A DNA stretch of 64,000 nucleotides. It comes from a phage. Positions within the stretch are counted from its first letter, which is position 1. The number at the start of each line of letters is the position of its first letter. The notes beneath the pieces are model-generated. The model worked only from the letters and a program-made list of their open reading frames with translations, was not told the origin of the DNA and searched no databases. The DNA is taken from the sequence record PZ154896.1. The stretch is one strand, 5' to 3'. Below are positions 1 to 64,000 of the stretch, piece after piece. Position numbers and translations under genes: made by a program.

Positions 1-235
1 GGGTACCTAAATCACGTTGACGGAAATCGTCATCTAATGCAATTTTGAAGTTGGAACCTTCCATCGTGATTGAAACCGTGATGCCATTTTCAAATCGCAT
101 ATAAACGTAATTAGGAGTCATATACTGCTCAATTTCACATACTGAACCGTTATTATGCTTCCATAAGCAAATTGTATCGATAGAACCAGCAATACCGTTA
201 GAAACATATTTACGTTCGAAGTTGATGTAGTTCAT
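1..235 (-). CDS. hypothetical protein, N-terminal part only (gene runs off window start)
   Basis: Minus-strand ATG at 233-235 with GGAG RBS; N-terminus MNYINFERKYV resembles start of the next ORF (MNTINLNATIK), suggesting paralogues. Confidence 0.4.
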   Translation of the reverse strand, partial: MNYINFERKYVSNGIAGSIDTICLWKHNNGSVCEIEQYMTPNYVYMRFENGITVSITMEGSNFKIALDDDFRQRDLGT

Positions 236-265
236 TTTATTCTCCAGATGTTTAAGTTGTTTGTT

Positions 266-306
266 GGTACAGGTCTATAATAACATAACCTGTACCAAAG
301 TAAACA
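266..306 (-). promoter_or_regulatory. sigma70-type early promoter (-35 GTTTAC, -10 TATTAT) with 8-bp inverted repeat GGTACAGG/CCTGTACC flanking the -10
   Basis: Read on minus strand: GTTTAC-N17-TATTAT upstream of ORF 1..235. Confidence 0.5.
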
Positions 307-309
307 TTT

Positions 310-681
310 TTATTTGATTTTTGTCCACTTAGCTGAATCAATAACACCTTTTGCTTTAATCTTCTCGATTAATGACTCTGCACGATTTCTGGCATTTTCG
401 TACCATACAACATCTTCAGAGTAACCAGTCTCTTCATCTTCGTAAGTTTTAGAACGAATACAACCATAAACTGTAGAATTCAGACGGTAAATTTCACCAG
501 TGAAAAAGTTTTCAATTTCGATATGATAACAAAAATCGTCTGAAGGGCCATCAGGAGTTGTACAATAAACCACATCACCTTGAACTGAACGAACCATCCA
601 CTGTAACTCGTTAACAACTTGAGATTTATATCCATCATGGTCACGGCATTTAATTGTAGCATTTAAATTGATAGTGTTCAT
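310..681 (-). CDS. hypothetical protein (123 aa)
   Basis: ORF track; ATG with GGAG RBS; own upstream promoter-like element. Confidence 0.5.
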   Translation of the reverse strand: MNTINLNATIKCRDHDGYKSQVVNELQWMVRSVQGDVVYCTTPDGPSDDFCYHIEIENFFTGEIYRLNSTVYGCIRSKTYEDEETGYSEDVVWYENARNRAESLIEKIKAKGVIDSAKWTKIK

Positions 682-714
682 TTTATTCTCCGGTTGTTTT
701 TATTGATTAGGTGG

Positions 715-755
715 TACAAGTCTATAGTAACACATCCTACAGGAGAGTAAACATC
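715..755 (-). promoter_or_regulatory. early promoter (-35 GTTTAC, -10 TACTAT)
   Basis: GTTTAC at 747-752 (minus), 17-nt spacer, TA-rich -10 upstream of ORF 310..681. Confidence 0.45.
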
Positions 756-783
756 TTTTTTAAACTTTTTCTGCCCTAAACGC

Positions 784-807
784 ACAAAAGGGAGACCGAA
801 GTCTCCC
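784..807 (-). terminator. rho-independent terminator (GGGAGAC-ttcg-GTCTCCC + U-tract on minus strand)
   Basis: Perfect 7-bp GC-rich stem, UUCG tetraloop, UUUUG tail; 6 nt after stop of ORF 813..992. Confidence 0.75.
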
Positions 808-812
808 TAAAA

Positions 813-992
813 TTATGCAACAACCTTTCCAAAACGAGAAGCATCATCTCGAAGAACTGCACGTGCTCTGCGCATGATCTTCTCAACTGTTTGATTAATA
901 CGAGAGTTCGACCCACGCTTGTATCCAGCGCGTTTAGAGGTACCATCAACTTTCTTTTCAACTGCTTTCTTTGCTTTAGCTTGTTTTGCCAT
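813..992 (-). CDS. small lysine-rich basic protein (59 aa, MAKQAKAKKAVEKKVDGTSKRAGYKRGS...)
   Basis: Manual translation; below the 60-aa track cutoff; AAAGAG RBS; ends 6 nt before a strong terminator; preferred over overlapping track ORFs 776..961 and 891..1145. Confidence 0.5.
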   Translation of the reverse strand: MAKQAKAKKAVEKKVDGTSKRAGYKRGSNSRINQTVEKIMRRARAVLRDDASRFGKVVA

Positions 993-1357
993 TATAAATT
1001 CTCTTTAATGAAAATGCAGGACTTATTGACATTGCCTGCGCAAGCCCTCAAGGGGAACATAGGTTTTCGGATATTTAACGACAGGATAACCATAAACCCG
1101 TCATCATACCTTATAGCTCTTATCTGTTGCACACCGTTAGCTTAAAGGTTCCGGGTTCGATTTCTCGAGGATAAGATATATACTGATGGATATATAGGCC
1201 TTTAGGCGTACTCCCGATTGGCCATCACCTCGGGGTAGCATGCACTTGCCGCTATAAGAATAACATTCAAGAGGTACACCGTAAAACTGCCGGGGTCTTA
1301 AAACTATAATGATTCGCAAATCATTAATCAGACAGTTCGACGGCTCCTCGATTTAAC

Positions 1358-1606
1358 TTACTTCAGGGTAATAACAAAATGACGAACTGCTTTACGTGCG
1401 GCAGAAGCCAGAGGCTTAGCATATTTCAATTCATCTTTCTGGACCAGGATATCGCGAAGATCGGCTTGTGCTGGATTCAGATGTTTGAAATACTGTAAGA
1501 TTTCAAGAGCTTCGGCTTCAACATCAATAGATGCACCGTAATTGTCATGGCCATTATTCCATGCATGGCGTTGCAGTTCAAGAGCGTGTTGTAATTGTTT
1601 AATCAT
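1358..1606 (-). CDS. rIII: rIII lysis-inhibition accessory protein
   Basis: 82 aa, near-identical to T4 rIII as I recall it (MIKQLQHALELQR...); T4 synteny rIII-31-cd. Confidence 0.85.
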   Translation of the reverse strand: MIKQLQHALELQRHAWNNGHDNYGASIDVEAEALEILQYFKHLNPAQADLRDILVQKDELKYAKPLASAARKAVRHFVITLK

Positions 1607-1730
1607 TTTAAATTCTCAATTCGAGATAATATTTAGTAGCCACGTTCTTCTGAATTTCACCTTCTTTCGACAAGTCTCTCAGTTGTAGGCTACCGCTTAG
1701 AAGAGTGTTCTCTTCATATAGTTATTTATA

Positions 1731-2063
1731 TCACTTATAAAGACACGGAATAGCTTTATAGTGGCATGTTACGAATTTCTGTTTAATTTCTTTAGGTTGT
1801 TTAAGACCTAAAGCCACAAATGGATGTGGAACATTTCGAATTTGTCCAACTGGTAGTGGAGTCAAATCACCGACTTCAACAAAACCTTCAGGAACATCAG
1901 GACCTACAGAATGAACTACACATAGTTCAGGAACTTCACCTTGAACACGTTTACCAATCACAAGTCCTGATTCTGTAACTTCTTCATCACCTGCTTGAGC
2001 GGGTTCAGAAACCAGAATGACATATTCACCAACAGCACGAATTGGGAGTTGTACTTCAGACAT
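1731..2063 (-). CDS. 31: gp31 co-chaperonin (GroES-like, capsid folding)
   Basis: 110 aa [29 protein letters not shown]... matches T4 gp31. Confidence 0.9.
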
Positions 2064-2120
2064 CTTATTTCCTTGTTGTTTGACGATAGATTAATAATAC
2101 CATACTATTCGTAAAGCATA

Positions 2121-2429
2121 TTACATAAGAAGCAAACGTTCTACAGGAGTACCATCAACCGAAATTACTTTATCAAGGCGGAAAGAACGCCACTGACCTA
2201 ACTTGGTGTCGAATGCTCGAACTGATTCACGAGGTTCATAACGAACTTCTGTTGCTGGATTGTTATTTTCATATTTGACTTCAAGTTCATCGCGCGAAGC
2301 AAACATAGTGCGTACCTCACCGTTAGCCTTTTCAAATACAACACAATGAACGCCTACAGACAGAATAGTTTTAATACGTTCACGAAGAACCATAGTTTCT
2401 TGTTCAGTTAAAATCATATTATTCACCAC
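2121..2429 (-). CDS. hypothetical protein (102 aa; 31.1-position)
   Basis: ORF track; position between cd and 31. Confidence 0.45.
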   Translation of the reverse strand: MVNNMILTEQETMVLRERIKTILSVGVHCVVFEKANGEVRTMFASRDELEVKYENNNPATEVRYEPRESVRAFDTKLGQWRSFRLDKVISVDGTPVERLLLM

Positions 2430-3000
2430 AAAAGTTTCGGATTTGTTCCCAATTCAGGGAACGAAGATTATTACGAGAGTACTGAATTACTTCAATACCG
2501 GCTTGTTTTAGAATGTCTGCCCAATTTTCAGGAGATCGATCGTATAATTCTGCGTATACAACCTTTTTAATACCTGACTGCGTAATAGCTTTAGTGCAAT
2601 CAGGACATGGAGAAAGCGTCGTATATAACGTAGCACCTTCAATAGAATTACCTTTACGAGCTGCAAACAAAATTGCATTCAATTCTGCATGGATTTCATT
2701 ATTAGCAGACCATGCACTATGAGCGGCCCGATGTTCTTTAGCCAAAACAAAATTATCCACCCGTCCAAATGCTGTAGTGCCTTCTTTATGTCCAGCAACG
2801 ATGACCGGGCTTGGTTTATTCTTCAACCAACCGTTTTCGGATGCATGTTCACAACAGTTAACGCCACCTGCTGGTGAGCCATTATATCCAGTAGAGATAA
2901 TGCGTCCATCTTTTTCAATGACGGCACCAACTTTCCATGAACAACATTTTGATTCTTGAGAAATCAGATATGCAATCTGAAGGTATGTGCTAGCTTTCAT
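2419..3000 (-). CDS. cd: dCMP deaminase
   Basis: 193 aa; zinc-deaminase motifs (HAELNAI...PCPDC); strong match to T4 Cd. Confidence 0.9.
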   Translation of the reverse strand: MKASTYLQIAYLISQESKCCSWKVGAVIEKDGRIISTGYNGSPAGGVNCCEHASENGWLKNKPSPVIVAGHKEGTTAFGRVDNFVLAKEHRAAHSAWSANNEIHAELNAILFAARKGNSIEGATLYTTLSPCPDCTKAITQSGIKKVVYAELYDRSPENWADILKQAGIEVIQYSRNNLRSLNWEQIRNFCGE

Positions 3001-3992
3001 TATTGAACCTTATTAATATAAGTTAACAGCTCTTTAGTTTGTTCCCAACCGATGCACGCATCGGTAACGGAAACGCCATAGGACATATTATCAGAAATTT
3101 TTTGATTTCCTTCATGTAGGAATGATTCTATCATAATTCCTTTGACAAAATCATTAGCTGCTAAATTTTTACCAATACCAATTTGATTGCTATAATACCC
3201 ATCAGCGTTTGCGTGGCTACAGTCAACCATTACATAATGATTCAGACCTAATGCACTTGCTTTGTTAGAAGCTTCTTGAATATCAGAAGAATGATAGTTC
3301 GGGCCGTTAGTCCCGCCACGCAATACGATATGCGTATTCTGATTACCTTCAGCTTCAACAATGCCTACAGTACCATCGACGTCCATACCCATATACCGAT
3401 GAGGCCAGGCGGCACTATACATCGCGTCTGTAGCTACTTTAATAGAACCATTGGTTGCGTTCTTGAAGCCTACGCACATCGGTAGACCTGAAGCAATTTC
3501 ACGATGTGTCTGACTTTCAGTCGTACGGGCGCCAATAGCAACCCATGAGAAAATACCAGAAAGATACTTAATCGTGAATGGGTCTAATACTTCAGTTGCT
3601 AATGGAAGTCCCATACGTAGAAGTTTACGACACAATGTTCGTGCAACTATAAGACCGTGGTTCATATCAAAACTTCCGTCAAGATATGGATCATTTACAA
3701 GACCTTTCCAACCTACGGTAGTTCGAGGCTTTTCAAAATAAACGCGCATCACTAACAGAACATTAGGAAGACGAGTTTGAAGTTCAGCCAGACGTTTGCC
3801 GTATTCAACAGCAGCAATAGGGTCATGAATTGAACAAGGACCTACAACAATAAGTTTGCGTGGGTCTTCACCGTTCATAATCGAATTAACTTGTTCGCGA
3901 TGAGAAGCCACTTGTGATGCGTAAGCTTCCGACAAAGGAATAATCTCAGCCAGTTCTTTTGGAGAAATAAGTTTTCTGACGACAGGTAACAT
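3000..3992 (-). CDS. 3-deoxy-D-arabino-heptulosonate-7-phosphate (DAHP) synthase, class I alpha (AroG-like)
   Basis: 330 aa with AroG hallmarks GPCSIHDP, EKPRTTVGWKGL, AIGARTTESQ.HRE, LRGG..PNY, ITDACIGWE; AT-rich phage-like codon usage; ATG with AAGGA RBS. Confidence 0.8.
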   Translation of the reverse strand: MLPVVRKLISPKELAEIIPLSEAYASQVASHREQVNSIMNGEDPRKLIVVGPCSIHDPIAAVEYGKRLAELQTRLPNVLLVMRVYFEKPRTTVGWKGLVNDPYLDGSFDMNHGLIVARTLCRKLLRMGLPLATEVLDPFTIKYLSGIFSWVAIGARTTESQTHREIASGLPMCVGFKNATNGSIKVATDAMYSAAWPHRYMGMDVDGTVGIVEAEGNQNTHIVLRGGTNGPNYHSSDIQEASNKASALGLNHYVMVDCSHANADGYYSNQIGIGKNLAANDFVKGIMIESFLHEGNQKISDNMSYGVSVTDACIGWEQTKELLTYINKVQ

Positions 3993-4112
3993 AACAATCC
4001 TTAGGAGATATAAACAGATTCTGATTCAACAATACCTTTAACCGGATTAGACAGGCTAAGTTGGTAGTGCTAAGATTTATGACCATTCTCGATAGTAATG
4101 AGATAGCTCTCA

Positions 4113-4349
4113 TTATAGTGTTCCATATACTCGAGTTGCTTCAACAAGACCATCACTGCCTAATTTAAGGCTAGTAATCTGGTCACCATCTTTAGGATTA
4201 ACGATTATGAGAAAAGAACGAGGAGATTCTTGAATAACTCGTAATGTTGCATCTTGGAAACGTTCAGACACTTTATTGATGAGTGCTTGAGCAAATTCTT
4301 TTACTTTAATCTGAAATTCGTGTACTGTAATTGGGTTTTCACTTAGCAT
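4113..4349 (-). CDS. hypothetical protein (78 aa)
   Basis: ORF track; cd/pseT intergenic small-gene cluster. Confidence 0.4.
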   Translation of the reverse strand: MLSENPITVHEFQIKVKEFAQALINKVSERFQDATLRVIQESPRSFLIIVNPKDGDQITSLKLGSDGLVEATRVYGTL

Positions 4350-4409
4350 TTCTATTTCCTCATTTGTTGGTAGAGTTATAGTATCACAACTCCACCATGT
4401 TGTAAACCA

Positions 4410-4685
4410 TTAAATTGCTTTGCATTCAATTTTTTGTGTACCGAAATTGATATCACATTGGATAACTAAATCGCCGTCAAGATCAAATACCACTATGACG
4501 TGTGCAGACCCAGGGAGAAGAGTAATAGCAATAGAATCTACTTGGTCTGGGAGCAAAGCATTGAGTACATGAGTTAGTTGAGCATGAACTCTGAGTTCGG
4601 CTGCATTATCAAGCACTTCAAACATATTATTAGCAATAATCTGACTGAAGACCACCTTTACAATTTCAGAATAAGTTGGGAACAT
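4410..4685 (-). CDS. hypothetical protein (91 aa)
   Basis: ORF track. Confidence 0.4.
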   Translation of the reverse strand: MFPTYSEIVKVVFSQIIANNMFEVLDNAAELRVHAQLTHVLNALLPDQVDSIAITLLPGSAHVIVVFDLDGDLVIQCDINFGTQKIECKAI

Positions 4686-4692
4686 AATTACC

Positions 4693-4917
4693 TCAGTGTA
4701 CAGTATTTACTTTAACTCGAACAACAAATCGCTCGGTTGGTTCACCTACAGGAACAAACTCTACATGATATTCACCTTTGTAACGAGTATTCAGATCATT
4801 ACGAATTCCTGCGAGTTTGTTGATTAATGTAGGACTCATATTAAGTCCCACTAGTTTACGAAGCATTTTGTATGCTTCATCTTCGATTTCATGATGTTTA
4901 TCGTACATAGTTTTCAT
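4693..4917 (-). CDS. hypothetical protein (74 aa)
   Basis: ORF track. Confidence 0.4.
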   Translation of the reverse strand: MKTMYDKHHEIEDEAYKMLRKLVGLNMSPTLINKLAGIRNDLNTRYKGEYHVEFVPVGEPTERFVVRVKVNTVH

Positions 4918-5088
4918 TTAACCATTCAATTGCCTGGTCGACGTTATCAAATATACTGCCGTCCAACCATTCTTCATGTTCATAGTCCAGCACATCAATA
5001 CCGAACCGTCCATTTACTAAAGGCCATACTACAAACAAATATTCTTTATGCTGTTCGATGGCCTCAATCACTTCATATAATCGTTTCA

Positions 5089-5089
<1 letters not shown>
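4898..5089 (-). CDS. hypothetical protein (63 aa)
   Basis: ORF track; abuts pseT stop. Confidence 0.4.
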
Positions 5090-6175
<1,086 letters not shown>

Positions 6176-6176
<1 letters not shown>

Positions 6177-6475
6177 TATTTTATTCCTAAGAAAATTTCA
6201 AGAATACGAATGTTATGCTCGCGCCGGTCTTTATTAATTTCAGCAACGTTTTTATTAATTGACGTACTTCTAACGTTTGAAGAAATAAATTTAATCATAT
6301 GACTTTTGAGTTGTTGCAAATCCAACCCTTTTTCTTTAGCAGCTTTACGAAGAGCTTTACCTGCTTCATCTAGTGCCTTTGCTGCATCTTTGTCATAATT
6401 GCCGAGTGACATTCCACGACAGATATCAATATACTCATCAGACCGTTTGATGTAATTCTCTAGTAATGTTTTCAT
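6176..6475 (-). CDS. hypothetical protein (99 aa)
   Basis: ORF track. Confidence 0.45.
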
Positions 6476-6532
6476 TTAGATTTCCTCAATTATCCATAGG
6501 AGCATTATACTCTGCTCCTGAGAGTTTGTAAA

Positions 6533-6757
6533 CTATTTTACTAAAGATTCAATATACTCGTGAAGAGCTTTAGTCGCTACTGCCCACTTATTCTGATATT
6601 CATTTTTCAGATTAGCACGAGACTGAACTAACAATCGGTCATTAGTCGGAGGCAAAGATTCTAATCGTTGAATCTGGCGCCCATAAATCATAGCCGCCAT
6701 TTCAGATTCATAGATAAGCCCTTTAATGTATTCATGTTGTTCTTTAGTCATTGGCAT
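6533..6757 (-). CDS. hypothetical protein (74 aa)
   Basis: ORF track. Confidence 0.4.
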   Translation of the reverse strand: MPMTKEQHEYIKGLIYESEMAAMIYGRQIQRLESLPPTNDRLLVQSRANLKNEYQNKWAVATKALHEYIESLVK

Positions 6758-7038
6758 TTTTCCTCTTTTAAACCACTACGATAATAACATATCATAGTCT
6801 TCTGGTCGTGTACATATCTTTTTACGTCGTTTAACCAGATACGAAATTCTTGAGAGTCTTCAAATGGCATTCCAACCCACGGATTACCATCAATAACCTT
6901 TACTTGCCATTTCTGGTTATATTCAACAATAGATTCAGGCCACGGCGGATGTAAAGTTTCTTTAGGGCTTAAGGGCACATCCTGGGCACATCCGGCCAAA
7001 ATGCCAATAGATAATACAACTGCGGTTAATTTAATCAT
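6748..7038 (-). CDS. pseT.2: outer-membrane spanin lipoprotein (o-spanin)
   Basis: 96 aa; signal peptide with lipobox LAGC; immediately downstream of and overlapping the i-spanin; T4 PseT.2 position. Confidence 0.7.
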   Translation of the reverse strand: MIKLTAVVLSIGILAGCAQDVPLSPKETLHPPWPESIVEYNQKWQVKVIDGNPWVGMPFEDSQEFRIWLNDVKRYVHDQKTMICYYRSGLKEEKCQ

Positions 7039-7391
7039 TCTGAGAGCTTCCTGAGGTCTTCTGCAAAGGAATCGAAGGACCTGTTGATTTGTTTTTCGAC
7101 CAATCCTGGTTTACTTGCCACCACGTTCTTCTTCTTCGAATCCTTACGGAGCTTTTCATTTTCGGCCTTAAGTTGGTCAACTAAAACACGGTTCTTATAA
7201 GTCATTTCTTCGATTGACTGATATTGAACCTTGAAGTCGTCTAATACTTTAGCATTGTTTTTAGCGGTCTCTTTGACAGAAGCTAATTCAGTATTCAACG
7301 AATCAACTTTGTTGTTTAAGACCACTATTGTTATCGTAGAAACTAGAGCAAAAGCTGCTACTATAGCATAAATCGGATTTACTTTAAGCAT
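7035..7391 (-). CDS. pseT.3: inner-membrane spanin (i-spanin, N-terminal TM + coiled coil)
   Basis: 118 aa; N-terminal hydrophobic helix then charged coiled-coil region; T4 PseT.3 position between alc and pseT. Confidence 0.7.
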   Translation of the reverse strand: MLKVNPIYAIVAAFALVSTITIVVLNNKVDSLNTELASVKETAKNNAKVLDDFKVQYQSIEEMTYKNRVLVDQLKAENEKLRKDSKKKNVVASKPGLVEKQINRSFDSFAEDLRKLSE

Positions 7392-7879
7392 GTTTTAATA
7401 ATCTCAATGATTTCATCTCGGGATAAACCATTAATAAGAACGGTTTTCAAACCATCACACTGGATTTTGTACGATTCAAACAATACACACAACTCTTCTG
7501 CTGTATGATATGGACTTGAAATTCCGAGGCGGTTGAATTTGTCGGTAAGAGGGTCGCAAATAATGTAGAATTTTATACCTGCGATATGTACATTTGGTTG
7601 ACTAATATTAATGAACACATTAGCGTCATATTTAGTCAAATTGTTTTGAAGAAATTCTACCATGGCATTAACTGCTTCTGGCATCGCTTCACGTTTCTCT
7701 TCGGCGTAACGTGTTGAATATTCCTTTTGCTTTAACTTCTTTTTAGCATTTTTCGCTAGAGTAGTACGAAGGTCCGTAAGATAACCAACTGCACGGCCTT
7801 TCTTAAAGACCCGGATTCCATCTGTAGAATCACCAAATGCTGCCACAACCATATCGTTAGTAATCAATTGCATATTCAT
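7379..7879 (-). CDS. alc: Alc, inhibitor of transcription from cytosine-containing DNA
   Basis: Track ORF 7379..7942 starts at a non-ATG codon; internal ATG at 7877-7879 with GAGGAG RBS gives 166 aa MNMQLITNDMVVAAFGDSTDGIRVFKKGRAVGYL... matching T4 Alc. Confidence 0.8.
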   Translation of the reverse strand: MNMQLITNDMVVAAFGDSTDGIRVFKKGRAVGYLTDLRTTLAKNAKKKLKQKEYSTRYAEEKREAMPEAVNAMVEFLQNNLTKYDANVFINISQPNVHIAGIKFYIICDPLTDKFNRLGISSPYHTAEELCVLFESYKIQCDGLKTVLINGLSRDEIIEIIKTCLK

Positions 7880-7941
7880 AATTTTCTCCTCGTGATGTTG
7901 ATAAAAACCATAGTAACACCTTCCTTGGTGTTTGTAAACCA

Positions 7942-9075
<1,134 letters not shown>

Positions 9076-9122
9076 TCAGTTAGTTTTTTTTAAATTGTAC
9101 CACAATCCTTGTGGCATGTAAA

Positions 9123-9533
9123 CTACTTTTTCTTATGTTGGATATTCCAAGGCGGGTTGAACTTTTTGATAAAAAGCGGTTCTTCAAGGTCCATTGTTGC
9201 GATGGTCATTGAACCAAGTTCGTTGGTGACTGAAAGGTCAAAACATTGGCGGGCCCAGAATTCAACCTTTTTGCCTTGCATTAAGGCATCCAAAATCATA
9301 AGTGATTTTCTTGAATCTGAAGTCTGGTCTTTTCGATTTATGGCTGTTCGATAATAGTTAATGCGTTTCTTTAAATTCTTGGTTTTACCAATATACACAA
9401 GTTCGTCATCTATAGCAATAGCGTATATGACATTTTTCTTATTAGGGACATCAACTGTTTTAATTGTTGCATCTTCTAATAGCTCCAATTCTGTATATTT
9501 AATAAAGGAATATTCGGCGGCAATATCTTTCAT
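9123..9533 (-). CDS. denA: endonuclease II (GIY-YIG-like, host DNA degradation)
   Basis: 136 aa, same length as T4 DenA; YAIAIDDELVYIGKTKNLKKRINYY motif. Confidence 0.9.
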   Translation of the reverse strand: MKDIAAEYSFIKYTELELLEDATIKTVDVPNKKNVIYAIAIDDELVYIGKTKNLKKRINYYRTAINRKDQTSDSRKSLMILDALMQGKKVEFWARQCFDLSVTNELGSMTIATMDLEEPLFIKKFNPPWNIQHKKK

Positions 9534-9559
9534 AATAAAGTGGGACCGAAGTCCCGTCC

Positions 9560-10738
9560 TTAGAAATATTTTTTGTATGAATTGATTACATTTTGGTCTA
9601 CATCATTATCAATTTGTGCGACAAGATAAGAACTGATTTCAACTTCCTGAGGAGCTGCTTGAACTAAATCAGAGTTCAGATATTCACGAATCCAAGGATA
9701 TGGATGCTTGGTCGGAGCATCAGTGATTGGGCATGGTAAACCACACTGTTTCATACGAGACACAGTCAAGTAATCAACAAAAGCACACATACTCTGCGTA
9801 TTGATACCTGGACATGTACCGTCTTTAAAGAGGTGTGCAGCCCATTCCTTCTCTTGTCTATTTACTTCCATAAAAATGTCAACTGCTTCTTGTTCACATT
9901 CTTTAGCAATTTGAACCCACTCATCACCATCAGTACCAGATTGAAGTTGACGGATAATGTACTGAGTACCCTTGAGGTGGAGTTGTTCGTCACGAGCAAT
10001 GAACTTCATAATCTTTGCATTGCCTTCCATAATTTCCATATTTTTATGGAAGTTAAAGGTACATGCAAATGATACGTAAAAACGAATAGCTTCTAAGGCG
10101 TTGATAACATGCAAACAGAGATAAAGAGACTTCATTAAATCACGCTTAGCAGCGGCTTCTTGCTTAATAGCACGTTCTAATTGAAAGTCTGCATTAATTG
10201 ACGCTTTGGCTAGTTCCGTGAATTCTTTCTGGTTTTCCCAATGACGAGTCTTGACTAGAACATCATCGTAATATTTACCTATTGATTCAGCTCGTTTCAT
10301 GATTGCTTCGTCTAATACAATTTCATCAAATACCTTAGATGGGTCTGTATAAAGATTTCGCATAATATGAGTATACGAACGAGAGTGAATAGTTTCGCTG
10401 AATGTCCATGTTGCAACCCACGTATCTAATGAAGGGTCAGAAATCAGTGCCATAAGTACCGCAGATGGGGCCCTGCCTTGGATAGAATCTAATAATGATT
10501 GATACTTAAGATTGTTTGTAAAGATGTCCTGTTGGAACTGAGGAAGCTTATTGAACTGCGCAGAGTCCAACATCAAGTTTACCTCTTCTGGGCGCCAGAA
10601 AAATGACAATTGTTTTTCGGTCAAATCTTCAAAAACTTTATGGCGTTGAATATCATAACGCGCAATACCAAGACCAGAACCAAAGAACATCGGTTCATTC
10701 AAAACATCGACTTGTTGTGTGTTAAAAACTGTACTCAT
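9560..10738 (-). CDS. nrdB: ribonucleotide reductase small subunit (aerobic class Ia)
   Basis: 392 aa contiguous ORF (no intron); di-iron/tyrosyl radical protein fold motifs. Confidence 0.92.
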   Translation of the reverse strand: MSTVFNTQQVDVLNEPMFFGSGLGIARYDIQRHKVFEDLTEKQLSFFWRPEEVNLMLDSAQFNKLPQFQQDIFTNNLKYQSLLDSIQGRAPSAVLMALISDPSLDTWVATWTFSETIHSRSYTHIMRNLYTDPSKVFDEIVLDEAIMKRAESIGKYYDDVLVKTRHWENQKEFTELAKASINADFQLERAIKQEAAAKRDLMKSLYLCLHVINALEAIRFYVSFACTFNFHKNMEIMEGNAKIMKFIARDEQLHLKGTQYIIRQLQSGTDGDEWVQIAKECEQEAVDIFMEVNRQEKEWAAHLFKDGTCPGINTQSMCAFVDYLTVSRMKQCGLPCPITDAPTKHPYPWIREYLNSDLVQAAPQEVEISSYLVAQIDNDVDQNVINSYKKYF

Positions 10739-10791
10739 TATATTTTCTCACTTAGTTTAACTCATCCATGAGTAAATTATAATCAAAAGTC

Positions 10792-13047
10792 TTAAAGCTT
10801 ACAAGCAGAACAATCTTCAGCTTTAGGTGTTTCTAATTCATAGTCATCTGTACCTGACCCATCACGAGTGTTATGATAGTAGAGGTTTTTTCCGCCAAAG
10901 TACCAGAAGTAAAGTAGATCGTCAAGCATTACTGACATTGGTACTTTACCTTTCTCAAATACTGCAGGGTCATAGTAAGTATTAGCAGAAGCAGATTGGC
11001 ACACCCATTTCAACATGATAGCAACTTGGGTCAAATAAGGTTTATTACCTTTCTTGGCAAGTTTCCACGCGTAGTCGTAAAGACTCATGTTATGTTCTAT
11101 ATTAGGAACAACCTGACGGAAGTTGCCTTCTTTAGATTCTTTAATACTTACTGGACCACGCGGGGGCTCAATCCCGTTTGTAGAGTTTGATACTTGGCTG
11201 CTTGACTCACAAGGCATGAGTGCAGACAACGTTGAGTTACGAATTCCGTGTTCTTTGAGTTCAGCTCGAAGTTCTTCCCAGTCACAGACGTAGTTCGGGG
11301 CTGCGATTTGGTCAATCTTTTTATTGTACCAGTCGATAGGTAATTCGCCTCTAGACCATTTAGTGTCTGAATAATACTCACAACATCCTTTTTCTTTGGC
11401 GAGTTTGATTGAAGCTTTGATAAGGCCATATTGCAATCTCTCAAACAATTCATGAGTCAAATCGTTAGCGTCTTCATATGAAGCAAAGTTAGAAGCTAAC
11501 CATGCGGCATAGTTCGTCACACCAACACCGAGGTTTCGACGCTTTTTAGCTTTTAAAGCTTCTGGAACCGGATAATCTTGATAGTCTAACAGGTTATCAA
11601 GTGCACGTACTTGTACTTCAGCAAGTTCATTAATTTTATCTTGGTCTTGCCAATCAAATTTATCTAATACAAAAGCAGATAATGTGCATAAACCAATTTC
11701 AGCATCAGGACCATTCACATCATTAGTTGGAATAGCGATTTCACAACATAAGTTACTCTGACGAATTGGAGCTTTTTCACGAATAAATGGAGTGTAGTTA
11801 TTCGTGTTATCAACAAACTGTGGATAAATTCGAGCAGTGCCAGAACGTTCAGTCATGAACAATTCAAAGAGTTCTAGTGCTTTGATTCTTTTCTTTCTGA
11901 TTGTTGGGTCTTTTTCAGCTTTCTCATAAAGCTCACGGAATTTATCTTGATCTTCAAAGAACGAGTAGTATAGTTCGCCTGACATTTCGTGAGGGCTAAA
12001 TAAAGTAATATAATCATTTTTACCAAGGCGTTCCATCATAAGGTCATTAATCTGAATTCCGTAGTCCATATGACGAATACGGTTTTCATCCACGCCTTTG
12101 TTATTTTTCAGAACTAATAGGTTCTCTACTTCTAAGTGCCACATCGGATAATACGCTGTAGCAGCACCACCACGAATACCACCTTGAGAACAAGATTTTA
12201 CTGCAGTTTGGAAATGTTTCCAGAATGGAATAACACCTGTATGTCGAACTTCACCCATACCGATCTTAGAACCTTCTGCACGAAGCATACCAACGTTGAT
12301 ACCGATACCAGCTCGTTTAGAAATATATTCAATAATTGATGCTGAAGTTTTGTTAATAGATTTTAACGAATCACCGGCTTCAATAACTACACAACTAGAG
12401 AACTGGCGAGTTGGAGTACGAGCACCTGCCATAATTGGAGTAGGCAATGAAACTTGATGAGTAGAAACGGCATCATAAAAACGAATAATATGTTTCAAAC
12501 GGTCATGAGTTTCGTCTTGATGTAAGGCCATACCAATAGCCATGATAGCAAACTGTGGAGTTTCATAAATCTTCCCAGTTGTTTTATCTTTAACTAGATA
12601 TTTTTCTTTAAGCTGCATAGCACCAGCATAAGTCAGGTCAAAGTCTCGTTCATGTTTAATCTGTGAATCGAGATAAATGATTTCTTCTGCTGAATATTGA
12701 GACAACAGCTCAGGGTCATATTTGCCTTCATTAACACAGTAAGAAATATGGTCGATAAAAGCAGGCGGTTCAAACTGTCCGTATACATCTTTACGAAGTG
12801 CAAACATTAGCCCTTTGGCGGCGACATACTGATAATCAGGTTCTTCGACAGAAATCGAGTTAGCTGCAACTTTAATACAAATCTTCTGAATATCTTTGGT
12901 GCTCATCCCGTCGACAAGATGGGGTTTAATTTCTTCGTACAATTCATATGGGTCAATTTGTGTTCCTTCACATTGCCAAGTTAAAACTTGAATAATTTTC
13001 TGTGCATCAAAATTTTGGGATACCCCACTGCTCTTAGTTACTTGCAT
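10792..13047 (-). CDS. nrdA: ribonucleotide reductase large subunit
   Basis: 751 aa; class I RNR catalytic motifs (SNLCCEI..., C-terminal CSACKL redox pair). Confidence 0.93.
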   Translation of the reverse strand: MQVTKSSGVSQNFDAQKIIQVLTWQCEGTQIDPYELYEEIKPHLVDGMSTKDIQKICIKVAANSISVEEPDYQYVAAKGLMFALRKDVYGQFEPPAFIDHISYCVNEGKYDPELLSQYSAEEIIYLDSQIKHERDFDLTYAGAMQLKEKYLVKDKTTGKIYETPQFAIMAIGMALHQDETHDRLKHIIRFYDAVSTHQVSLPTPIMAGARTPTRQFSSCVVIEAGDSLKSINKTSASIIEYISKRAGIGINVGMLRAEGSKIGMGEVRHTGVIPFWKHFQTAVKSCSQGGIRGGAATAYYPMWHLEVENLLVLKNNKGVDENRIRHMDYGIQINDLMMERLGKNDYITLFSPHEMSGELYYSFFEDQDKFRELYEKAEKDPTIRKKRIKALELFELFMTERSGTARIYPQFVDNTNNYTPFIREKAPIRQSNLCCEIAIPTNDVNGPDAEIGLCTLSAFVLDKFDWQDQDKINELAEVQVRALDNLLDYQDYPVPEALKAKKRRNLGVGVTNYAAWLASNFASYEDANDLTHELFERLQYGLIKASIKLAKEKGCCEYYSDTKWSRGELPIDWYNKKIDQIAAPNYVCDWEELRAELKEHGIRNSTLSALMPCESSSQVSNSTNGIEPPRGPVSIKESKEGNFRQVVPNIEHNMSLYDYAWKLAKKGNKPYLTQVAIMLKWVCQSASANTYYDPAVFEKGKVPMSVMLDDLLYFWYFGGKNLYYHNTRDGSGTDDYELETPKAEDCSACKL

Positions 13048-13135
13048 ATATTCCTCAGTATAGGTTGATAGACATTACTCCAAACGGGATAGTATTTATC
13101 CCGTTAATTTATTATACAACTTTTAAACTGAAGCG

Positions 13136-13390
13136 TTAATTATCCTCAGCAATAATTTCTTCGTATTCTTTAGGTGTCAAGACTGTGATATCGAAATAAA
13201 CCAACGGTTCTTTTTCTATACCGTAACCACCACAAAATTCACGATATTCATAAATTCGTTCGTGTGAATAACAAATGAATCGTTCACCTTTAATTGTGAT
13301 TTCACTATTCGGTGAAGGGATATCCAGTTCGGTAGGATTTTTCATTTCAAAAATTGTGGTGCCATATGAATTAATAAAACGTAAAATCAT
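13136..13390 (-). CDS. hypothetical protein (84 aa; nrdA.1-position)
   Basis: ORF track; between td and nrdA. Confidence 0.45.
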   Translation of the reverse strand: MILRFINSYGTTIFEMKNPTELDIPSPNSEITIKGERFICYSHERIYEYREFCGGYGIEKEPLVYFDITVLTPKEYEEIIAEDN

Positions 13391-13391
13391 T

Positions 13392-15077
<1,686 letters not shown>

Positions 15078-15079
15078 AA

Positions 15080-15343
15080 TTATTTCCTCAGATTTTTCTT
15101 AACAACTTTCCAATCAGCTTTAAACTGATCGACGTCAGAATGATAAATCCAGAATCCTGCACTTTCACCATCTTCGTAGAGTGGACATCCATCACATTCT
15201 TCGTTCCAACCCATTTCACGTAAAGCTTCTTCGGCTTGTTCAAGGAGTTCAGCGTCTTTACCAACTATGGTAAAGTACCATTTACCTCTAACTTCTGAAT
15301 CTTTGATGCTCTGGCGTTGCAATCTCATTTTATTCTCCTTCAC
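15080..15343 (-). CDS. hypothetical protein (87 aa; frd.2-position)
   Basis: ORF track. Confidence 0.45.
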   Translation of the reverse strand: MKENKMRLQRQSIKDSEVRGKWYFTIVGKDAELLEQAEEALREMGWNEECDGCPLYEDGESAGFWIYHSDVDQFKADWKVVKKNLRK

Positions 15344-15391
15344 TTTTATTTGATAGGGGACTACTATAACATAGCCCTATCTTGTTATAAA

Positions 15392-15784
15392 CTACTTTTT
15401 AAAAGTTTTTTGCAAAAGTTTGATGATTTCGTCGACGTTGGTTTCATCTACGATACAATGTATTTTTGTTACACCTAAAGCTATACCTTTGTTGGTAGAT
15501 TGAGGCTTTACTAAATCTACCTCAGTAAAGTATTTGAACTCGTCAGGATAAATCTCAAAATAAGTTTCAATTTCACCAGCGGCAGAACATACAGTACCGT
15601 CTTCCATAGTTACACTTACTACGTTTGGCGTATCGTCATCATAATCAGGTTCCATTCCGTTTACAACAAAACTAGGCCCGTGGAGTTCAATCAATTTTAA
15701 CATCTTAGCGTTATTGTGTGGCGCTTCTTGAACAAAGTCGTCTTTAAACAAAGGGTTAATGATATAAGATTTTCCGATTTTCAT
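15392..15784 (-). CDS. hypothetical protein (130 aa; frd.3-position)
   Basis: ORF track; own GTTTAC/TATTAT promoter upstream. Confidence 0.45.
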   Translation of the reverse strand: MKIGKSYIINPLFKDDFVQEAPHNNAKMLKLIELHGPSFVVNGMEPDYDDDTPNVVSVTMEDGTVCSAAGEIETYFEIYPDEFKYFTEVDLVKPQSTNKGIALGVTKIHCIVDETNVDEIIKLLQKTFKK

Positions 15785-15867
15785 TTTGATTTCCTCATGT
15801 TGTTGATAGAACTATAATATCACATCTATGGAAGAAGTAAACAACTTTTTTGACAATTTACAGATAC

Positions 15868-15891
15868 TCAAAAGGGAGACCGAAGTCTCCC
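15868..15891 (-). terminator. rho-independent terminator after gene 32 (GGGAGAC-ttcg-GTCTCCC)
   Basis: Same 18-nt hairpin as at 790-807; 7 nt after gene 32 stop; U-tract on minus strand. Confidence 0.75.
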
Positions 15892-15897
15892 GATTTA

Positions 15898-16797
15898 TTA
15901 TAGACCAGCTAACAGGTCGTCGAGGTCGCCATCATCAGAGGATGAGGTACTCATGAAGTCGTCTTCAGTTTTTGCAGAACTAAAGGCTTCCATGTCTTTA
16001 TCAAAATCGTCGAGGTCAGAAGCAACTTTATCTGCAACAGAAGCTGCGGCAGCTGCTGCACCACCAAGAGCGGCAGTACCAAGAACTTGAGTAAATTTAG
16101 TATTCAATTCTTCAAACGATTTGAACTTATCTTTAGAAGTCATTTCAGAAAGGTCAACCATTTGTTCGAACAATTCTTTCTGGAAAGATTCATCATCAAT
16201 GTTTGGAATCGCAGATTGATTCAGGAATTTAGATTCGTCGTAGTTACTGAAACCAGAAACCTGTTTAACTTTCAGCACAAAGTTAGCACCTTCCCATGGG
16301 CAAGTTACATCAACAGGAGTTTCACCCATTTCAGTATCGACTGCAATCATTGCATTAATTTTGTCCCAAATCTTTTTACCAAAACGGTATTTGAATACTT
16401 TACCTTCATTATCTGGAGCTTGTGGGTCTTTAACAACCAGGATATTAGCCCAATAAGAAGTTTTACGTTTCAGTTGAGAATATTCTGTTTTGTTTGTATT
16501 GTACAGGTCATTTTTACTAATGTACTGACATACCGGACAAGAGTCATAATCACCATGTGTAGATGAACAGGTTTCAATATACCATTTACCATTTTTCTTG
16601 AACCCGTGGTTAACAAGAATTGCAAACGGAAGTGCGTCATCTGTTTTTGCCGGCAGGAAACGAATTACCGCTTGACCATTACCGGATGCATCGAGTTTCA
16701 GCTTCCATTCACCTTTATCTTCTGAAGAGAAACCTTTGTTACCATTCAGTTTAGCCATCTGAGCTGCGAGGTCTGCGGTACTTTTACGTTTAAACAT
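15898..16797 (-). CDS. 32: single-stranded DNA-binding protein gp32
   Basis: 299 aa; near-identical to T4 gp32 incl. zinc site [14 protein letters not shown] and acidic C-terminus. Confidence 0.95.
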
Positions 16798-16866
16798 TTT
16801 ATTTGCCTTTATTTAGATTAATTAAATTTTACAGTTGGTTGCTACGACACTTATACCTCGTAGCTG
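16798..16866 (-). promoter_or_regulatory. gene 32 5' leader / autoregulatory translational operator (hairpin + AU-rich unstructured tract)
   Basis: Hairpin GCUACGA...UCGUAGC at 16841-16864 followed on the mRNA by UAAAAUUUAAUUAAUCUAAAUAAA before the RBS, as in the T4 gene 32 operator. Confidence 0.55.
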
Positions 16867-16874
16867 GTATGATT

Positions 16875-16882
16875 TATTTATA
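16875..16882 (-). promoter_or_regulatory. late promoter TATAAATA (gene 32)
   Basis: Exact TATAAATA on minus strand ~80 nt upstream of gene 32. Confidence 0.5.
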
Positions 16883-16911
16883 AAGTAATTTTAACACACA
16901 AGAAATAAAGC

Positions 16912-17565
16912 TTAATACTTACATGATTTGATTGTTTCTATGAACAATTTCTTAGCAGCATTTCCATCGATTTGAAGTATTTTTCGATATGCCTTTAATT
17001 TGGTAGAATAATTTTGCCAGACTAAGTTATCGGTGAGTTCGTCGTGCTTATCTATAATATTCAAAAATGAGTCCAACAATAAGAAAGTCTCAAATGAAAT
17101 TATATTGCTTTGTAGCAATTTGAATATGTAGCTCGACTGAACGTTGTTATTATAATCAAATATCTCTTGAAGCGCACTAACTTCAACTTTCTTACTGAAA
17201 TAGTAGATGTTACGTACATCTTCAGCAAACGTCTCTTTAGCTTGTTTGAGACGTCCAATATATTCCCTATAGAAAACTAATGCATCAGCGTCTGATATCT
17301 CACCAATCCATGCGTCTTGGTTAGCAACTAAGTTGCTTATGAATATCAAGGTGAGTTCCTTCAATTTATATTTCTCTGATAGTTTTTCAAAGAAATATTT
17401 ATCTCGGCGTTTTTGATACGCATTATCCGAAACACGCATGCACCAGTTATATTTGATTACGTCATACCGACCATTAAAATGTTGTTTGCACATCAAGTAT
17501 AGTTTGTATACCGATTTTCCGTTAATATAACGTTCTCCATCAGGAGGCATGCGTATTTTAATCAT
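16912..17565 (-). CDS. 59: helicase loader gp59
   Basis: 217 aa; strong match to T4 gp59. Confidence 0.9.
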   Translation of the reverse strand: MIKIRMPPDGERYINGKSVYKLYLMCKQHFNGRYDVIKYNWCMRVSDNAYQKRRDKYFFEKLSEKYKLKELTLIFISNLVANQDAWIGEISDADALVFYREYIGRLKQAKETFAEDVRNIYYFSKKVEVSALQEIFDYNNNVQSSYIFKLLQSNIISFETFLLLDSFLNIIDKHDELTDNLVWQNYSTKLKAYRKILQIDGNAAKKLFIETIKSCKY

Positions 17566-17900
17566 AATAAGAAATCTAACGTATTAGTTTTTTCACCACG
17601 AGCAACTGATGGGCGAAGCATGTTTTCGTCAATTGCTTCGCTTGTAATTTTTTCAACAATTCCTGTAGGAATAAATTTAGCAAATTGTGTTTCTGGAATA
17701 GAATTTTCTTCCAAGAAAGCAGTTGTTGCTTCTAAATAAGACATACCAAATTGTTCAACCATGGATTCGATAATAAATCCGTTTTCTTGTCGGTCAAGCA
17801 ATTTAGCGATATCATCTTTATCGTGTTTTACTGCTAATTCTTGTTCAGATAAACCGGCCTCATCAACCGGTTTAATATCACTTAGTGAAAACTGTGTCAT
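17562..17900 (-). CDS. 33: late transcription coactivator gp33
   Basis: 112 aa, same length and N-terminus as T4 gp33. Confidence 0.85.
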   Translation of the reverse strand: MTQFSLSDIKPVDEAGLSEQELAVKHDKDDIAKLLDRQENGFIIESMVEQFGMSYLEATTAFLEENSIPETQFAKFIPTGIVEKITSEAIDENMLRPSVARGEKTNTLDFLL

Positions 17901-18147
17901 AAAGCTCGACTACCTCTTCGTTTTCAGCTTCAAATTGGTCACGAGCGTCTTTATGATAAAGAGCTAACAAACGATTAAACATTTTTCCATCGACGCCAAG
18001 CTCTTCTTTAGCACGAGTACGAATGTCTTTAATCAGTTCATTATAACCAGAAATTTTAAGTTTGTTATCGGAAGCTTCCTTGACTAGTTTAGCCAGTTCT
18101 TCACCATGCACATCTTGATTAAATTCAACTGCTTCTTTCTTAGCCAT
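17878..18147 (-). CDS. dsbA: dsDNA-binding protein DsbA
   Basis: Internal ATG (MAKKEAVEF...) of track ORF 17878..18165 gives 89 aa as in T4 DsbA; T4 position between 33 and rnh. Confidence 0.65.
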   Translation of the reverse strand: MAKKEAVEFNQDVHGEELAKLVKEASDNKLKISGYNELIKDIRTRAKEELGVDGKMFNRLLALYHKDARDQFEAENEEVVELYDTVFTK

Positions 18148-18154
18148 GTTTACC

Positions 18155-19072
18155 TCAGAATTCATTAATTACACTTGTTAATTTAGAAAGACCAGATTTT
18201 ACAAAGTATGAATAAATCTTGCCTTTAGGTTGTGGTTTATATGAGTTATAATACTCTATAATGGTTGAAGCAATATTATCAGGGATATAATCAAAATCAA
18301 TGAGAACCAAATTTTCTTGATACCGTTTATATTCTTCTGCACTTAATAATACTTCAGCTTGAGAACGGTCATTAGCAATTGCTTCAATAATCGTTGTTTT
18401 CATGCTTGGAGTTCGTTCACCATCAACTCTGGTAAACCAGAAGTCGCCACGAACTCGAACCGATGCAACGCCGTCTTTACGGTCACCTTTAAGAATTTTA
18501 GTCATGCAATCAATTTCAGCAGAACCGTTCTTAATTTTAACCCATTTTTTCTGTGGTGGTGACCACTGTTTAACGTTAGGATATTTGTGTAATTGTGTAA
18601 AGTCACCATCTGATGCAACAATACATACCTTATGTCCAGCTAATGACAAATATTTAGTTAATACACCGATATGGTCATCCGCTTCATACTTGTCAATATC
18701 CATTACAACGTATGGCATGTATTTCTTAATCTCATCAACAACTTGACGGAGAGCAGTAAAATATCCTTCCCAATCCCACTTTGAAGCTTCACGATCGGTT
18801 TTACGATTTTTCTTGTAATAGTAAGCAAAGTCACGACGCCAATAACCTGAAGTAGCATTATCCATACACAATACAAATTTTGTATAACCTTGCTTACGGA
18901 ACATAACTACGTTTTTACGAATTGAATTCAAGATTACATGGCGAACCATCGGAACAGTAATTTTATCGCCGTCTTCAAAGTTGTTTAATGCGGCTGCTAA
19001 TGCAATGTTACTAAAGTCGGCAAGTGCAATACCTTCTTTGTAATCTTCATCCAACATCATTTCTAAATCCAT
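18155..19072 (-). CDS. rnh: RNase H / 5'-3' flap exonuclease
   Basis: 305 aa; MDLEMMLDEDYKEGIALADFSNIA...; strong match to T4 RNase H. Confidence 0.92.
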   Translation of the reverse strand: MDLEMMLDEDYKEGIALADFSNIALAAALNNFEDGDKITVPMVRHVILNSIRKNVVMFRKQGYTKFVLCMDNATSGYWRRDFAYYYKKNRKTDREASKWDWEGYFTALRQVVDEIKKYMPYVVMDIDKYEADDHIGVLTKYLSLAGHKVCIVASDGDFTQLHKYPNVKQWSPPQKKWVKIKNGSAEIDCMTKILKGDRKDGVASVRVRGDFWFTRVDGERTPSMKTTIIEAIANDRSQAEVLLSAEEYKRYQENLVLIDFDYIPDNIASTIIEYYNSYKPQPKGKIYSYFVKSGLSKLTSVINEF

Positions 19073-19136
19073 ATGAACCTCTGTTCAGTTAGTCAACTTG
19101 ACTATAGTAACATACTCATTTGAAAGCGTAAACTGG

Positions 19137-19144
19137 TATAAATA
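19137..19144 (+). promoter_or_regulatory. late promoter TATAAATA (gene 34)
   Basis: Exact TATAAATA 30 nt upstream of gene 34 start. Confidence 0.6.
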
Positions 19145-19174
19145 AGTATTATTGAAACAATAAAGGAAAAACGA

Positions 19175-22100
19175 ATGGCCGACATCAAACGTAAGTTCAG
19201 AGCCGAAGACGGTCTGGACGCCGGTGGCGACAAGATTGTTAACGTAGCATTAGCCGACCGTACAGTAGGTACTGATGGCGTAAACGTTGACTTCCTGGTA
19301 CAAGAAAACACCGTTCAAGTATATGATTCTACGCGCGGATATAACAAAGGATTTGTTGTTCTTTATGACAACCGTTTATATCAAGCAATAAATGATATCG
19401 TGTCTCCTTCCGGGGCATTTAACCTTTTACAATGGCGTGCAGTTCGTACTGATGCACAATGGATAACTGTCGCTTCCGGGACTTATCAACTTTCTTCAGG
19501 TGATTCTATTTCGGTTAACACTGGTGCCGGCAATGATATGGTTTTCACATTGCCAAATGCGCCGGTTGATGGTGATACTGTTGTTTTGGCTGATATTGGT
19601 GGAAGAACCGGGACAGTTAAAGTACAGATTAACGCGTCTGTGCAGAGTATTTTAAACTTTAGAGGTGAACAAGTTCGTACAGTTTTAATGACGCGCCCAC
19701 GTTCACAACTATTGTTTGTGTTTAGTAATCGTTTGTGGCAGATGTATATTACCGATTATGGTAAAGAATCAATCACTGTTACACCTGCGACACCATATCA
19801 AGCACAAGCAAATGATTTTATCGTTCGTCGTTTTACTAGTGCAGCACCAATCAACATTACACTTCCACGTAATGCTAACAATGGTGATATAATCAGCCTA
19901 ATCGATTTAGATAGATTAAACCCACTGTATCATACAATTGTTAAAACATTTGACGATACAACGTCTATTGGTGAAGTCGGGACTCATATTGCCGAAGGCA
20001 GAAATGACTCTGACGCGTTTTTTGTTTTTGATGCTGCAAATAGTTTATGGCGTATATGGGAAGGCGACCAGAAACCGCGTCTTCGTATTATCCGTGCGGA
20101 TTCAAATATTCGTCCAAATGAAGAAGTTCTTATTTTTGGCACAAATAACGCTACAACCGGAACTATTAATCTTACGCTACCTACCGGAATTTTGAGTGGT
20201 GACACTGTTAAAATTTCAATGAACTACATGCGTAAAGGCCAAACAGTAAAAATTAAAGCTGCCGAAGGTGATACAATTGCTTCTTCTGTTGCGTTGCTTC
20301 AGTTCCCTAAACGTTCTGAATATCCACCTGATGCTCAATGGGTCTCTGTTACTGAACTAGAATTCAATGGCACTACTTCATATGTTCCTGTATTAGAATT
20401 ATCGTATATCGAAGACACCGTTGCTGGTACACGTTATTGGGTTGTGCAACAGAATGTCCCTACGGTAGAACGTGTTGATGCTGGAACTGATGCTACACGA
20501 GCTCGTTTAGGTGTTATTGCTCTTGCTACTCAAGCGCAAGCAAATGTTGATTTAGAGAATACTCCAGCTAAAGAAGTTGCTATTACTCCTGAAACGTTGG
20601 CAAATCGTACAGCAACTGAAACTCGTCGTGGTATCGCCAAAATTGCTACAACAGCACAAGTTAACCAGAATTCCACAGCAACATTTGTGGATGATACTAT
20701 TGTTACGCCTAAAAAACTAAATGAGCGTACAGCAACTGAAACTCGTCGCGGTCTTGCTGAAATTGCTACTCAGGCTGAAACCGATGCTGGTCTTGATGAC
20801 ACAACGATTATTACGCCTAAGAAATTACAGGCACGTCAGGGTTCCGAAACACTATCGGGTATAGTTAAATATGTATCGACTACTTCTGCTACTCCTGCTG
20901 AAACTCGTGGGGCTGCAGGCACTAACGTTTATAATAAAACCGTAAATAATTTAACTATTTCTCCTAAAGCCCTTGACCAATATAAAGCAACTTATGCCCA
21001 ACAAGGTGCAGTAATTTTAGCTATTGATAGTGAAGTAATTGCTGGACAATCTCAGTCTGGATACTCTCATGCTGTAGTAACTCCTGAAACACTACATAAG
21101 AAAACTTCTACTGATGGACGTATTGGTTTAATTGAAATTGCTACGCAAGCAGAAACTAATGCTGGGACTGATTATACACGTGCAGTAACGCCTAAGACGT
21201 TAAATGATAGGAGAGCGACGGAAGGATTATCCGGCATAGCCGAAATTGCTACGCAAGTTGAATTTGATACTGGAACTGATGATACTCATATCTCGACTCC
21301 ACTGAAAATTAAAACTCATTTTGATTCTTCTGACCGTACCAGTGTTAATTCTGATTCCGGACTTATTGAAGAAGGAACCTTGTGGAACCATTATACTCTT
21401 GATATTTCTAAAGCAAATGAAACACAACGTGGTACACTTCGCGTAGCGACCCAGGCAGAATCTAATGCAGGAACTTTAGATGATGTTCTTATTACTCCTA
21501 AAAAGCTTTTAGGGACTAAGTCCACTGAAACGTCTGAAGGTGTAATTAAGGTTGCTACTCAGGCTGAAACTGTAACAGGAACGTCAGCAAATACTGCTGT
21601 ATCTCCAAAAAATTTAAAATGGATTGTACAGAGTGAACCTACTTGGGCTGCTACTACGGCGATAAGAGGTTTTGTTAAAACTTCATCTGGTTCTATTACA
21701 TTCGTTGGTAATGATACAGTCGGTTCTACACAGAACTTAGAGCTATACGAGAAAAATAGCTATGCAGTATCACCGTATGAATTAAACCGTGTATTAGCAA
21801 ATTACTTGCCATTAAAAGCAAAAGCTGCTGACGCAAATTTATTAGATGGCCTAGATTCATCTCAGTTCATTCGTAGGGACATTGCACAGACGGTTAATGG
21901 TTCACTAACCTTAACCCAACAAACGAATCTGAGTGCCCCTCTTGTATCATCTAGTACTGCTACGTTTGGTGGTTCGGTTTCGGCAAATAGTACATTAACT
22001 ATTTCTAACTCTGGAACAGCAACTCGTCTGATTTTTGAGAAAGGACCTCAAACTGGAACTAACCCAGCACAGACGATGACTATCAGAGTTTGGGGAAATC

Positions 22101-23050
22101 AGTTTGGTGGCGGTTCAGATACAACACGTTCTACTGTATTTGAAGTTGGTGATGAAACGTCTAATCACTTTTATTCTCAACGTAATAAAGCTGGGAATAT
22201 AACGTTTAGTATCAATGGTACTGTGATGCCGATAAATGTTAACGCTTCAGGTTCTTTGAACGCGAACGGCGTTGCAACATTTGGTAGTTCAGTTACTGCT
22301 AATGGTGAATTCATCAGCAAGTCCGCAAACGCATTTAGAGCTATTAGTGGTGATTACGGATTCCTTATTCGCAATGATGGCACTAATACCTATTTTTTGC
22401 TAACCCATCCAGGAGGCCAGACCGGCGGATTTAATGGATTACGTCCTTTGGCTATTAATAATGCATCTGGTCAAGTAACGATTGGTGAAAGCTTAATCAT
22501 TGCCAAAGGTGCTACTATAAATTCAGATGGTTTAACTGTTAACTCAAGAATTCGTTCTCAGGGTTCTAAAACTGCTGATTTATACACTCGTGCTCCTACT
22601 GCTGATACAGTCGGATTCTGGTCAATCGATATTAACGATTCAGCCACTTATAACCAATTCCCGGGTTATTTTAAAATGGTTGAAAAAACTAATGAAGTGA
22701 CTGGGCTTCCATATTTAGAACGTGGCGAAGAAGTTAAATCTCCTGGTACATTGACTCAGTTTGGTAATACACTTGATTCACTTTACCAAGATTGGATTAC
22801 TTATCCAACGACACCGGAAGCACGTACAACCCGTTGGACACGTACATGGCAGAAAACTAAAAATTCTTGGTCAAGTTTTGTTCAGGTATTTGATGGTGGA
22901 AACCCTCCTCAGCCATCTGATATTGGTGCTTTACCTTCTGATAATGCAACAATCGGAAACTTGACAATAAGGGATTTCTTAAGGATTGGTAATGTCCGCA
23001 TTATTCCAGACCCTGTGAATAAATCTGTTAAATTCGAGTGGATTGAATAA
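19175..23050 (+). CDS. 34: long tail fibre proximal subunit gp34
   Basis: 1291 aa; T4 gp34 length and position; internal ATETRRG/TPKKL repeat motifs. Confidence 0.92.
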   Translation: MADIKRKFRAEDGLDAGGDKIVNVALADRTVGTDGVNVDFLVQENTVQVYDSTRGYNKGFVVLYDNRLYQAINDIVSPSGAFNLLQWRAVRTDAQWITVASGTYQLSSGDSISVNTGAGNDMVFTLPNAPVDGDTVVLADIGGRTGTVKVQINASVQSILNFRGEQVRTVLMTRPRSQLLFVFSNRLWQMYITDYGKESITVTPATPYQAQANDFIVRRFTSAAPINITLPRNANNGDIISLIDLDRLNPLYHTIVKTFDDTTSIGEVGTHIAEGRNDSDAFFVFDAANSLWRIWEGDQKPRLRIIRADSNIRPNEEVLIFGTNNATTGTINLTLPTGILSGDTVKISMNYMRKGQTVKIKAAEGDTIASSVALLQFPKRSEYPPDAQWVSVTELEFNGTTSYVPVLELSYIEDTVAGTRYWVVQQNVPTVERVDAGTDATRARLGVIALATQAQANVDLENTPAKEVAITPETLANRTATETRRGIAKIATTAQVNQNSTATFVDDTIVTPKKLNERTATETRRGLAEIATQAETDAGLDDTTIITPKKLQARQGSETLSGIVKYVSTTSATPAETRGAAGTNVYNKTVNNLTISPKALDQYKATYAQQGAVILAIDSEVIAGQSQSGYSHAVVTPETLHKKTSTDGRIGLIEIATQAETNAGTDYTRAVTPKTLNDRRATEGLSGIAEIATQVEFDTGTDDTHISTPLKIKTHFDSSDRTSVNSDSGLIEEGTLWNHYTLDISKANETQRGTLRVATQAESNAGTLDDVLITPKKLLGTKSTETSEGVIKVATQAETVTGTSANTAVSPKNLKWIVQSEPTWAATTAIRGFVKTSSGSITFVGNDTVGSTQNLELYEKNSYAVSPYELNRVLANYLPLKAKAADANLLDGLDSSQFIRRDIAQTVNGSLTLTQQTNLSAPLVSSSTATFGGSVSANSTLTISNSGTATRLIFEKGPQTGTNPAQTMTIRVWGNQFGGGSDTTRSTVFEVGDETSNHFYSQRNKAGNITFSINGTVMPINVNASGSLNANGVATFGSSVTANGEFISKSANAFRAISGDYGFLIRNDGTNTYFLLTHPGGQTGGFNGLRPLAINNASGQVTIGESLIIAKGATINSDGLTVNSRIRSQGSKTADLYTRAPTADTVGFWSIDINDSATYNQFPGYFKMVEKTNEVTGLPYLERGEEVKSPGTLTQFGNTLDSLYQDWITYPTTPEARTTRWTRTWQKTKNSWSSFVQVFDGGNPPQPSDIGALPSDNATIGNLTIRDFLRIGNVRIIPDPVNKSVKFEWIE
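20533..21600 (+). repeat. in-frame degenerate repeats within gene 34 (..TPE/KTL..R.ATE.RRG.A.IATQAE.. units)
   Basis: Motif T(P)(E/K)(T/K)L..R(T/R)ATE recurs at least 6 times in the translation. Confidence 0.5.
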
Positions 23051-23058
23051 GAGGTATT

Positions 23059-24186
23059 ATGGAAAAATTTATGGCTAAGTTTGGACAAGGATACGTCCAA
23101 ACGCCATTTTTATCGGAAAGCAATTCAGTACGATTTAAATTAAGCATAGCGGGCTCTTGTCCGCTATCAACAACTCCTACTTATATTAAGTTCCAAGATA
23201 ATCCACTTGGGTCCCAGGTTTTTTCCGTTGGATTAAACGTTCGTGTAATAAATCCTACAACAGGTGCAGTAGTTGAATCTAAGTCATATAATTTCTCTAC
23301 TGAAAACGACACCACGTCAAGTGCATTTGTTACTTTCATGGACGCATATGCTTCTAATTTTATATTTGCTCTTGTTACTAACGCTAAAACAAACTTTCCA
23401 CCCGAAGTTCTTGCATGGTTTACTAAAGCTGGGAGTTCTGTTATTCCATTAGCCCAACAAGTTTTAAATATAGTGGACATTTCTTATTCGGCGTTTTATA
23501 TTTCTGGTAAGAATGCTATAGCACTAGAGCATATTAAGTATAGTAATAAGAAAACTTCAACTGACTATAGTACACCACTTGATGTTGTGTACGACACGAT
23601 CGATGATATTGGTGCTACCGGCTTCCCTAGCCGTACATACGAATCAACAGACACATTTTTATCTGCTGTTGGAGGTACTAATAATGAAATTAAAAGGATG
23701 CCTACAACATCCCTTATTACACCTCTCGCTGGGTATAAATTGAAGCCTGGAGATTTCCTTTATATGAAATTCCAACTAATGGCCGATGCCGATTTGTTAG
23801 CACAAGGGACGACACGACTTTCTATTCGTTTCTTTAAATCTCCTTCTACTTCACCTATTTCATTTAAAGATATAAACTTTGATGGGGGCGCAGGTGAATG
23901 GAAGATATATGAAGACTACATAGAAATTCCTGTTGGTGCTGACGGGTTCACGATTTATTGTTATCGTACAGCTCCGGTCGGGCAAGGTGGATTAAGAAAC
24001 GTTATATTCACTGAAGTATCATGTAATGGAAGCGTTTCAAAACCTGCTGAGTTTGGTATAAATGGTATTCGTGTAAATTATGTTTCAGAATCTTTAAGTG
24101 CCCCAGACATAATGACATTACCTACTCAATCTTCAACTGATACTGGTAAGGTATTTGGACAAGAATTTAAAGAAGCATCAGAATAA
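23059..24186 (+). CDS. 35: long tail fibre hinge connector gp35
   Basis: 375 aa; position and length as T4 gp35. Confidence 0.85.
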   Translation: MEKFMAKFGQGYVQTPFLSESNSVRFKLSIAGSCPLSTTPTYIKFQDNPLGSQVFSVGLNVRVINPTTGAVVESKSYNFSTENDTTSSAFVTFMDAYASNFIFALVTNAKTNFPPEVLAWFTKAGSSVIPLAQQVLNIVDISYSAFYISGKNAIALEHIKYSNKKTSTDYSTPLDVVYDTIDDIGATGFPSRTYESTDTFLSAVGGTNNEIKRMPTTSLITPLAGYKLKPGDFLYMKFQLMADADLLAQGTTRLSIRFFKSPSTSPISFKDINFDGGAGEWKIYEDYIEIPVGADGFTIYCYRTAPVGQGGLRNVIFTEVSCNGSVSKPAEFGINGIRVNYVSESLSAPDIMTLPTQSSTDTGKVFGQEFKEASE

Positions 24187-24191
24187 ATTTA

Positions 24192-24216
24192 GGGAGCCCG
24201 AAGGCTCCCATTTTTG
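24192..24216 (+). terminator. rho-independent terminator after gene 35 (GGGAGCC-cgaa-GGCTCCC + TTTTT)
   Basis: Perfect hairpin 24192-24209, T-tract 24211-24215. Confidence 0.75.
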
Positions 24217-24224
24217 TATAAATA
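24217..24224 (+). promoter_or_regulatory. late promoter TATAAATA (gene 36)
   Basis: Exact TATAAATA 25 nt upstream of gene 36 ATG. Confidence 0.6.
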
Positions 24225-24248
24225 TGGTATACATATAAGGAGACAACT

Positions 24249-24908
24249 ATGGCCGATTTAAAAGCTGGTAGTACAACTGGCGGTGCTGTTATATGGCACC
24301 AAGGTAATTTCCCTTTAATGCCAGCAGGTGATGACGTCCTGTATAAAACGTTTAAACTCTATTCAGAATATAATAAACCACAAGCGGCTGATAACGATTT
24401 CGTTTCTAAAGCTAATGGCGGTACTTATCTAGGCCGAGTTATCTTTAACAAGGGTATTCAAGTCCCGGCAGCTGGCAATGGTCTGACCGGGGTGTTTGTT
24501 GGGCCAGGTGATGGAGCAACTTATGATAAGGTTAACCTTGATATAGTATCTTGGTATGGTATCGGATTTAAATCATCTCAAGGAACAGGACCCAGGACAA
24601 TTGTTTTTAACGTTCGTGACGGTGAAATTTCGGCCCGTGGTAATATAAATTCACAGCGTCAAGTGCGAGCTGAAGCCGCAGCGCCCATTGCAGCAAATGA
24701 TCTCACAAGAAAAGATTATGTTGATGGACGAATAAATATTGTTACGGATAACGCAAATTCCCGTGTATTGCGTTCTGGCGATACCATGACTGGTACTTTA
24801 ACAGCACCAAACTTTTTCTCACAGAATCCGGCGTCTGAGGCTAATCATGTTCCTCGTTTCGACCAGATTGTAATTAAAGATTCTGTTCAAGATTTCGGCT
24901 ATTATTAA
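24249..24908 (+). CDS. 36: long tail fibre distal connector gp36
   Basis: 219 aa; position and length as T4 gp36. Confidence 0.88.
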
Positions 24909-24916
24909 GAGGACTT

Positions 24917-27900
24917 ATGGCTACATTAAAACAGATACAATTTAAAAGAAGCAAAGTGGCAGGAGTTAATCCTACTGCAGCACAATTAGCCGAAGGCGAA
25001 TTAGCGATAAACTTAAAAGATCGAACTCTTTTTACTAAAGACGACCTCGGTAATATTATTAGCCTAGGCTTTGCTAAAGGCGGGGATATTAACGGTAATG
25101 TAACTCAAAATGGTGATTATTTACAAAACGGGACATTTAACCTTAACGGTAACCAGTTTGTTTATGCAGGAAAGTATATTGAATTCTTGCCAAAAACTGC
25201 TGGAAATGGCGCTTGGGCTAACCAACACACAAATAAAGCCCCTATCTTTACAGATTTGAGTTCAACTACTTCAACTTCTGAATACCACCCTTTGATTAAG
25301 CAACGTTATAAAGACGGTACTTTTTCAGTAGGTACATTAGTAAGCGAAGGCTCATTTAGAGTTCATTATATTGATTCTACAGCTCCAGACAATTCTAAAC
25401 ACTGGGTCTTTAACCGTAATGGTAATTTTATTGTAGATTCTGGTAGTATTGAGGTCCGCGCAGGTAATATTTCTGCGTCAGGCAATATTAACTCCGCTAA
25501 TGGTATAGTTTCTGCTCCACAAGTTAATACGAAAACCATTGTTTTAGACACAAAAGCATTCGGACAATATGATTCACAGTCATTAGTTCAATATGTTTAT
25601 CCTGGAACAGGTGAAGAAAATGGTATAAACTATCTTCGTAAAGTTCGAGCTAAATCAGGCGGAACTATTTACCATGAAATCGCTTCAGCTCAAACTGGTA
25701 AGAATGATGAAATTTCTTGGTGGACCGGAAATACACTTACTACTAAATTAATGGGTCTTCGTAATGATGGCGCAATGGTATTACGTCGTTCACTTGCTAT
25801 TGGCACAATTACCACTGATGAAAATACCAATAACTACGGCTCTCCTACTCCAATGGGAGAAAGATATATTGCTTTGGGCGATGCTGCCACTGGTTTAAAA
25901 TACATTAAGCAGGGTGTTTATGATTTAGTAGGTAATTGGAATTCTGTCGCATCTATTACACCTGACAGTTTCCGTAGTACTCGTAAAGGTATATTTGGTC
26001 GTTCCGAGGACCAAGGCACAACTTGGATTATGCCTGGAACCAACGCCGCTCTTTTATCAGTTCAAACACAAGCTGATAATAACAATGCTGGAGACGGTCA
26101 AACACATATCGGGTACAATGCTGGCGGTAAAATGAACCACTATTTCCGCGGTACAGGTCAGATGAATATCAATACCCAACAAGGTATGGAAATTAACCCC
26201 GGTATTTTGAAATTGGTAACTGGCTCTAATAATGTACAGTTTTATGCTGACGGCACTATTTCCTCTATCCAACCTGTTAAATTAGACAACGAATTATTTT
26301 TAAATAGTTCTAATAATACCGAAGGCCTTAAATTTGGTGCCCCTAGCAAAGTTGATGGCTCGAGAACTATCCAATGGAACGCCGGGACCCGTGCAGGACA
26401 AAATAAAAGTTATCTGACTATGAAAGCTTGGGGTAATGCATTCGACCCTACTGCCGGTAATCGTGAAACCGTATTTGAATTGTATGATGGTCAGGGCTAT
26501 CATTTTTATTCTCAACGTTTAGCTCCAACGGGTTCTGAAACTGTGGGTTCTCTTCAATTTAGAATTTCTGGCGCTTTACGTGTGGGTGGTGGTATTATAT
26601 CGGCCGGTTCTATTGTTAGTGAATCAAGTTTAGTTGCAAATAATGGATTATCTGTAAACGGACAAGCTAAATTTGGTGGAACAGCAAATGCATTGAGAAT
26701 TTGGAACGCCGAATATGGCGCAATTTTCCGTCGTTCAGAAACGGCATTGCACATTATTCCTACTCTTAAAGACCAAGGAGAAAATGGTGAAATAGGTAAT
26801 CTTCGTCCATTGAGCATCGCACTTCATAACGGTATGGTACAAATGCGTCATTCTGTCACGTTAGGTGATGATGGTGCTGGCGGTAATATGATTACAGTGG
26901 ACAATGATAACAAACTTGTTGTTGTTACTAGTAATTCTCGCATAAGTCCAAATTTCCGCATGCAAATAGGCCACTCGTCTTATATTGAGGCCGAATGCAC
27001 TAACTCTGTTCGCCCGGCGGGTGCTGGTTCGTTTGCTTCACAGAATAACGAAAATGTTCGTGCACCGTTCTATATGAATATCAACCGTGGCGATAATAGT
27101 ACTTATGTTCCTATTTTGAAACAACGTTATGTCCAAGGTAATAGTTGTTATTCGTTAGGGACCTTGATTAACGGCGGTAACTTTAGAGTTCATTATCATG
27201 AAGGTGGAGATAATGATTCGACCGGTCCTTTAATTAAAGACTTTGGATGGGAATTCAATAGAACCGGTGATTTTATTTCTCCTGGTAAATTGGGTGCAGG
27301 TACAGTTCGTATTGGTACTGATGGTAATATTACTGGTGGTTCTGGTAATTTTGCTAACTTGAATACCACAATAAATAACCTTAAGACGGATATTGTCTCA
27401 AGTTATCCAATTGGTGCTCCGATTCCTTGGCCTACTGATACACCTCCTGAAGGTTATGCCATCATGGAAGGCCAGACGTTTGATACTGACTTGTATCCTA
27501 AGTTAGCTGCGGTGTATCCTTCCGGCGCTCTGCCTGATATGCGTGGTCAAACTATCAAGGGTAAACCATCTGGGCGTGCTGTATTAAGTACAGAAGAAGA
27601 CGGTGTTAAGTCACATAGCCATAGTGCAAGTGCATCAAGCACGGATTTAGGTACTAAGACCACTTCTAGTTTTGATTACGGTAGCAAAACGACTTCAAGC
27701 TTTGATTATGGTACTAAAACCAGTAATACTACTGGTAACCATAACCATACAGTGAGTGGTAATACTAGTGCCGCTGGTAACCACCAGCACTCACAAACTG
27801 GCCCAAGGGGTCCTAATAACCAACCAACAGGAATATATCCTAATGGAGCTACTGCAATTAGTGGATCCCAGGTTCTTTCTTTTGCCACAAGCGACAAAAT

Positions 27901-28162
27901 CGTGCCTGGTATAGGCCAATATATTGCAAAGTCATCGACAGAAGGTAACCATACCCACTCTTGGTCAGGAACTACTAGCACCACAGGTAACCATGCCCAC
28001 ACTGTCGGTATTGGTGCACATACACATACTGTAGGCATAGGTGCTCATACTCACACGGTAGCTATTGGTTCCCATGGTCATACAATAACCGTAAATGCCA
28101 CAGGAAATACAGAAAACACAGTTAAAAACGTTGCTTTTAACTATATCGTTCGTTTAGCATAA
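24917..28162 (+). CDS. 37: long tail fibre distal subunit gp37 (receptor-binding tip)
   Basis: 1081 aa; C-terminal GNHxHT / GxGAHTHTV His-x-His repeats typical of the gp37 needle domain. Confidence 0.9.
27650..27722 (+). repeat. tandem ~30-nt repeat in gene 37 ([11 protein letters not shown] units)
   Basis: ggtac/gc-aaaac-acttc-ag-tttgatta repeated 2.5 times. Confidence 0.6.
28001..28081 (+). repeat. tandem 27-nt repeat in gene 37 (GIGAHTHTV units, His-x-His metal-site repeats)
   Basis: Three consecutive 27-nt units encoding TVGIGAHTH / TVGIGAHTH / TVAIGSHGH. Confidence 0.6.
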
Positions 28163-28168
28163 GGAGAA

Positions 28169-28188
28169 GGGACTTCGGTCCCTTTTTA
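28169..28188 (+). terminator. rho-independent terminator / attenuator after gene 37 (GGGAC-ttcg-GTCCC + TTTTT)
   Basis: Hairpin 28169-28182 plus T-tract, directly before gene 38 ATG. Confidence 0.6.
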
Positions 28189-28192
28189 TAAT

Positions 28193-28744
28193 ATGAAACT
28201 CTATCACTATTATTTTGACACTAAAGAATTTTACAAAGAAGAAAATTATAAACCATTAAAAGGCGTAGGATTTCCGGCTCATTCGACACCAAAAAAACCT
28301 TTAGACCCTAAAGAAGGCTATGCTGTTATATTTGACGAACGCGAACAAGAATGGGTATATGTTGAAGACCATCGTGGAAAAACAGTATGGACTTATGATA
28401 AGCAAAAAATTGTTATTGACACTCCAGGTGCTCTTCAAAATGTTACTACAGAAGAACCTGGTGAATTTGACATTTGGACCGACGACGGGTGGAAGGAAGA
28501 TGAAGCATATAAACGCGTAGTTCAACGTGATAAGAAAATTCATGAACTCTATAAATTATTCAGTGTTTTAAGTTCTCTTATTGGCGCAGAGGTTGCTAAT
28601 AGAGAAGAAAAACGAAAATTTAAAGAGCTCAAAAAATTCTTTGCCCTTTTAGAAAAACATGAACATCTTGGCGGCGAATTCCCTAAATTCCCTGACCTTG
28701 AAAACAAATCTATTTTCAAAGCGATTATAAATATCTTTAAGTAA
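28193..28744 (+). CDS. 38: tail fibre assembly chaperone gp38 (T4-type, non-adhesin)
   Basis: 183 aa; MKLYHYYFDTKEFYKEENYKP... matches T4 gp38. Confidence 0.9.
   Translation: MKLYHYYFDTKEFYKEENYKPLKGVGFPAHSTPKKPLDPKEGYAVIFDEREQEWVYVEDHRGKTVWTYDKQKIVIDTPGALQNVTTEEPGEFDIWTDDGWKEDEAYKRVVQRDKKIHELYKLFSVLSSLIGAEVANREEKRKFKELKKFFALLEKHEHLGGEFPKFPDLENKSIFKAIINIFK
28726..28733 (+). promoter_or_regulatory. late promoter TATAAATA (gene t)
   Basis: Exact TATAAATA 20 nt upstream of t start, inside 3' end of gene 38. Confidence 0.55.
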
Positions 28745-28753
28745 GGAGGTATT

Positions 28754-29413
28754 ATGGCAACACCAAAAGTATCATTTTCGCCTAGTGATATTCTATTTGG
28801 GTTGCTAGATCGTATTTTCAAAGATAACGCTACTGGAAAGGTTTTAATGTCTCGAGTAGCGGTAATTATTCTTTTGTTCCTAATGGCACTAATATGGTAC
28901 AAAGGAAGTATTTTGCTGGATTATTATGTAAGAGCTAAGTATGATACTTATACTGAAATAATCCAAAAAGAACGAGCTTTACGTTTTGAATCTGCGGCTC
29001 TAGAACAACTGCAAATAGTTCATATCTCATCTGGTGCAGATTTTAGTGCTGTGTATTCTTTCAGACCTAAAAACTTAAATTATTTCGTCGACCTTATAGC
29101 TTACGAAGGCAAACTACCTAGCACAATTTCTGAAAAGTCCCTTGGCGGATTCCCTGTGGATAAAACGGCCAATGAATATATAATTCATTTAAGTGGCCGT
29201 CATTTCTCATCTAAATCAGAATTTGCATTTTTGCCTACAAAATCTAAGACTGCCGAACTTTCTTATATGTATAGTTGCCCATACTTTAATTTGGATAACA
29301 TCTATGCTGGAACTGTGACGATGTATTGGTATAAGGGGAGTAATATACTTGAGGAAGACCGCTTAGCGGCTATATGCAACCAAGCGGTCCGAATACTAGG
29401 AAGGGCTAAATAA
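28754..29413 (+). CDS. t: holin T
   Basis: 219 aa; single N-terminal TM segment and large periplasmic domain; strong match to T4 T. Confidence 0.92.
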   Translation: MATPKVSFSPSDILFGLLDRIFKDNATGKVLMSRVAVIILLFLMALIWYKGSILLDYYVRAKYDTYTEIIQKERALRFESAALEQLQIVHISSGADFSAVYSFRPKNLNYFVDLIAYEGKLPSTISEKSLGGFPVDKTANEYIIHLSGRHFSSKSEFAFLPTKSKTAELSYMYSCPYFNLDNIYAGTVTMYWYKGSNILEEDRLAAICNQAVRILGRAK

Positions 29414-29686
29414 TTAGTTGTTAGAATACATCGCTAAATGACGATAAATATTTTCAAAACCTTCATTGAATTCACTAATCAGTGTTTTCTTTTCTTCGGC
29501 AGTTAAATTTGTAATTAGTTTTCTGAACGAATTCTGATTTAGCTGCCGACCATCTTTTTTAATTCCAATCTCATTCAAGAATCCGATGAAACTTGCTCGG
29601 TCTTCAACAATATCTTCCCTAGAGAATTTAATCAAAATAGAAGCAATAGTAATAATTTCGCGTACGATTTCAATGTCTTTATTCAT
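29414..29686 (-). CDS. asiA: anti-sigma70 factor AsiA
   Basis: 90 aa; MNKDIEIVREIITIASILIKFSREDIVE... matches T4 AsiA. Confidence 0.92.
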   Translation of the reverse strand: MNKDIEIVREIITIASILIKFSREDIVEDRASFIGFLNEIGIKKDGRQLNQNSFRKLITNLTAEEKKTLISEFNEGFENIYRHLAMYSNN

Positions 29687-29732
29687 AACGTTTTATTCAT
29701 TCCACTTAGTTGATACGGATATAGTACCATTA

Positions 29733-29948
29733 TCAGTGTTGATTGTAAATGGCTTTTTCTACGCTTTTAACGTAATTGGTATAGTCTTCCTGTTCATACG
29801 AGTGTAAGGCCAAGAACTGAACTAATAGTTCATTATAGACTAAAGCCTCACGCTCACGTTCGGCCTCTACTACGTTCTGAAGATTATGACTCATATCGTT
29901 CCTTATAACTATCAATATAGTCCTGTATGTCGAAGAATGATATTTCAT
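29733..29948 (-). CDS. hypothetical protein (71 aa or shorter from internal ATG)
   Basis: ORF track; overlaps next ORF so true start likely internal. Confidence 0.35.
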   Translation of the reverse strand: MKYHSSTYRTILIVIRNDMSHNLQNVVEAEREREALVYNELLVQFLALHSYEQEDYTNYVKSVEKAIYNQH

Positions 29949-30183
29949 ATTCTAGGGCATTAAGAGCCCGTTCTTCAGTATAGTCAGAACCAAAGACGAT
30001 AGTGATTTCGCCAGGCTTCATGTGATTGAAATCAACACTAAAAGGAATACGAGAACATACTTCGTCTGCCATATCTGCAACAACACTACGATATACTTCT
30101 CGGTTAACCTGATAAAGCTCTGCAAGTTCTTCACAACGAATAACAAGTTCAGTGGCAGGATTTTCTTTGATTTTAGTAAGCAT
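29884..30183 (-). CDS. hypothetical acidic protein (99 aa; arn-region)
   Basis: ORF track; acidic composition; position between motA and asiA where T4 has arn genes. Confidence 0.4.
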   Translation of the reverse strand: MLTKIKENPATELVIRCEELAELYQVNREVYRSVVADMADEVCSRIPFSVDFNHMKPGEITIVFGSDYTEERALNALEYEISFFDIQDYIDSYKERYES

Positions 30184-30257
30184 AGTCTTTACCCTTATGT
30201 TTTTGTTTGCGTTTAGATTGAAGTTCTGATTTCTTCTTGTCCTTATGGACGGAAGCC

Positions 30258-30482
30258 TTATTGAAATCGTGTTTTGCTACAAGATTGTTCATAATGTTTT
30301 ATAACCTCGTTTAAACATTTATCGGTAAAAGAAAACTTTTTAGCCACAGAACATTCGATAATGTGCTCTTTCAAATCTTTAGAGTCAGTATATCCCATCT
30401 CAGTAATAAAGTGGCGAATTAAAGCTTTATTCTTATCATTAACAGAATTAAAATAATCTGCTTTAGAATCAATTATTCTCAT
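30258..30482 (-). CDS. hypothetical protein (74 aa)
   Basis: ORF track. Confidence 0.4.
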   Translation of the reverse strand: MRIIDSKADYFNSVNDKNKALIRHFITEMGYTDSKDLKEHIIECSVAKKFSFTDKCLNEVIKHYEQSCSKTRFQ

Positions 30483-30750
30483 CGTCTAATTTCCTTAATT
30501 GATATTGCAACGAGCTAATAATTTCTTCGTTCATTTTAATATACATGTCGCGCAAGAAAGGTTTTAACCCACCGCGAATAATTGCTAACGTATCACCTTT
30601 ACATAAATTAACCAAATAAGGATGGTCTAAAGCGTCCCAACCAGGCTGATTAGCATACATACCATAGTTTTCTTCCATCATATGATTAAGACGTTTGATA
30701 TCTTGGATACGCGATTCAATAGCATCTTTCTGGAGTTGTTTAATATTCAT
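30469..30750 (-). CDS. hypothetical protein (93 aa)
   Basis: ORF track. Confidence 0.4.
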   Translation of the reverse strand: MNIKQLQKDAIESRIQDIKRLNHMMEENYGMYANQPGWDALDHPYLVNLCKGDTLAIIRGGLKPFLRDMYIKMNEEIISSLQYQLRKLDDENN

Positions 30751-31211
30751 TAATAAAGGTCCTCTGAATAAAGTTCTTTCTCACTTCCACCACGTTCAAT
30801 ACGTACCTGTCCAGCATACGTTGCAATAATCATTGCTTCTTCGCGAGTCCAGTAATTAGAGTATTGGTCAATAAAGCCTTGGTCGTCACCACAAACTTGT
30901 TGCGAGACTAATTGAGGACCAACTATGTCAAGTACTTCAGCCATATCTTTAGAGTAATGACGAACTCCAGGAATAACCAGAGTTCCACCACTCTTCAATT
31001 TAAACCTATTAGCTGCACATACTATAACACGTTGAACTTTTTGGTCATTATTCCAATAGCACGTTTGCCAACAGATTTCAGGAACTTCATTCATTATATC
31101 ATCAGCAGAATAATTATAACCGTAGGACTGGAATTTTTCTGCTAGACTTTCAGGGGTCTCACGAGACAAGGCCAAATCTAATAGCTCTAAACGTTCTTTA
31201 AATGATTTCAT
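30750..31211 (-). CDS. hypothetical protein (153 aa)
   Basis: ORF track; start overlaps upstream stop (coupled). Confidence 0.45.
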
Positions 31212-31552
31212 TTAAACCATTCCTTAATACATTGCCAAATAGATTTTTGTGCTTGTTTATTTACACCAATCGAACGAATAACCGGTTGTGACTGCTGATA
31301 TTCTTTATAATCTTCTTTATAGATTTCGTAAGCTGCATCAACAAATGAACTGATAGCTGCCATAAAGTTTTTACGTATACCGCCAGGAGCTACTCCATTA
31401 GGGAATTCAGAATTTTCGCGAATAATTAAATATAACCCAGCTTTAACTTTAACTATAGTTCCAAGATAAGCCCCGTGGTACCAAATATCCCATCCTTCCT
31501 GAGTAGGTTCTGCACATTTACGAAGTTCGTTAATAATATTCAGCTTATTCAT
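31208..31552 (-). CDS. hypothetical protein (114 aa; motA.1-position)
   Basis: ORF track. Confidence 0.45.
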
Positions 31553-31562
31553 TATGTATTCC

Positions 31563-32195
31563 TCACAGTACGTTAGTTACAAGGGTAATGATTTCTTTGG
31601 ACACATTAGGGAAGTCAATGTAAGTATATTTACCACCGATCTTAATCTTAACATCATTTTCAAGAGAAGTAAACAGCTTTGATTCAGTTTCTGACATGTT
31701 GTATGCAAATATTCTAAGACAACCATCTCGACGAATTTCGATCTGACGAATACCTAGAACTCGTTTTGCAAATCGAACTTCCAAGTTACTACGGTTTTCA
31801 CCAATTTCTTTAACTTCAACTTTATCTTTAATATTTTCAAAAACAAAGTTTGCTAATTCATGCATTTCGGGAGTAACTCCACGTGCTTTTCTAGTGTTAC
31901 GTTTCTGAAGAAGTTCTGGAGCATTTTCTTGGGCAAAGAGGTCTGCAGCTTTTTGGATAATATCCATTGCTTCGCCTGTTGCTATAAGTCCATCACCAGA
32001 TTTTTCGACTAAACCTTTCTTAATCAATACACCAATGTTAGAGTTAACAACCGATGCATTGTATTCCGCTTCCAGAGCTTCACGGACATTGGCAGCAGTG
32101 GTGAAGTTGTTCTTAATGATATAAACCATTATTGCAGCAGTTTTTTCATTCAGAGCGTTTTCAGAAGCTTTGATGATGTAAGTAACTTTAGACAT
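31563..32195 (-). CDS. motA: middle transcription activator MotA
   Basis: 210 aa; MSKVTYIIKASENALNEKTAAIMVYIIKNNF... matches T4 MotA. Confidence 0.9.
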   Translation of the reverse strand: MSKVTYIIKASENALNEKTAAIMVYIIKNNFTTAANVREALEAEYNASVVNSNIGVLIKKGLVEKSGDGLIATGEAMDIIQKAADLFAQENAPELLQKRNTRKARGVTPEMHELANFVFENIKDKVEVKEIGENRSNLEVRFAKRVLGIRQIEIRRDGCLRIFAYNMSETESKLFTSLENDVKIKIGGKYTYIDFPNVSKEIITLVTNVL

Positions 32196-32229
32196 TTTAT
32201 TTCTCCAATTTGGTTGTTTTGTTTTGATA

Positions 32230-32265
32230 GGTCTATAATATCATGTTTGAAGCACATGTAAACTG
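32230..32265 (-). promoter_or_regulatory. early promoter of motA (-35 GTTTACA, -10 TATTAT, spacer inverted repeat)
   Basis: GTTTAC at 32258-32263 (minus), 17-nt spacer, TATTAT at 32235-32240. Confidence 0.5.
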
Positions 32266-32284
32266 TTTTGTGAGAAAAAATGCA

Positions 32285-32305
32285 CAAAAAGGAGCCGAAG
32301 CTCCC
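32285..32305 (-). terminator. rho-independent terminator after gene 52 (GGAGC-ttcg-GCTCC + UUUUU)
   Basis: Hairpin 32291-32304, T-tract on minus strand. Confidence 0.65.
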
Positions 32306-32381
32306 TAATCATGTTTGTCCAACCAGTATAGCCAAATCACTAGTGCAGCTATTGCACCGAGAAATCCTAAGGCTAGGGCAC

Positions 32382-33707
32382 TCAAAGTGCCTCCAAGTCT
32401 TTAGTGTACTCTGTCACAACATCAGTAGACTTCCAATACTCATTTTCTTCTTTCTTAGCTTTAGCTTCTTCTGCCAGTTTACGTGCTTCGTCGGAAGTGA
32501 TATGGAAGATGTTAAGGCCTACCAGTTTATCGACATGTTCTTTATACATTTCGATTTGTGCTAGCTCTTCAGTCAAAGCTTTACGAGTCTTGCCCTGAAT
32601 CACAATTTCGCCACTGATAACTTTTTTGATGAAGTGTGCCTTAGCAAAAGCAAGTTTAAATGCTTTTTCAGATTCAAGGATTTTGTTGTCAATACGTTTT
32701 TGAACGTAAGTCTTACGGACTTCAACAAAATCTTTGATTAAGTCCACTACGTTATCATAGACCGCTAATTTACCCTTTTCATTAATCACTGTGATGTTTT
32801 GTGAACGACGTTCGATGAGACTAAAATCTTTCATGATTTTTTCATGACGTAGCTCTTCATCATCAGGCAGCGAATACTCTTTACGGAACTTCACCTTAAA
32901 CCCAAAGCCATGTTCACCGCAATCATCTTCCCATGAGATTAGACCTTTGTCTTCCAACGGGTCAAGAACCTTACTCACATACGTTTCACGGTCGAATTTA
33001 TACGGGATTTCAGTTATCTGCATTTGAGTGCGAGATGTGAACTTATATGTTCCGTGAATCTCATAACGCCCATCAACTTCGTGTACTTCACCACGGAATT
33101 CCGGGAATTCAACTTTTGGCTTAGTAACATTTTTACCTTGAAGAGCTTGTAATACAGCCTTTTTGACTGATTTAAAACTATGAGGCAGAATATTTGTTGC
33201 GTAACCAGTTGCAATACCAGAGACACCATTCAAAAGAACTGTCGGAATAATAGGAAGATAGAATTTTGGTGGAATGTGTTCTTTATCTTCATGAGCTGGA
33301 GCATATTCAGTATCTTTATATACGTTATAGAAATTTTTACTTACACGAGCAAAAATATAACGAGATGCTGCAGCTTTTTGGACTGTTCGAGAACCAAAGT
33401 TGCCTTGGCCATCTAACAGTGGATAGTTGTTGTTCCATGTGTTAGCCATCAATGCACCTGCATCTTGTGCAGAAGATTCACCATGGTGATAACCTAAATC
33501 TGCAACACCACCTGCAATTGACGCAAGTTTATGAAATTTTTCTTTATTGCCACGAGCCAAATCTAACGCACGATGAACCACAAAACGTTGAACCGGCTTA
33601 AATCCATCAATCATGTTTGGGATTGCACGGTTTTCAACGGTGTACATCGCGTATGCTAAGGCTTCGTTATCAATAATACTTTTTAGATTACGAGAATTCA
33701 ATTGCAT
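32382..33707 (-). CDS. 52: DNA topoisomerase II medium subunit gp52
   Basis: 441 aa; type IIA topoisomerase breakage-reunion (GyrA-like) motifs; T4 position. Confidence 0.9.
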   Translation of the reverse strand: MQLNSRNLKSIIDNEALAYAMYTVENRAIPNMIDGFKPVQRFVVHRALDLARGNKEKFHKLASIAGGVADLGYHHGESSAQDAGALMANTWNNNYPLLDGQGNFGSRTVQKAAASRYIFARVSKNFYNVYKDTEYAPAHEDKEHIPPKFYLPIIPTVLLNGVSGIATGYATNILPHSFKSVKKAVLQALQGKNVTKPKVEFPEFRGEVHEVDGRYEIHGTYKFTSRTQMQITEIPYKFDRETYVSKVLDPLEDKGLISWEDDCGEHGFGFKVKFRKEYSLPDDEELRHEKIMKDFSLIERRSQNITVINEKGKLAVYDNVVDLIKDFVEVRKTYVQKRIDNKILESEKAFKLAFAKAHFIKKVISGEIVIQGKTRKALTEELAQIEMYKEHVDKLVGLNIFHITSDEARKLAEEAKAKKEENEYWKSTDVVTEYTKDLEAL

Positions 33708-33711
33708 ATTT

Positions 33712-33852
33712 TCACCATATTAATGAACGAATAGCCATTATAACATCTGAAATGAAAAGCACTACTTGGATTAGCCCAAACATCACACCGTAGTACAGAA
33801 CAGTAAGCAACAACAAGAGCCCGAAGGCTCCTGCTAAGATTTTCTTAATCAT
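33712..33852 (-). CDS. small hydrophobic membrane protein (46 aa, MIKKILAGAFGLLLLLTVLYYGVMFGL...)
   Basis: Manual translation; TAATG overlap with upstream ORF, ends 2 nt before gene 52 ATG; contains internal GC hairpin so could alternatively be a terminator. Confidence 0.35.
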   Translation of the reverse strand: MIKKILAGAFGLLLLLTVLYYGVMFGLIQVVLFISDVIMAIRSLIW

Positions 33853-33998
33853 TACTCGCCTTTTAATACGTTAAAAAGAGCTAAGACCGCTAAGGTACCT
33901 TGTGCCACCGCCTGTTGAAATACTGATGTTTCGCCTGTAACTAAAGTGTTAACGAATAAAAACGACCAACACAACAATGCAATAATCCATGTTACCAT
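33852..33998 (-). CDS. small hydrophobic membrane protein (48 aa; ac/stp-region)
   Basis: Manual translation MVTWIIALLCWSFLFVNTLVTGETSVFQQAVAQGTLAVLALFNVLKGE; GAGGT RBS 9 nt upstream; T4 has the 51-aa membrane protein Ac here. Confidence 0.45.
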   Translation of the reverse strand: MVTWIIALLCWSFLFVNTLVTGETSVFQQAVAQGTLAVLALFNVLKGE

Positions 33999-34010
33999 TT
34001 TAATTACCTC

Positions 34011-34043
34011 AAAAATAAATTAAAGGCCTAACTTAATAGGCCC
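34011..34043 (-). terminator. rho-independent terminator after ndd (GGCCTA-loop-TAGGCC + U-rich tail)
   Basis: 6-bp stem 34025-34030/34037-34042 followed on minus strand by UUUAAUUUAUUUUU. Confidence 0.55.
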
Positions 34044-34050
34044 GTATAAA

Positions 34051-34497
34051 TTAGTAACTCTGCAGAATGAATTTGAAATTATCAGCCAGAAGACGGTTCA
34101 TTTCAGTGAGTGTTTGATATTCTGATGTATGGTTGCGAGTGAATGCCAGAGCCAATTGACCTTTACCATAACCAGTGGTCAGTGGTTTCATGTTCTTAGC
34201 TGCAACAAAGATTACATCATATTCAATATTGTTAGTGCCCATAGTACGGGCTAATTGCGAACGGCCTTGACGAATGTGAGAAAGAATTGCATCCAACCCT
34301 TGTTTAGAACGTTGACGTCCTACAAAGAATCGTGCTGCTACTTGACGCCAATCGGATGAACCTTTAACAAAGAAGTAAAAACCTTCACGAGAACGAAACT
34401 CTTTAGAAACTTCAGAACCGTATTCGCCATTACGAACTACTGCAACAACTTCACCGCCAACTGCCAGAAGGTCTTTACGAGTTAAATATTTGGACAT
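34051..34497 (-). CDS. ndd: nucleoid disruption protein Ndd
   Basis: 148 aa; conserved block [31 protein letters not shown]...[32 protein letters not shown] matches T4 Ndd. Confidence 0.85.
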
Positions 34498-34573
34498 GTT
34501 AATTTCCTCAATTGATTAATGTTTTTGTAATCCATGAGAGCATTATACTCTGCTCTCAAGAGTTTGTACAATT

Positions 34574-34774
34574 TTATTCGGCTATATCAGAACGCTCAAA
34601 AAGCTCTTCAACAGTTAAACATTCAGTGTCATCTTCAATAAAGAATCGAGTCCAACACGTTGGGGCGATACAGTTATGGGTTTGTCCGGCGATAGAAGCT
34701 ACACGAATAAGCTGCTGACCATTATTCAGAACAAATTTTTCACCAATTTCAACATCTTTAAAAAGCTTAGCCAT
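34574..34774 (-). CDS. hypothetical protein (66 aa)
   Basis: ORF track; own promoter upstream. Confidence 0.4.
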   Translation of the reverse strand: MAKLFKDVEIGEKFVLNNGQQLIRVASIAGQTHNCIAPTCWTRFFIEDDTECLTVEELFERSDIAE

Positions 34775-34834
34775 TTTGTGTTCCTCATGTTTCAGTAGGA
34801 CTACTATACCATAATCCTACCTTGTTGTAAACAA

Positions 34835-34945
34835 TTAAATTACATTAAAATATGTTAAAGCCAACCATGATCCAGTGAACGAACATGCGATGTAAAAACC
34901 CGTATCACAAATTGTTCTTAGTACAATAATAAGTGCATTTTTCAT
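34835..34945 (-). CDS. tiny hydrophobic peptide (36 aa)
   Basis: Manual translation MKNALIIVLRTICDTGFYIACSFTGSWLALTYFNVI; ATGA start/stop overlap with preceding tiny ORF. Confidence 0.3.
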   Translation of the reverse strand: MKNALIIVLRTICDTGFYIACSFTGSWLALTYFNVI

Positions 34946-35028
34946 AAGTACCTCAATACAATTGAAAATACTATACAAATCATAGGGATACTAAGAAACC
35001 ATATTCCGATCCACATTTTAGAGCTCAT
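34942..35028 (-). CDS. tiny hydrophobic peptide (28 aa)
   Basis: Manual translation MSSKMWIGIWFLSIPMICIVFSIVLRYL; ATGA overlap with stop of ORF 35025..35288. Confidence 0.3.
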   Translation of the reverse strand: MSSKMWIGIWFLSIPMICIVFSIVLRYL

Positions 35029-35288
35029 ATCTCAACTTCCGCGAGTTCCATATATCCTTTGTTGATAACCTCTTTAAGGTCTTTAGAAAGAATAACACTA
35101 AAATGGTCGTTCATATGTCCATTAACCAGACGAGTTATTTCGGCTTCAGATGACATATAAGGCACGTCTGAGTCCCAATGAGATAGACCCAAATGGGTAT
35201 AAATCATCCCTTCGTCATCTGCAGTGTTGTACATTGAAACAAATTCGCCTGTTACTTTATGTTTTGCGTAGAAAAATTTAAATTTCAT
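35025..35288 (-). CDS. hypothetical protein (87 aa; denB.1-position)
   Basis: ORF track. Confidence 0.45.
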   Translation of the reverse strand: MKFKFFYAKHKVTGEFVSMYNTADDEGMIYTHLGLSHWDSDVPYMSSEAEITRLVNGHMNDHFSVILSKDLKEVINKGYMELAEVEI

Positions 35289-35356
35289 GATGTTATCCTC
35301 TTTTAGATAGGACTACTATATCATAGTCCTACTTAGTTGTAAACACTTTTATGAAA

Positions 35357-35914
35357 TTAAAGTTGAAGATACCACCCGTTGTAGTTGCTCTTGCGGACGA
35401 TTTTCTTTAGGTCTTCATGGTCTCCCACGAACTTTATAGAATAAGAGAAGACGTCAGGTGAGGTTTCTTTGACATCTAATATAATAATGCAATCTGCGAC
35501 TCGATGGTTCAAGAAGGGCCCTATGTTGATTCCGTTGCCACCTGGATAATCACCACTGTATCCTGTGGTAACAGAAATCCATTTAGAATCTATCTGGTGT
35601 GTCTTGACTTCTACACGAATTCCACAATACTTGGGGTGGGCTAACACGTCCCATGCATACGTGTACGGGTCTTCTACGTCTTCAATACCTTTATTAACAT
35701 ATCCGTCTAGCCAATTTGCTACTACATACTCTGCAAAGACCGCAACCTTACAACGTCGAACTACATCTTCTTTGTTTTGGTCAGGATTTTGGCTCAGGGA
35801 ATACCGAGCAGTGTCAGCAATCTTCACCTTCATTTCACTAGTCAAAAACTCATTCGACAGGATAAATGTCGGAAGATTCTTCAGTCTCAACAGTCCCAAG
35901 TTCGTCTTTACCAT
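35357..35914 (-). CDS. denB: endonuclease IV (cytosine-DNA specific ssDNA endonuclease), start revised
   Basis: Internal ATG at 35912-35914 with GAGGT RBS gives 185 aa (T4 DenB length); T4 position downstream of rIIB. Confidence 0.6.
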   Translation of the reverse strand: MVKTNLGLLRLKNLPTFILSNEFLTSEMKVKIADTARYSLSQNPDQNKEDVVRRCKVAVFAEYVVANWLDGYVNKGIEDVEDPYTYAWDVLAHPKYCGIRVEVKTHQIDSKWISVTTGYSGDYPGGNGINIGPFLNHRVADCIIILDVKETSPDVFSYSIKFVGDHEDLKKIVRKSNYNGWYLQL

Positions 35915-36137
35915 AGATACCTCTGATGTGTAGTTCGCCAAAATAAATGCGGTCACCTTCTTCAAGATATTCTGCATCTACAGGCGGAATTTCAATAACA
36001 ACTTCGTCGCATTCTAACCACCCGTAGTGTGCATCGCCAGGATGTTTTACCAATTTAGCGCAATAAACTGATTTACACTTATGATGACCACGAAGATTAG
36101 CAATTTTGGATTCTGATACGTCAAATGGATGAATCAT
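35850..36137 (-). CDS. hypothetical protein (95 aa, MIHPFDVSESKIANLRGHHKCK...)
   Basis: Track ORF 35850..36176 begins with TTG inside the rIIB terminator; first ATG at 36135-36137 has AGGGG RBS; 3' end overlaps denB start by ~65 nt in another frame. Confidence 0.4.
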   Translation of the reverse strand: MIHPFDVSESKIANLRGHHKCKSVYCAKLVKHPGDAHYGWLECDEVVIEIPPVDAEYLEEGDRIYFGELHIRGIYGKDELGTVETEESSDIYPVE

Positions 36138-36151
36138 AATTACCCCTAAAG

Positions 36152-36174
36152 AAAAAAAGGGGACCAAAGTCCCC
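36152..36174 (-). terminator. rho-independent terminator after rIIB (GGGGAC-tttg-GTCCCC + U7)
   Basis: Perfect 6-bp GC stem and seven-U tract on minus strand, 6 nt after rIIB stop. Confidence 0.8.
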
Positions 36175-36179
36175 AATTA

Positions 36180-37127
36180 TTATTCTACAAATAATTCAGT
36201 AACGTCTGAAATTACTTCATAACGACAAGTACGCATCTTAGCATCACCATAGTCAACTGGGATAGATACAACATCACGTGGATGAACTTTAACCTTAACA
36301 ACTTTATCTGAGCTAGAACCAAAGTAACGAATATACGATTTAGCGCAAACATGTAGACCACGGGAGCAGGTTTGTGTATCATCATCGTTAACACGAGTAC
36401 GAGGCATTGAAACAACTTTACCAGGCGAGTTATCAAATGTGCCGCTATAGCAATCTAAATAGTCCTTACGAACTACTTTCCATGCGTAGAAATGTCCATC
36501 TTCAGTGATTTCAATATCGTTTGCAACCAAGAAGTCGAATAAACGTTGTACAGCTTTTTCGCTTGGGTTTTCTAACAGGTTTTCAAGGAACGGCAGATAG
36601 AATTTAAAGTCTTCGCCTTTTTCCATAGAATCAATAATACGATTAACCAGGCCAGAACGAATCTCTATACCTTGATAAAATAAACTACCACCTTCAATAA
36701 CAACATTACCGTCAACAAACTTACTAATAGCTTTCTTGATGTTAATAAGTTCGACAGCTTTACTAAGGTTTCCTGCGACCAGATTAGCTTTAATTTCTTC
36801 AAAATTTGCATGACTTGATGGAGTCGCATTGTATGCTACGCGTCCTTCAATAATTGAAATAAATTTAGATGACGCGTTCCATACGATTTCAGGACGATGT
36901 CCGCCGATAATAGGTTCATCATTTTCTGGAACTTCTTCGATTACATAAGAGGCATCGTTTGCTTCAGGGACAACGCCTTCTGCTTTAAAATTCTTAACAA
37001 TCTTACGAAGAGTATCTGTTGAAATGTCGAAGTAATCGGCAATTTCTTTACGAGTCCATTTGCCTGATTCAACCAGGCCGTAAGCTTCTAACTGTTCTTC
37101 TTGGGACAAGCATTTAATATTGTACAT
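36180..37127 (-). CDS. rIIB: rIIB protein
   Basis: 315 aa; very strong match to T4 rIIB, C-terminal half almost identical (YFYAWKVVR...VVSMPRTRVNDDDTQTCSRGLHVC). Confidence 0.93.
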   Translation of the reverse strand: MYNIKCLSQEEQLEAYGLVESGKWTRKEIADYFDISTDTLRKIVKNFKAEGVVPEANDASYVIEEVPENDEPIIGGHRPEIVWNASSKFISIIEGRVAYNATPSSHANFEEIKANLVAGNLSKAVELINIKKAISKFVDGNVVIEGGSLFYQGIEIRSGLVNRIIDSMEKGEDFKFYLPFLENLLENPSEKAVQRLFDFLVANDIEITEDGHFYAWKVVRKDYLDCYSGTFDNSPGKVVSMPRTRVNDDDTQTCSRGLHVCAKSYIRYFGSSSDKVVKVKVHPRDVVSIPVDYGDAKMRTCRYEVISDVTELFVE

Positions 37128-37136
37128 AATGTTTCC

Positions 37137-39350
37137 TTATTTGGCCGCTTCCACGGCCTTCATGAATTTAACGATTTGAGCGACCTGTTCTTTGGAAAGA
37201 GTACCACGTCGTCCCATGTATTCTGACACAATATGATAATTGGTTTCGAATTCAATAACCATTTTATCATCATTATCGTAAGCATTATCTTTAAGCTTAT
37301 CGAAAATTTTAGCACACAATTCTAACTTCCTGTTCAGGTCTCTGTTATCAGCACCTGCGAATCGATTCCATCCCCAACGATTATTTACTGTTGAAAGTTT
37401 TGCAAAGTCTTTACTGATTTCTTTGTTCTTAGAGCTAAAATACTTACTAAGGAAGTTAAGCTCTTCATTACGAGTAATATGATTCAAATAAGGCTGGGCT
37501 CTACGACTTGGTGATACATACTCATCATAATCCACTTTATCAATTAGCATAATATAGTCATTAATTGATTTTTCAAACAAACATTCTACTTCACCAAGTT
37601 TACGAACTTTCTTAGCAATCTGTGGACGGACTACAGTGAACTCTTTAATACCTGACAAATCAGCAATACGAGTCAAGAAACTAGAATCATAGTTCAACCA
37701 ACCTTTATTTGCGTCAAGACATTCAGCGTTAAAACGATTACGAATTACAACATAACCTTGGATTTCATCAGCTTTACCGGCCGGAATAAAGAGATCTTCT
37801 GATACCCAAACATCGTTTTCATTCTTAAAGAATCGATGAGCACTTGGCGATTTAGGACGAGGCTCATTAGTCCGTTTCCTGACTTCAATCCATGGCTTAA
37901 CGATTTGTAAAAGCTCTGAAGTCTTGTACATGTTAATGTTGTCGCCATCAAAGATAACTTTAAGGCGTTCCAGAAGTTTCATTGCATCTTCGTCTGTAGG
38001 GTCAACGAATAGTACGCTTTTACCAAAACCGCGTGGAACTTTACCGGTTAATTTAACCTCGTCTTTAGACATTTCAATTGAATTAAGAGCTCGCATTAAT
38101 GGAACGCGTCCCTTAACGTCGTCAATAACAATTTCAACATTTTTAATGTTAATGCCAATCAGACTGTTAATTGAAATGGTTGCCGTTGAGCTACCGCTTT
38201 CACGAATACGACGAAGACGAGGGGATTCAACGATATCGTATACGACACCAAGATTACACCACTCAGGCCCCATTTTAAAACGTTTGTACAACTCGGAATA
38301 AGTTAGTTGTTCTTTAGAGTATTTCAGTGATTCAATATTAGACCCAGCCTTTTCCATGTATTTACGAGCGGTATAGCCAAGAGAATCAATTTCACGGAAC
38401 ACATGACGTGGGTATTTACAATCAATCCATTTCTTAGAATCTTCAGCGAACAATTTAGCATCGATTTCTGCAACGCGTTTATGGATATTTGCTACTGTAC
38501 GTTTATCAAATGACAATGCTTCACGAGACGGGGCTACATCTAGTTCACCCATAGGGAATTTAATATAAGCTGTAGTGCATCGCGTCATCATCCATGTTTG
38601 TTCTTTAATAACACTTCCGATTGGATATACAATACCACCATAAACAGCCATGATATTACCACGTTCACCCCATGGAGCTTCCTTGGCCAAATATACATCA
38701 TCGAATTCCGGGAAGTATTTGATATCTTTAACACCACGAACTTCTGCAATATCGCCGAGAGGACGCATAACATAAGCAATTTCGGATGCGAACTTTTCAA
38801 AATCTTCTGGGTTAACAGGCACAACTACTTCAACGCCGGTCCGGTCATCAGGACCCATCTTATCTACGAAGGTTGGCTTAATTTGTGGGCCTGTGTCATC
38901 TTGGTAGATTACGTAACCACGAACTTCACCATTGTGATAAGAAGTAAGGTTAAACGTATCAGTATATGCTAATGGAGCTTTAGAGCCGAGCCCGAATCCA
39001 CCAATGAAATCGTTACTCGATGTTTTAGTTGAAGCAAAATATGAGTTATAGATTCCTGGCTCTTCGTCATTACCTCGAATGGTGAAATCACTCATACCAG
39101 GACCAAAGTCTCGAACTACAAAACGTGGGTCTAAACGACCTGGAGCCTGAACAATAAACTTATCAGTGCAACCATTAAGAATTTGGCCATCGATACAGTT
39201 TGTGATTAATTCACGTACACAAGCCAATTCTTTGTTTGTATAAAGGTCATTAGACAAAATCTTATAAACTTTGCTATTGCCTTGAATAGTAAATGCCGTG
39301 CTCTTACCGCCTGAACCAATAATCGTTTCTTTAGCCGTTTCAATAATCAT
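37137..39350 (-). CDS. rIIA: rIIA protein
   Basis: 737 aa; T4 rIIA length and position immediately upstream of rIIB. Confidence 0.9.
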   Translation of the reverse strand: MIIETAKETIIGSGGKSTAFTIQGNSKVYKILSNDLYTNKELACVRELITNCIDGQILNGCTDKFIVQAPGRLDPRFVVRDFGPGMSDFTIRGNDEEPGIYNSYFASTKTSSNDFIGGFGLGSKAPLAYTDTFNLTSYHNGEVRGYVIYQDDTGPQIKPTFVDKMGPDDRTGVEVVVPVNPEDFEKFASEIAYVMRPLGDIAEVRGVKDIKYFPEFDDVYLAKEAPWGERGNIMAVYGGIVYPIGSVIKEQTWMMTRCTTAYIKFPMGELDVAPSREALSFDKRTVANIHKRVAEIDAKLFAEDSKKWIDCKYPRHVFREIDSLGYTARKYMEKAGSNIESLKYSKEQLTYSELYKRFKMGPEWCNLGVVYDIVESPRLRRIRESGSSTATISINSLIGINIKNVEIVIDDVKGRVPLMRALNSIEMSKDEVKLTGKVPRGFGKSVLFVDPTDEDAMKLLERLKVIFDGDNINMYKTSELLQIVKPWIEVRKRTNEPRPKSPSAHRFFKNENDVWVSEDLFIPAGKADEIQGYVVIRNRFNAECLDANKGWLNYDSSFLTRIADLSGIKEFTVVRPQIAKKVRKLGEVECLFEKSINDYIMLIDKVDYDEYVSPSRRAQPYLNHITRNEELNFLSKYFSSKNKEISKDFAKLSTVNNRWGWNRFAGADNRDLNRKLELCAKIFDKLKDNAYDNDDKMVIEFETNYHIVSEYMGRRGTLSKEQVAQIVKFMKAVEAAK

Positions 39351-39362
39351 ATTTTTCTCTCA

Positions 39363-39563
39363 TCACAAGTTACGTTTAAAAATTTCTGCCACTTCAAGAA
39401 GTTCTTCTTTAGTAGCTGTATCGGTTTGTATTTTATATCGAATTTCTTTAAAGCGTTCTTTAAAAGACTCTGCCGACTCGATATCAAAAAATCTTTGGAT
39501 AAGCCGGAATTCCCGGAGCACAGCTTTATCAAAAAGTTCCAAGTCCACGTTATATGTTCTCAT
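39363..39563 (-). CDS. rIIA.1: hypothetical protein (66 aa; rIIA.1-position)
   Basis: ORF track; directly upstream of rIIA. Confidence 0.5.
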   Translation of the reverse strand: MRTYNVDLELFDKAVLREFRLIQRFFDIESAESFKERFKEIRYKIQTDTATKEELLEVAEIFKRNL

Positions 39564-39655
39564 AATATTCTCTTCAGTAGATTCCTAGGGCACTATTACT
39601 AAAGACCATATAATCTATCATCTTATGTGTAATAGTGCCTCAGGCTATTCAGGAT

Positions 39656-40756
39656 TTACGCTGTGAAGATTTTATCCCACATCGCAACAACTGCATCTCG
39701 GTTATACTTCTTCCATACTGCTTCAGCACGTTTAACTCGAGCTTCGTATGTGTCAGTGAATTCTAATACAGCTTTTGTGTAAAGCGCAACTACTTCTTTC
39801 TTAGGAGTAGAGGAATCAATTTCTACACGCACAGTATCTGGGTCGTATTCAAATGTCGCATGAGGATAATCCTTAAAAACTAACTGGATTACAGGGACAC
39901 CTTTAGAGATGGCTTCAATAGAACTATTCTCTACTGTACCTGTGTCAGGACAAGTATTAATAAGTGCTTTAGCTGTTTTAAGACGTTCCATGATTTCACT
40001 GTGTGGGGCATCAATAATAACAGGATATTTAGATGGTGGTGCCCATTTGCTTGGACAGTATCCTACACCATTTTCGCCTAGTGCTTTAATCGCTTCAAGA
40101 GCAACATCAGTACGACGCATTTTAGTGTCATAACGTTGTGCACTAATAATCAGATCAGTCGCCGGAAGAACTTCAGGTTTCTCATTCAAACAAATAACCG
40201 GATAATCTTCGGCTTCAAACAACGGATTTGCTCGCCAATAATCATAATCAATTTTGTCAGTCAGACCTGAAGTCATATGGCAATATTTACGTTCAAATTC
40301 ACGGAAGGCTTTAGTAGGAGCATAACTCTTACCACCATTCTTATGAATTTGAATAGTCTGGTCCCAAATTTGAACAATGCCACGAGATACTGGTTCAAAT
40401 GGTGTTGCCATAAAATTCTTATGAACTTTAGAGAGACCTGCGTCTTTAATTGCCTGAACGGTTAGTTTAGTCGGTTCCATAGTAACAACAAAATCGTATT
40501 CATGGATGCCGGCTAGTTCAACAATCTTACGAGCCATAGTATAACTCATACCTAGACTGAATTTAGTCAGATGACCAACAGGATGGTGTGTAACTTTCCA
40601 GTCACCAAACGTGTCATTATCAAAGCCGATATAATCAATATCAGCACCGATGGACACAAGATATTTCAACACATTTAAATGTACTGCTTCAAGGCCACCT
40701 TGTACACGGTCAGGATTAAATGGGACTGCGCGAGATGGGATAAACATAACTTTCAT
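39656..40756 (-). CDS. GT-B fold glycosyltransferase (GT4-like)
   Basis: 366 aa; N-terminal RVQGGLEAVHLNVLKYL and C-terminal TGTVENSSIEAISKGVPVI motifs typical of retaining GT4 enzymes; sits between rIIA.1 and gene 39. Confidence 0.6.
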   Translation of the reverse strand: MKVMFIPSRAVPFNPDRVQGGLEAVHLNVLKYLVSIGADIDYIGFDNDTFGDWKVTHHPVGHLTKFSLGMSYTMARKIVELAGIHEYDFVVTMEPTKLTVQAIKDAGLSKVHKNFMATPFEPVSRGIVQIWDQTIQIHKNGGKSYAPTKAFREFERKYCHMTSGLTDKIDYDYWRANPLFEAEDYPVICLNEKPEVLPATDLIISAQRYDTKMRRTDVALEAIKALGENGVGYCPSKWAPPSKYPVIIDAPHSEIMERLKTAKALINTCPDTGTVENSSIEAISKGVPVIQLVFKDYPHATFEYDPDTVRVEIDSSTPKKEVVALYTKAVLEFTDTYEARVKRAEAVWKKYNRDAVVAMWDKIFTA

Positions 40757-40770
40757 AATTAAGCCTTATT

Positions 40771-40800
40771 AAAATTAAAATGAAGCTCCCGAAGGAGCTT
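40771..40800 (-). terminator. hairpin abutting gene 39 stop (AAGCTCC-ttcg-GGAGCTT + U-rich tail); terminator or mRNA-stability element
   Basis: 7-bp stem 40783-40800 directly after TAA, followed by UUUUAAUUUU. Confidence 0.5.
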
Positions 40801-42616
40801 AGGACATCCATTCTTTACGAAGTTCAGAATCATCACCCAACAACATTTCAAAGAGTTCTTTCCAATTTTCAGGAAGTTTAACTACGTCGTACACAGGGTT
40901 CTGAATCATTTCACGATATTCTGACTTTTCAAGGGAGCCCAATCCCTTGATGTATCGAATACTATGCTTAGGAAGTGTATCTTTAGCTTCTTCATACTCA
41001 GCTACAGTATAAAACCATTTTTGAGTTTTGCCAATTTGTGCAATAATTACAGGCGTTTTAACAAAGCGAATACGTCCTTGTTCAAACAATTCAGGCCAAT
41101 TACTAAAGAAAGCAAGCAAAGCCGGATAAATACTTCCAAGACCGTCATGATCGGCATCGGTCATAATTGCAATATTACGATAGTTCGTATTCTCTGCCTT
41201 TTCACCAAGAATAAGACCTGTGATAGCACAGATATCGAAGAGCTCTTTGTTCTTCATCATATCAGCATATGACATACCCCAGCTATTCATCACCTTACCA
41301 CGTAATGGGAATCCGCCGTGTAGTTCACGGTCACGAACATCAATGAGATAACCAATTGCCGAATCACCTTCTGTTAAAAACAATGTCGTATCTGCATCTT
41401 TACCACATTGGTTAGCTTTAATATGCTTATGAACCTTAGCTTTAGTTGCCTTTTTAGCTGCTTTAGTTTCTGCGGCCTTTTCTGCTGCCAATTTACGAGC
41501 TAATGCGGCTTCAACAATAGGCATAATCAAGGCTTCGTTTTTAAGAAGTGCCTGAGCAATTTTCTTAGCATCCAATTGGATATGATTACGAATATCACCA
41601 TACGTTGACGTTAAACGTTCTTTAGTCTGAGAATCAAAACGCATGTTGCTCATGTCTCTAATAAACATCAACATTGTGAGACATTCTTTAACACGAGCTT
41701 TAGTGACTTCAATACCCTTATATTTCTTTTTAATGCCGGGCAAAAGATGTTCGCAGATATCATCCATTACACATTCAACATGATGACCACCATTTTTAGT
41801 ATGGATGTTATTCACATAAGTTAAATGACGGAAGCCGTCTGGTGATGTTGTGAATGCTATAGAGACTTTATCATTTTCTTGAATGATGTTATCTTCACCA
41901 AATTGTTTAGCAAATCGTTTAAAATTACCATCAACCTTTTTACCATTAAATGTGAACTTGATATCAGGATAAACGACTGCCAATGTTTGAAGTCGGTCTA
42001 AAGTAATATCTAAATAAATTTGAGATAAATTATGCTCTTCAAATGAAGAGAAATCAGGAGTGAAGATTACTTTAGTGCCTTTACCTTTAGATTTCTTAGA
42101 AGACCATGATTTGTTTTCCATTCCGTTTGAACAGTTAACAGTGATTTCATTTTCGCCATCTGACGTGATGCCTGTAAACAACGTAGAGAAGATATTAGTT
42201 AAACTACTCCCGACGCCGTTCATACCACCAGTCTTACGTTCAGAGTCATCACCAAAGTTACCACCAGCCTTTGGAATAGTCCAGGCTGCTACAGGCCCAG
42301 GAATTTGTTCACCTGTTTGGTCGGTAACTAAACCTTGAGGAATACCACGTCCGTTATCTTCCACTGAGACTTGATTATTTTTAATTTGCACATCAATTTT
42401 ATTTGCAAACTTAAATGATGTACGAATAGCTTCATCAACCGAGTTGTCAATAATCTCATCGATTAATTTAACCAGACCAGGAACATATTCAACTTGTTGA
42501 TATTTACCAAACAAAAAACGCTCGTGGGCTTCTTTAGCCGAAGAACCAATATACATGCCACTGCGTTTCTTAATATGTTCTACATCTGACAATACCTTAA
42601 TTTCATTTTTAATCAT
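40799..42616 (-). CDS. 39: DNA topoisomerase II large (ATPase) subunit gp39, intact single ORF
   Basis: 605 aa; GHKL ATPase and TOPRIM motifs; no split into 39/60 and no bypass element. Confidence 0.9.
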   Translation of the reverse strand: MIKNEIKVLSDVEHIKKRSGMYIGSSAKEAHERFLFGKYQQVEYVPGLVKLIDEIIDNSVDEAIRTSFKFANKIDVQIKNNQVSVEDNGRGIPQGLVTDQTGEQIPGPVAAWTIPKAGGNFGDDSERKTGGMNGVGSSLTNIFSTLFTGITSDGENEITVNCSNGMENKSWSSKKSKGKGTKVIFTPDFSSFEEHNLSQIYLDITLDRLQTLAVVYPDIKFTFNGKKVDGNFKRFAKQFGEDNIIQENDKVSIAFTTSPDGFRHLTYVNNIHTKNGGHHVECVMDDICEHLLPGIKKKYKGIEVTKARVKECLTMLMFIRDMSNMRFDSQTKERLTSTYGDIRNHIQLDAKKIAQALLKNEALIMPIVEAALARKLAAEKAAETKAAKKATKAKVHKHIKANQCGKDADTTLFLTEGDSAIGYLIDVRDRELHGGFPLRGKVMNSWGMSYADMMKNKELFDICAITGLILGEKAENTNYRNIAIMTDADHDGLGSIYPALLAFFSNWPELFEQGRIRFVKTPVIIAQIGKTQKWFYTVAEYEEAKDTLPKHSIRYIKGLGSLEKSEYREMIQNPVYDVVKLPENWKELFEMLLGDDSELRKEWMS

Positions 42617-42635
42617 GTTGTCTCCTCGTTATGAA

Positions 42636-42666
42636 GGTATTCTATCATCCGAAATCTAAAGCAAAA
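42636..42666 (-). promoter_or_regulatory. MotA-dependent middle promoter for gene 39 (MotA box TTTGCTTTA, -10 TAGAAT)
   Basis: MotA box at 42656-42663 (minus) 12 bp upstream of TAGAAT at 42639-42644. Confidence 0.5.
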
Positions 42667-42680
42667 AGGGCCGAAGCCCT
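42662..42680 (-). terminator. rho-independent terminator (AGGGC-ttcg-GCCCT + UUUUU)
   Basis: Hairpin 42667-42680 immediately after stop of ORF 42680..43105. Confidence 0.65.
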
Positions 42681-43105
42681 TATTTAAATTTAATTTTCTG
42701 AAGTGCATCAATTGCAGCCAAACGCCCTTGTTCACTTTTAACTGTAATGACCACATCACCTGATACGATCACCGAACCATCAACAAATTCTACAGAGCCT
42801 TTTTTGAAATCGACAGATGTATCTGGTTCCGGAACTTCTTCAAAGAATTTAAATTCTGCACCATAAAGCAGAATATCACCTTGCATACTATGAATAGTTC
42901 GGCCATAATCACCTACGGCTTCTACAGCAATCACCGAAACGCCGTAACCAATCATCTCTTCCACAATAAAATCTTTGGACAATAAAGTAGTATGCAGATT
43001 AGTATTAAGACGTTTACCAGTCGTATTAAGAATTCTCAAGAAATTATCTTCCTGACCTTTGATAATACGATATTTCTTACCAACTTCAAAACCTTTAAAA
43101 GCCAT
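42680..43105 (-). CDS. hypothetical protein (141 aa; goF-position and T4 GoF length)
   Basis: ORF track; position upstream of gene 39; sequence identity to GoF not verifiable here. Confidence 0.45.
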   Translation of the reverse strand: MAFKGFEVGKKYRIIKGQEDNFLRILNTTGKRLNTNLHTTLLSKDFIVEEMIGYGVSVIAVEAVGDYGRTIHSMQGDILLYGAEFKFFEEVPEPDTSVDFKKGSVEFVDGSVIVSGDVVITVKSEQGRLAAIDALQKIKFK

Positions 43106-43107
43106 AA

Positions 43108-43287
43108 TTAACCCTTCTTAAGTAAGTCGTAAAAACCACCGTTCACATGTTTAGGAGCAGAAACCCGACGAGTAGACAGACGATGACATTCAGGGCAAAC
43201 ATCGTTTTCTCGTTCAGAAATTCTTTTAATTTTTTCATATTCATGACCGCAATCTTCAGATTGACATTTATAGTCGTATAACGGCAT
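43108..43287 (-). CDS. FmdB-family zinc-ribbon protein (59 aa)
   Basis: Manual translation MPLYDYKCQSEDCGHEYEKIKRISERENDVCPECHRLSTRR...; CxxC...CPxC zinc ribbon with MP.Y.YKC..CGH.(F/Y)E signature; below track cutoff. Confidence 0.6.
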   Translation of the reverse strand: MPLYDYKCQSEDCGHEYEKIKRISERENDVCPECHRLSTRRVSAPKHVNGGFYDLLKKG

Positions 43288-43289
43288 TA

Positions 43290-43718
43290 TTATTCCTTAA
43301 AATGTGCTTTCAACATTTGATACAAAGACCATGCCTGGTCGTTATTTTCGATAGTAATCGTCATCACCGGAAATTCAGACAATTCGTCAAGATCATCAGA
43401 ATCTTGCTCTTCGGACGCTAGATATGGATTTTCAACTTCGTCAAAGAACTCTGCTTCATTCGTGGAGAGCCAGATAAAGTTTTCATCAAGGATATCACCG
43501 CCTGTTGCGTATCCAACCGTGCCAGTAGATGTCACAATTTTAGTAGGACGACCAAGATGGTCAACATCTAATACTTTAAATGGTTCCATGCCAAGCCGTC
43601 GTGCATAAATCCCATTATCAGTGTGGTCTTTAATAAACTCTTCTTGGGCACGTTTATCTATAAATTGGTACCATGAGTTAACGCGGAATTTATTAGCCAT
43701 TAGTAAGTTTCCTTCCAA
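43290..43718 (-). CDS. hypothetical acidic protein (142 aa)
   Basis: ORF track. Confidence 0.45.
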
Positions 43719-43972
43719 TAAGTTGTACCGTTTTCAGTGATTTCACGGAAGATACCATAGATAGGCATTTCATCGCCTAGTTTTTCGTAAACGTAAACCA
43801 CTTCGGTGTAGCATAAAAATTCGGTCCAGTTTTTCTGTACAACAACTAAATCAGGATTAAACAGAACATCTTCAAACTCATCGATGTTTGAATCAGTAGT
43901 TACGTTTTTAATGATTTGACGTTTCATAATATTCTCCTCTTGTTTTGATAGGTCTATAGTATCATAGACCAT
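43700..43972 (-). CDS. hypothetical protein (90 aa)
   Basis: ORF track; own promoter upstream. Confidence 0.45.
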
Positions 43973-43984
43973 AGTTGTTGTACA

Positions 43985-44509
43985 TCATTTTAGCAAAATA
44001 AAATCAACTTGTTCTGCCAATGAACGTCTAAACATTAATTGACAACTTCCGAGGATGAAATCAGGTGCTTCATAGACCGCGATGTAGTATCCTTTAGCTT
44101 TCAAGAGTTCAACATCCACCTGGTCGTCAAACCAAGCGTAAACCGCGTCAACACTTTCAAATCCAAAATAGAACCCTTGGGCCCAATCTTCGCTCAATTC
44201 AAATGTGTGATCAATTCTATAGTATCTTAAGATATTTTGTTCAAGGAGTTTATCTTCATTTACTGTAGGACGATTAGGGACATTATAGTTGTCGCCGTGA
44301 TGGTAGAAGTTACCTGAGAGTATTCCATGCTTATCAAGGAACTCCCATGTTTCTTCAGAGTTGTCGGTGCCTGACCAACCGTATGGTGAGCGAGGTTCTT
44401 TATTCCAAGAGGTTTCCCAAATTCTGACGGCTTTACCGTCTTCGATAGCAATTCCTGGTAATGATTCACGTTGAGTACAAAAACTACGTTCTACGCGGTA
44501 AACTAACAT
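43985..44509 (-). CDS. hypothetical protein (174 aa from internal ATG)
   Basis: Track ORF 43985..44590; ATG at 44507-44509 has GAGGAG RBS (MLVYRVERSF...). Confidence 0.45.
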   Translation of the reverse strand: MLVYRVERSFCTQRESLPGIAIEDGKAVRIWETSWNKEPRSPYGWSGTDNSEETWEFLDKHGILSGNFYHHGDNYNVPNRPTVNEDKLLEQNILRYYRIDHTFELSEDWAQGFYFGFESVDAVYAWFDDQVDVELLKAKGYYIAVYEAPDFILGSCQLMFRRSLAEQVDFILLK

Positions 44510-44568
44510 ATTATTCTCCTCTGGTTGGTATGGATATAATATCAAAACCAGAGGAGAAGTAAACAACT

Positions 44569-44988
44569 TTATGCAAAAGATGCTGGACAATATTTTTTGA
44601 TTTGGAACTCAGGAACTACCATGAACTGTCCAGCGAAAACGATGTTATAAAGCTTAACACCATCTTCTACCCATTGGTCCGAAATAAAACCAGCAACTTG
44701 ATTCGTTGTCCATGGAGACCCGTCAGTTGCAGAAGCAATAGTAAATTCATGGTCTTTTACAACTAAAACAGACCTGCATAGTTTCCATTTGAACGCTTTT
44801 TCTTCTGGTTCAATGAATTGGCTTTTAACATAACCAATGTTACCATCGGCGTCACGAACTTTAACTTGGTTACGTCCAAAAACCGGATCACTCACATAAA
44901 GAACTTCAACCAACTTCCCGGCAACTTTAGAGCGAGAAGCAACAGATACATATACGTAATCACCTGTAGAGAGATTTACAATATTCAT
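44569..44988 (-). CDS. paralogue A of a tandem three-gene family (139 aa)
   Basis: Shares N-terminal ...V(S/A)(V/P)ASRSK(V/A)AG(K/R)LVEV and C-terminal GFISDQWVEDG.KLYNIVF.G.F.VV blocks with ORFs B and C. Confidence 0.55.
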   Translation of the reverse strand: MNIVNLSTGDYVYVSVASRSKVAGKLVEVLYVSDPVFGRNQVKVRDADGNIGYVKSQFIEPEEKAFKWKLCRSVLVVKDHEFTIASATDGSPWTTNQVAGFISDQWVEDGVKLYNIVFAGQFMVVPEFQIKKYCPASFA

Positions 44989-44997
44989 AATAATTCC

Positions 44998-45495
44998 TTA
45001 AGCTTTAAGAGGAGACACATAGCGAGTGATTTCAGATTCTTTAACAACTCGGAAGTCACCTAAGAATACGATATTGTATAACTTTTCGCCATCTTCAACC
45101 CATTGGTCACTAATGAAGCCACACATGATATCAGTTTTGCTTGGATAACCGTATTCGTCGATGTAATCAAATTCTTTATCGGTTATAAATTCAACACCTT
45201 TACACAAGGCCCATTTGAACTGTACATTAGGCTCAACGATATCGCTTGAAGCAAAGTGTGCAGGTGCAACTTCTTCGCTTGAAGCAAATTGGACTCGTAT
45301 ATGTTTTTCCAGGAATTTAGGACTTACGTAAGCATACTGGGCATCTTGTCCGCCAAAACTGGGCATGATTCGAACTTTAACTTCTTTAACACGTCCCATG
45401 CCGTTAGTACGAAGCCCTGCTACTTCAACCAGACGACCTGCAGCTTTAGAACGAGAAGCAGGAGATACACGAAGGATTTCACCAATAGTAATCAT
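44998..45495 (-). CDS. paralogue B of tandem family (165 aa from internal ATG)
   Basis: Track ORF 44998..45558 trimmed to ATG 45493-45495 (MITIGEILRVSPASRSKAAGRLVEV...); promoter lies inside the track extension. Confidence 0.55.
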   Translation of the reverse strand: MITIGEILRVSPASRSKAAGRLVEVAGLRTNGMGRVKEVKVRIMPSFGGQDAQYAYVSPKFLEKHIRVQFASSEEVAPAHFASSDIVEPNVQFKWALCKGVEFITDKEFDYIDEYGYPSKTDIMCGFISDQWVEDGEKLYNIVFLGDFRVVKESEITRYVSPLKA

Positions 45496-45557
45496 ATTTT
45501 TTCTCTCTTTGTTTAAGTTGAATTCATTATACTCCATCCATCCTTGGATGTACAACA

Positions 45558-46052
45558 TTAATTTAGAATATTAACTACTGCACTACGTGGAACCACACTA
45601 AAATCACCGGCATGAACAACGTTCAGAAGTTCAACCCCATCTTCAATCCACTGGTCAGTTACCCAGCCACTTACCGGTCCAGCGAATGGTCGTCGAATTG
45701 AAACAGCTTTACACAACAAATCAGTAGGCTCAATAGGCTTAATCAGAGTACCGTACATACAAGCGATATCCATATCAAAGTGGAGACCATCTTTAACAGG
45801 TGCTTCTTCAATCAACAGTTCAAAGTCGGTGCTTGGAATGGCGGTAGTAGAAATTATACCGTATGAATTTTTAATTTCTAAGAATAACCAAGGGCCTTCA
45901 GCTTGTTTGATAAAGTTAACAATAGTGAAACTATTACCTTGAGTGGCACCTAAAATTTCACAAAACTTTTCGTAAGCTCGCACTGAAGCACCGTACCAGT
46001 TGATTTGTTTTTCGTCTTTCAGGATGTAAGTAGCCGTAGTATTGATATTCAT
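45558..46052 (-). CDS. paralogue C of tandem family (164 aa)
   Basis: C-terminal GWVTDQWIEDGVELLNVVHAGDFSVV block homologous to A and B. Confidence 0.55.
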   Translation of the reverse strand: MNINTTATYILKDEKQINWYGASVRAYEKFCEILGATQGNSFTIVNFIKQAEGPWLFLEIKNSYGIISTTAIPSTDFELLIEEAPVKDGLHFDMDIACMYGTLIKPIEPTDLLCKAVSIRRPFAGPVSGWVTDQWIEDGVELLNVVHAGDFSVVPRSAVVNILN

Positions 46053-46118
46053 AATGTTTTTCCTGTTTGGTTAAGATAGAAAGATTATACTCCAACCGTC
46101 CTTGGTTGTAAACTGGTT

Positions 46119-46796
46119 TTATCGCTGTTTTACACTTAACGGGTCAGGATTCTCAGGGACATCTTCAAGGCCAAGCGCATAACGCTGAGCATATTTTAAC
46201 ATCAAAATATCTTTAGCACAATCATGAATACTATCATGGGCAACGAATCCTTTTAGCGTACCCATCGGTAATGGACACATACTTAATCCTCGTGTCAACG
46301 AGTAAGCTTCGATTGCAGTACGAATATCGCGTTGAGCCCAGAATTTAACCGGTTCTAATTTATCAGTATCAATATCTGGTTCAAGAACACCTTCATCACG
46401 ATAGAGGTCACGAATCAAATCGACCAAGATCGGGAAGTCAAAGCTCATACCACGGCACCACATCTGTGATTTCCATTGGTCAACTTTATTAGCTCGGCAA
46501 TAATCTAAAAAGATTTTAATGCCTTCAAGCGTAGTGACATCGTCTTCAGACGGAGCCAAGTTTTTACGTGCTTCAGCCGATTGTTCTTTCCACCATTTCA
46601 TAGTGGATTTAGCGAAAACTCGCTTCCCTTTCTGAGAAGCTAAATTAAATTTAATTCGCTTACCTCGTTGAACAAGTTCTTCAAATGATTCAACAACTTC
46701 AGGGTCGGAATTATATGCAATAACCGCAAGGTCAATAACAGCCGCTTTTGATGTATTGCCGAATGTTTCAAAATCTATAATAACATCAGTGCTCAT
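46119..46796 (-). CDS. dexA: exonuclease A (DEDD 3'-5' exonuclease)
   Basis: 225 aa; N-terminal DFETFG exonuclease motif; T4 position next to dda. Confidence 0.75.
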   Translation of the reverse strand: MSTDVIIDFETFGNTSKAAVIDLAVIAYNSDPEVVESFEELVQRGKRIKFNLASQKGKRVFAKSTMKWWKEQSAEARKNLAPSEDDVTTLEGIKIFLDYCRANKVDQWKSQMWCRGMSFDFPILVDLIRDLYRDEGVLEPDIDTDKLEPVKFWAQRDIRTAIEAYSLTRGLSMCPLPMGTLKGFVAHDSIHDCAKDILMLKYAQRYALGLEDVPENPDPLSVKQR

Positions 46797-46805
46797 AATT
46801 TTCTC

Positions 46806-48119
46806 TCAAATAAAATGGACGTCAAAACGACCACGAGTTGTGCCGACATACAATAACTGTTTAGCTAATTCTGAATCGGCATAATGGATGCACGGTGTAT
46901 AAACAAAGGCCGTGTCAACAGACATACCCTGGGCCTTATGGAAGGTTGATACTGGTAGTGCCTTCACCTTAGTGAACATACGTTTAGCATCCCAGAATTC
47001 GCTCCATGGAGCTTTACCACCTTTATTCCAAAATTTGTATGTTTCTGCGGTCTTAGCCAAAAACAAATTGAATTTATAAAGCTCTTCTTCAGAAGAAATA
47101 ACCTTTATATCTTCGCGGATGTATTCTTCATCATCCCCATATGTTTCTACTGTAAGATTCCAGTATCGTATCATATATTCGCCTGAAACACCACGTGCTT
47201 TAACGAATGTAGACGTTTCTACAGCATCTCGAATACGAACGAATTGACCGTTATTGAAAAGCATTTCGGTAATATTTTTACCATCTAGCTTATATGTCTT
47301 AGTAAACGGCTCTTGTAGAACAATGACTTCGTCTTTAATAAATGGTTTTTCTGTTTCAAGAAGTTTTCGGCGAATAATTGAATTTAACTTGTCCACCGAC
47401 TTATTTGTGAATGCCATCATTCGATTTTCGAAAAGGTCTTCAGGAGTTTTAACGACGTTAAAATAGTTCATCATATACGATTTAAGGTCTGTATATCCAT
47501 GAACGCCGTGCCCATCAACTACTTTATCGTAGATCCATTTGCCGTTACGAATATCAGTCGCAACATCAATAATTGGTGCATTGCTACGTTTAACTTCTGT
47601 AAGGTTGCATTGCACGAAGTCTTTGTGAGTGAAGAAAGGACTTAGATACGCAGTTGATTCGCCTGGGTCTACCGGACGAATCTGGCATCGGTCGCCGATT
47701 CCAATTACTGTACACCATTTAGGGATACTAGCTAACATTATTTTAAACAGAGAACGGTCGCACATTGACGCTTCATCAAATAACAGTACACGGCACAAGG
47801 CTAAGTCGGGAACCTTTTTCTGTTCAAACAATACGTTTTCTTCGTATGTAGTTGGGTTGATTTTAAGAATGCTATGAATAGTCGATGCTTCTTGACCCGC
47901 AAGTTTACTTAGAACCTTTTTAGCAGCATGTGTAGGGGCTGCTAAAATAATACCTGATTCTCCAGAAGAAATAAGGGCTTCAACGATGAATCTAGTAAGG
48001 GTTGTTTTACCTGTACCAGCAGGCCCATTAATAGTTACGTGATGTTTCTTTTCTTTAATAGCGGTCATAACAACGTTGAAGGCGTTTTTCTGGCCTTCAG
48101 TCAAATCATCAAATGTCAT
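46806..48119 (-). CDS. dda: Dda DNA helicase (SF1B)
   Basis: 437 aa; Walker A GPAGTGKTT; T4 Dda length. Confidence 0.9.
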   Translation of the reverse strand: MTFDDLTEGQKNAFNVVMTAIKEKKHHVTINGPAGTGKTTLTRFIVEALISSGESGIILAAPTHAAKKVLSKLAGQEASTIHSILKINPTTYEENVLFEQKKVPDLALCRVLLFDEASMCDRSLFKIMLASIPKWCTVIGIGDRCQIRPVDPGESTAYLSPFFTHKDFVQCNLTEVKRSNAPIIDVATDIRNGKWIYDKVVDGHGVHGYTDLKSYMMNYFNVVKTPEDLFENRMMAFTNKSVDKLNSIIRRKLLETEKPFIKDEVIVLQEPFTKTYKLDGKNITEMLFNNGQFVRIRDAVETSTFVKARGVSGEYMIRYWNLTVETYGDDEEYIREDIKVISSEEELYKFNLFLAKTAETYKFWNKGGKAPWSEFWDAKRMFTKVKALPVSTFHKAQGMSVDTAFVYTPCIHYADSELAKQLLYVGTTRGRFDVHFI

Positions 48120-48427
48120 CGTAAAGTCCCTGCAATTGGAATACTAACAATACGGCCTGTGTCCAGGATTCGTTGATACAATCTTTGCGTCTCCGCATCT
48201 AGTTTAACGTGTTTCATTTCAAGCTTATTAAACCAGAACTTACGCGGAGTTTCGACCATTCTTAGAACTCCCATTTTTAAATCTGTTTTATACTGTGTTT
48301 TCAAAGTATCGAAAACTTTATCTGCAATATCCTTTCTAAAAAATACTGCAGGACGATGCTCATCAAGTGGAACCGGGACAGTAAATCCTTCCATATCTCG
48401 ATAAACTATTGCATATACATAAACCAT
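48116..48427 (-). CDS. hypothetical protein (103 aa; dda.1-position)
   Basis: ORF track. Confidence 0.45.
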   Translation of the reverse strand: MVYVYAIVYRDMEGFTVPVPLDEHRPAVFFRKDIADKVFDTLKTQYKTDLKMGVLRMVETPRKFWFNKLEMKHVKLDAETQRLYQRILDTGRIVSIPIAGTLR

Positions 48428-48429
48428 AA

Positions 48430-49176
48430 TTAACCTTTAATCAGTTGGAATAATGATGCGCTAAGTGGTAAGCCACGTTTCAATTTTAATTTACCAATGA
48501 AACCAATCTTTTCAAAACGTTGCAGACCTTGGATAACTTTATCATATGTATCGAAAAGCGATTCAGCGTCAGTTAATTTAGTTTTAGTTTTCCAGTCAGA
48601 ACCTTTAAGAAGAACGTTGAGTTTAGTAAGTTCATGGCCTTCTGCTTGATGTGAGCCATTAATGCGTGCTTTCAAAGCAACAATTCTAAGTTTAGATTCG
48701 TTAGATAAAGGTTGATTTTTCATCATGTTCGCCATATGCTTAACACGATTTTCACGTTTTGCTCGGATTTTTAAAATAGTACCATAAACCTTTTTAATTT
48801 GGGCCCATTTCTTCTCGTCGAGATTAAGTTTCTCTACTTTACGAGCAGAAGGATTAGCGATACGTCTTGCAATGGCATCACGTTTCTCAATAAGTTCTTC
48901 TAATGTTAAATCAGAACGAGCTGTGTTATATTTTTTCTTAACTGGGATAACATTACCTTTAATGTAGCCGATATCGTTATTAAAACGTTCTAAGGATAAT
49001 TTCTCACCTTCAACAGAGTTATTGAAAGATTCACCTGAGTAAGCGCAGACCTTTTGATCAAGAATGTTTTTAAGGTAATTAAAATCTAAGTTAAAATCCT
49101 TAGAGCGTCTCTTCGCAGAAGCTCTGGTGTGGTCAAGACGACGATTGATTTTGTTAATTTTATTATTTGATAACAT
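48430..49176 (-). CDS. hypothetical basic protein (248 aa; srd-position)
   Basis: ORF track; T4 has Srd (~247 aa) here; identity not verifiable. Confidence 0.4.
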   Translation of the reverse strand: MLSNNKINKINRRLDHTRASAKRRSKDFNLDFNYLKNILDQKVCAYSGESFNNSVEGEKLSLERFNNDIGYIKGNVIPVKKKYNTARSDLTLEELIEKRDAIARRIANPSARKVEKLNLDEKKWAQIKKVYGTILKIRAKRENRVKHMANMMKNQPLSNESKLRIVALKARINGSHQAEGHELTKLNVLLKGSDWKTKTKLTDAESLFDTYDKVIQGLQRFEKIGFIGKLKLKRGLPLSASLFQLIKG

Positions 49177-49328
49177 AATATTTTCCTCTGTCTTACGGAC
49201 GTTAGGTCATTTAGCTGATAGGTCTATAATATCATGCCCTCAGGTAGTGTACACTCTTTTTTCATAAAATGCTTTAATTTTTTATGTGTTATAATGGTTC
49301 TGAGTTCCATCCGGTTATTCCAATTCAG

Positions 49329-49937
49329 TCAGTAACTGACAATAGACAGATTCCAGATTGTATAACGTCCATCTTGAATAATAGAATCTACACGCAGTGT
49401 AGTCCCTATAGGGAGCATAAATTCACATTCGTCAGATATAAGTCTAGCATTAGACCGTCTTGTCGCTTCAGGGAAAGCTCCGTTGAACTCACAAGACGGT
49501 GCAGCCAGAATCATATTAAGCATATGTTCACGGAAGTTGAAAGCAAATGGTGCATCTTTGACGCAGAACATATTAAATGTTCCATAAAAATTATATGAAG
49601 CGAAGTTACGTGCTACACCAAACACCGGACTAAAGCTCATTACTCTGTCAAATTTAATAATACTACCAACGCCTTTATCATCGAGTGTGGCCATAGTTTT
49701 CTTAGAGATTCCACGATACATTGTCTCAGGAACAGAAGACGTCCAATTTCTACGAACAATTGCACTTAAATCTTGTTGGATGCTATCAGGCTTGTTTTCC
49801 ATACACTGCCACAGTACACTTTGTTCAATGTCGCTGAATTGACTATCAATTTCGTACTGCAATACATCTTGATATTCGGGGTTTTGAGCACGACGAACCA
49901 TTTCTTCAATTTCACATTCATTATACGGCATAAACAT
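49329..49937 (-). CDS. ADP-ribosyltransferase, ModA/ModB-like
   Basis: 202 aa; ART signature order R (YRGIS), S-x-S (MSFSP), E-x-E (DECEF); T4 mod position. Confidence 0.55.
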   Translation of the reverse strand: MFMPYNECEIEEMVRRAQNPEYQDVLQYEIDSQFSDIEQSVLWQCMENKPDSIQQDLSAIVRRNWTSSVPETMYRGISKKTMATLDDKGVGSIIKFDRVMSFSPVFGVARNFASYNFYGTFNMFCVKDAPFAFNFREHMLNMILAAPSCEFNGAFPEATRRSNARLISDECEFMLPIGTTLRVDSIIQDGRYTIWNLSIVSY

Positions 49938-50284
49938 TTAGGTTTCTCCTGTGGTTGATAAAAGTATAGTATCATCGTCAGTAGAGTTTGTACACTAAAA
50001 ATTCAACATTTTCAAATGAATGATTTTGTTAGGTATTCGCGTTCTTGAAGTTCAGATTGACATGTCATGATAGACCTCCATTTAAAGATAAGCCTATCAT
50101 AACACGAGAGGAGGGAATGTAAACTACTTTTTAAGCTTTCCTACTAAAGGTCCATCAGGGCCAGGTTGTTCTAACATGAATAAGGATGCTTTAAAAAGCA
50201 ATGTCAACCCTTTCACCATTCGATACCATGTCTCAAAGTCTTTTTCCTTGATTTCTAGTAAGAATTTCTCTTTAAATTTCTCTT

Positions 50285-50473
50285 TCATTTCCAAGGACTC
50301 CATGGTGGAGGGTCGTCATAATAAGAGGCAAGGTCTTTCAGGGCTTCAACAGGTAAACTAAAGCCGTGACGTTGTATAATACTATCTAGTTCATCAACAA
50401 GTTCACTACGATGCACTTTAGGAGCCTCAACTTCAGGCTCATCAAACATACTCATCAAGTCCATATTATTCAC
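50285..50473 (-). CDS. hypothetical acidic protein (62 aa)
   Basis: ORF track. Confidence 0.4.
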   Translation of the reverse strand: MNNMDLMSMFDEPEVEAPKVHRSELVDELDSIIQRHGFSLPVEALKDLASYYDDPPPWSPWK

Positions 50474-50930
50474 CGAGATAAAAACTAGCAGGTTCAGAGA
50501 ATGTTTCTAGTGCTACACCTTTTGTCTTAAAAAATTTCCAAATAGCTCGTTGCAAATGGGTTAAATCTGCTAATGATGTAATAAAGTATTTTTTAGCAAA
50601 ATACTTATGGTCTCGCTTTTCAAACAGGTCTAAACGCTTTTCAGGATTCACATAAACGGCATTTTCCGTAGATTCATAACCTAAGTCCTTTATGCCTTCT
50701 TCAAGACTAAACGGAGAATTTTTAGAACGAGTAATAGCTCCAACTCGCTCTACACGAATTTTGTAACCTTTAGGAATCTGCAATTTACAGAATTCTTCTA
50801 CGATATATTGCGGATTATTTAGACTTTTGTTAATGAGAATAGCTATTTCTAGTGGAGTCTTATCTTCTACTGGTATATGTTTAAAAGACTTGGCTTCAAG
50901 CAAATACATTTTAAATAACATAGCATCCAT
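50466..50930 (-). CDS. hypothetical protein (154 aa)
   Basis: ORF track. Confidence 0.45.
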   Translation of the reverse strand: MDAMLFKMYLLEAKSFKHIPVEDKTPLEIAILINKSLNNPQYIVEEFCKLQIPKGYKIRVERVGAITRSKNSPFSLEEGIKDLGYESTENAVYVNPEKRLDLFEKRDHKYFAKKYFITSLADLTHLQRAIWKFFKTKGVALETFSEPASFYLGE

Positions 50931-51136
50931 TATAATTTCCTCGATGGTTCACCCATATAAAGTTTTACAATACGTTCGCCTTCATCTTCGATGAGCTTCT
51001 CTTCGTGTTTCTGGAATTCTTTAGCCATATTCTCTTCAAGAACATCCAGCCAATCTTCCGGACCGACACCATCGTCCCAGCTTTTAAACCATTTAACTAT
51101 CTTGTTCATTCGCAGCTCCCTGAGCTTGAACCACAA
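50930..51136 (-). CDS. hypothetical protein (68 aa or shorter)
   Basis: ORF track. Confidence 0.35.
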   Translation of the reverse strand: MWFKLRELRMNKIVKWFKSWDDGVGPEDWLDVLEENMAKEFQKHEEKLIEDEGERIVKLYMGEPSRKL

Positions 51137-51354
51137 TCAGAATAACTTGACCCAGAATCGCCAGGCCAAGACGATACGTATGAATGATTATAATCGGAAG
51201 AGCTTGAAGCATTAAACTGTTTTGTTTTTGGACGAACAACTTCTTCCATCATTCCGTCGCCGATATATTCCCAACTTTTTTCGTGTGTATCAGGAATAGG
51301 CATCATACCTTCGCCTGGTTTAACAGCAAACAACTTCTTCAGCATCGTAAGCAT
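51106..51354 (-). CDS. hypothetical Ser-rich protein (82 aa from internal ATG)
   Basis: Internal ATG 51352-51354 with GAGGA RBS; C-terminus SSSSDYNHSYVSSWPGDSGSSYSDCGSSSGSCE. Confidence 0.4.
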   Translation of the reverse strand: MLTMLKKLFAVKPGEGMMPIPDTHEKSWEYIGDGMMEEVVRPKTKQFNASSSSDYNHSYVSSWPGDSGSSYSDCGSSSGSCE

Positions 51355-51547
51355 TAATTGTTCCTCGAACAAAACGGACACCACCGTCATCCCAACGGAT
51401 TTCGGCATTAAATTTGACGTCTTCACCATCCATCATGAATGAGTGTACGACTACATCATCGTAATATCCAAGACCGTATTTCAACGAAACTTCTTGAGCA
51501 ATCAAAGCACCTAATGTGTTATTAGGTTTAATCCAACGATTTAACAT
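51320..51547 (-). CDS. hypothetical protein (75 aa from internal ATG)
   Basis: Internal ATG with GAGGAG RBS (MLNRWIKPNN...). Confidence 0.4.
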   Translation of the reverse strand: MLNRWIKPNNTLGALIAQEVSLKYGLGYYDDVVVHSFMMDGEDVKFNAEIRWDDGGVRFVRGTINAYDAEEVVCC

Positions 51548-51612
51548 ATTGTTCTCCTCTTGAGTAAGTAAGAATATCTTAACACAGTTTTTAGTGGTTG
51601 TAAACTGTAGAA

Positions 51613-51640
51613 ACAAAAAAAGGAATCCCGAAGGATTCCT
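51613..51640 (-). terminator. rho-independent terminator after soc (AGGAATCC-ttcg-GGATTCCT + U7)
   Basis: 8-bp stem 51621-51640, seven-U tract on minus strand. Confidence 0.75.
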
Positions 51641-51648
51641 TAAATTAT

Positions 51649-51885
51649 TTAACCACTTACTGGCGTAGGGGTAAACATTGCAGCGTTCTTAGTTTTCCAA
51701 TCAGCTGCATCAGAAACTACAGTAGAATATGCTGCCTTTTCTGATGGAAAGATTTGGTAATGAGAATCCGCAATCCGATGTTCGTTTGAATAAATCTCAA
51801 ACGGTACAGAAACTTCCATACCTTTAACTTCTTTGCCTTCACCGGCTGGATGCGTAAAGGTTTTGATGTTTACATAACCACCCAT
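51649..51885 (-). CDS. soc: small outer capsid protein Soc
   Basis: 78 aa; GYVNIKTF...HYQIFPSEKAAYSTV matches T4 Soc. Confidence 0.9.
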   Translation of the reverse strand: MGGYVNIKTFTHPAGEGKEVKGMEVSVPFEIYSNEHRIADSHYQIFPSEKAAYSTVVSDAADWKTKNAAMFTPTPVSG

Positions 51886-51916
51886 AATTAACTCCTTTGT
51901 TGTTTAATTACAGGTG

Positions 51917-51924
51917 TATTTATA
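51917..51924 (-). promoter_or_regulatory. late promoter TATAAATA (soc)
   Basis: Exact TATAAATA on minus strand ~32 nt upstream of soc ATG. Confidence 0.55.
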
Positions 51925-51930
51925 ACTTAA

Positions 51931-52452
51931 TTAGTAACCATTATCCTGGCGTTCAAAGTTGTGTTGGTTTTTCAGGTAATACAGTTTGAAGATTTCTTCA
52001 GCAGAAAGTCCTAGACCTTGGAACATATTTAGAACGAAATGTAGAATATCAATCATTTCAAATTTAATTTCAAGCTGGTCTTCAGGAGACAGTTCATCGA
52101 TACGACGATTTCGATATTCAGCATGTTGTGCTTTCCAAGGCTTCCATACAGAGCTAGCGGCTTTTTCACCATTGCTCATACCACCAAGTGAAGTCAGCAG
52201 TTCACGGAATTCATCATCAATATAATCTTTCTGATTACGCAGCCAATCAACAACATCACCAGCAGTGGCCAATTCATCAGGATGTTTGTTATGTTCAGGC
52301 TTGTCATTTGCCAGACGAACCTGTAAAGATTTCTGCATATCAAGCATTACCTGCAGAGGGTCTTTATCTTCATGAATCAGAGCATTAAAATAAGCTTCTT
52401 CTGCTTTATCAACACCAGAAATAAGTTGTGAACATTCGTTAAAGTGCGCCAT
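51931..52452 (-). CDS. 56: dCTPase/dUTPase gp56
   Basis: Internal ATG (MAHFNEC...) with AAAGGA RBS, 173 aa; strong match to T4 gp56 (DPLQVMLDMQ, FRELLTSLG, SPEDQLEIKFE). Confidence 0.88.
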   Translation of the reverse strand: MAHFNECSQLISGVDKAEEAYFNALIHEDKDPLQVMLDMQKSLQVRLANDKPEHNKHPDELATAGDVVDWLRNQKDYIDDEFRELLTSLGGMSNGEKAASSVWKPWKAQHAEYRNRRIDELSPEDQLEIKFEMIDILHFVLNMFQGLGLSAEEIFKLYYLKNQHNFERQDNGY

Positions 52453-52541
52453 TATTTTTCCTTTCAATTCAGTATAAGAGAGTTAATTCTAACATTAATT
52501 TTATAAAGCGTAATAAATAATAAGGTAACTAAGGAGATATT

Positions 52542-52739
52542 ATGTTTAAACTTCCATCGTTAATCAACGCTATTAAAGGCAATAAAAAGAAAACTGCTAT
52601 CGCTGCAATAGTTGTGGGTGGCATTATTTCATGGAACTTCGGGATTGCGCCATTGTTAGTTGCCCATGGTGTTATGGTTCCTTCTGTTCCATTGGATACT
52701 GTAGTTGATTTGGCCTTTGCTATTATAGGGCTTGTTTAA
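52542..52739 (+). CDS. small hydrophobic membrane protein (65 aa) on the opposite strand
   Basis: Strong RBS AAGGAGATATT-ATG; fills the gap between gene 61 stop and gene 56 start; two predicted TM segments. Confidence 0.5.
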   Translation: MFKLPSLINAIKGNKKKTAIAAIVVGGIISWNFGIAPLLVAHGVMVPSVPLDTVVDLAFAIIGLV

Positions 52740-53758
52740 ATCTTCGAATAACGAGATAACCTCATTTTAGCATGCAACCCACTTGAAATATTCTGTTTCA
52801 TATATTCTAAAATTTCTTGTGGTGTTGCATTTTCTTTCATTACCATATCATTCACATCCTTTGATCTCCACGGAGCTCGGTCCCAGAACATGACACGTTC
52901 GCCTGCATCAACTAATCGCTTCATGCGAGCTATAGTATCCGGATGCCTAGGTTCATTATCCATTACCCATACCCGACGTTCTTTAAATGGTACCACATCT
53001 AAATCTATTGAGCCGCCTGTAATAGCGATTGCATTGGGTATGAATAAACTATCAATAGGGCCTTCCATTACCCAGACGTCTCCTTCCTTAACACGTTCAA
53101 CACCATAAATTTTTGTTGCAGACTCAAATGCTTTAATAGTGATATATTTCTGAGGAGCATCTTTACGAAGTGCACGTCCTTGGAATGACTCGGCCTTCCC
53201 ATCTTTATTAAAAATAGGAATCACTAAACGTGGTTCTGGAATCTCTTTCTTATACGTACCAGGTTGAATCTTGTTGACCAATTTGGGCCATTCTAATGTG
53301 AACCATAATCTGTTCCATGATTCTTTAGGAATGCATCGAGACTTAACATATTTCACAATAGGATGCTCTTCAGGCAGCTTGTCCAGACGAGAACAAGACG
53401 GCAAAGAATTTATAGTCTTTTTCTCTGGCTCCGGCTTAGCTTCAGGAACCTTTTCAATCTTTGGTTCCATTCTAGCTTTTTCTTTACGAACTTCCATTAG
53501 ATATTCGCGGTAAAGCTCTTCATCATACTCTTTTAAGTATCCGGAAATTGTATTGTGGTATTGACAATTATAGCAATGTACATTACCAGGAGTACCGCCA
53601 TAATACCATCCACGAGCTTTCATTGCATCTGTCTGGGAGTCGCCACAAACTGGACATCGAAATGTTAATTTAAATGTACTTGAATTATTGATTTGTCTAA
53701 AACGAGGTAGGTGAGAAAACGCACGATAAGCAAATTCATTATCTATCCATTCAGCCAT
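52736..53758 (-). CDS. 61: DNA primase gp61
   Basis: 340 aa; N-terminal zinc ribbon CPVCG...CYNC and TOPRIM-like core; T4 gp61 length. Confidence 0.88.
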   Translation of the reverse strand: MAEWIDNEFAYRAFSHLPRFRQINNSSTFKLTFRCPVCGDSQTDAMKARGWYYGGTPGNVHCYNCQYHNTISGYLKEYDEELYREYLMEVRKEKARMEPKIEKVPEAKPEPEKKTINSLPSCSRLDKLPEEHPIVKYVKSRCIPKESWNRLWFTLEWPKLVNKIQPGTYKKEIPEPRLVIPIFNKDGKAESFQGRALRKDAPQKYITIKAFESATKIYGVERVKEGDVWVMEGPIDSLFIPNAIAITGGSIDLDVVPFKERRVWVMDNEPRHPDTIARMKRLVDAGERVMFWDRAPWRSKDVNDMVMKENATPQEILEYMKQNISSGLHAKMRLSRYSKI

Positions 53759-53797
53759 AGTATTCTCCAGAGGCCTTAAATTAATAAGGCCATCATA

Positions 53798-54292
53798 TCA
53801 CAACTTATTAATATTTACTTTAATTCGCTTTCTTTTCTTGGAAGGAATTTGTTCTGGACCTTTATTTACGACTGCACCTGTAGTTGTTCCTGATGCAATA
53901 GCTTGAGGACTACCGCCTGAATCACCAGCAACCATATCCTCAAATAAAGGGAGTTCTTTAAATATTTCTTTCTGTTGTTCTTCCGTAATGTTATAGCGTG
54001 AAGCTACAGCACTCCAGGCAGACATCATTGAGGCCATTCCATTAAGACCTGGAACAGTGCTCATCATTCGCTTCATTGAACGAACTGAAGCATGAAAAGG
54101 TGTATACGCAGCTTTCTCTTCGGGAGTAGAAGGACGTTTAAGAACACTTCCACGTTCATCGATGATTTTGGCTTCGTATGCTTTCCATTCGGTAAAAGGT
54201 TTTTGCATTAGTCGAATAAACTTATATGCATAAACAGAATCTATTGCAGTGTTAATAATACCCATAGGTACCTCCTGAGTATATTTAATCAA
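53798..54292 (-). CDS. hypothetical protein (164 aa or shorter)
   Basis: ORF track; Lys/Arg-rich C-terminus. Confidence 0.4.
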   Translation of the reverse strand: MIKYTQEVPMGIINTAIDSVYAYKFIRLMQKPFTEWKAYEAKIIDERGSVLKRPSTPEEKAAYTPFHASVRSMKRMMSTVPGLNGMASMMSAWSAVASRYNITEEQQKEIFKELPLFEDMVAGDSGGSPQAIASGTTTGAVVNKGPEQIPSKKRKRIKVNINKL

Positions 54293-54482
54293 TTACAAAG
54301 ATTGCTTTGTCACCATTTACATCTGTGACTTCATATGTAGTGCCTTCATACTGTGGAATATTCCAAATTACACCATCATTAGCTTTTACGCTAATATGAC
54401 ATTGGTGTTTTGAAACAACTTCATAATCTTCAAAACTTGTAAAAACACTAATTTTAGAACCAGTGCAAATTGCAGTAGTCAT
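54285..54482 (-). CDS. hypothetical protein (65 aa)
   Basis: ORF track. Confidence 0.4.
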   Translation of the reverse strand: MTTAICTGSKISVFTSFEDYEVVSKHQCHISVKANDGVIWNIPQYEGTTYEVTDVNGDKAIFVID

Positions 54483-54483
54483 T

Positions 54484-55143
54484 TTAACCTCGATTCATAA
54501 ATGCATTAAATATTTGGTCATCAACAGAAATTTCTAATTCGACTTCAATTGCTTCAGCCTTTTCTTCAGGTGGTAATTCGTATCCACACACTACAATTTT
54601 TTCATCGATATCAAAATACACAGAAGCAATATGATTAATGTTATTTTCGGTTAAGTCTAAATCAACATCAACATCTTTTTGACCTACACTTAAAGGATAA
54701 CTAATACGGGTTATTTTATTATCTTTAACAAAGAGACCACCGACATACTCTGTACTACGTTTGAAGTCTACACGTTTCCGAAATGAAAGATATGATGCAT
54801 CTTTACCGTGAGCTCGGCTCATAGGGCATAATGAATAGCTAGAATATGAGATGTCAAATCCTACACCTTCAATATGAGCCAACGCGTCATGATTAAACCA
54901 ATTATAATCATATGCCAAATCCATTATATTGTAATATGTGAAAGGCACCGGATTAACATCATACGTTGTACCTTTAAAATCTGCCCAGGCAACGATTTCG
55001 TTATCTTTAACAATTACAAAAATTACACCAATATGGTATCCGTTATTATTTTCATTCGGCGTTATATTATAACATTGTGCATTAGGAAATTTACCATATT
55101 TAAATGGCGCATTTTTGTGCATATAATAAATCATATTATTCAC
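54484..55143 (-). CDS. hypothetical protein (219 aa)
   Basis: ORF track. Confidence 0.45.
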   Translation of the reverse strand: MNNMIYYMHKNAPFKYGKFPNAQCYNITPNENNNGYHIGVIFVIVKDNEIVAWADFKGTTYDVNPVPFTYYNIMDLAYDYNWFNHDALAHIEGVGFDISYSSYSLCPMSRAHGKDASYLSFRKRVDFKRSTEYVGGLFVKDNKITRISYPLSVGQKDVDVDLDLTENNINHIASVYFDIDEKIVVCGYELPPEEKAEAIEVELEISVDDQIFNAFMNRG

Positions 55144-55429
55144 CTGTGATTTCGGTTACGATATCTTTGTTATCGAAATTAGGGTCACAATACAAAACAT
55201 AATTGTACTGCATGATACCACCAGATTTAAGTTGTTCAACAACTTTATTAACCATATTAGGACGGTCTCGTTTAGTGATGTTCATGATATCAGAGAAGAT
55301 TTGTTGTTCAACATCTTCTTGATTTGCAGTCATTGACCACTCACAGAGGTCTTTATCATAACCTGCCGTAACTGGAGCTGGTGCACATGATACTGCGAGT
55401 AAGATTGCTGCCAATGATAACTTTTTCAT
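55136..55429 (-). CDS. sp: Spackle periplasmic superinfection-exclusion protein
   Basis: 97 aa with signal peptide; GYDKDLCEWSMTA...KSGGIMQYNYVLYCD matches T4 Sp. Confidence 0.85.
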   Translation of the reverse strand: MKKLSLAAILLAVSCAPAPVTAGYDKDLCEWSMTANQEDVEQQIFSDIMNITKRDRPNMVNKVVEQLKSGGIMQYNYVLYCDPNFDNKDIVTEITGE

Positions 55430-55492
55430 TTTAACTCCTTAGTTGATTTGATAGGACTACTATACTATAGTCCATCTATAATGTAAACAAGT

Positions 55493-55741
55493 TTATTCTT
55501 TTTCGCGAATAATAATTACTTGTTGAGGCTGCTGAGCAGATTTCTTTTCGGCAACGATAGACCAAATTAAAGTTCCAATCCAACCAATCATCGTCCAGTT
55601 AAAGAGTAAAGATACAAAGAAGATTGCTGTTGTGCTTTTTGTGCCACGAATAAGTGCGATTACCCAAGGCAACATGTAAATGACGATTGAACCAATACCT
55701 GCGATTAAAACCGCTACTGAACTAGCTACGAATAATTCCAT
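55493..55741 (-). CDS. small two-TM membrane protein (82 aa; Imm-like size/topology)
   Basis: Two hydrophobic helices; T4 Imm is 83 aa two-TM, but identity cannot be verified. Confidence 0.4.
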   Translation of the reverse strand: MELFVASSVAVLIAGIGSIVIYMLPWVIALIRGTKSTTAIFFVSLLFNWTMIGWIGTLIWSIVAEKKSAQQPQQVIIIREKE

Positions 55742-55802
55742 GTTAATTTCCTCTTGATTTGTTATGTTTATAATATCTTGTTTTAACTTTGGCGTAAACC
55801 AA

Positions 55803-56171
55803 TTAATTAAATTTGTTTAAACGTTCAATACACTGGACGTAGTTATTTGCGATTTGTTTCTGTGTAGGCTCTTTACCGGTTGTTTCAACATAGCGAATGA
55901 ATGCGATTTCAGTAGCCTGTAGACAATGTTCTTTAACGCGCTGTTCTTTTGACATAGCTACGGTATCAGAATCACGATAACGTTGAGCATGGGCATCAGC
56001 TTGAATCATTCGATTACCTACAGTAACCGGGTCTTCCACTTCAACTTTAGGTTGGTCATACTGTTTAACATTCGGATTGTAAATCAGTTGGCCAACGTTA
56101 TTAGGGATAAAGCCGTGGGCACCACATCCGGTTAATCCAAATACCATTGCTAAAGCGATTAATTTTTTCAT
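55803..56171 (-). CDS. predicted lipoprotein (122 aa)
   Basis: Signal peptide with lipobox LTGC. Confidence 0.5.
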   Translation of the reverse strand: MKKLIALAMVFGLTGCGAHGFIPNNVGQLIYNPNVKQYDQPKVEVEDPVTVGNRMIQADAHAQRYRDSDTVAMSKEQRVKEHCLQATEIAFIRYVETTGKEPTQKQIANNYVQCIERLNKFN

Positions 56172-56242
56172 TTCAATTTCCTCTGTAGTTGATAAAAAGA
56201 TAGTAACACAGTATGTGGTGCTTGTAAACAGTTATTTTAAAA

Positions 56243-56431
56243 TTATCGAAAATCTGCTTCGAAAACTTTCTCGTCATTAACAAACGCTTTAACTAATGCG
56301 TTGTTCACTTCAGCAAGTTGTATCGCAACCCACTCGATTTCTTCACGGTCACCTGATAACATGATATCTTTAGTGAACATCTCGCCGCTTTTAAACCAGC
56401 CAATAAAAGTAACTTTAGTTAATTTGCTCAT
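56243..56431 (-). CDS. dmd: Dmd antitoxin (inhibitor of host RnlA/LsoA toxins)
   Basis: Internal ATG with GAGGA RBS gives 62 aa; VTFIGWFKSGEMFTKDIML...AEVNNALVKAFVNDEKV matches T4 Dmd. Confidence 0.8.
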   Translation of the reverse strand: MSKLTKVTFIGWFKSGEMFTKDIMLSGDREEIEWVAIQLAEVNNALVKAFVNDEKVFEADFR

Positions 56432-56745
56432 ATTTCCTCGCAAAATGCCCATTCAGCGTGATAAACTGTAGCACCTTTAGTATTATTCATTTGAACTACG
56501 TCTACCGGAGAAATTACTCGATAGAGACGTGGTTCACCTCCATAAGAGCGTGCTGCTCGTCCTGCATAAATCTTTGCTAAACCGATATCTTCAGTAAAGA
56601 ATACACGATCCAAGTTTTTCTTACGCCCAGTTTCAGACAGAACTCCTGTTTCTTCAGGAGGACAAAGCATGTTTTCGATGTTAGCTGAACTACTTGAACC
56701 GTGATAAAAAATCTTAAATTCTGCTTTACAATCAATGGTTTTCAT
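56428..56745 (-). CDS. small protein with Arr/Tpt1-like ADP-ribosyltransferase signature (105 aa)
   Basis: FYHGSSS...RVFFTED...LYRVISP blocks resemble the rifampin-ADP-ribosyltransferase fold as recalled from memory; stop overlaps dmd start (ATGA). Confidence 0.35.
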   Translation of the reverse strand: MKTIDCKAEFKIFYHGSSSSANIENMLCPPEETGVLSETGRKKNLDRVFFTEDIGLAKIYAGRAARSYGGEPRLYRVISPVDVVQMNNTKGATVYHAEWAFCEEI

Positions 56746-56804
56746 TTTGTTCTCCTCTTGGTTGGTGTAAGTACATCATATCATGCCTAGAGGAAGATGT
56801 AAAC

Positions 56805-56828
56805 CCCGAAAGGAGACCGAAGTCTCCT
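56805..56828 (-). terminator. terminator hairpin after gene 41 (AGGAGAC-ttcg-GTCTCCT)
   Basis: Near-copy of the 790-807/15874-15891 hairpin; T-tract is better on plus strand so may act bidirectionally. Confidence 0.55.
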
Positions 56829-56833
56829 TTTTA

Positions 56834-58276
56834 TTAAAATTTTAACTCATTGGCTAAGCTATCTAGGTCAGCACGTGTTGTTTTGGCTTTACCTACGCGT
56901 TCCGTACGATTCACCTCTGCCTGACGCATCTGAGCACCTGCGTTTTCATTTACTGTGTTAGGTGTGTTCATGCCTTCTTGCTCAATCTCAACCCATTTCT
57001 GGTTGCCTTTACGTACACCCATCAGGAATTTATTCCACTTATTCTTATCACCGTATCGTGATTTGATTTGTTTGATAAGTTGTTGTTCAGCTTGTGCAAG
57101 TTCTTCGGTTTCAATTACGGCCAACATGAAATCTGCCGTTGCTGGTAAACCTGCTGATTCTGCAATATCGCTCATGTTCATATCCGAAGCATCCCATGCT
57201 GCACGTCCTACTTGAGCGGCAGTCCATAGAACTGTTTCAGATTCTACTGCTAATGCACGAAGTTCTTCTGCGATAGCTTTAACTAATGTGTAGCTATTTT
57301 CAGTGTAAACTCTGATACGGCAAGACCCACAAATACCTAAGTAATCAACCATGATTACAGATGGCACAAAGTTCTTCTTGAGTTTCAATTCATTAAGCAA
57401 TGCACGGAATGTATTAGCATTAGCTCCGCCAGTAGGATACTGTTTAACTACTAAACGTCCTAATGTGGATTTTGAACGCCATTTTTCCATCTTGGCTTTA
57501 TATTCAGCATAAGATACGTTACCATCATCAATATCATCGAGCGATACGTCAAGCATGTTTGCATCTATACGCTTAGCACAAACTTCTTCAGCCATTTCCA
57601 TAGAAATATAAAGAACATTATGACCTGTTTGAAGATAATCTGCAGCAAGTGAACAAAGGCCTAAAGATTTACCGACGTTAACACCGGCCATTAAAACGTT
57701 CAGTGTACCAGTTTCAGCACCACCTTTAGTGATTTTATTCAGAATGTTTAATTTGAACGGGACCTTACGTGCTTTGTTCAGATAAGAAAGCCAGCGGGCT
57801 TCATAGTCTTCCATCCAGTCATGTCCAACATAACTATCAAACGAAATTGAAAGTGCTTGACGCATAATATCAGGAATAGCTCCTACATCAGGCATTTTCT
57901 TGTTACGTTGTTCTGGAGGTAGTTCAGCATTAGACTGAATCTCAATGATTTTGGATGTAGCATTATACATCGCTTTTTGCTGGACATATTTCTCAGTTTC
58001 TTTAACCAACCATTCGTGGTCTTCAGGAGTATCAGCCAATTTTTCAATTAGGTCTGAAGTTCCTTTATATTCGGCTTCAGTTAAAGAACTGTTATCTAAA
58101 GCCACCTTTAACGCATTGATAGATGGCATTGCATTATATTCGTTAACGTGGCTCTTTATAATTTTAAAGACATTTTTTGCCGGTCCACGCTCAAAATACT
58201 CAGAATCCATATAAGGCCAGACCTTAGAAAAATAAGCCTGGTCATATACTAGATGAGACAAAATAATTTCTACCAC
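56834..58276 (-). CDS. 41: replicative DNA helicase gp41 (DnaB-like)
   Basis: 480 aa; Walker A GVNVGKS; T4 gp41 length. Confidence 0.9.
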   Translation of the reverse strand: MVEIILSHLVYDQAYFSKVWPYMDSEYFERGPAKNVFKIIKSHVNEYNAMPSINALKVALDNSSLTEAEYKGTSDLIEKLADTPEDHEWLVKETEKYVQQKAMYNATSKIIEIQSNAELPPEQRNKKMPDVGAIPDIMRQALSISFDSYVGHDWMEDYEARWLSYLNKARKVPFKLNILNKITKGGAETGTLNVLMAGVNVGKSLGLCSLAADYLQTGHNVLYISMEMAEEVCAKRIDANMLDVSLDDIDDGNVSYAEYKAKMEKWRSKSTLGRLVVKQYPTGGANANTFRALLNELKLKKNFVPSVIMVDYLGICGSCRIRVYTENSYTLVKAIAEELRALAVESETVLWTAAQVGRAAWDASDMNMSDIAESAGLPATADFMLAVIETEELAQAEQQLIKQIKSRYGDKNKWNKFLMGVRKGNQKWVEIEQEGMNTPNTVNENAGAQMRQAEVNRTERVGKAKTTRADLDSLANELKF

Positions 58277-58285
58277 GATAACTCC

Positions 58286-58627
58286 TTAAAAGAATTTAAA
58301 TTTTTTCTTGGTCCGTTCATTAAAAGCTTGTTGTACTTGCATTGTAACACATTTTTCAACATGTGGTGCAAGTTCTGCTTTTCTGTCCTGGTCAAGAACT
58401 GCAAAGTCCATTACGATTTTACCATCAACCCAGTCTAGTTTTGTAATATAGACTATATGATGAGAACCATCTTCAAGCGTAATCAGAATCTCTTGAATGA
58501 CATTTTCCATTGCTGAACGGATAATTTTAAGAGATTCATTAAACACTCGTTCTTTGCGAATGTCTTCCCCTTCCGAAGAAGGGGATTCATCAACGATTTC
58601 TAGATTTAAATCATCGAGATTATTCAT
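58286..58627 (-). CDS. 40: gp40 head vertex assembly chaperone (tentative)
   Basis: Internal ATG overlapping uvsX 3' end; 113 aa; T4 position between uvsX and 41. Confidence 0.5.
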   Translation of the reverse strand: MNNLDDLNLEIVDESPSSEGEDIRKERVFNESLKIIRSAMENVIQEILITLEDGSHHIVYITKLDWVDGKIVMDFAVLDQDRKAELAPHVEKCVTMQVQQAFNERTKKKFKFF

Positions 58628-59792
58628 CGAAATCTTCCATTTCGTCAAGGTCGTTTTCTATATCTGCTGCAGACGGAGCATCAGAAGTTTTAACCGGAAC
58701 TTTAGTTGTTGCTTTGCAATTAATAAGGTCGTTAACAGCATCATCAACTTCTTTAATAGAAGAGATAGCACCTAGTTTATATTTAGTTTCAATTGCATCT
58801 CGGAAAGGTTTGTGTTTAAACAACGGTCCCCAGAATTCTACACAATCAGTAGCTTTAGCACGCCATGATTTTTCTTCACGAATCATTTCGCCTGTTTCTT
58901 CGTCAAGGAATTCGCGAGCATACCACCCGGCTTTAGGCTTAACTACAAAACCAATTTCAGTTGCCATTTCTAACAAGCCACTGAATGGGTCAATACCACC
59001 ATCGAAATTAACCGTGATTGGGAAAGTAGATTTTTCTTTAACGGTGCGAGATTTTTCCGCTTTCAACGTGAAGTCATAACCGGTCAATTCTGTACCTTCT
59101 TTAACCTGACGTTTAGAGATAAAAAATACCGTGTTGGCAGAATAAAGAATACCTGTACCACCACCCATAATCTCTTTAGGATACAATCCGCCGATTTCCA
59201 TTGCTGTATGGTTGATTGCAACACATGGAATATCTTTAATAGTCAGATACGGGGTCACAATGCGGAACAGAGATTTAAGTGCCTTAGCACGAGACATATC
59301 ACCTACAACTTTCTCGTTCAATGCATCTTCGGTTTCTTTCTTAGACGCAGTATTACCGATTGAATCGATAAAGATAATAACTTTATCACCGCGTTCAATC
59401 GCGTCAAGCTGATTAGTCATATCAACTTTAAGTTGTTCGACAGATTGAATCGGAGTATGAACTACACGGTCTAAATCAACACCCATTGAACGAAAATAAG
59501 ATTCTGAAGCACCAAATTCCGAATCATAGAACAAACAAATTGCATCTTTATATTTCTTCATATATGCTGCAACCATGGTCAGTCCAAACAACGTTTTAAA
59601 GTGTTTAGAAGGAGCAGCAAAAATAGTTAAGCCTGATTGCAACCCAGCATTCAGTGCACCACCTAATGCAATATTCAACATCGGAATACGAGTAGGGACT
59701 TCATCACGATTATTAAACAGCTTAGACTTGGTCAAGTCTGCAGTCATTTTAGAAGTAGAAGCTTTAATCAGACGAGATTTTAAATCAGACAT
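58620..59792 (-). CDS. uvsX: UvsX recombinase (RecA-like)
   Basis: 390 aa; RecA-like ATPase core; T4 UvsX length and position. Confidence 0.9.
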   Translation of the reverse strand: MSDLKSRLIKASTSKMTADLTKSKLFNNRDEVPTRIPMLNIALGGALNAGLQSGLTIFAAPSKHFKTLFGLTMVAAYMKKYKDAICLFYDSEFGASESYFRSMGVDLDRVVHTPIQSVEQLKVDMTNQLDAIERGDKVIIFIDSIGNTASKKETEDALNEKVVGDMSRAKALKSLFRIVTPYLTIKDIPCVAINHTAMEIGGLYPKEIMGGGTGILYSANTVFFISKRQVKEGTELTGYDFTLKAEKSRTVKEKSTFPITVNFDGGIDPFSGLLEMATEIGFVVKPKAGWYAREFLDEETGEMIREEKSWRAKATDCVEFWGPLFKHKPFRDAIETKYKLGAISSIKEVDDAVNDLINCKATTKVPVKTSDAPSAADIENDLDEMEDFDE

Positions 59793-59891
59793 TGTATTTT
59801 TCCATAGGCATCATTATATTTTACTCATGTTTAAAAGATAAGACGATTATATACTAACGGTTATACAGCATTTAAAACTTTAAACAGGCTC

Positions 59892-60440
59892 TTAACGAGC
59901 CCATTTGATAATTTCTGTAATCAAATAATTACGTTCGCTTGCATTAAATCCTATAACTTTGTTAGCGCCATCATGATTAAGTAATTGATACGTTTGGATT
60001 TCGTTATGAATTGCAAACTCTTCAAAATATGAAATGACTGTATTAAACCCGAATGAAGACAAAGTAATAAGGTCGTCTTCAAAACTTTCAGTCATTTCGT
60101 TACGTGTTAAAATAATTGTGAACACATCATGGTTTTGGCAAAGACGAACATAATCCTGTTCATAAACGTCGAGAACCGAGTCCGCATCTTGTCGAATACG
60201 TCCATAAACCCAGTTACTAATATATCCACGGTCTAGCAGATAAATCTTAGTAGGGTCTAAATAATTCAACATCGTTTCGAAACAGCCAACTTCATTTCGA
60301 GACTTAACATCGAAACGTCCATCAACTGTTCGTTTAGGGAAATCAATCTTTACATATCTTTCACTAATTTCCATTATGTCATTAATGAAAGTTGTTTTAC
60401 CAGCATTATCCGGGCCATCTACTAAAATAATTTTAGCCAT
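59892..60440 (-). CDS. thymidylate-kinase-family P-loop nucleotide kinase
   Basis: 182 aa; P-loop ILVDGPDNAGKTT and TMK DRx motif DRGYISNWVYG; GAGGA RBS; 1-nt gap after upstream gene. Confidence 0.65.
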   Translation of the reverse strand: MAKIILVDGPDNAGKTTFINDIMEISERYVKIDFPKRTVDGRFDVKSRNEVGCFETMLNYLDPTKIYLLDRGYISNWVYGRIRQDADSVLDVYEQDYVRLCQNHDVFTIILTRNEMTESFEDDLITLSSFGFNTVISYFEEFAIHNEIQTYQLLNHDGANKVIGFNASERNYLITEIIKWAR

Positions 60441-60441
60441 T

Positions 60442-61341
60442 TTATTCCTCGATTACGACATCTTCATATTTAGGTATATTATACGGCGAAGAAATTAAAG
60501 CATTAAAGTAGATGAACTCACCAAGACCTGGATGGAATACTTCTTCAGGATTTTCGAAATATTGAATCTTCGGTCGTCCTTTAAGAATTTGATAGTACTC
60601 AGTTTTAGTTGGTTTAAAAATTCGAATCAGCGCTTCTTCAGGATACTTATTTCTGTCGAAGCTATTATTTGGATCGGTTATATAAAGCGGTTGACCTAAT
60701 TGAATTGCACATTCAACCACTTGTTCAAAACGATAACACGGGTCACTAATTCGAAATGGATGAAAAATACCATCTAGATGAATAGGAGCCAAATCACCTA
60801 CAAGACGCTGCATGATGGAAGGACGTATAACTTTCTGGGTTACGATAATCTTATTACCATCGGCACCAGCGTTAACCAGCACTTCCTTTTGACGTTTATT
60901 CAACACAGTAGTTTGAAGTGAACGATTAACCGACAGCATGTCGGTTTTTAAGAATTCGTCAATATAAAAACGTGGTTTATTAGGGTCTGCAGTGATATTG
61001 AAATTGAATTCCACATCAAAAGCGCCGTCATATCCAGTGATATCTGTGATTAGAAAATCACAATCATAATAAGCAATTAATGAATCAACAACAAATTCAT
61101 TTTCAGACCAGAAATATTTACGAGTGTTATACGCGTTATCTTTATACCATAATGGAACAAACTTAAATTCCGGAAAAAGACGTTCACATTCTTTAATATC
61201 AGATGCATTACGTGGATATGTAATCACATCACCTGGATTAGCACGGTGCAAATGAAGTTGGAAGTTGCCATCCTTAAGGATAGCATACTGTCCAGTTTCA
61301 TAAGACCGCATACTCAAGATAGGTACGCGGAAAATAGCCAT
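60442..61341 (-). CDS. hypothetical protein (299 aa) in the beta-glucosyltransferase slot
   Basis: ORF track; TAATG overlap with upstream gp42-family gene; no resemblance to T4 beta-gt. Confidence 0.5.
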   Translation of the reverse strand: MAIFRVPILSMRSYETGQYAILKDGNFQLHLHRANPGDVITYPRNASDIKECERLFPEFKFVPLWYKDNAYNTRKYFWSENEFVVDSLIAYYDCDFLITDITGYDGAFDVEFNFNITADPNKPRFYIDEFLKTDMLSVNRSLQTTVLNKRQKEVLVNAGADGNKIIVTQKVIRPSIMQRLVGDLAPIHLDGIFHPFRISDPCYRFEQVVECAIQLGQPLYITDPNNSFDRNKYPEEALIRIFKPTKTEYYQILKGRPKIQYFENPEEVFHPGLGEFIYFNALISSPYNIPKYEDVVIEE

Positions 61342-62057
61342 TAGTCAAGGAATCCTTTAACATAATCAAAATCACGTTCAAACACATGGGCACTTACCAT
61401 GGTATGAGTATAATCACCAACTTCTACACCACATTCGTTAGCGATATAATGAAGTAATTTTCCTTGGAGATAAAAATCCAACTGCATAACAACAGCACAG
61501 TTCTGAGAACGCATATGACAGTGGGTATAAAGCTTACCATCACGAATATAATAAGTCACTGAGTCAGTACATGGATATTCAAGTGTTTCGTCCGAATCAA
61601 GCAAAGCCTGATCTGAACTTTCAAGAATTTGAAACACAACTCTTCGTGAATTAGGTTTCTCTTTAAGTTCTTTTAGAAGAGCTGGTAATTGGGCCGCAAT
61701 GCGAGGACCATAGAAAGTGTTGAAGTTCGCCGGCAAAACATCTGATTTTGGTTTAGAAATAAATTTAGCGACATTAGGATATGCCTTAAACGCTTCTTCT
61801 GCGTTGGTACCGCCAGAAATCATAAACTTCCAGAAGTCTTCGGCATATTCATAAGAGATGCGGTTAATACGTGGGTCGGTCATTTTGAATGTTGACGGGG
61901 TATCAACAACTACTGTCATAGACCCAATTTCATTACAACGTCCAATACGAGAATCAGTTACGAATTCCGGGTTTTCTAAAATTTCACGATTGACTGCTTT
62001 AAATGCGGTTTGAAAATCTGCGGCTTTGATATATTTCATTGTGTTATGTTTTCCCAT
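61341..62057 (-). CDS. thymidylate-synthase/dCMP-hydroxymethylase family enzyme, divergent gp42-like
   Basis: 238 aa; NSRR phosphate site, nucleophile Cys in YPCTDS, Asp in QLDFY at the pyrimidine-specifying position (cytosine-type) but RSQN where TS has RSCD and gp42 RSND; only ~30% identity to T4 gp42 by eye. Confidence 0.65.
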   Translation of the reverse strand: MGKHNTMKYIKAADFQTAFKAVNREILENPEFVTDSRIGRCNEIGSMTVVVDTPSTFKMTDPRINRISYEYAEDFWKFMISGGTNAEEAFKAYPNVAKFISKPKSDVLPANFNTFYGPRIAAQLPALLKELKEKPNSRRVVFQILESSDQALLDSDETLEYPCTDSVTYYIRDGKLYTHCHMRSQNCAVVMQLDFYLQGKLLHYIANECGVEVGDYTHTMVSAHVFERDFDYVKGFLD

Positions 62058-62075
62058 GTTTACCTCAATACAATT

Positions 62076-62101
62076 TATTATATACTCAATTCGTAAAGCT
62101 T
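62076..62101 (-). promoter_or_regulatory. MotA-type middle promoter for the gp42-like operon (MotA box AGCTTTA, -10 TATAAT)
   Basis: MotA-box core 62093-62099 (minus) 11 bp upstream of TATAAT at 62077-62082; ~20 nt before the ATG. Confidence 0.45.
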
Positions 62102-62178
62102 ATTTGAATTTCTTGATAATGTTGATATAACGTAAAGCTTCAGCATCGATACTTCCAAGAACACTATGAAGAAATGCA

Positions 62179-62340
62179 TCAGCGTAGTATTCCAATTGAA
62201 CAGGTTTCTTTAATCACTTTAGCCGCTTTAGTTTCAAACAGGCCCATCAGGGCCTTTTTAAGAATTTGTTCGTTGCTGTTAATTTTCGTAGTCAAAATCT
62301 CTTCATTAAGTTGGTGGTTAAAAGTTTTTCTAGAAATCAT
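62179..62340 (-). CDS. possible small protein (53 aa) coupled to the upstream Cys-rich enzyme
   Basis: Manual translation MISRKTFNHQLNEEILTTKINSNEQILKKALMGLFETKAAKVIKETCSIGILR; ATGA overlap with upstream stop; contains GGCCC-ugau-GGGCC hairpin that could instead be a terminator. Confidence 0.3.
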   Translation of the reverse strand: MISRKTFNHQLNEEILTTKINSNEQILKKALMGLFETKAAKVIKETCSIGILR

Positions 62341-63497
62341 TCCGGGTACCTCAAAGCGTCATCAGAGTTAGTTATATCAATAATAGATATAGAGTTTTCT
62401 GCTAACCCGTTTTTAGATAATTGACGTTTATAATATCTTTCACAATATGTACACGTCGTCCCGCAGATTTCATTAGCACAATCGAAATCTGGATGTCTGA
62501 ACCACCTTTTTTCTAAAAAGCCATCTAACAAAGAGGTTTCAATATTTACTGTATGTGAAAACTCTGTCTCATTTTCAAGAGTGAAAATGGTCTCTAAAGG
62601 CTTCCACAGTTCTAACAAATTACCTTCAAACTTTTCAGAAGCATAAGCTTCAAGAACTTTCAAAATGTAGTCTGTGCTACCTGTACGTCCTGAAACTTTG
62701 AATTGAGTGATACCAATATCATTATAAAGTTTCAAATCTTGAGGACGAACAAAACGAGTTCTCAACCAGTTAAATGGATCTGTATCACGAGCTTTAATAC
62801 AGTGCTGCATTGGATATCCATTTAAAGATTTGGCATCATCTACTGTAACATCGGTGCTATGGAAAATATAGCAAGAGTCACGATAACTACAATGTGTTGT
62901 ATACCCTTTACCAGCATTAGAACAGAACTCATTTACAAGAACTTCAAATATTATATTGTTCTTATTACAAAACTCTGCTGCACGCTTCAGGAAAGAAACT
63001 GAACGGTTCTTATGAATTCCGCAGCAGACCTTTTTGATATTATATTGGTCATGCAAGTATTTGATTTGAGTTACAGCATCGACATGTAGAATTGTTGAAA
63101 CTTCAATCTCAATGTCTTTATTGACTTCACGAACAATTTCCATAACAACAGGGTTAGCGATAGTAATACGCCATACGCCTATTGACCAAAGATACTGAAC
63201 ATAATCCTGAATAGCTTTCTTCTTCCACTCAACTAGTTCTCTTTTTGAACCAGGATTTATCGTGTTGAGTGTATAGTTAAAGCAAATACCTAATTCGTTA
63301 CAACGTTTAACGTAATCTTCTAACATCTTTTTGTCAACGTCAGGAAGCCTAAAATCAGGTCTGGCTGCTACAAAAGCCATTTCTCTTGTAGAGCCGTATA
63401 CTTCGTTTATCAAGCTATTAGGATAAGTTTTATTGAGCTCTACGATTTTATCAAGAAGAGCTAAATCAAAATTCGTTCCGATTTTAAAAGTATTCAT
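62337..63497 (-). CDS. Cys-rich TIM-barrel-like enzyme, tentatively U32 family (RlhA/TrhP/UbiU-like)
   Basis: 386 aa; blocks GTNFDLALLDKIVEL, NPVVMEIVREV..IEIEVS and HCSYRDSC resemble U32 motifs (AG.L..L.AAI, DPG.IMLVRE..P...IHLS, C-x6-C); extra C-terminal CX4CX3CX2C cluster. Confidence 0.45.
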   Translation of the reverse strand: MNTFKIGTNFDLALLDKIVELNKTYPNSLINEVYGSTREMAFVAARPDFRLPDVDKKMLEDYVKRCNELGICFNYTLNTINPGSKRELVEWKKKAIQDYVQYLWSIGVWRITIANPVVMEIVREVNKDIEIEVSTILHVDAVTQIKYLHDQYNIKKVCCGIHKNRSVSFLKRAAEFCNKNNIIFEVLVNEFCSNAGKGYTTHCSYRDSCYIFHSTDVTVDDAKSLNGYPMQHCIKARDTDPFNWLRTRFVRPQDLKLYNDIGITQFKVSGRTGSTDYILKVLEAYASEKFEGNLLELWKPLETIFTLENETEFSHTVNIETSLLDGFLEKRWFRHPDFDCANEICGTTCTYCERYYKRQLSKNGLAENSISIIDITNSDDALRYPE

Positions 63498-63552
63498 TTT
63501 TACATCTCGCGTTAATTGATGCGATGGTTTTTTGCAGGTCTTACTTAAATTA

Positions 63553-63954
63553 TTATAGATTCGGTTTATATGATTTAAATGTTTCGAATTCGCCTTTATT
63601 CATAAGAGCTTTGAATTCGTCAGGACGCATAGCTTTGTCGTCGATAATCCAATCATATACTGGTTTATGTGTTAGCAAATTATGGTACTTCAATCCAATG
63701 TTTGCCAAGTTCTGAATCAGACTTGGGAGAATGTCAATTGCTATACGACCAGGACCTACTGACTTCATACCGCGAGCAGTGTAAAGCGTTATTGTATGCC
63801 CTGCATCATACAGGGCATTAATGGCAGACACCATTTCGACGTCTGGTTTGAAGTTCACGTAATCACGATTGTTATTCCACTCTGTTATACAATCATCGAC
63901 ATCAAAACAAAGATTAAGCATGTTTTTTACACGGTGCATTAGATTCGTTCCCAT
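63553..63954 (-). CDS. HAD-superfamily phosphatase (small, capless)
   Basis: 133 aa; motif I FDVDDCIT, motif II ITLYTARG, motif III K (HKP), motif IV IIDDK. Confidence 0.6.
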   Translation of the reverse strand: MGTNLMHRVKNMLNLCFDVDDCITEWNNNRDYVNFKPDVEMVSAINALYDAGHTITLYTARGMKSVGPGRIAIDILPSLIQNLANIGLKYHNLLTHKPVYDWIIDDKAMRPDEFKALMNKGEFETFKSYKPNL

Positions 63955-64000
63955 TGATGAGTGATATCGCCACCGATTGGACGATAGGAAACACCAGTTT
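63955..64000 (-). CDS. 3' end of an upstream gene (partial, function unknown)
   Basis: Open reading frame continues on minus strand to window end. Confidence 0.3.

Follow-up and report, generated by a model that had tools for sequence, protein, structure and literature searches.

A divergent U32-family protein of an RB69-like phage as a candidate prephenate-dependent hydroxylase of DNA precursors

The U32 locus

The window, i.e. the whole stretch of phage DNA analyzed here, is 64,000 nt long, and the features of the locus are listed in Table 1. The source of the U32 gene is an RB69-like phage (Mosigvirus), and the gene product is 99.2% identical to its RB69 counterpart. The gene is under purifying selection. 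A promoter and terminator scan yielded fewer promoter-like sites than were seen in shuffled sequence.

Table 1. Genes and protein features of the U32 locus (coordinates in the window).
Feature	Coordinates	Strand	Basis and remarks
Thymidylate-kinase-like nucleotide kinase	59892..60440	-	PHROG 761; RB69 gp45 ortholog
Putative DNA arabinosyltransferase 1 (AT1)	60442..61341	-	PHROG 3891; PMC13326640 Table 1; RB69 gp46:47 ortholog
ThyA homolog, 5-hydroxy-dCMP synthase	61341..62057	-	Pfam and PHROG matches; signature residues E143 and N169 in E. coli numbering; RB69 gp48 ortholog
Small ORF, 53 aa, RB69ORF049c-like	62179..62340	-	Occupies the chorismate mutase slot of related phages
U32-family protein, 386 aa	62337..63497	-	ORF; ortholog of RB69ORF050c / RB69p050 (NP_861740.1)
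C-terminal CX4CX3CX2C cluster (C340, C345, C349, C352)	62442..62480	-	Translation; putative second metal or Fe-S site
Pfam Peptidase_U32 model match, aa 94-286	62640..63218	-	Part of the TIM-barrel core
Cys cluster 1 (C192-X10-C203-X5-C209-X23-C233)	62799..62924	-	Translation; putative [4Fe-4S] site
HAD phosphatase, RB69 gp51 / AfhF-like, UDP-arabinose pathway	63553..63954	-	Directly upstream of U32; PMC13326640

RB69-type DNA contains arabinosyl-5-hydroxycytosine (5hoC), which enters RB69 DNA via the nucleotide pool (PMC13326640). The 5hoC DNA pathway is reported to have been described only in 2025-2026. In phages of this type, which infect gut bacteria, every cytosine is replaced.

No chorismate mutase gene is present in this Mosigvirus. 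The small ORF found in its place is cut short by one extra A, its counterpart in phage phiE142 having 79 aa; it is not a degenerate or frameshifted chorismate mutase, as even the 79-aa form has no CM_2 match. Homologs of this ORF coexist with a separate chorismate mutase gene in four loci (L016, L022, L025, L029).

Membership in the U32 family

Profile, fold and conserved residues show that the phage protein is a divergent member of the U32 family, for which 12 subfamilies are distinguished. The Pfam model PF01136 (Peptidase U32) matches with 42.4 bits (E=6.3e-11), exceeding its gathering score of 22.4 bits, and PHROG 5757 matches with 884 bits. The AF2 model of the protein (pLDDT 90.5) has the TIM-barrel fold of its top structural match, 5D88, which was found by fold comparison only, PDB sequence searches with the protein and with the family profile having given no meaningful match. 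This entry, Mk0906, is the only solved U32 structure. Its function is unknown, its identity to the phage protein is 12-14%, and at 247 aa it lacks the C-terminal Cys4 extension of the 386-aa phage protein.

Among the E. coli proteins compared by hhalign, the best match is RlhA (E=2.5e-5, probability 75%, aa 54-285), followed by TrhP (E=3e-3), UbiU (E=9e-3) and UbiV (0.15). None of the NCBIfam subfamily models matched, the UbiU model scoring 19.4 bits against a cutoff of 440, and PF01136 was the only Pfam match, with neither DUF3656 nor Peptidase_U32_C found. The protein cannot be considered an ortholog of RlhA, as it has no DUF3656 domain and 386 aa instead of about 650, nor of UbiU/UbiV, given the score far below the NCBIfam cutoff and the lack of a UbiT-like neighbour. 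It is not a ThyA-type 5-hydroxy-dCMP synthase either, since it has no Thymidylat_synt match in Pfam.

The phage U32 family has ten invariant Cys in two clusters. The Cys residues of cluster 1 are invariant in 34 sequences, with identity down to 48%, and all four Cys of the C-terminal cluster are invariant across the aligned family. According to the alignment with RlhA, TrhP and UbiU, residues C203, C209 and C233 occupy three of the four canonical U32 ligand positions. In particular, C209 aligns exactly with RlhA C176, TrhP C177 and UbiU C176, C233 corresponds to C192/C193 of the three proteins, and C203 is offset by one residue from RlhA C169, yielding CX5C rather than CX6C. The canonical CX6CX15CX3/4C motif is thus kept in part, with the fourth Cys absent. 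Position 192 holds a family-specific invariant Cys, also found in the U32 paralog of L008. It is possible that C192 replaces the missing ligand, by analogy with UbiU (CX6CX16CX38C) and UbiV (CXnCX12CX3C), where one of the ligands sits elsewhere than in the canonical motif. Moreover, E185, nearly invariant in the family, aligns with RlhA E161. Residues E161, C169 and C176 of RlhA, whose phage equivalents are E185 and C203/C209, are essential, as are its C-terminal C580 and C611 (PMC5727448); both proteins have an additional C-terminal Cys cluster. In UbiU and UbiV, a [4Fe-4S] cluster is bound through Cys in each subunit (PMC6747719). The presence of an Fe-S cluster in the phage protein is inferred, the ten invariant Cys being the only evidence, without spectroscopy.

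The initial annotation had placed a gene at 62337-63497, which is confirmed, without giving the strand (minus). Its tentative assignment to U32 held on the lines of evidence above, which include hhalign against RlhA, TrhP and UbiU/UbiV and fold comparison. Of the two Cys features described there, the C-terminal CX4CX3CX2C cluster held as stated, and the pair spaced like the U32 signature held with the CX5C spacing.

Shikimate-pathway genes beside U32

In most related T-even-like phages a chorismate mutase gene sits between U32 and the ThyA homolog, exemplified by Entb_45, where it is identified by Pfam CM_2; by tblastn, chorismate mutase adjoins U32 in 56 related phage records. Serratia phage LC53 and Enterobacter phage CIP9 are among the relatives with the mutase. 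The phage chorismate mutases retain the catalytic residues R11, R28, K39, E52, S84 and Q88. In divergent loci, of which several fall in bins of obligate anaerobes, U32 is flanked by DAHP synthase-chorismate mutase fusions (L039, L042, L043), by a lone DAHP synthase (L010) or by a lone chorismate mutase (L045, L056, L061, L062). The DAHP_synth_1 neighbours were also considered as KDO8P synthases, which would link them to arabinose-5-P, and this was rejected: they score 124-237 bits with DAHP synthase models and 30-63 bits with KDO8P ones, and three of them are fused to chorismate mutase.

Chorismate mutase makes prephenate. RlhA and TrhP require prephenate (PMC5727448, PMC6599085), and for UbiUV it has been proven by 18O to be the oxygen donor (PMC10990095). 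The use of prephenate by the phage U32 protein is inferred, with indirect support from the gene neighbours only. Nothing in the searchable literature connects phage 5hoC with U32, with prephenate or with chorismate mutase, but this literature excludes He et al. 2026 (Nat Chem Biol) and Mahler et al. 2025 (Cell Host Microbe), which may treat the gene.

U32 loci of divergent phages

Homologs of the thymidylate-kinase-like kinase are present in 39 of 49 U32 loci, and Thymidylate_kin is the commonest Pfam family among U32 neighbours; AT1 homologs adjoin U32 in 37 of the 49. In the 19 divergent loci whose flanks reach 5 kb or more on each side, the kinase and the AT1 glycosyltransferase are each found in 16. 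Irrespective of the sugar genes present, U32 remains with these two genes, both in loci with arabinose genes and in loci with TAGT/GLF genes. Divergent phages carry it beside DNA replication or nucleotide genes, and in some loci genes of dCMP deaminase, NT5C and dNK are nearby.

A 5hodCMP-type ThyA was not found within 8-10 kb of U32 in any of 31 divergent loci (0/31), the absence covering only 8-10 kb per side of longer contigs. The sole ThyA among the divergent loci, a weak match in L030, was rejected as a hydroxylase, being a canonical dTMP synthase with L143, D169 and N177. No other recurrent oxygenase occurs among 137 ORFs neighbouring U32, and U32 is the only recurrent hydroxylase candidate beside the kinase and the DNA glycosyltransferase in divergent phages.

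Distribution of U32 and the ThyA enzyme

The ThyA enzyme was found in 374 phage records, of which 57 belong to Acinetobacter phages and 20 to Rhizobium phages, whereas U32 was found in 222 only, all from phages of Enterobacterales or Shewanella and all at least 80% identical (tblastn). Phages of Acinetobacter and Rhizobium, strict aerobes, have the ThyA enzyme but lack U32. In DLP3 the same cluster is present, but the U32/chorismate mutase slot is empty, and this phage makes tri-arabinosyl-5hoC (PMC13326640). Every inspected T-even-like U32 locus also carries the 5hoC cluster. The reverse does not hold, as about 60 Enterobacterales phages (e.g. Dhakavirus dhabil) have the ThyA enzyme without U32, so that even among phages of facultative anaerobes U32 is not always present. 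Moreover, aerobic E. coli forms 5hodC with nothing more than the RB69 ThyA homolog and a dNMP kinase (PMC13326640), hence U32 is not needed in air.

Genome and MAG matches to the U32 clade come mostly from obligate anaerobes (Romboutsia, Oscillospiraceae, Tannerella, Phocaeicola). MAG binning of phage contigs is weak evidence of the host, and the contrast between phages of aerobes and phages of anaerobes cannot be separated from phage phylogeny. The O2 independence of the phage protein is thus an inference, supported indirectly and by host distribution only.

Proposed function

Of the possible functions, we favour, by a modest margin, that of a pyrimidine C5 hydroxylase which depends on prephenate but not on O2 and acts on DNA precursors, most likely converting dCMP to 5-hydroxy-dCMP; no biochemical or genetic data are available. 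The dependence on prephenate is favoured because it is the established oxygen donor of U32 hydroxylases. The U32 protein would hydroxylate C5 of dCMP without O2, with prephenate as the oxygen donor; 5-hydroxy-dCMP would then be phosphorylated by the co-clustered kinase and incorporated into DNA, where 5hoC would be glycosylated (here, arabinosylated) by the co-clustered glycosyltransferase. In Mosigvirus, U32 would operate in parallel with the adjacent flavin- and O2-dependent ThyA-type synthase, and the two routes would provide fully modified phage DNA both in the anoxic gut and in air. The analysis shows that the protein belongs to U32, which of its Cys and Glu residues are conserved and which genes lie around it; what the enzyme acts on, that it works without O2 and how it shares the task with the ThyA homolog are inferences.

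The initial annotation had suggested hydroxylation of a pyrimidine at the nucleotide or DNA level, which is supported by 5hoC in RB69-type DNA, the chorismate mutase neighbours and the divergent loci, but not proven. One correction is required: the known 5-hydroxy-dCMP synthase is the adjacent ThyA homolog, as RB69 gp48 has this activity and is flavin- and O2-dependent according to 18O2 labelling (PMC13326640), and U32 would therefore be a second route in this genome rather than the only one.

The closest precedent is RlhA (YdcP), the E. coli 23S rRNA C2501 5-hydroxycytidine synthase, which shares the U32 domain with the phage protein. It is prephenate- and Fe-S-dependent (PMC5727448) and hydroxylates cytosine at C5, the same chemistry as proposed here. 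However, RlhA is a 653-aa protein that carries a DUF3656 domain and works on the ribosome, while the shorter phage protein lacks this domain, its context points to deoxynucleotides, and the similarity between the two is marginal. The proposed pair of U32 and the flavin/O2 ThyA homolog mirrors TrhP (YegQ) and TrhO, where a prephenate-dependent U32 enzyme and an unrelated O2-dependent one produce the same tRNA ho5U34 (PMC6599085); the redundancy is proven for TrhP/TrhO and only inferred for the phage enzymes, and TrhP differs in its tRNA uridine substrate and C-terminal domain, with weak sequence similarity. Likewise, UbiU/UbiV are O2-independent ubiquinone hydroxylases, the anaerobic counterpart of the flavin/O2 hydroxylases UbiIHF, though they form a heterodimer, need UbiT, for which U32 has no similar neighbour, and act on a lipid. 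Finally, the ThyA-type 5-hydroxy-dCMP synthase (RB69 gp48, DLP3 gp80, the HY126 homolog) has the same product and place in the pathway as proposed for U32, but belongs to the thymidylate synthase superfamily, with a fold unrelated to U32, uses flavin and O2, and is present in strict-aerobe phages without U32.

Alternative explanations

The alternative that survives best, though still unlikely, is the same chemistry on polymerised DNA, with U32 hydroxylating leftover unmodified cytosines after replication. In its favour, all characterised nucleic-acid U32 enzymes have polymer substrates (PMC5727448, PMC6599085), and the polymer-acting RlhA is the closest E. coli relative. Against it, most U32 loci contain the kinase, and genes of dCMP deaminase, NT5C and dNK also occur nearby, which marks a pathway working at the level of monophosphates; the protein has none of the accessory domains seen in RlhA and TrhP, and RB69 5hoC enters DNA through the nucleotide pool.

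That U32 serves the sugar branch or acts on a different small molecule, e.g. by tailoring the arabinose donor, is considerably less plausible. This role fits the label 'sugar or heterocycle reductase' given to RB69p050 in Table 1 of PMC13326640, the position of U32 between the UDP-arabinose-pathway HAD phosphatase and the base-modifying genes, and the TIM barrel, common to many sugar-phosphate enzymes. However, U32 occurs with the kinase and AT1 without arabinose-activation genes in eight loci (L011, L012, L031, L035, L036, L040, L044, L050) and also with different sugar genes, TAGT and GLF; DLP3 makes its tri-arabinosyl-5hoC without U32; no U32 member is known to act as a sugar reductase; and this role would leave the chorismate mutase and DAHP synthase genes beside U32 unaccounted for.

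Also very improbable is an RNA hydroxylase similar to TrhP or RlhA, which would form ho5U34 in tRNA or ho5C2501 in rRNA, of the host or the phage, and tune translation during infection. RNA hydroxylation is the only proven nucleic-acid activity in the U32 family, and T-even phages encode tRNAs. On the other hand, U32 is embedded in the DNA-modification cluster in every T-even-like locus and is near DNA replication or nucleotide genes in divergent phages, the protein lacks DUF3656 and Peptidase_U32_C (Pfam), U32 is absent from T-even-like phages without the 5hoC pathway (222 tblastn matches, inspected loci), and E. coli already has its own TrhP and RlhA.

A genuine collagenase-type peptidase, as suggested by most GenBank records of the gene ('peptidase', 'collagenase-like protease', 'putative protease') and by the family name, which is historical, can be practically ruled out: the invariant residues are the ten Cys in two clusters together with the Glu and Cys needed for hydroxylation by RlhA, the surrounding genes belong to nucleotide metabolism and the shikimate pathway, and no catalytic mechanism is known for U32 proteolysis (PMC5727448).

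Implications

If the hydroxylation of DNA precursors by U32 is correct, it fills a gap in the 5hoC pathway, whose known synthase needs O2, and an O2-independent twin explains how cytosine-replacing gut phages replicate in anoxia. It also extends the recently recognised chemistry of prephenate as an oxygen donor from RNA and quinones to DNA building blocks and gives a reason for shikimate-pathway genes in phages. To our knowledge, no U32 hydroxylase has been reconstituted in vitro, and the U32 field could gain such a system from a soluble enzyme of 386 aa that acts on a simple nucleotide. Phage-therapy candidates (Mosigvirus; Klebsiella, Serratia and Yersinia phages) might vary in anaerobic fitness with the U32 gene, the aro, pheA and tyrA status of the host could alter susceptibility, and the presence of the gene could serve as a marker of 5-hydroxypyrimidine DNA in uncultured anaerobe phages.

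A bolder reading, which as one joint claim seems to us as likely to fail as to hold, is that this clade comprises the first U32 hydroxylases acting on DNA precursors, being the sole 5hoC route in phages of obligate anaerobes and the anaerobic twin of the ThyA enzyme in enterobacterial T-even-like phages. Under this reading, the phage genes for chorismate mutase and DAHP synthase would serve as auxiliary metabolic genes, redirecting the shikimate pathway of the host to provide millions of oxygen-donor molecules for each burst, and the sister cassette described below might make 5-methoxy-pyrimidine nucleotides.

Paralogs and a sister cassette

Two loci, L008 and L057, contain a second, divergent U32 paralog, and the paired paralogs could possibly hint at a heterodimer in these loci. 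Separately, a sister cassette comprised of GP88, a methyltransferase, an unknown 265-aa protein and U32 is found in Bacteroidota, Bacillota and other genomes; considered on its own, the synthesis of 5-methoxy-pyrimidine nucleotides by this cassette is no more than a possibility.

Family assignment and conserved cysteines

The initial annotation had placed in 62337-63497 a Cys-rich enzyme, tentatively assigned to the U32 pyrimidine hydroxylase family, with an IVRE..IEIEVS-type block, a Cys pair and a C-terminal CX4CX3CX2C cluster. A single ORF of 386 aa coincides exactly with this interval. It lies on the minus strand (read on the plus strand, the interval is riddled with stop codons), and all three sequence features are present: the block is IVREVNKDIEIEVS at aa 121-134, the pair is C203 and C209 within THCSYRDSCYIFHS, and the cluster is CANEICGTTCTYC. 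The interpretation is also supported, with no experiment on the protein. The Pfam Peptidase_U32 (U32) model matches aa 94-286 (42.4 bits, E=6.3e-11, gathering score 22.4), and PHROG 5757 ('peptidase') spans the whole protein with 884 bits; the NCBIfam search gave zero subfamily-level matches (UbiU model, 19 bits against the cutoff of 440). The protein shares 99.2% of its residues with RB69ORF050c; Escherichia phage ST0 and other Mosigviruses (RB69-like T-even phages) match the region at 98.6% identity. The gene is under purifying selection: codon differences are 19 synonymous to 1 nonsynonymous in comparison with either of two other Mosigviruses and 161 to 43 in comparison with phage Marfa.

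Ten Cys (C158, C177, C192, C203, C209, C233, C340, C345, C349, C352) are invariant over 34 homologs with identity down to 48%. The best E. coli profile match is RlhA (probability 75%, E=2.5e-5, 204 columns), with weaker matches to TrhP (3e-3), UbiU (9e-3) and UbiV (0.15). RlhA requires prephenate, Fe-S biogenesis, E161, C169, C176 and C-terminal C580 and C611 (PMC5727448). The motif CX6CX15CX3/4C is common to most U32 families, and in each of UbiU and UbiV four Cys hold one [4Fe-4S] cluster, one ligand being moved (CX6CX16CX38C and CXnCX12CX3C, respectively) (PMC6747719).

In the joint alignment, phage C209 falls exactly on RlhA C176, TrhP C177 and UbiU C176, while C203 is offset by one residue from C169/C170, hence a CX5C rather than a CX6C pair. 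C233 matches position C192/C193 of the known enzymes, E185 sits at RlhA E161, and FKVSGR at the FKIEGR motif. The phage protein lacks the fourth canonical Cys; by analogy with UbiU and UbiV, its obvious substitute would be C192 in NEFC, which is invariant and also kept by a divergent paralog in locus L008, though the motif is non-canonical and its geometry unmeasured. The invariant C-terminal Cys4 cluster parallels the essential C-terminal cysteines of RlhA. The protein is thus a U32 family member with conserved catalytic-type residues. A family-profile scan of 1.84 billion representative proteins found only 1,670 matches at E<=1e-3, of which 462 reach E<=1e-30, so this is a small, distinct clade outside the large RlhA, TrhP and Ubi groups.

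Gene cluster in the window

Six neighbouring genes, from the HAD phosphatase to the thymidylate-kinase-like protein (kinase), share one orientation; the 299-aa protein is the putative DNA arabinosyltransferase 1 (AT1).

Coordinates of genes in the window and in U32-bearing loci (L numbers) from phage, viral-contig, bacterial or MAG sequences
Feature	Position	Strand
HAD phosphatase	63553-63954	-
U32	62337-63497	-
Small ORF, 53 aa	62179-62340	-
Thymidylate-synthase (ThyA) homolog	61341-62057	-
299-aa protein	60442-61341	-
Thymidylate-kinase-like protein	59892-60440	-
Bifunctional DAHP synthase, C-terminal chorismate mutase	L039:8411-9433, L042:7302-8357, L043:8332-9387, L041:9-971, L059:8931-9959	
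dCMP deaminase	L007:7447-8004, L049:9540-10004	
Radical-SAM (SPASM)	L012:5980-7011, L007:1-249, L008:12160-13185, L060, L063	
IS605 OrfB / Cas12f-like (TnpB-type)	L038:8689-9951	
Second U32 paralog, 377 aa	L008:13227-14360, L057:15227-16360	
GP88 cassette	L066:3044-7137, also L008, L009, L057, L063, L064, L065	

RB69 DNA contains arabinosylated 5-hydroxycytosine (5hoC), not hydroxymethylcytosine (Lee et al., NAR 2026, PMC13326640). According to the same study, the ThyA homolog gp48 produces 5-hydroxy-dCMP (5hodCMP) using flavin and incorporates 18O2, UDP-arabinose is synthesized by gp51, gp52:53 and gp55, and the first arabinosyltransferase is predicted to be gp46:47. The U32 ortholog RB69p050 is named there solely in Table 1, as 'Sugar or heterocycle reductase' with structural match 5D88, and the words U32, prephenate, peptidase and chorismate are absent from the text; coverage by He et al. 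2026 or Mahler et al. 2025 is not excluded. In their discussion, Lee et al. refer to the work on RlhA and TrhP as an example of unrelated pathways of pyrimidine hydroxylation and are silent on a member of their family within the 5hoC cluster. The GenBank label of the U32 gene in Mahler's phage LC53 is 'putative peptidase'.

In the window and phi25-307 the small ORF (RB69ORF049c-like) is 53 aa long, whereas phiE142 has a 79-aa form; in the window it continues to 62099 in a different frame. The difference is one A within an A-run (aaagaaacc vs aaag-aacc), either a frameshift polymorphism or a sequencing error. Its Pfam search was empty, and it is unrelated to chorismate mutase.

Neighbourhoods of divergent U32 genes

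Metagenomes contain many U32 homologs with 40-58% identity. Contig look-ups and an IMG/VR scan gave 31 divergent loci, and bacterial and MAG genomes 11 more; neighbours were tabulated with iteratively built HMMs over 49 loci. Kinase homologs are present in 39/49 and AT1 in 37/49, followed by AfhE (27/49) and SIS isomerase (21/49). The 5hodCMP-type ThyA occurs in 17/49, exactly the T-even-like ones, and in none of the 31 divergent loci within the 8-10 kb searched. Flanks of 5 kb or more on both sides are available for 19 divergent loci; the kinase occurs in 16 of these and the glycosyltransferase likewise in 16. U32 thus shows a replacement pattern relative to the ThyA-type enzyme, ThyA absence being established within 8-10 kb only. 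The sole ThyA among divergent loci, in L030, was rejected as a hydroxylase: it is a canonical dTMP synthase (Pfam 244 bits; L143, D169, N177), unlike ThyA-type hydroxylases, which carry E143 and N169.

Typical gene orders are kinase, AT1, U32; AT1, SIS, AfhE, HAD, U32; AT1, SIS, AfhE, kinase, [DAHP synthase-chorismate mutase fusion], HAD, U32; and U32, chorismate mutase, AT1, AfhE. The sugar genes vary (TAGT-like transferases in L011 and L036, with UDP-galactopyranose mutase also in L011) yet U32, kinase and AT1 persist, also where sugar genes are absent from view. When the 137 ORFs beside U32 in 24 representative loci were sorted by Pfam family, thymidylate kinase, DNA polymerase III alpha, DAHP synthase, NTP transferase, SIS, CM_2, UDG, dUTPase and dCMP deaminase came up, and no other oxygenase among families with at least two members. 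Across the loci, U32 clusters with prephenate-forming enzymes, a nucleotide kinase and a DNA glycosyltransferase. In two loci, one of them on a 466-kb contig, a dCMP deaminase gene runs over the start of U32, which suggests translational coupling and a dCMP-level role.

In five loci (L037, L046, L048, L051, L059) the AT1-type glycosyltransferase and the kinase-like protein are fused in an ORF of ~550-600 aa, which supports a functional tie between the two. Radical-SAM genes recur near this clade, in L012 between kinase and glycosyltransferase, and in L038 the TnpB-type gene is inserted between HAD phosphatase and U32.

Prephenate-forming enzymes beside U32

Enterobacter phage Entb_45 has a 79-aa chorismate mutase gene (Pfam CM_2, 40.9 bits, cutoff 27) that lies between U32 and the ThyA homolog and overlaps each of them. 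By tblastn, this gene is found in 56 phage records, without exception in the same slot; the hosts include Klebsiella, Serratia (with LC53 and 92A1), Yersinia, Enterobacter, Edwardsiella, Erwinia, Proteus, Pectobacterium, Shewanella, Providencia and Morganella. The phage mutases retain the E. coli catalytic residues R11, R28, K39, E52, S84 and Q88. Counts per host genus are consistent with confinement of the mutase to U32-bearing genomes; ThyA, U32 and mutase number, for example, 9, 4 and 4 in Enterobacter phages and 9, 7 and 7 in Serratia phages. Mosigviruses, including the window, and Marfavirus lack the mutase, an unrelated small ORF occupying its slot.

DAHP synthase-chorismate mutase fusions were confirmed by Pfam and NCBIfam in L039, L042 and L043 (DAHP_synth_1 85-125 bits, CM_2 65-86 bits); KDO8P synthase was rejected (30-53 bits against 124-163 for DAHP synthase models). 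The same two databases also confirmed a DAHP synthase on its own in L010 and a mutase on its own in L045. The fusion is followed by a KdsC-like HAD phosphatase and then U32 in L039 and L041-L043, and by U32 directly in L059; all five are viral contigs, L059 sitting in a Gastranaerophilaceae MAG. These fusions look like auxiliary metabolic genes of the shikimate pathway.

Distribution and oxygen

The ThyA-type synthase is present in 374 phage records, including 57 Acinetobacter, 20 Rhizobium and also Agrobacterium phages. U32, at least 80% identical in each case, is present in 222, with hosts exclusively Enterobacterales or Shewanella. The cluster of Acinetobacter phage DLP3 has the same order (isomerase, AfhE, HAD, ThyA, AT1, kinase) with nothing, and no U32, between HAD and ThyA; U32 is likewise missing from Dhakavirus dhabil and some 60 further enterobacterial phages. 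Hence U32 is limited to hosts capable of O2-free life and is not universal there. Most genome records that carry the divergent clade belong to obligate anaerobes (Erysipelotrichales, Oscillospiraceae, Gastranaerophilaceae, Romboutsia, Tannerella, Phocaeicola), MAG-bin host assignments being soft; L008 has dockerin and GH43 genes. The aerobe/anaerobe split of ThyA and U32 tracks phage phylogeny and is thus confounded.

Proposed reaction and alternatives

Established by others are 5hoC in RB69 DNA and the O2 need of the ThyA homolog (PMC13326640), and prephenate as cofactor and oxygen donor of U32 enzymes (PMC5727448, PMC6599085, PMC10990095), proven for UbiUV by 18O labelling, with a family-wide extension proposed (PMC10990095). 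TrhP forms tRNA ho5U in a prephenate-dependent way, redundantly with O2-dependent TrhO (PMC6599085). On balance, the evidence favours a clade of U32 hydroxylases linked to the modification of DNA precursors, a function inferred here, and we lean towards a prephenate-using hydroxylase of dCMP C5, an activity likewise inferred without experiment. The Fe-S cluster(s) would remove two electrons, oxidising the pyrimidine at C5; prephenate would decarboxylate, give hydroxide and leave phenylpyruvate, following the scheme of PMC10990095; the product would be phosphorylated by the kinase, incorporated by the polymerase and glycosylated by AT1. If so, U32 would be essential for 5hoC DNA only without O2.

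By rough estimate, a burst of 50 to 200 phages, at about 63,500 cytosines per genome, calls for 3e6 to 1.3e7 hydroxylations. A cell makes about 5e7 Phe plus Tyr per doubling, based on cell composition values. The hydroxylation count is sizeable against this output, so a stoichiometric donor would be a real metabolic load, which, if prephenate is so consumed, would account for phage-borne chorismate mutase and DAHP synthase.

Points that weigh against this reading include the following: the ThyA enzyme and a kinase suffice aerobically (PMC13326640), and the window genome itself has no chorismate mutase. The main variant, action of U32 on DNA instead of dCMP, is unlikely. Roles in sugar metabolism or RNA hydroxylation fit the U32 gene contexts poorly and are very improbable; proteolysis, with the same poor fit, is the least probable.

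Paralogs and a second genomic context

The second U32 paralog in L008 and L057 is very divergent (22% identical). Located 4 kb downstream from the first copy, it immediately follows a radical-SAM/SPASM gene and retains the NE[FS]C cysteine and a C-terminal Cys cluster; the two genes are possibly a UbiU/UbiV-like pair.

Another conserved context of U32 is a cassette of GP88 (PF17338), SAM methyltransferase, a ~265-aa uncharacterised protein and U32, found in Bacteroidota, Bacillota, BRC1 and Woesearchaeota records. In L066, a Phocaeicola faecalis isolate, the methyltransferase is fused to guanylate kinase and the cassette is surrounded by chromosomal-looking genes. The pairing of hydroxylase and methyltransferase resembles the tRNA ho5U to mo5U conversion, and by this analogy the cassette may yield 5-methoxy-pyrimidine nucleotides.
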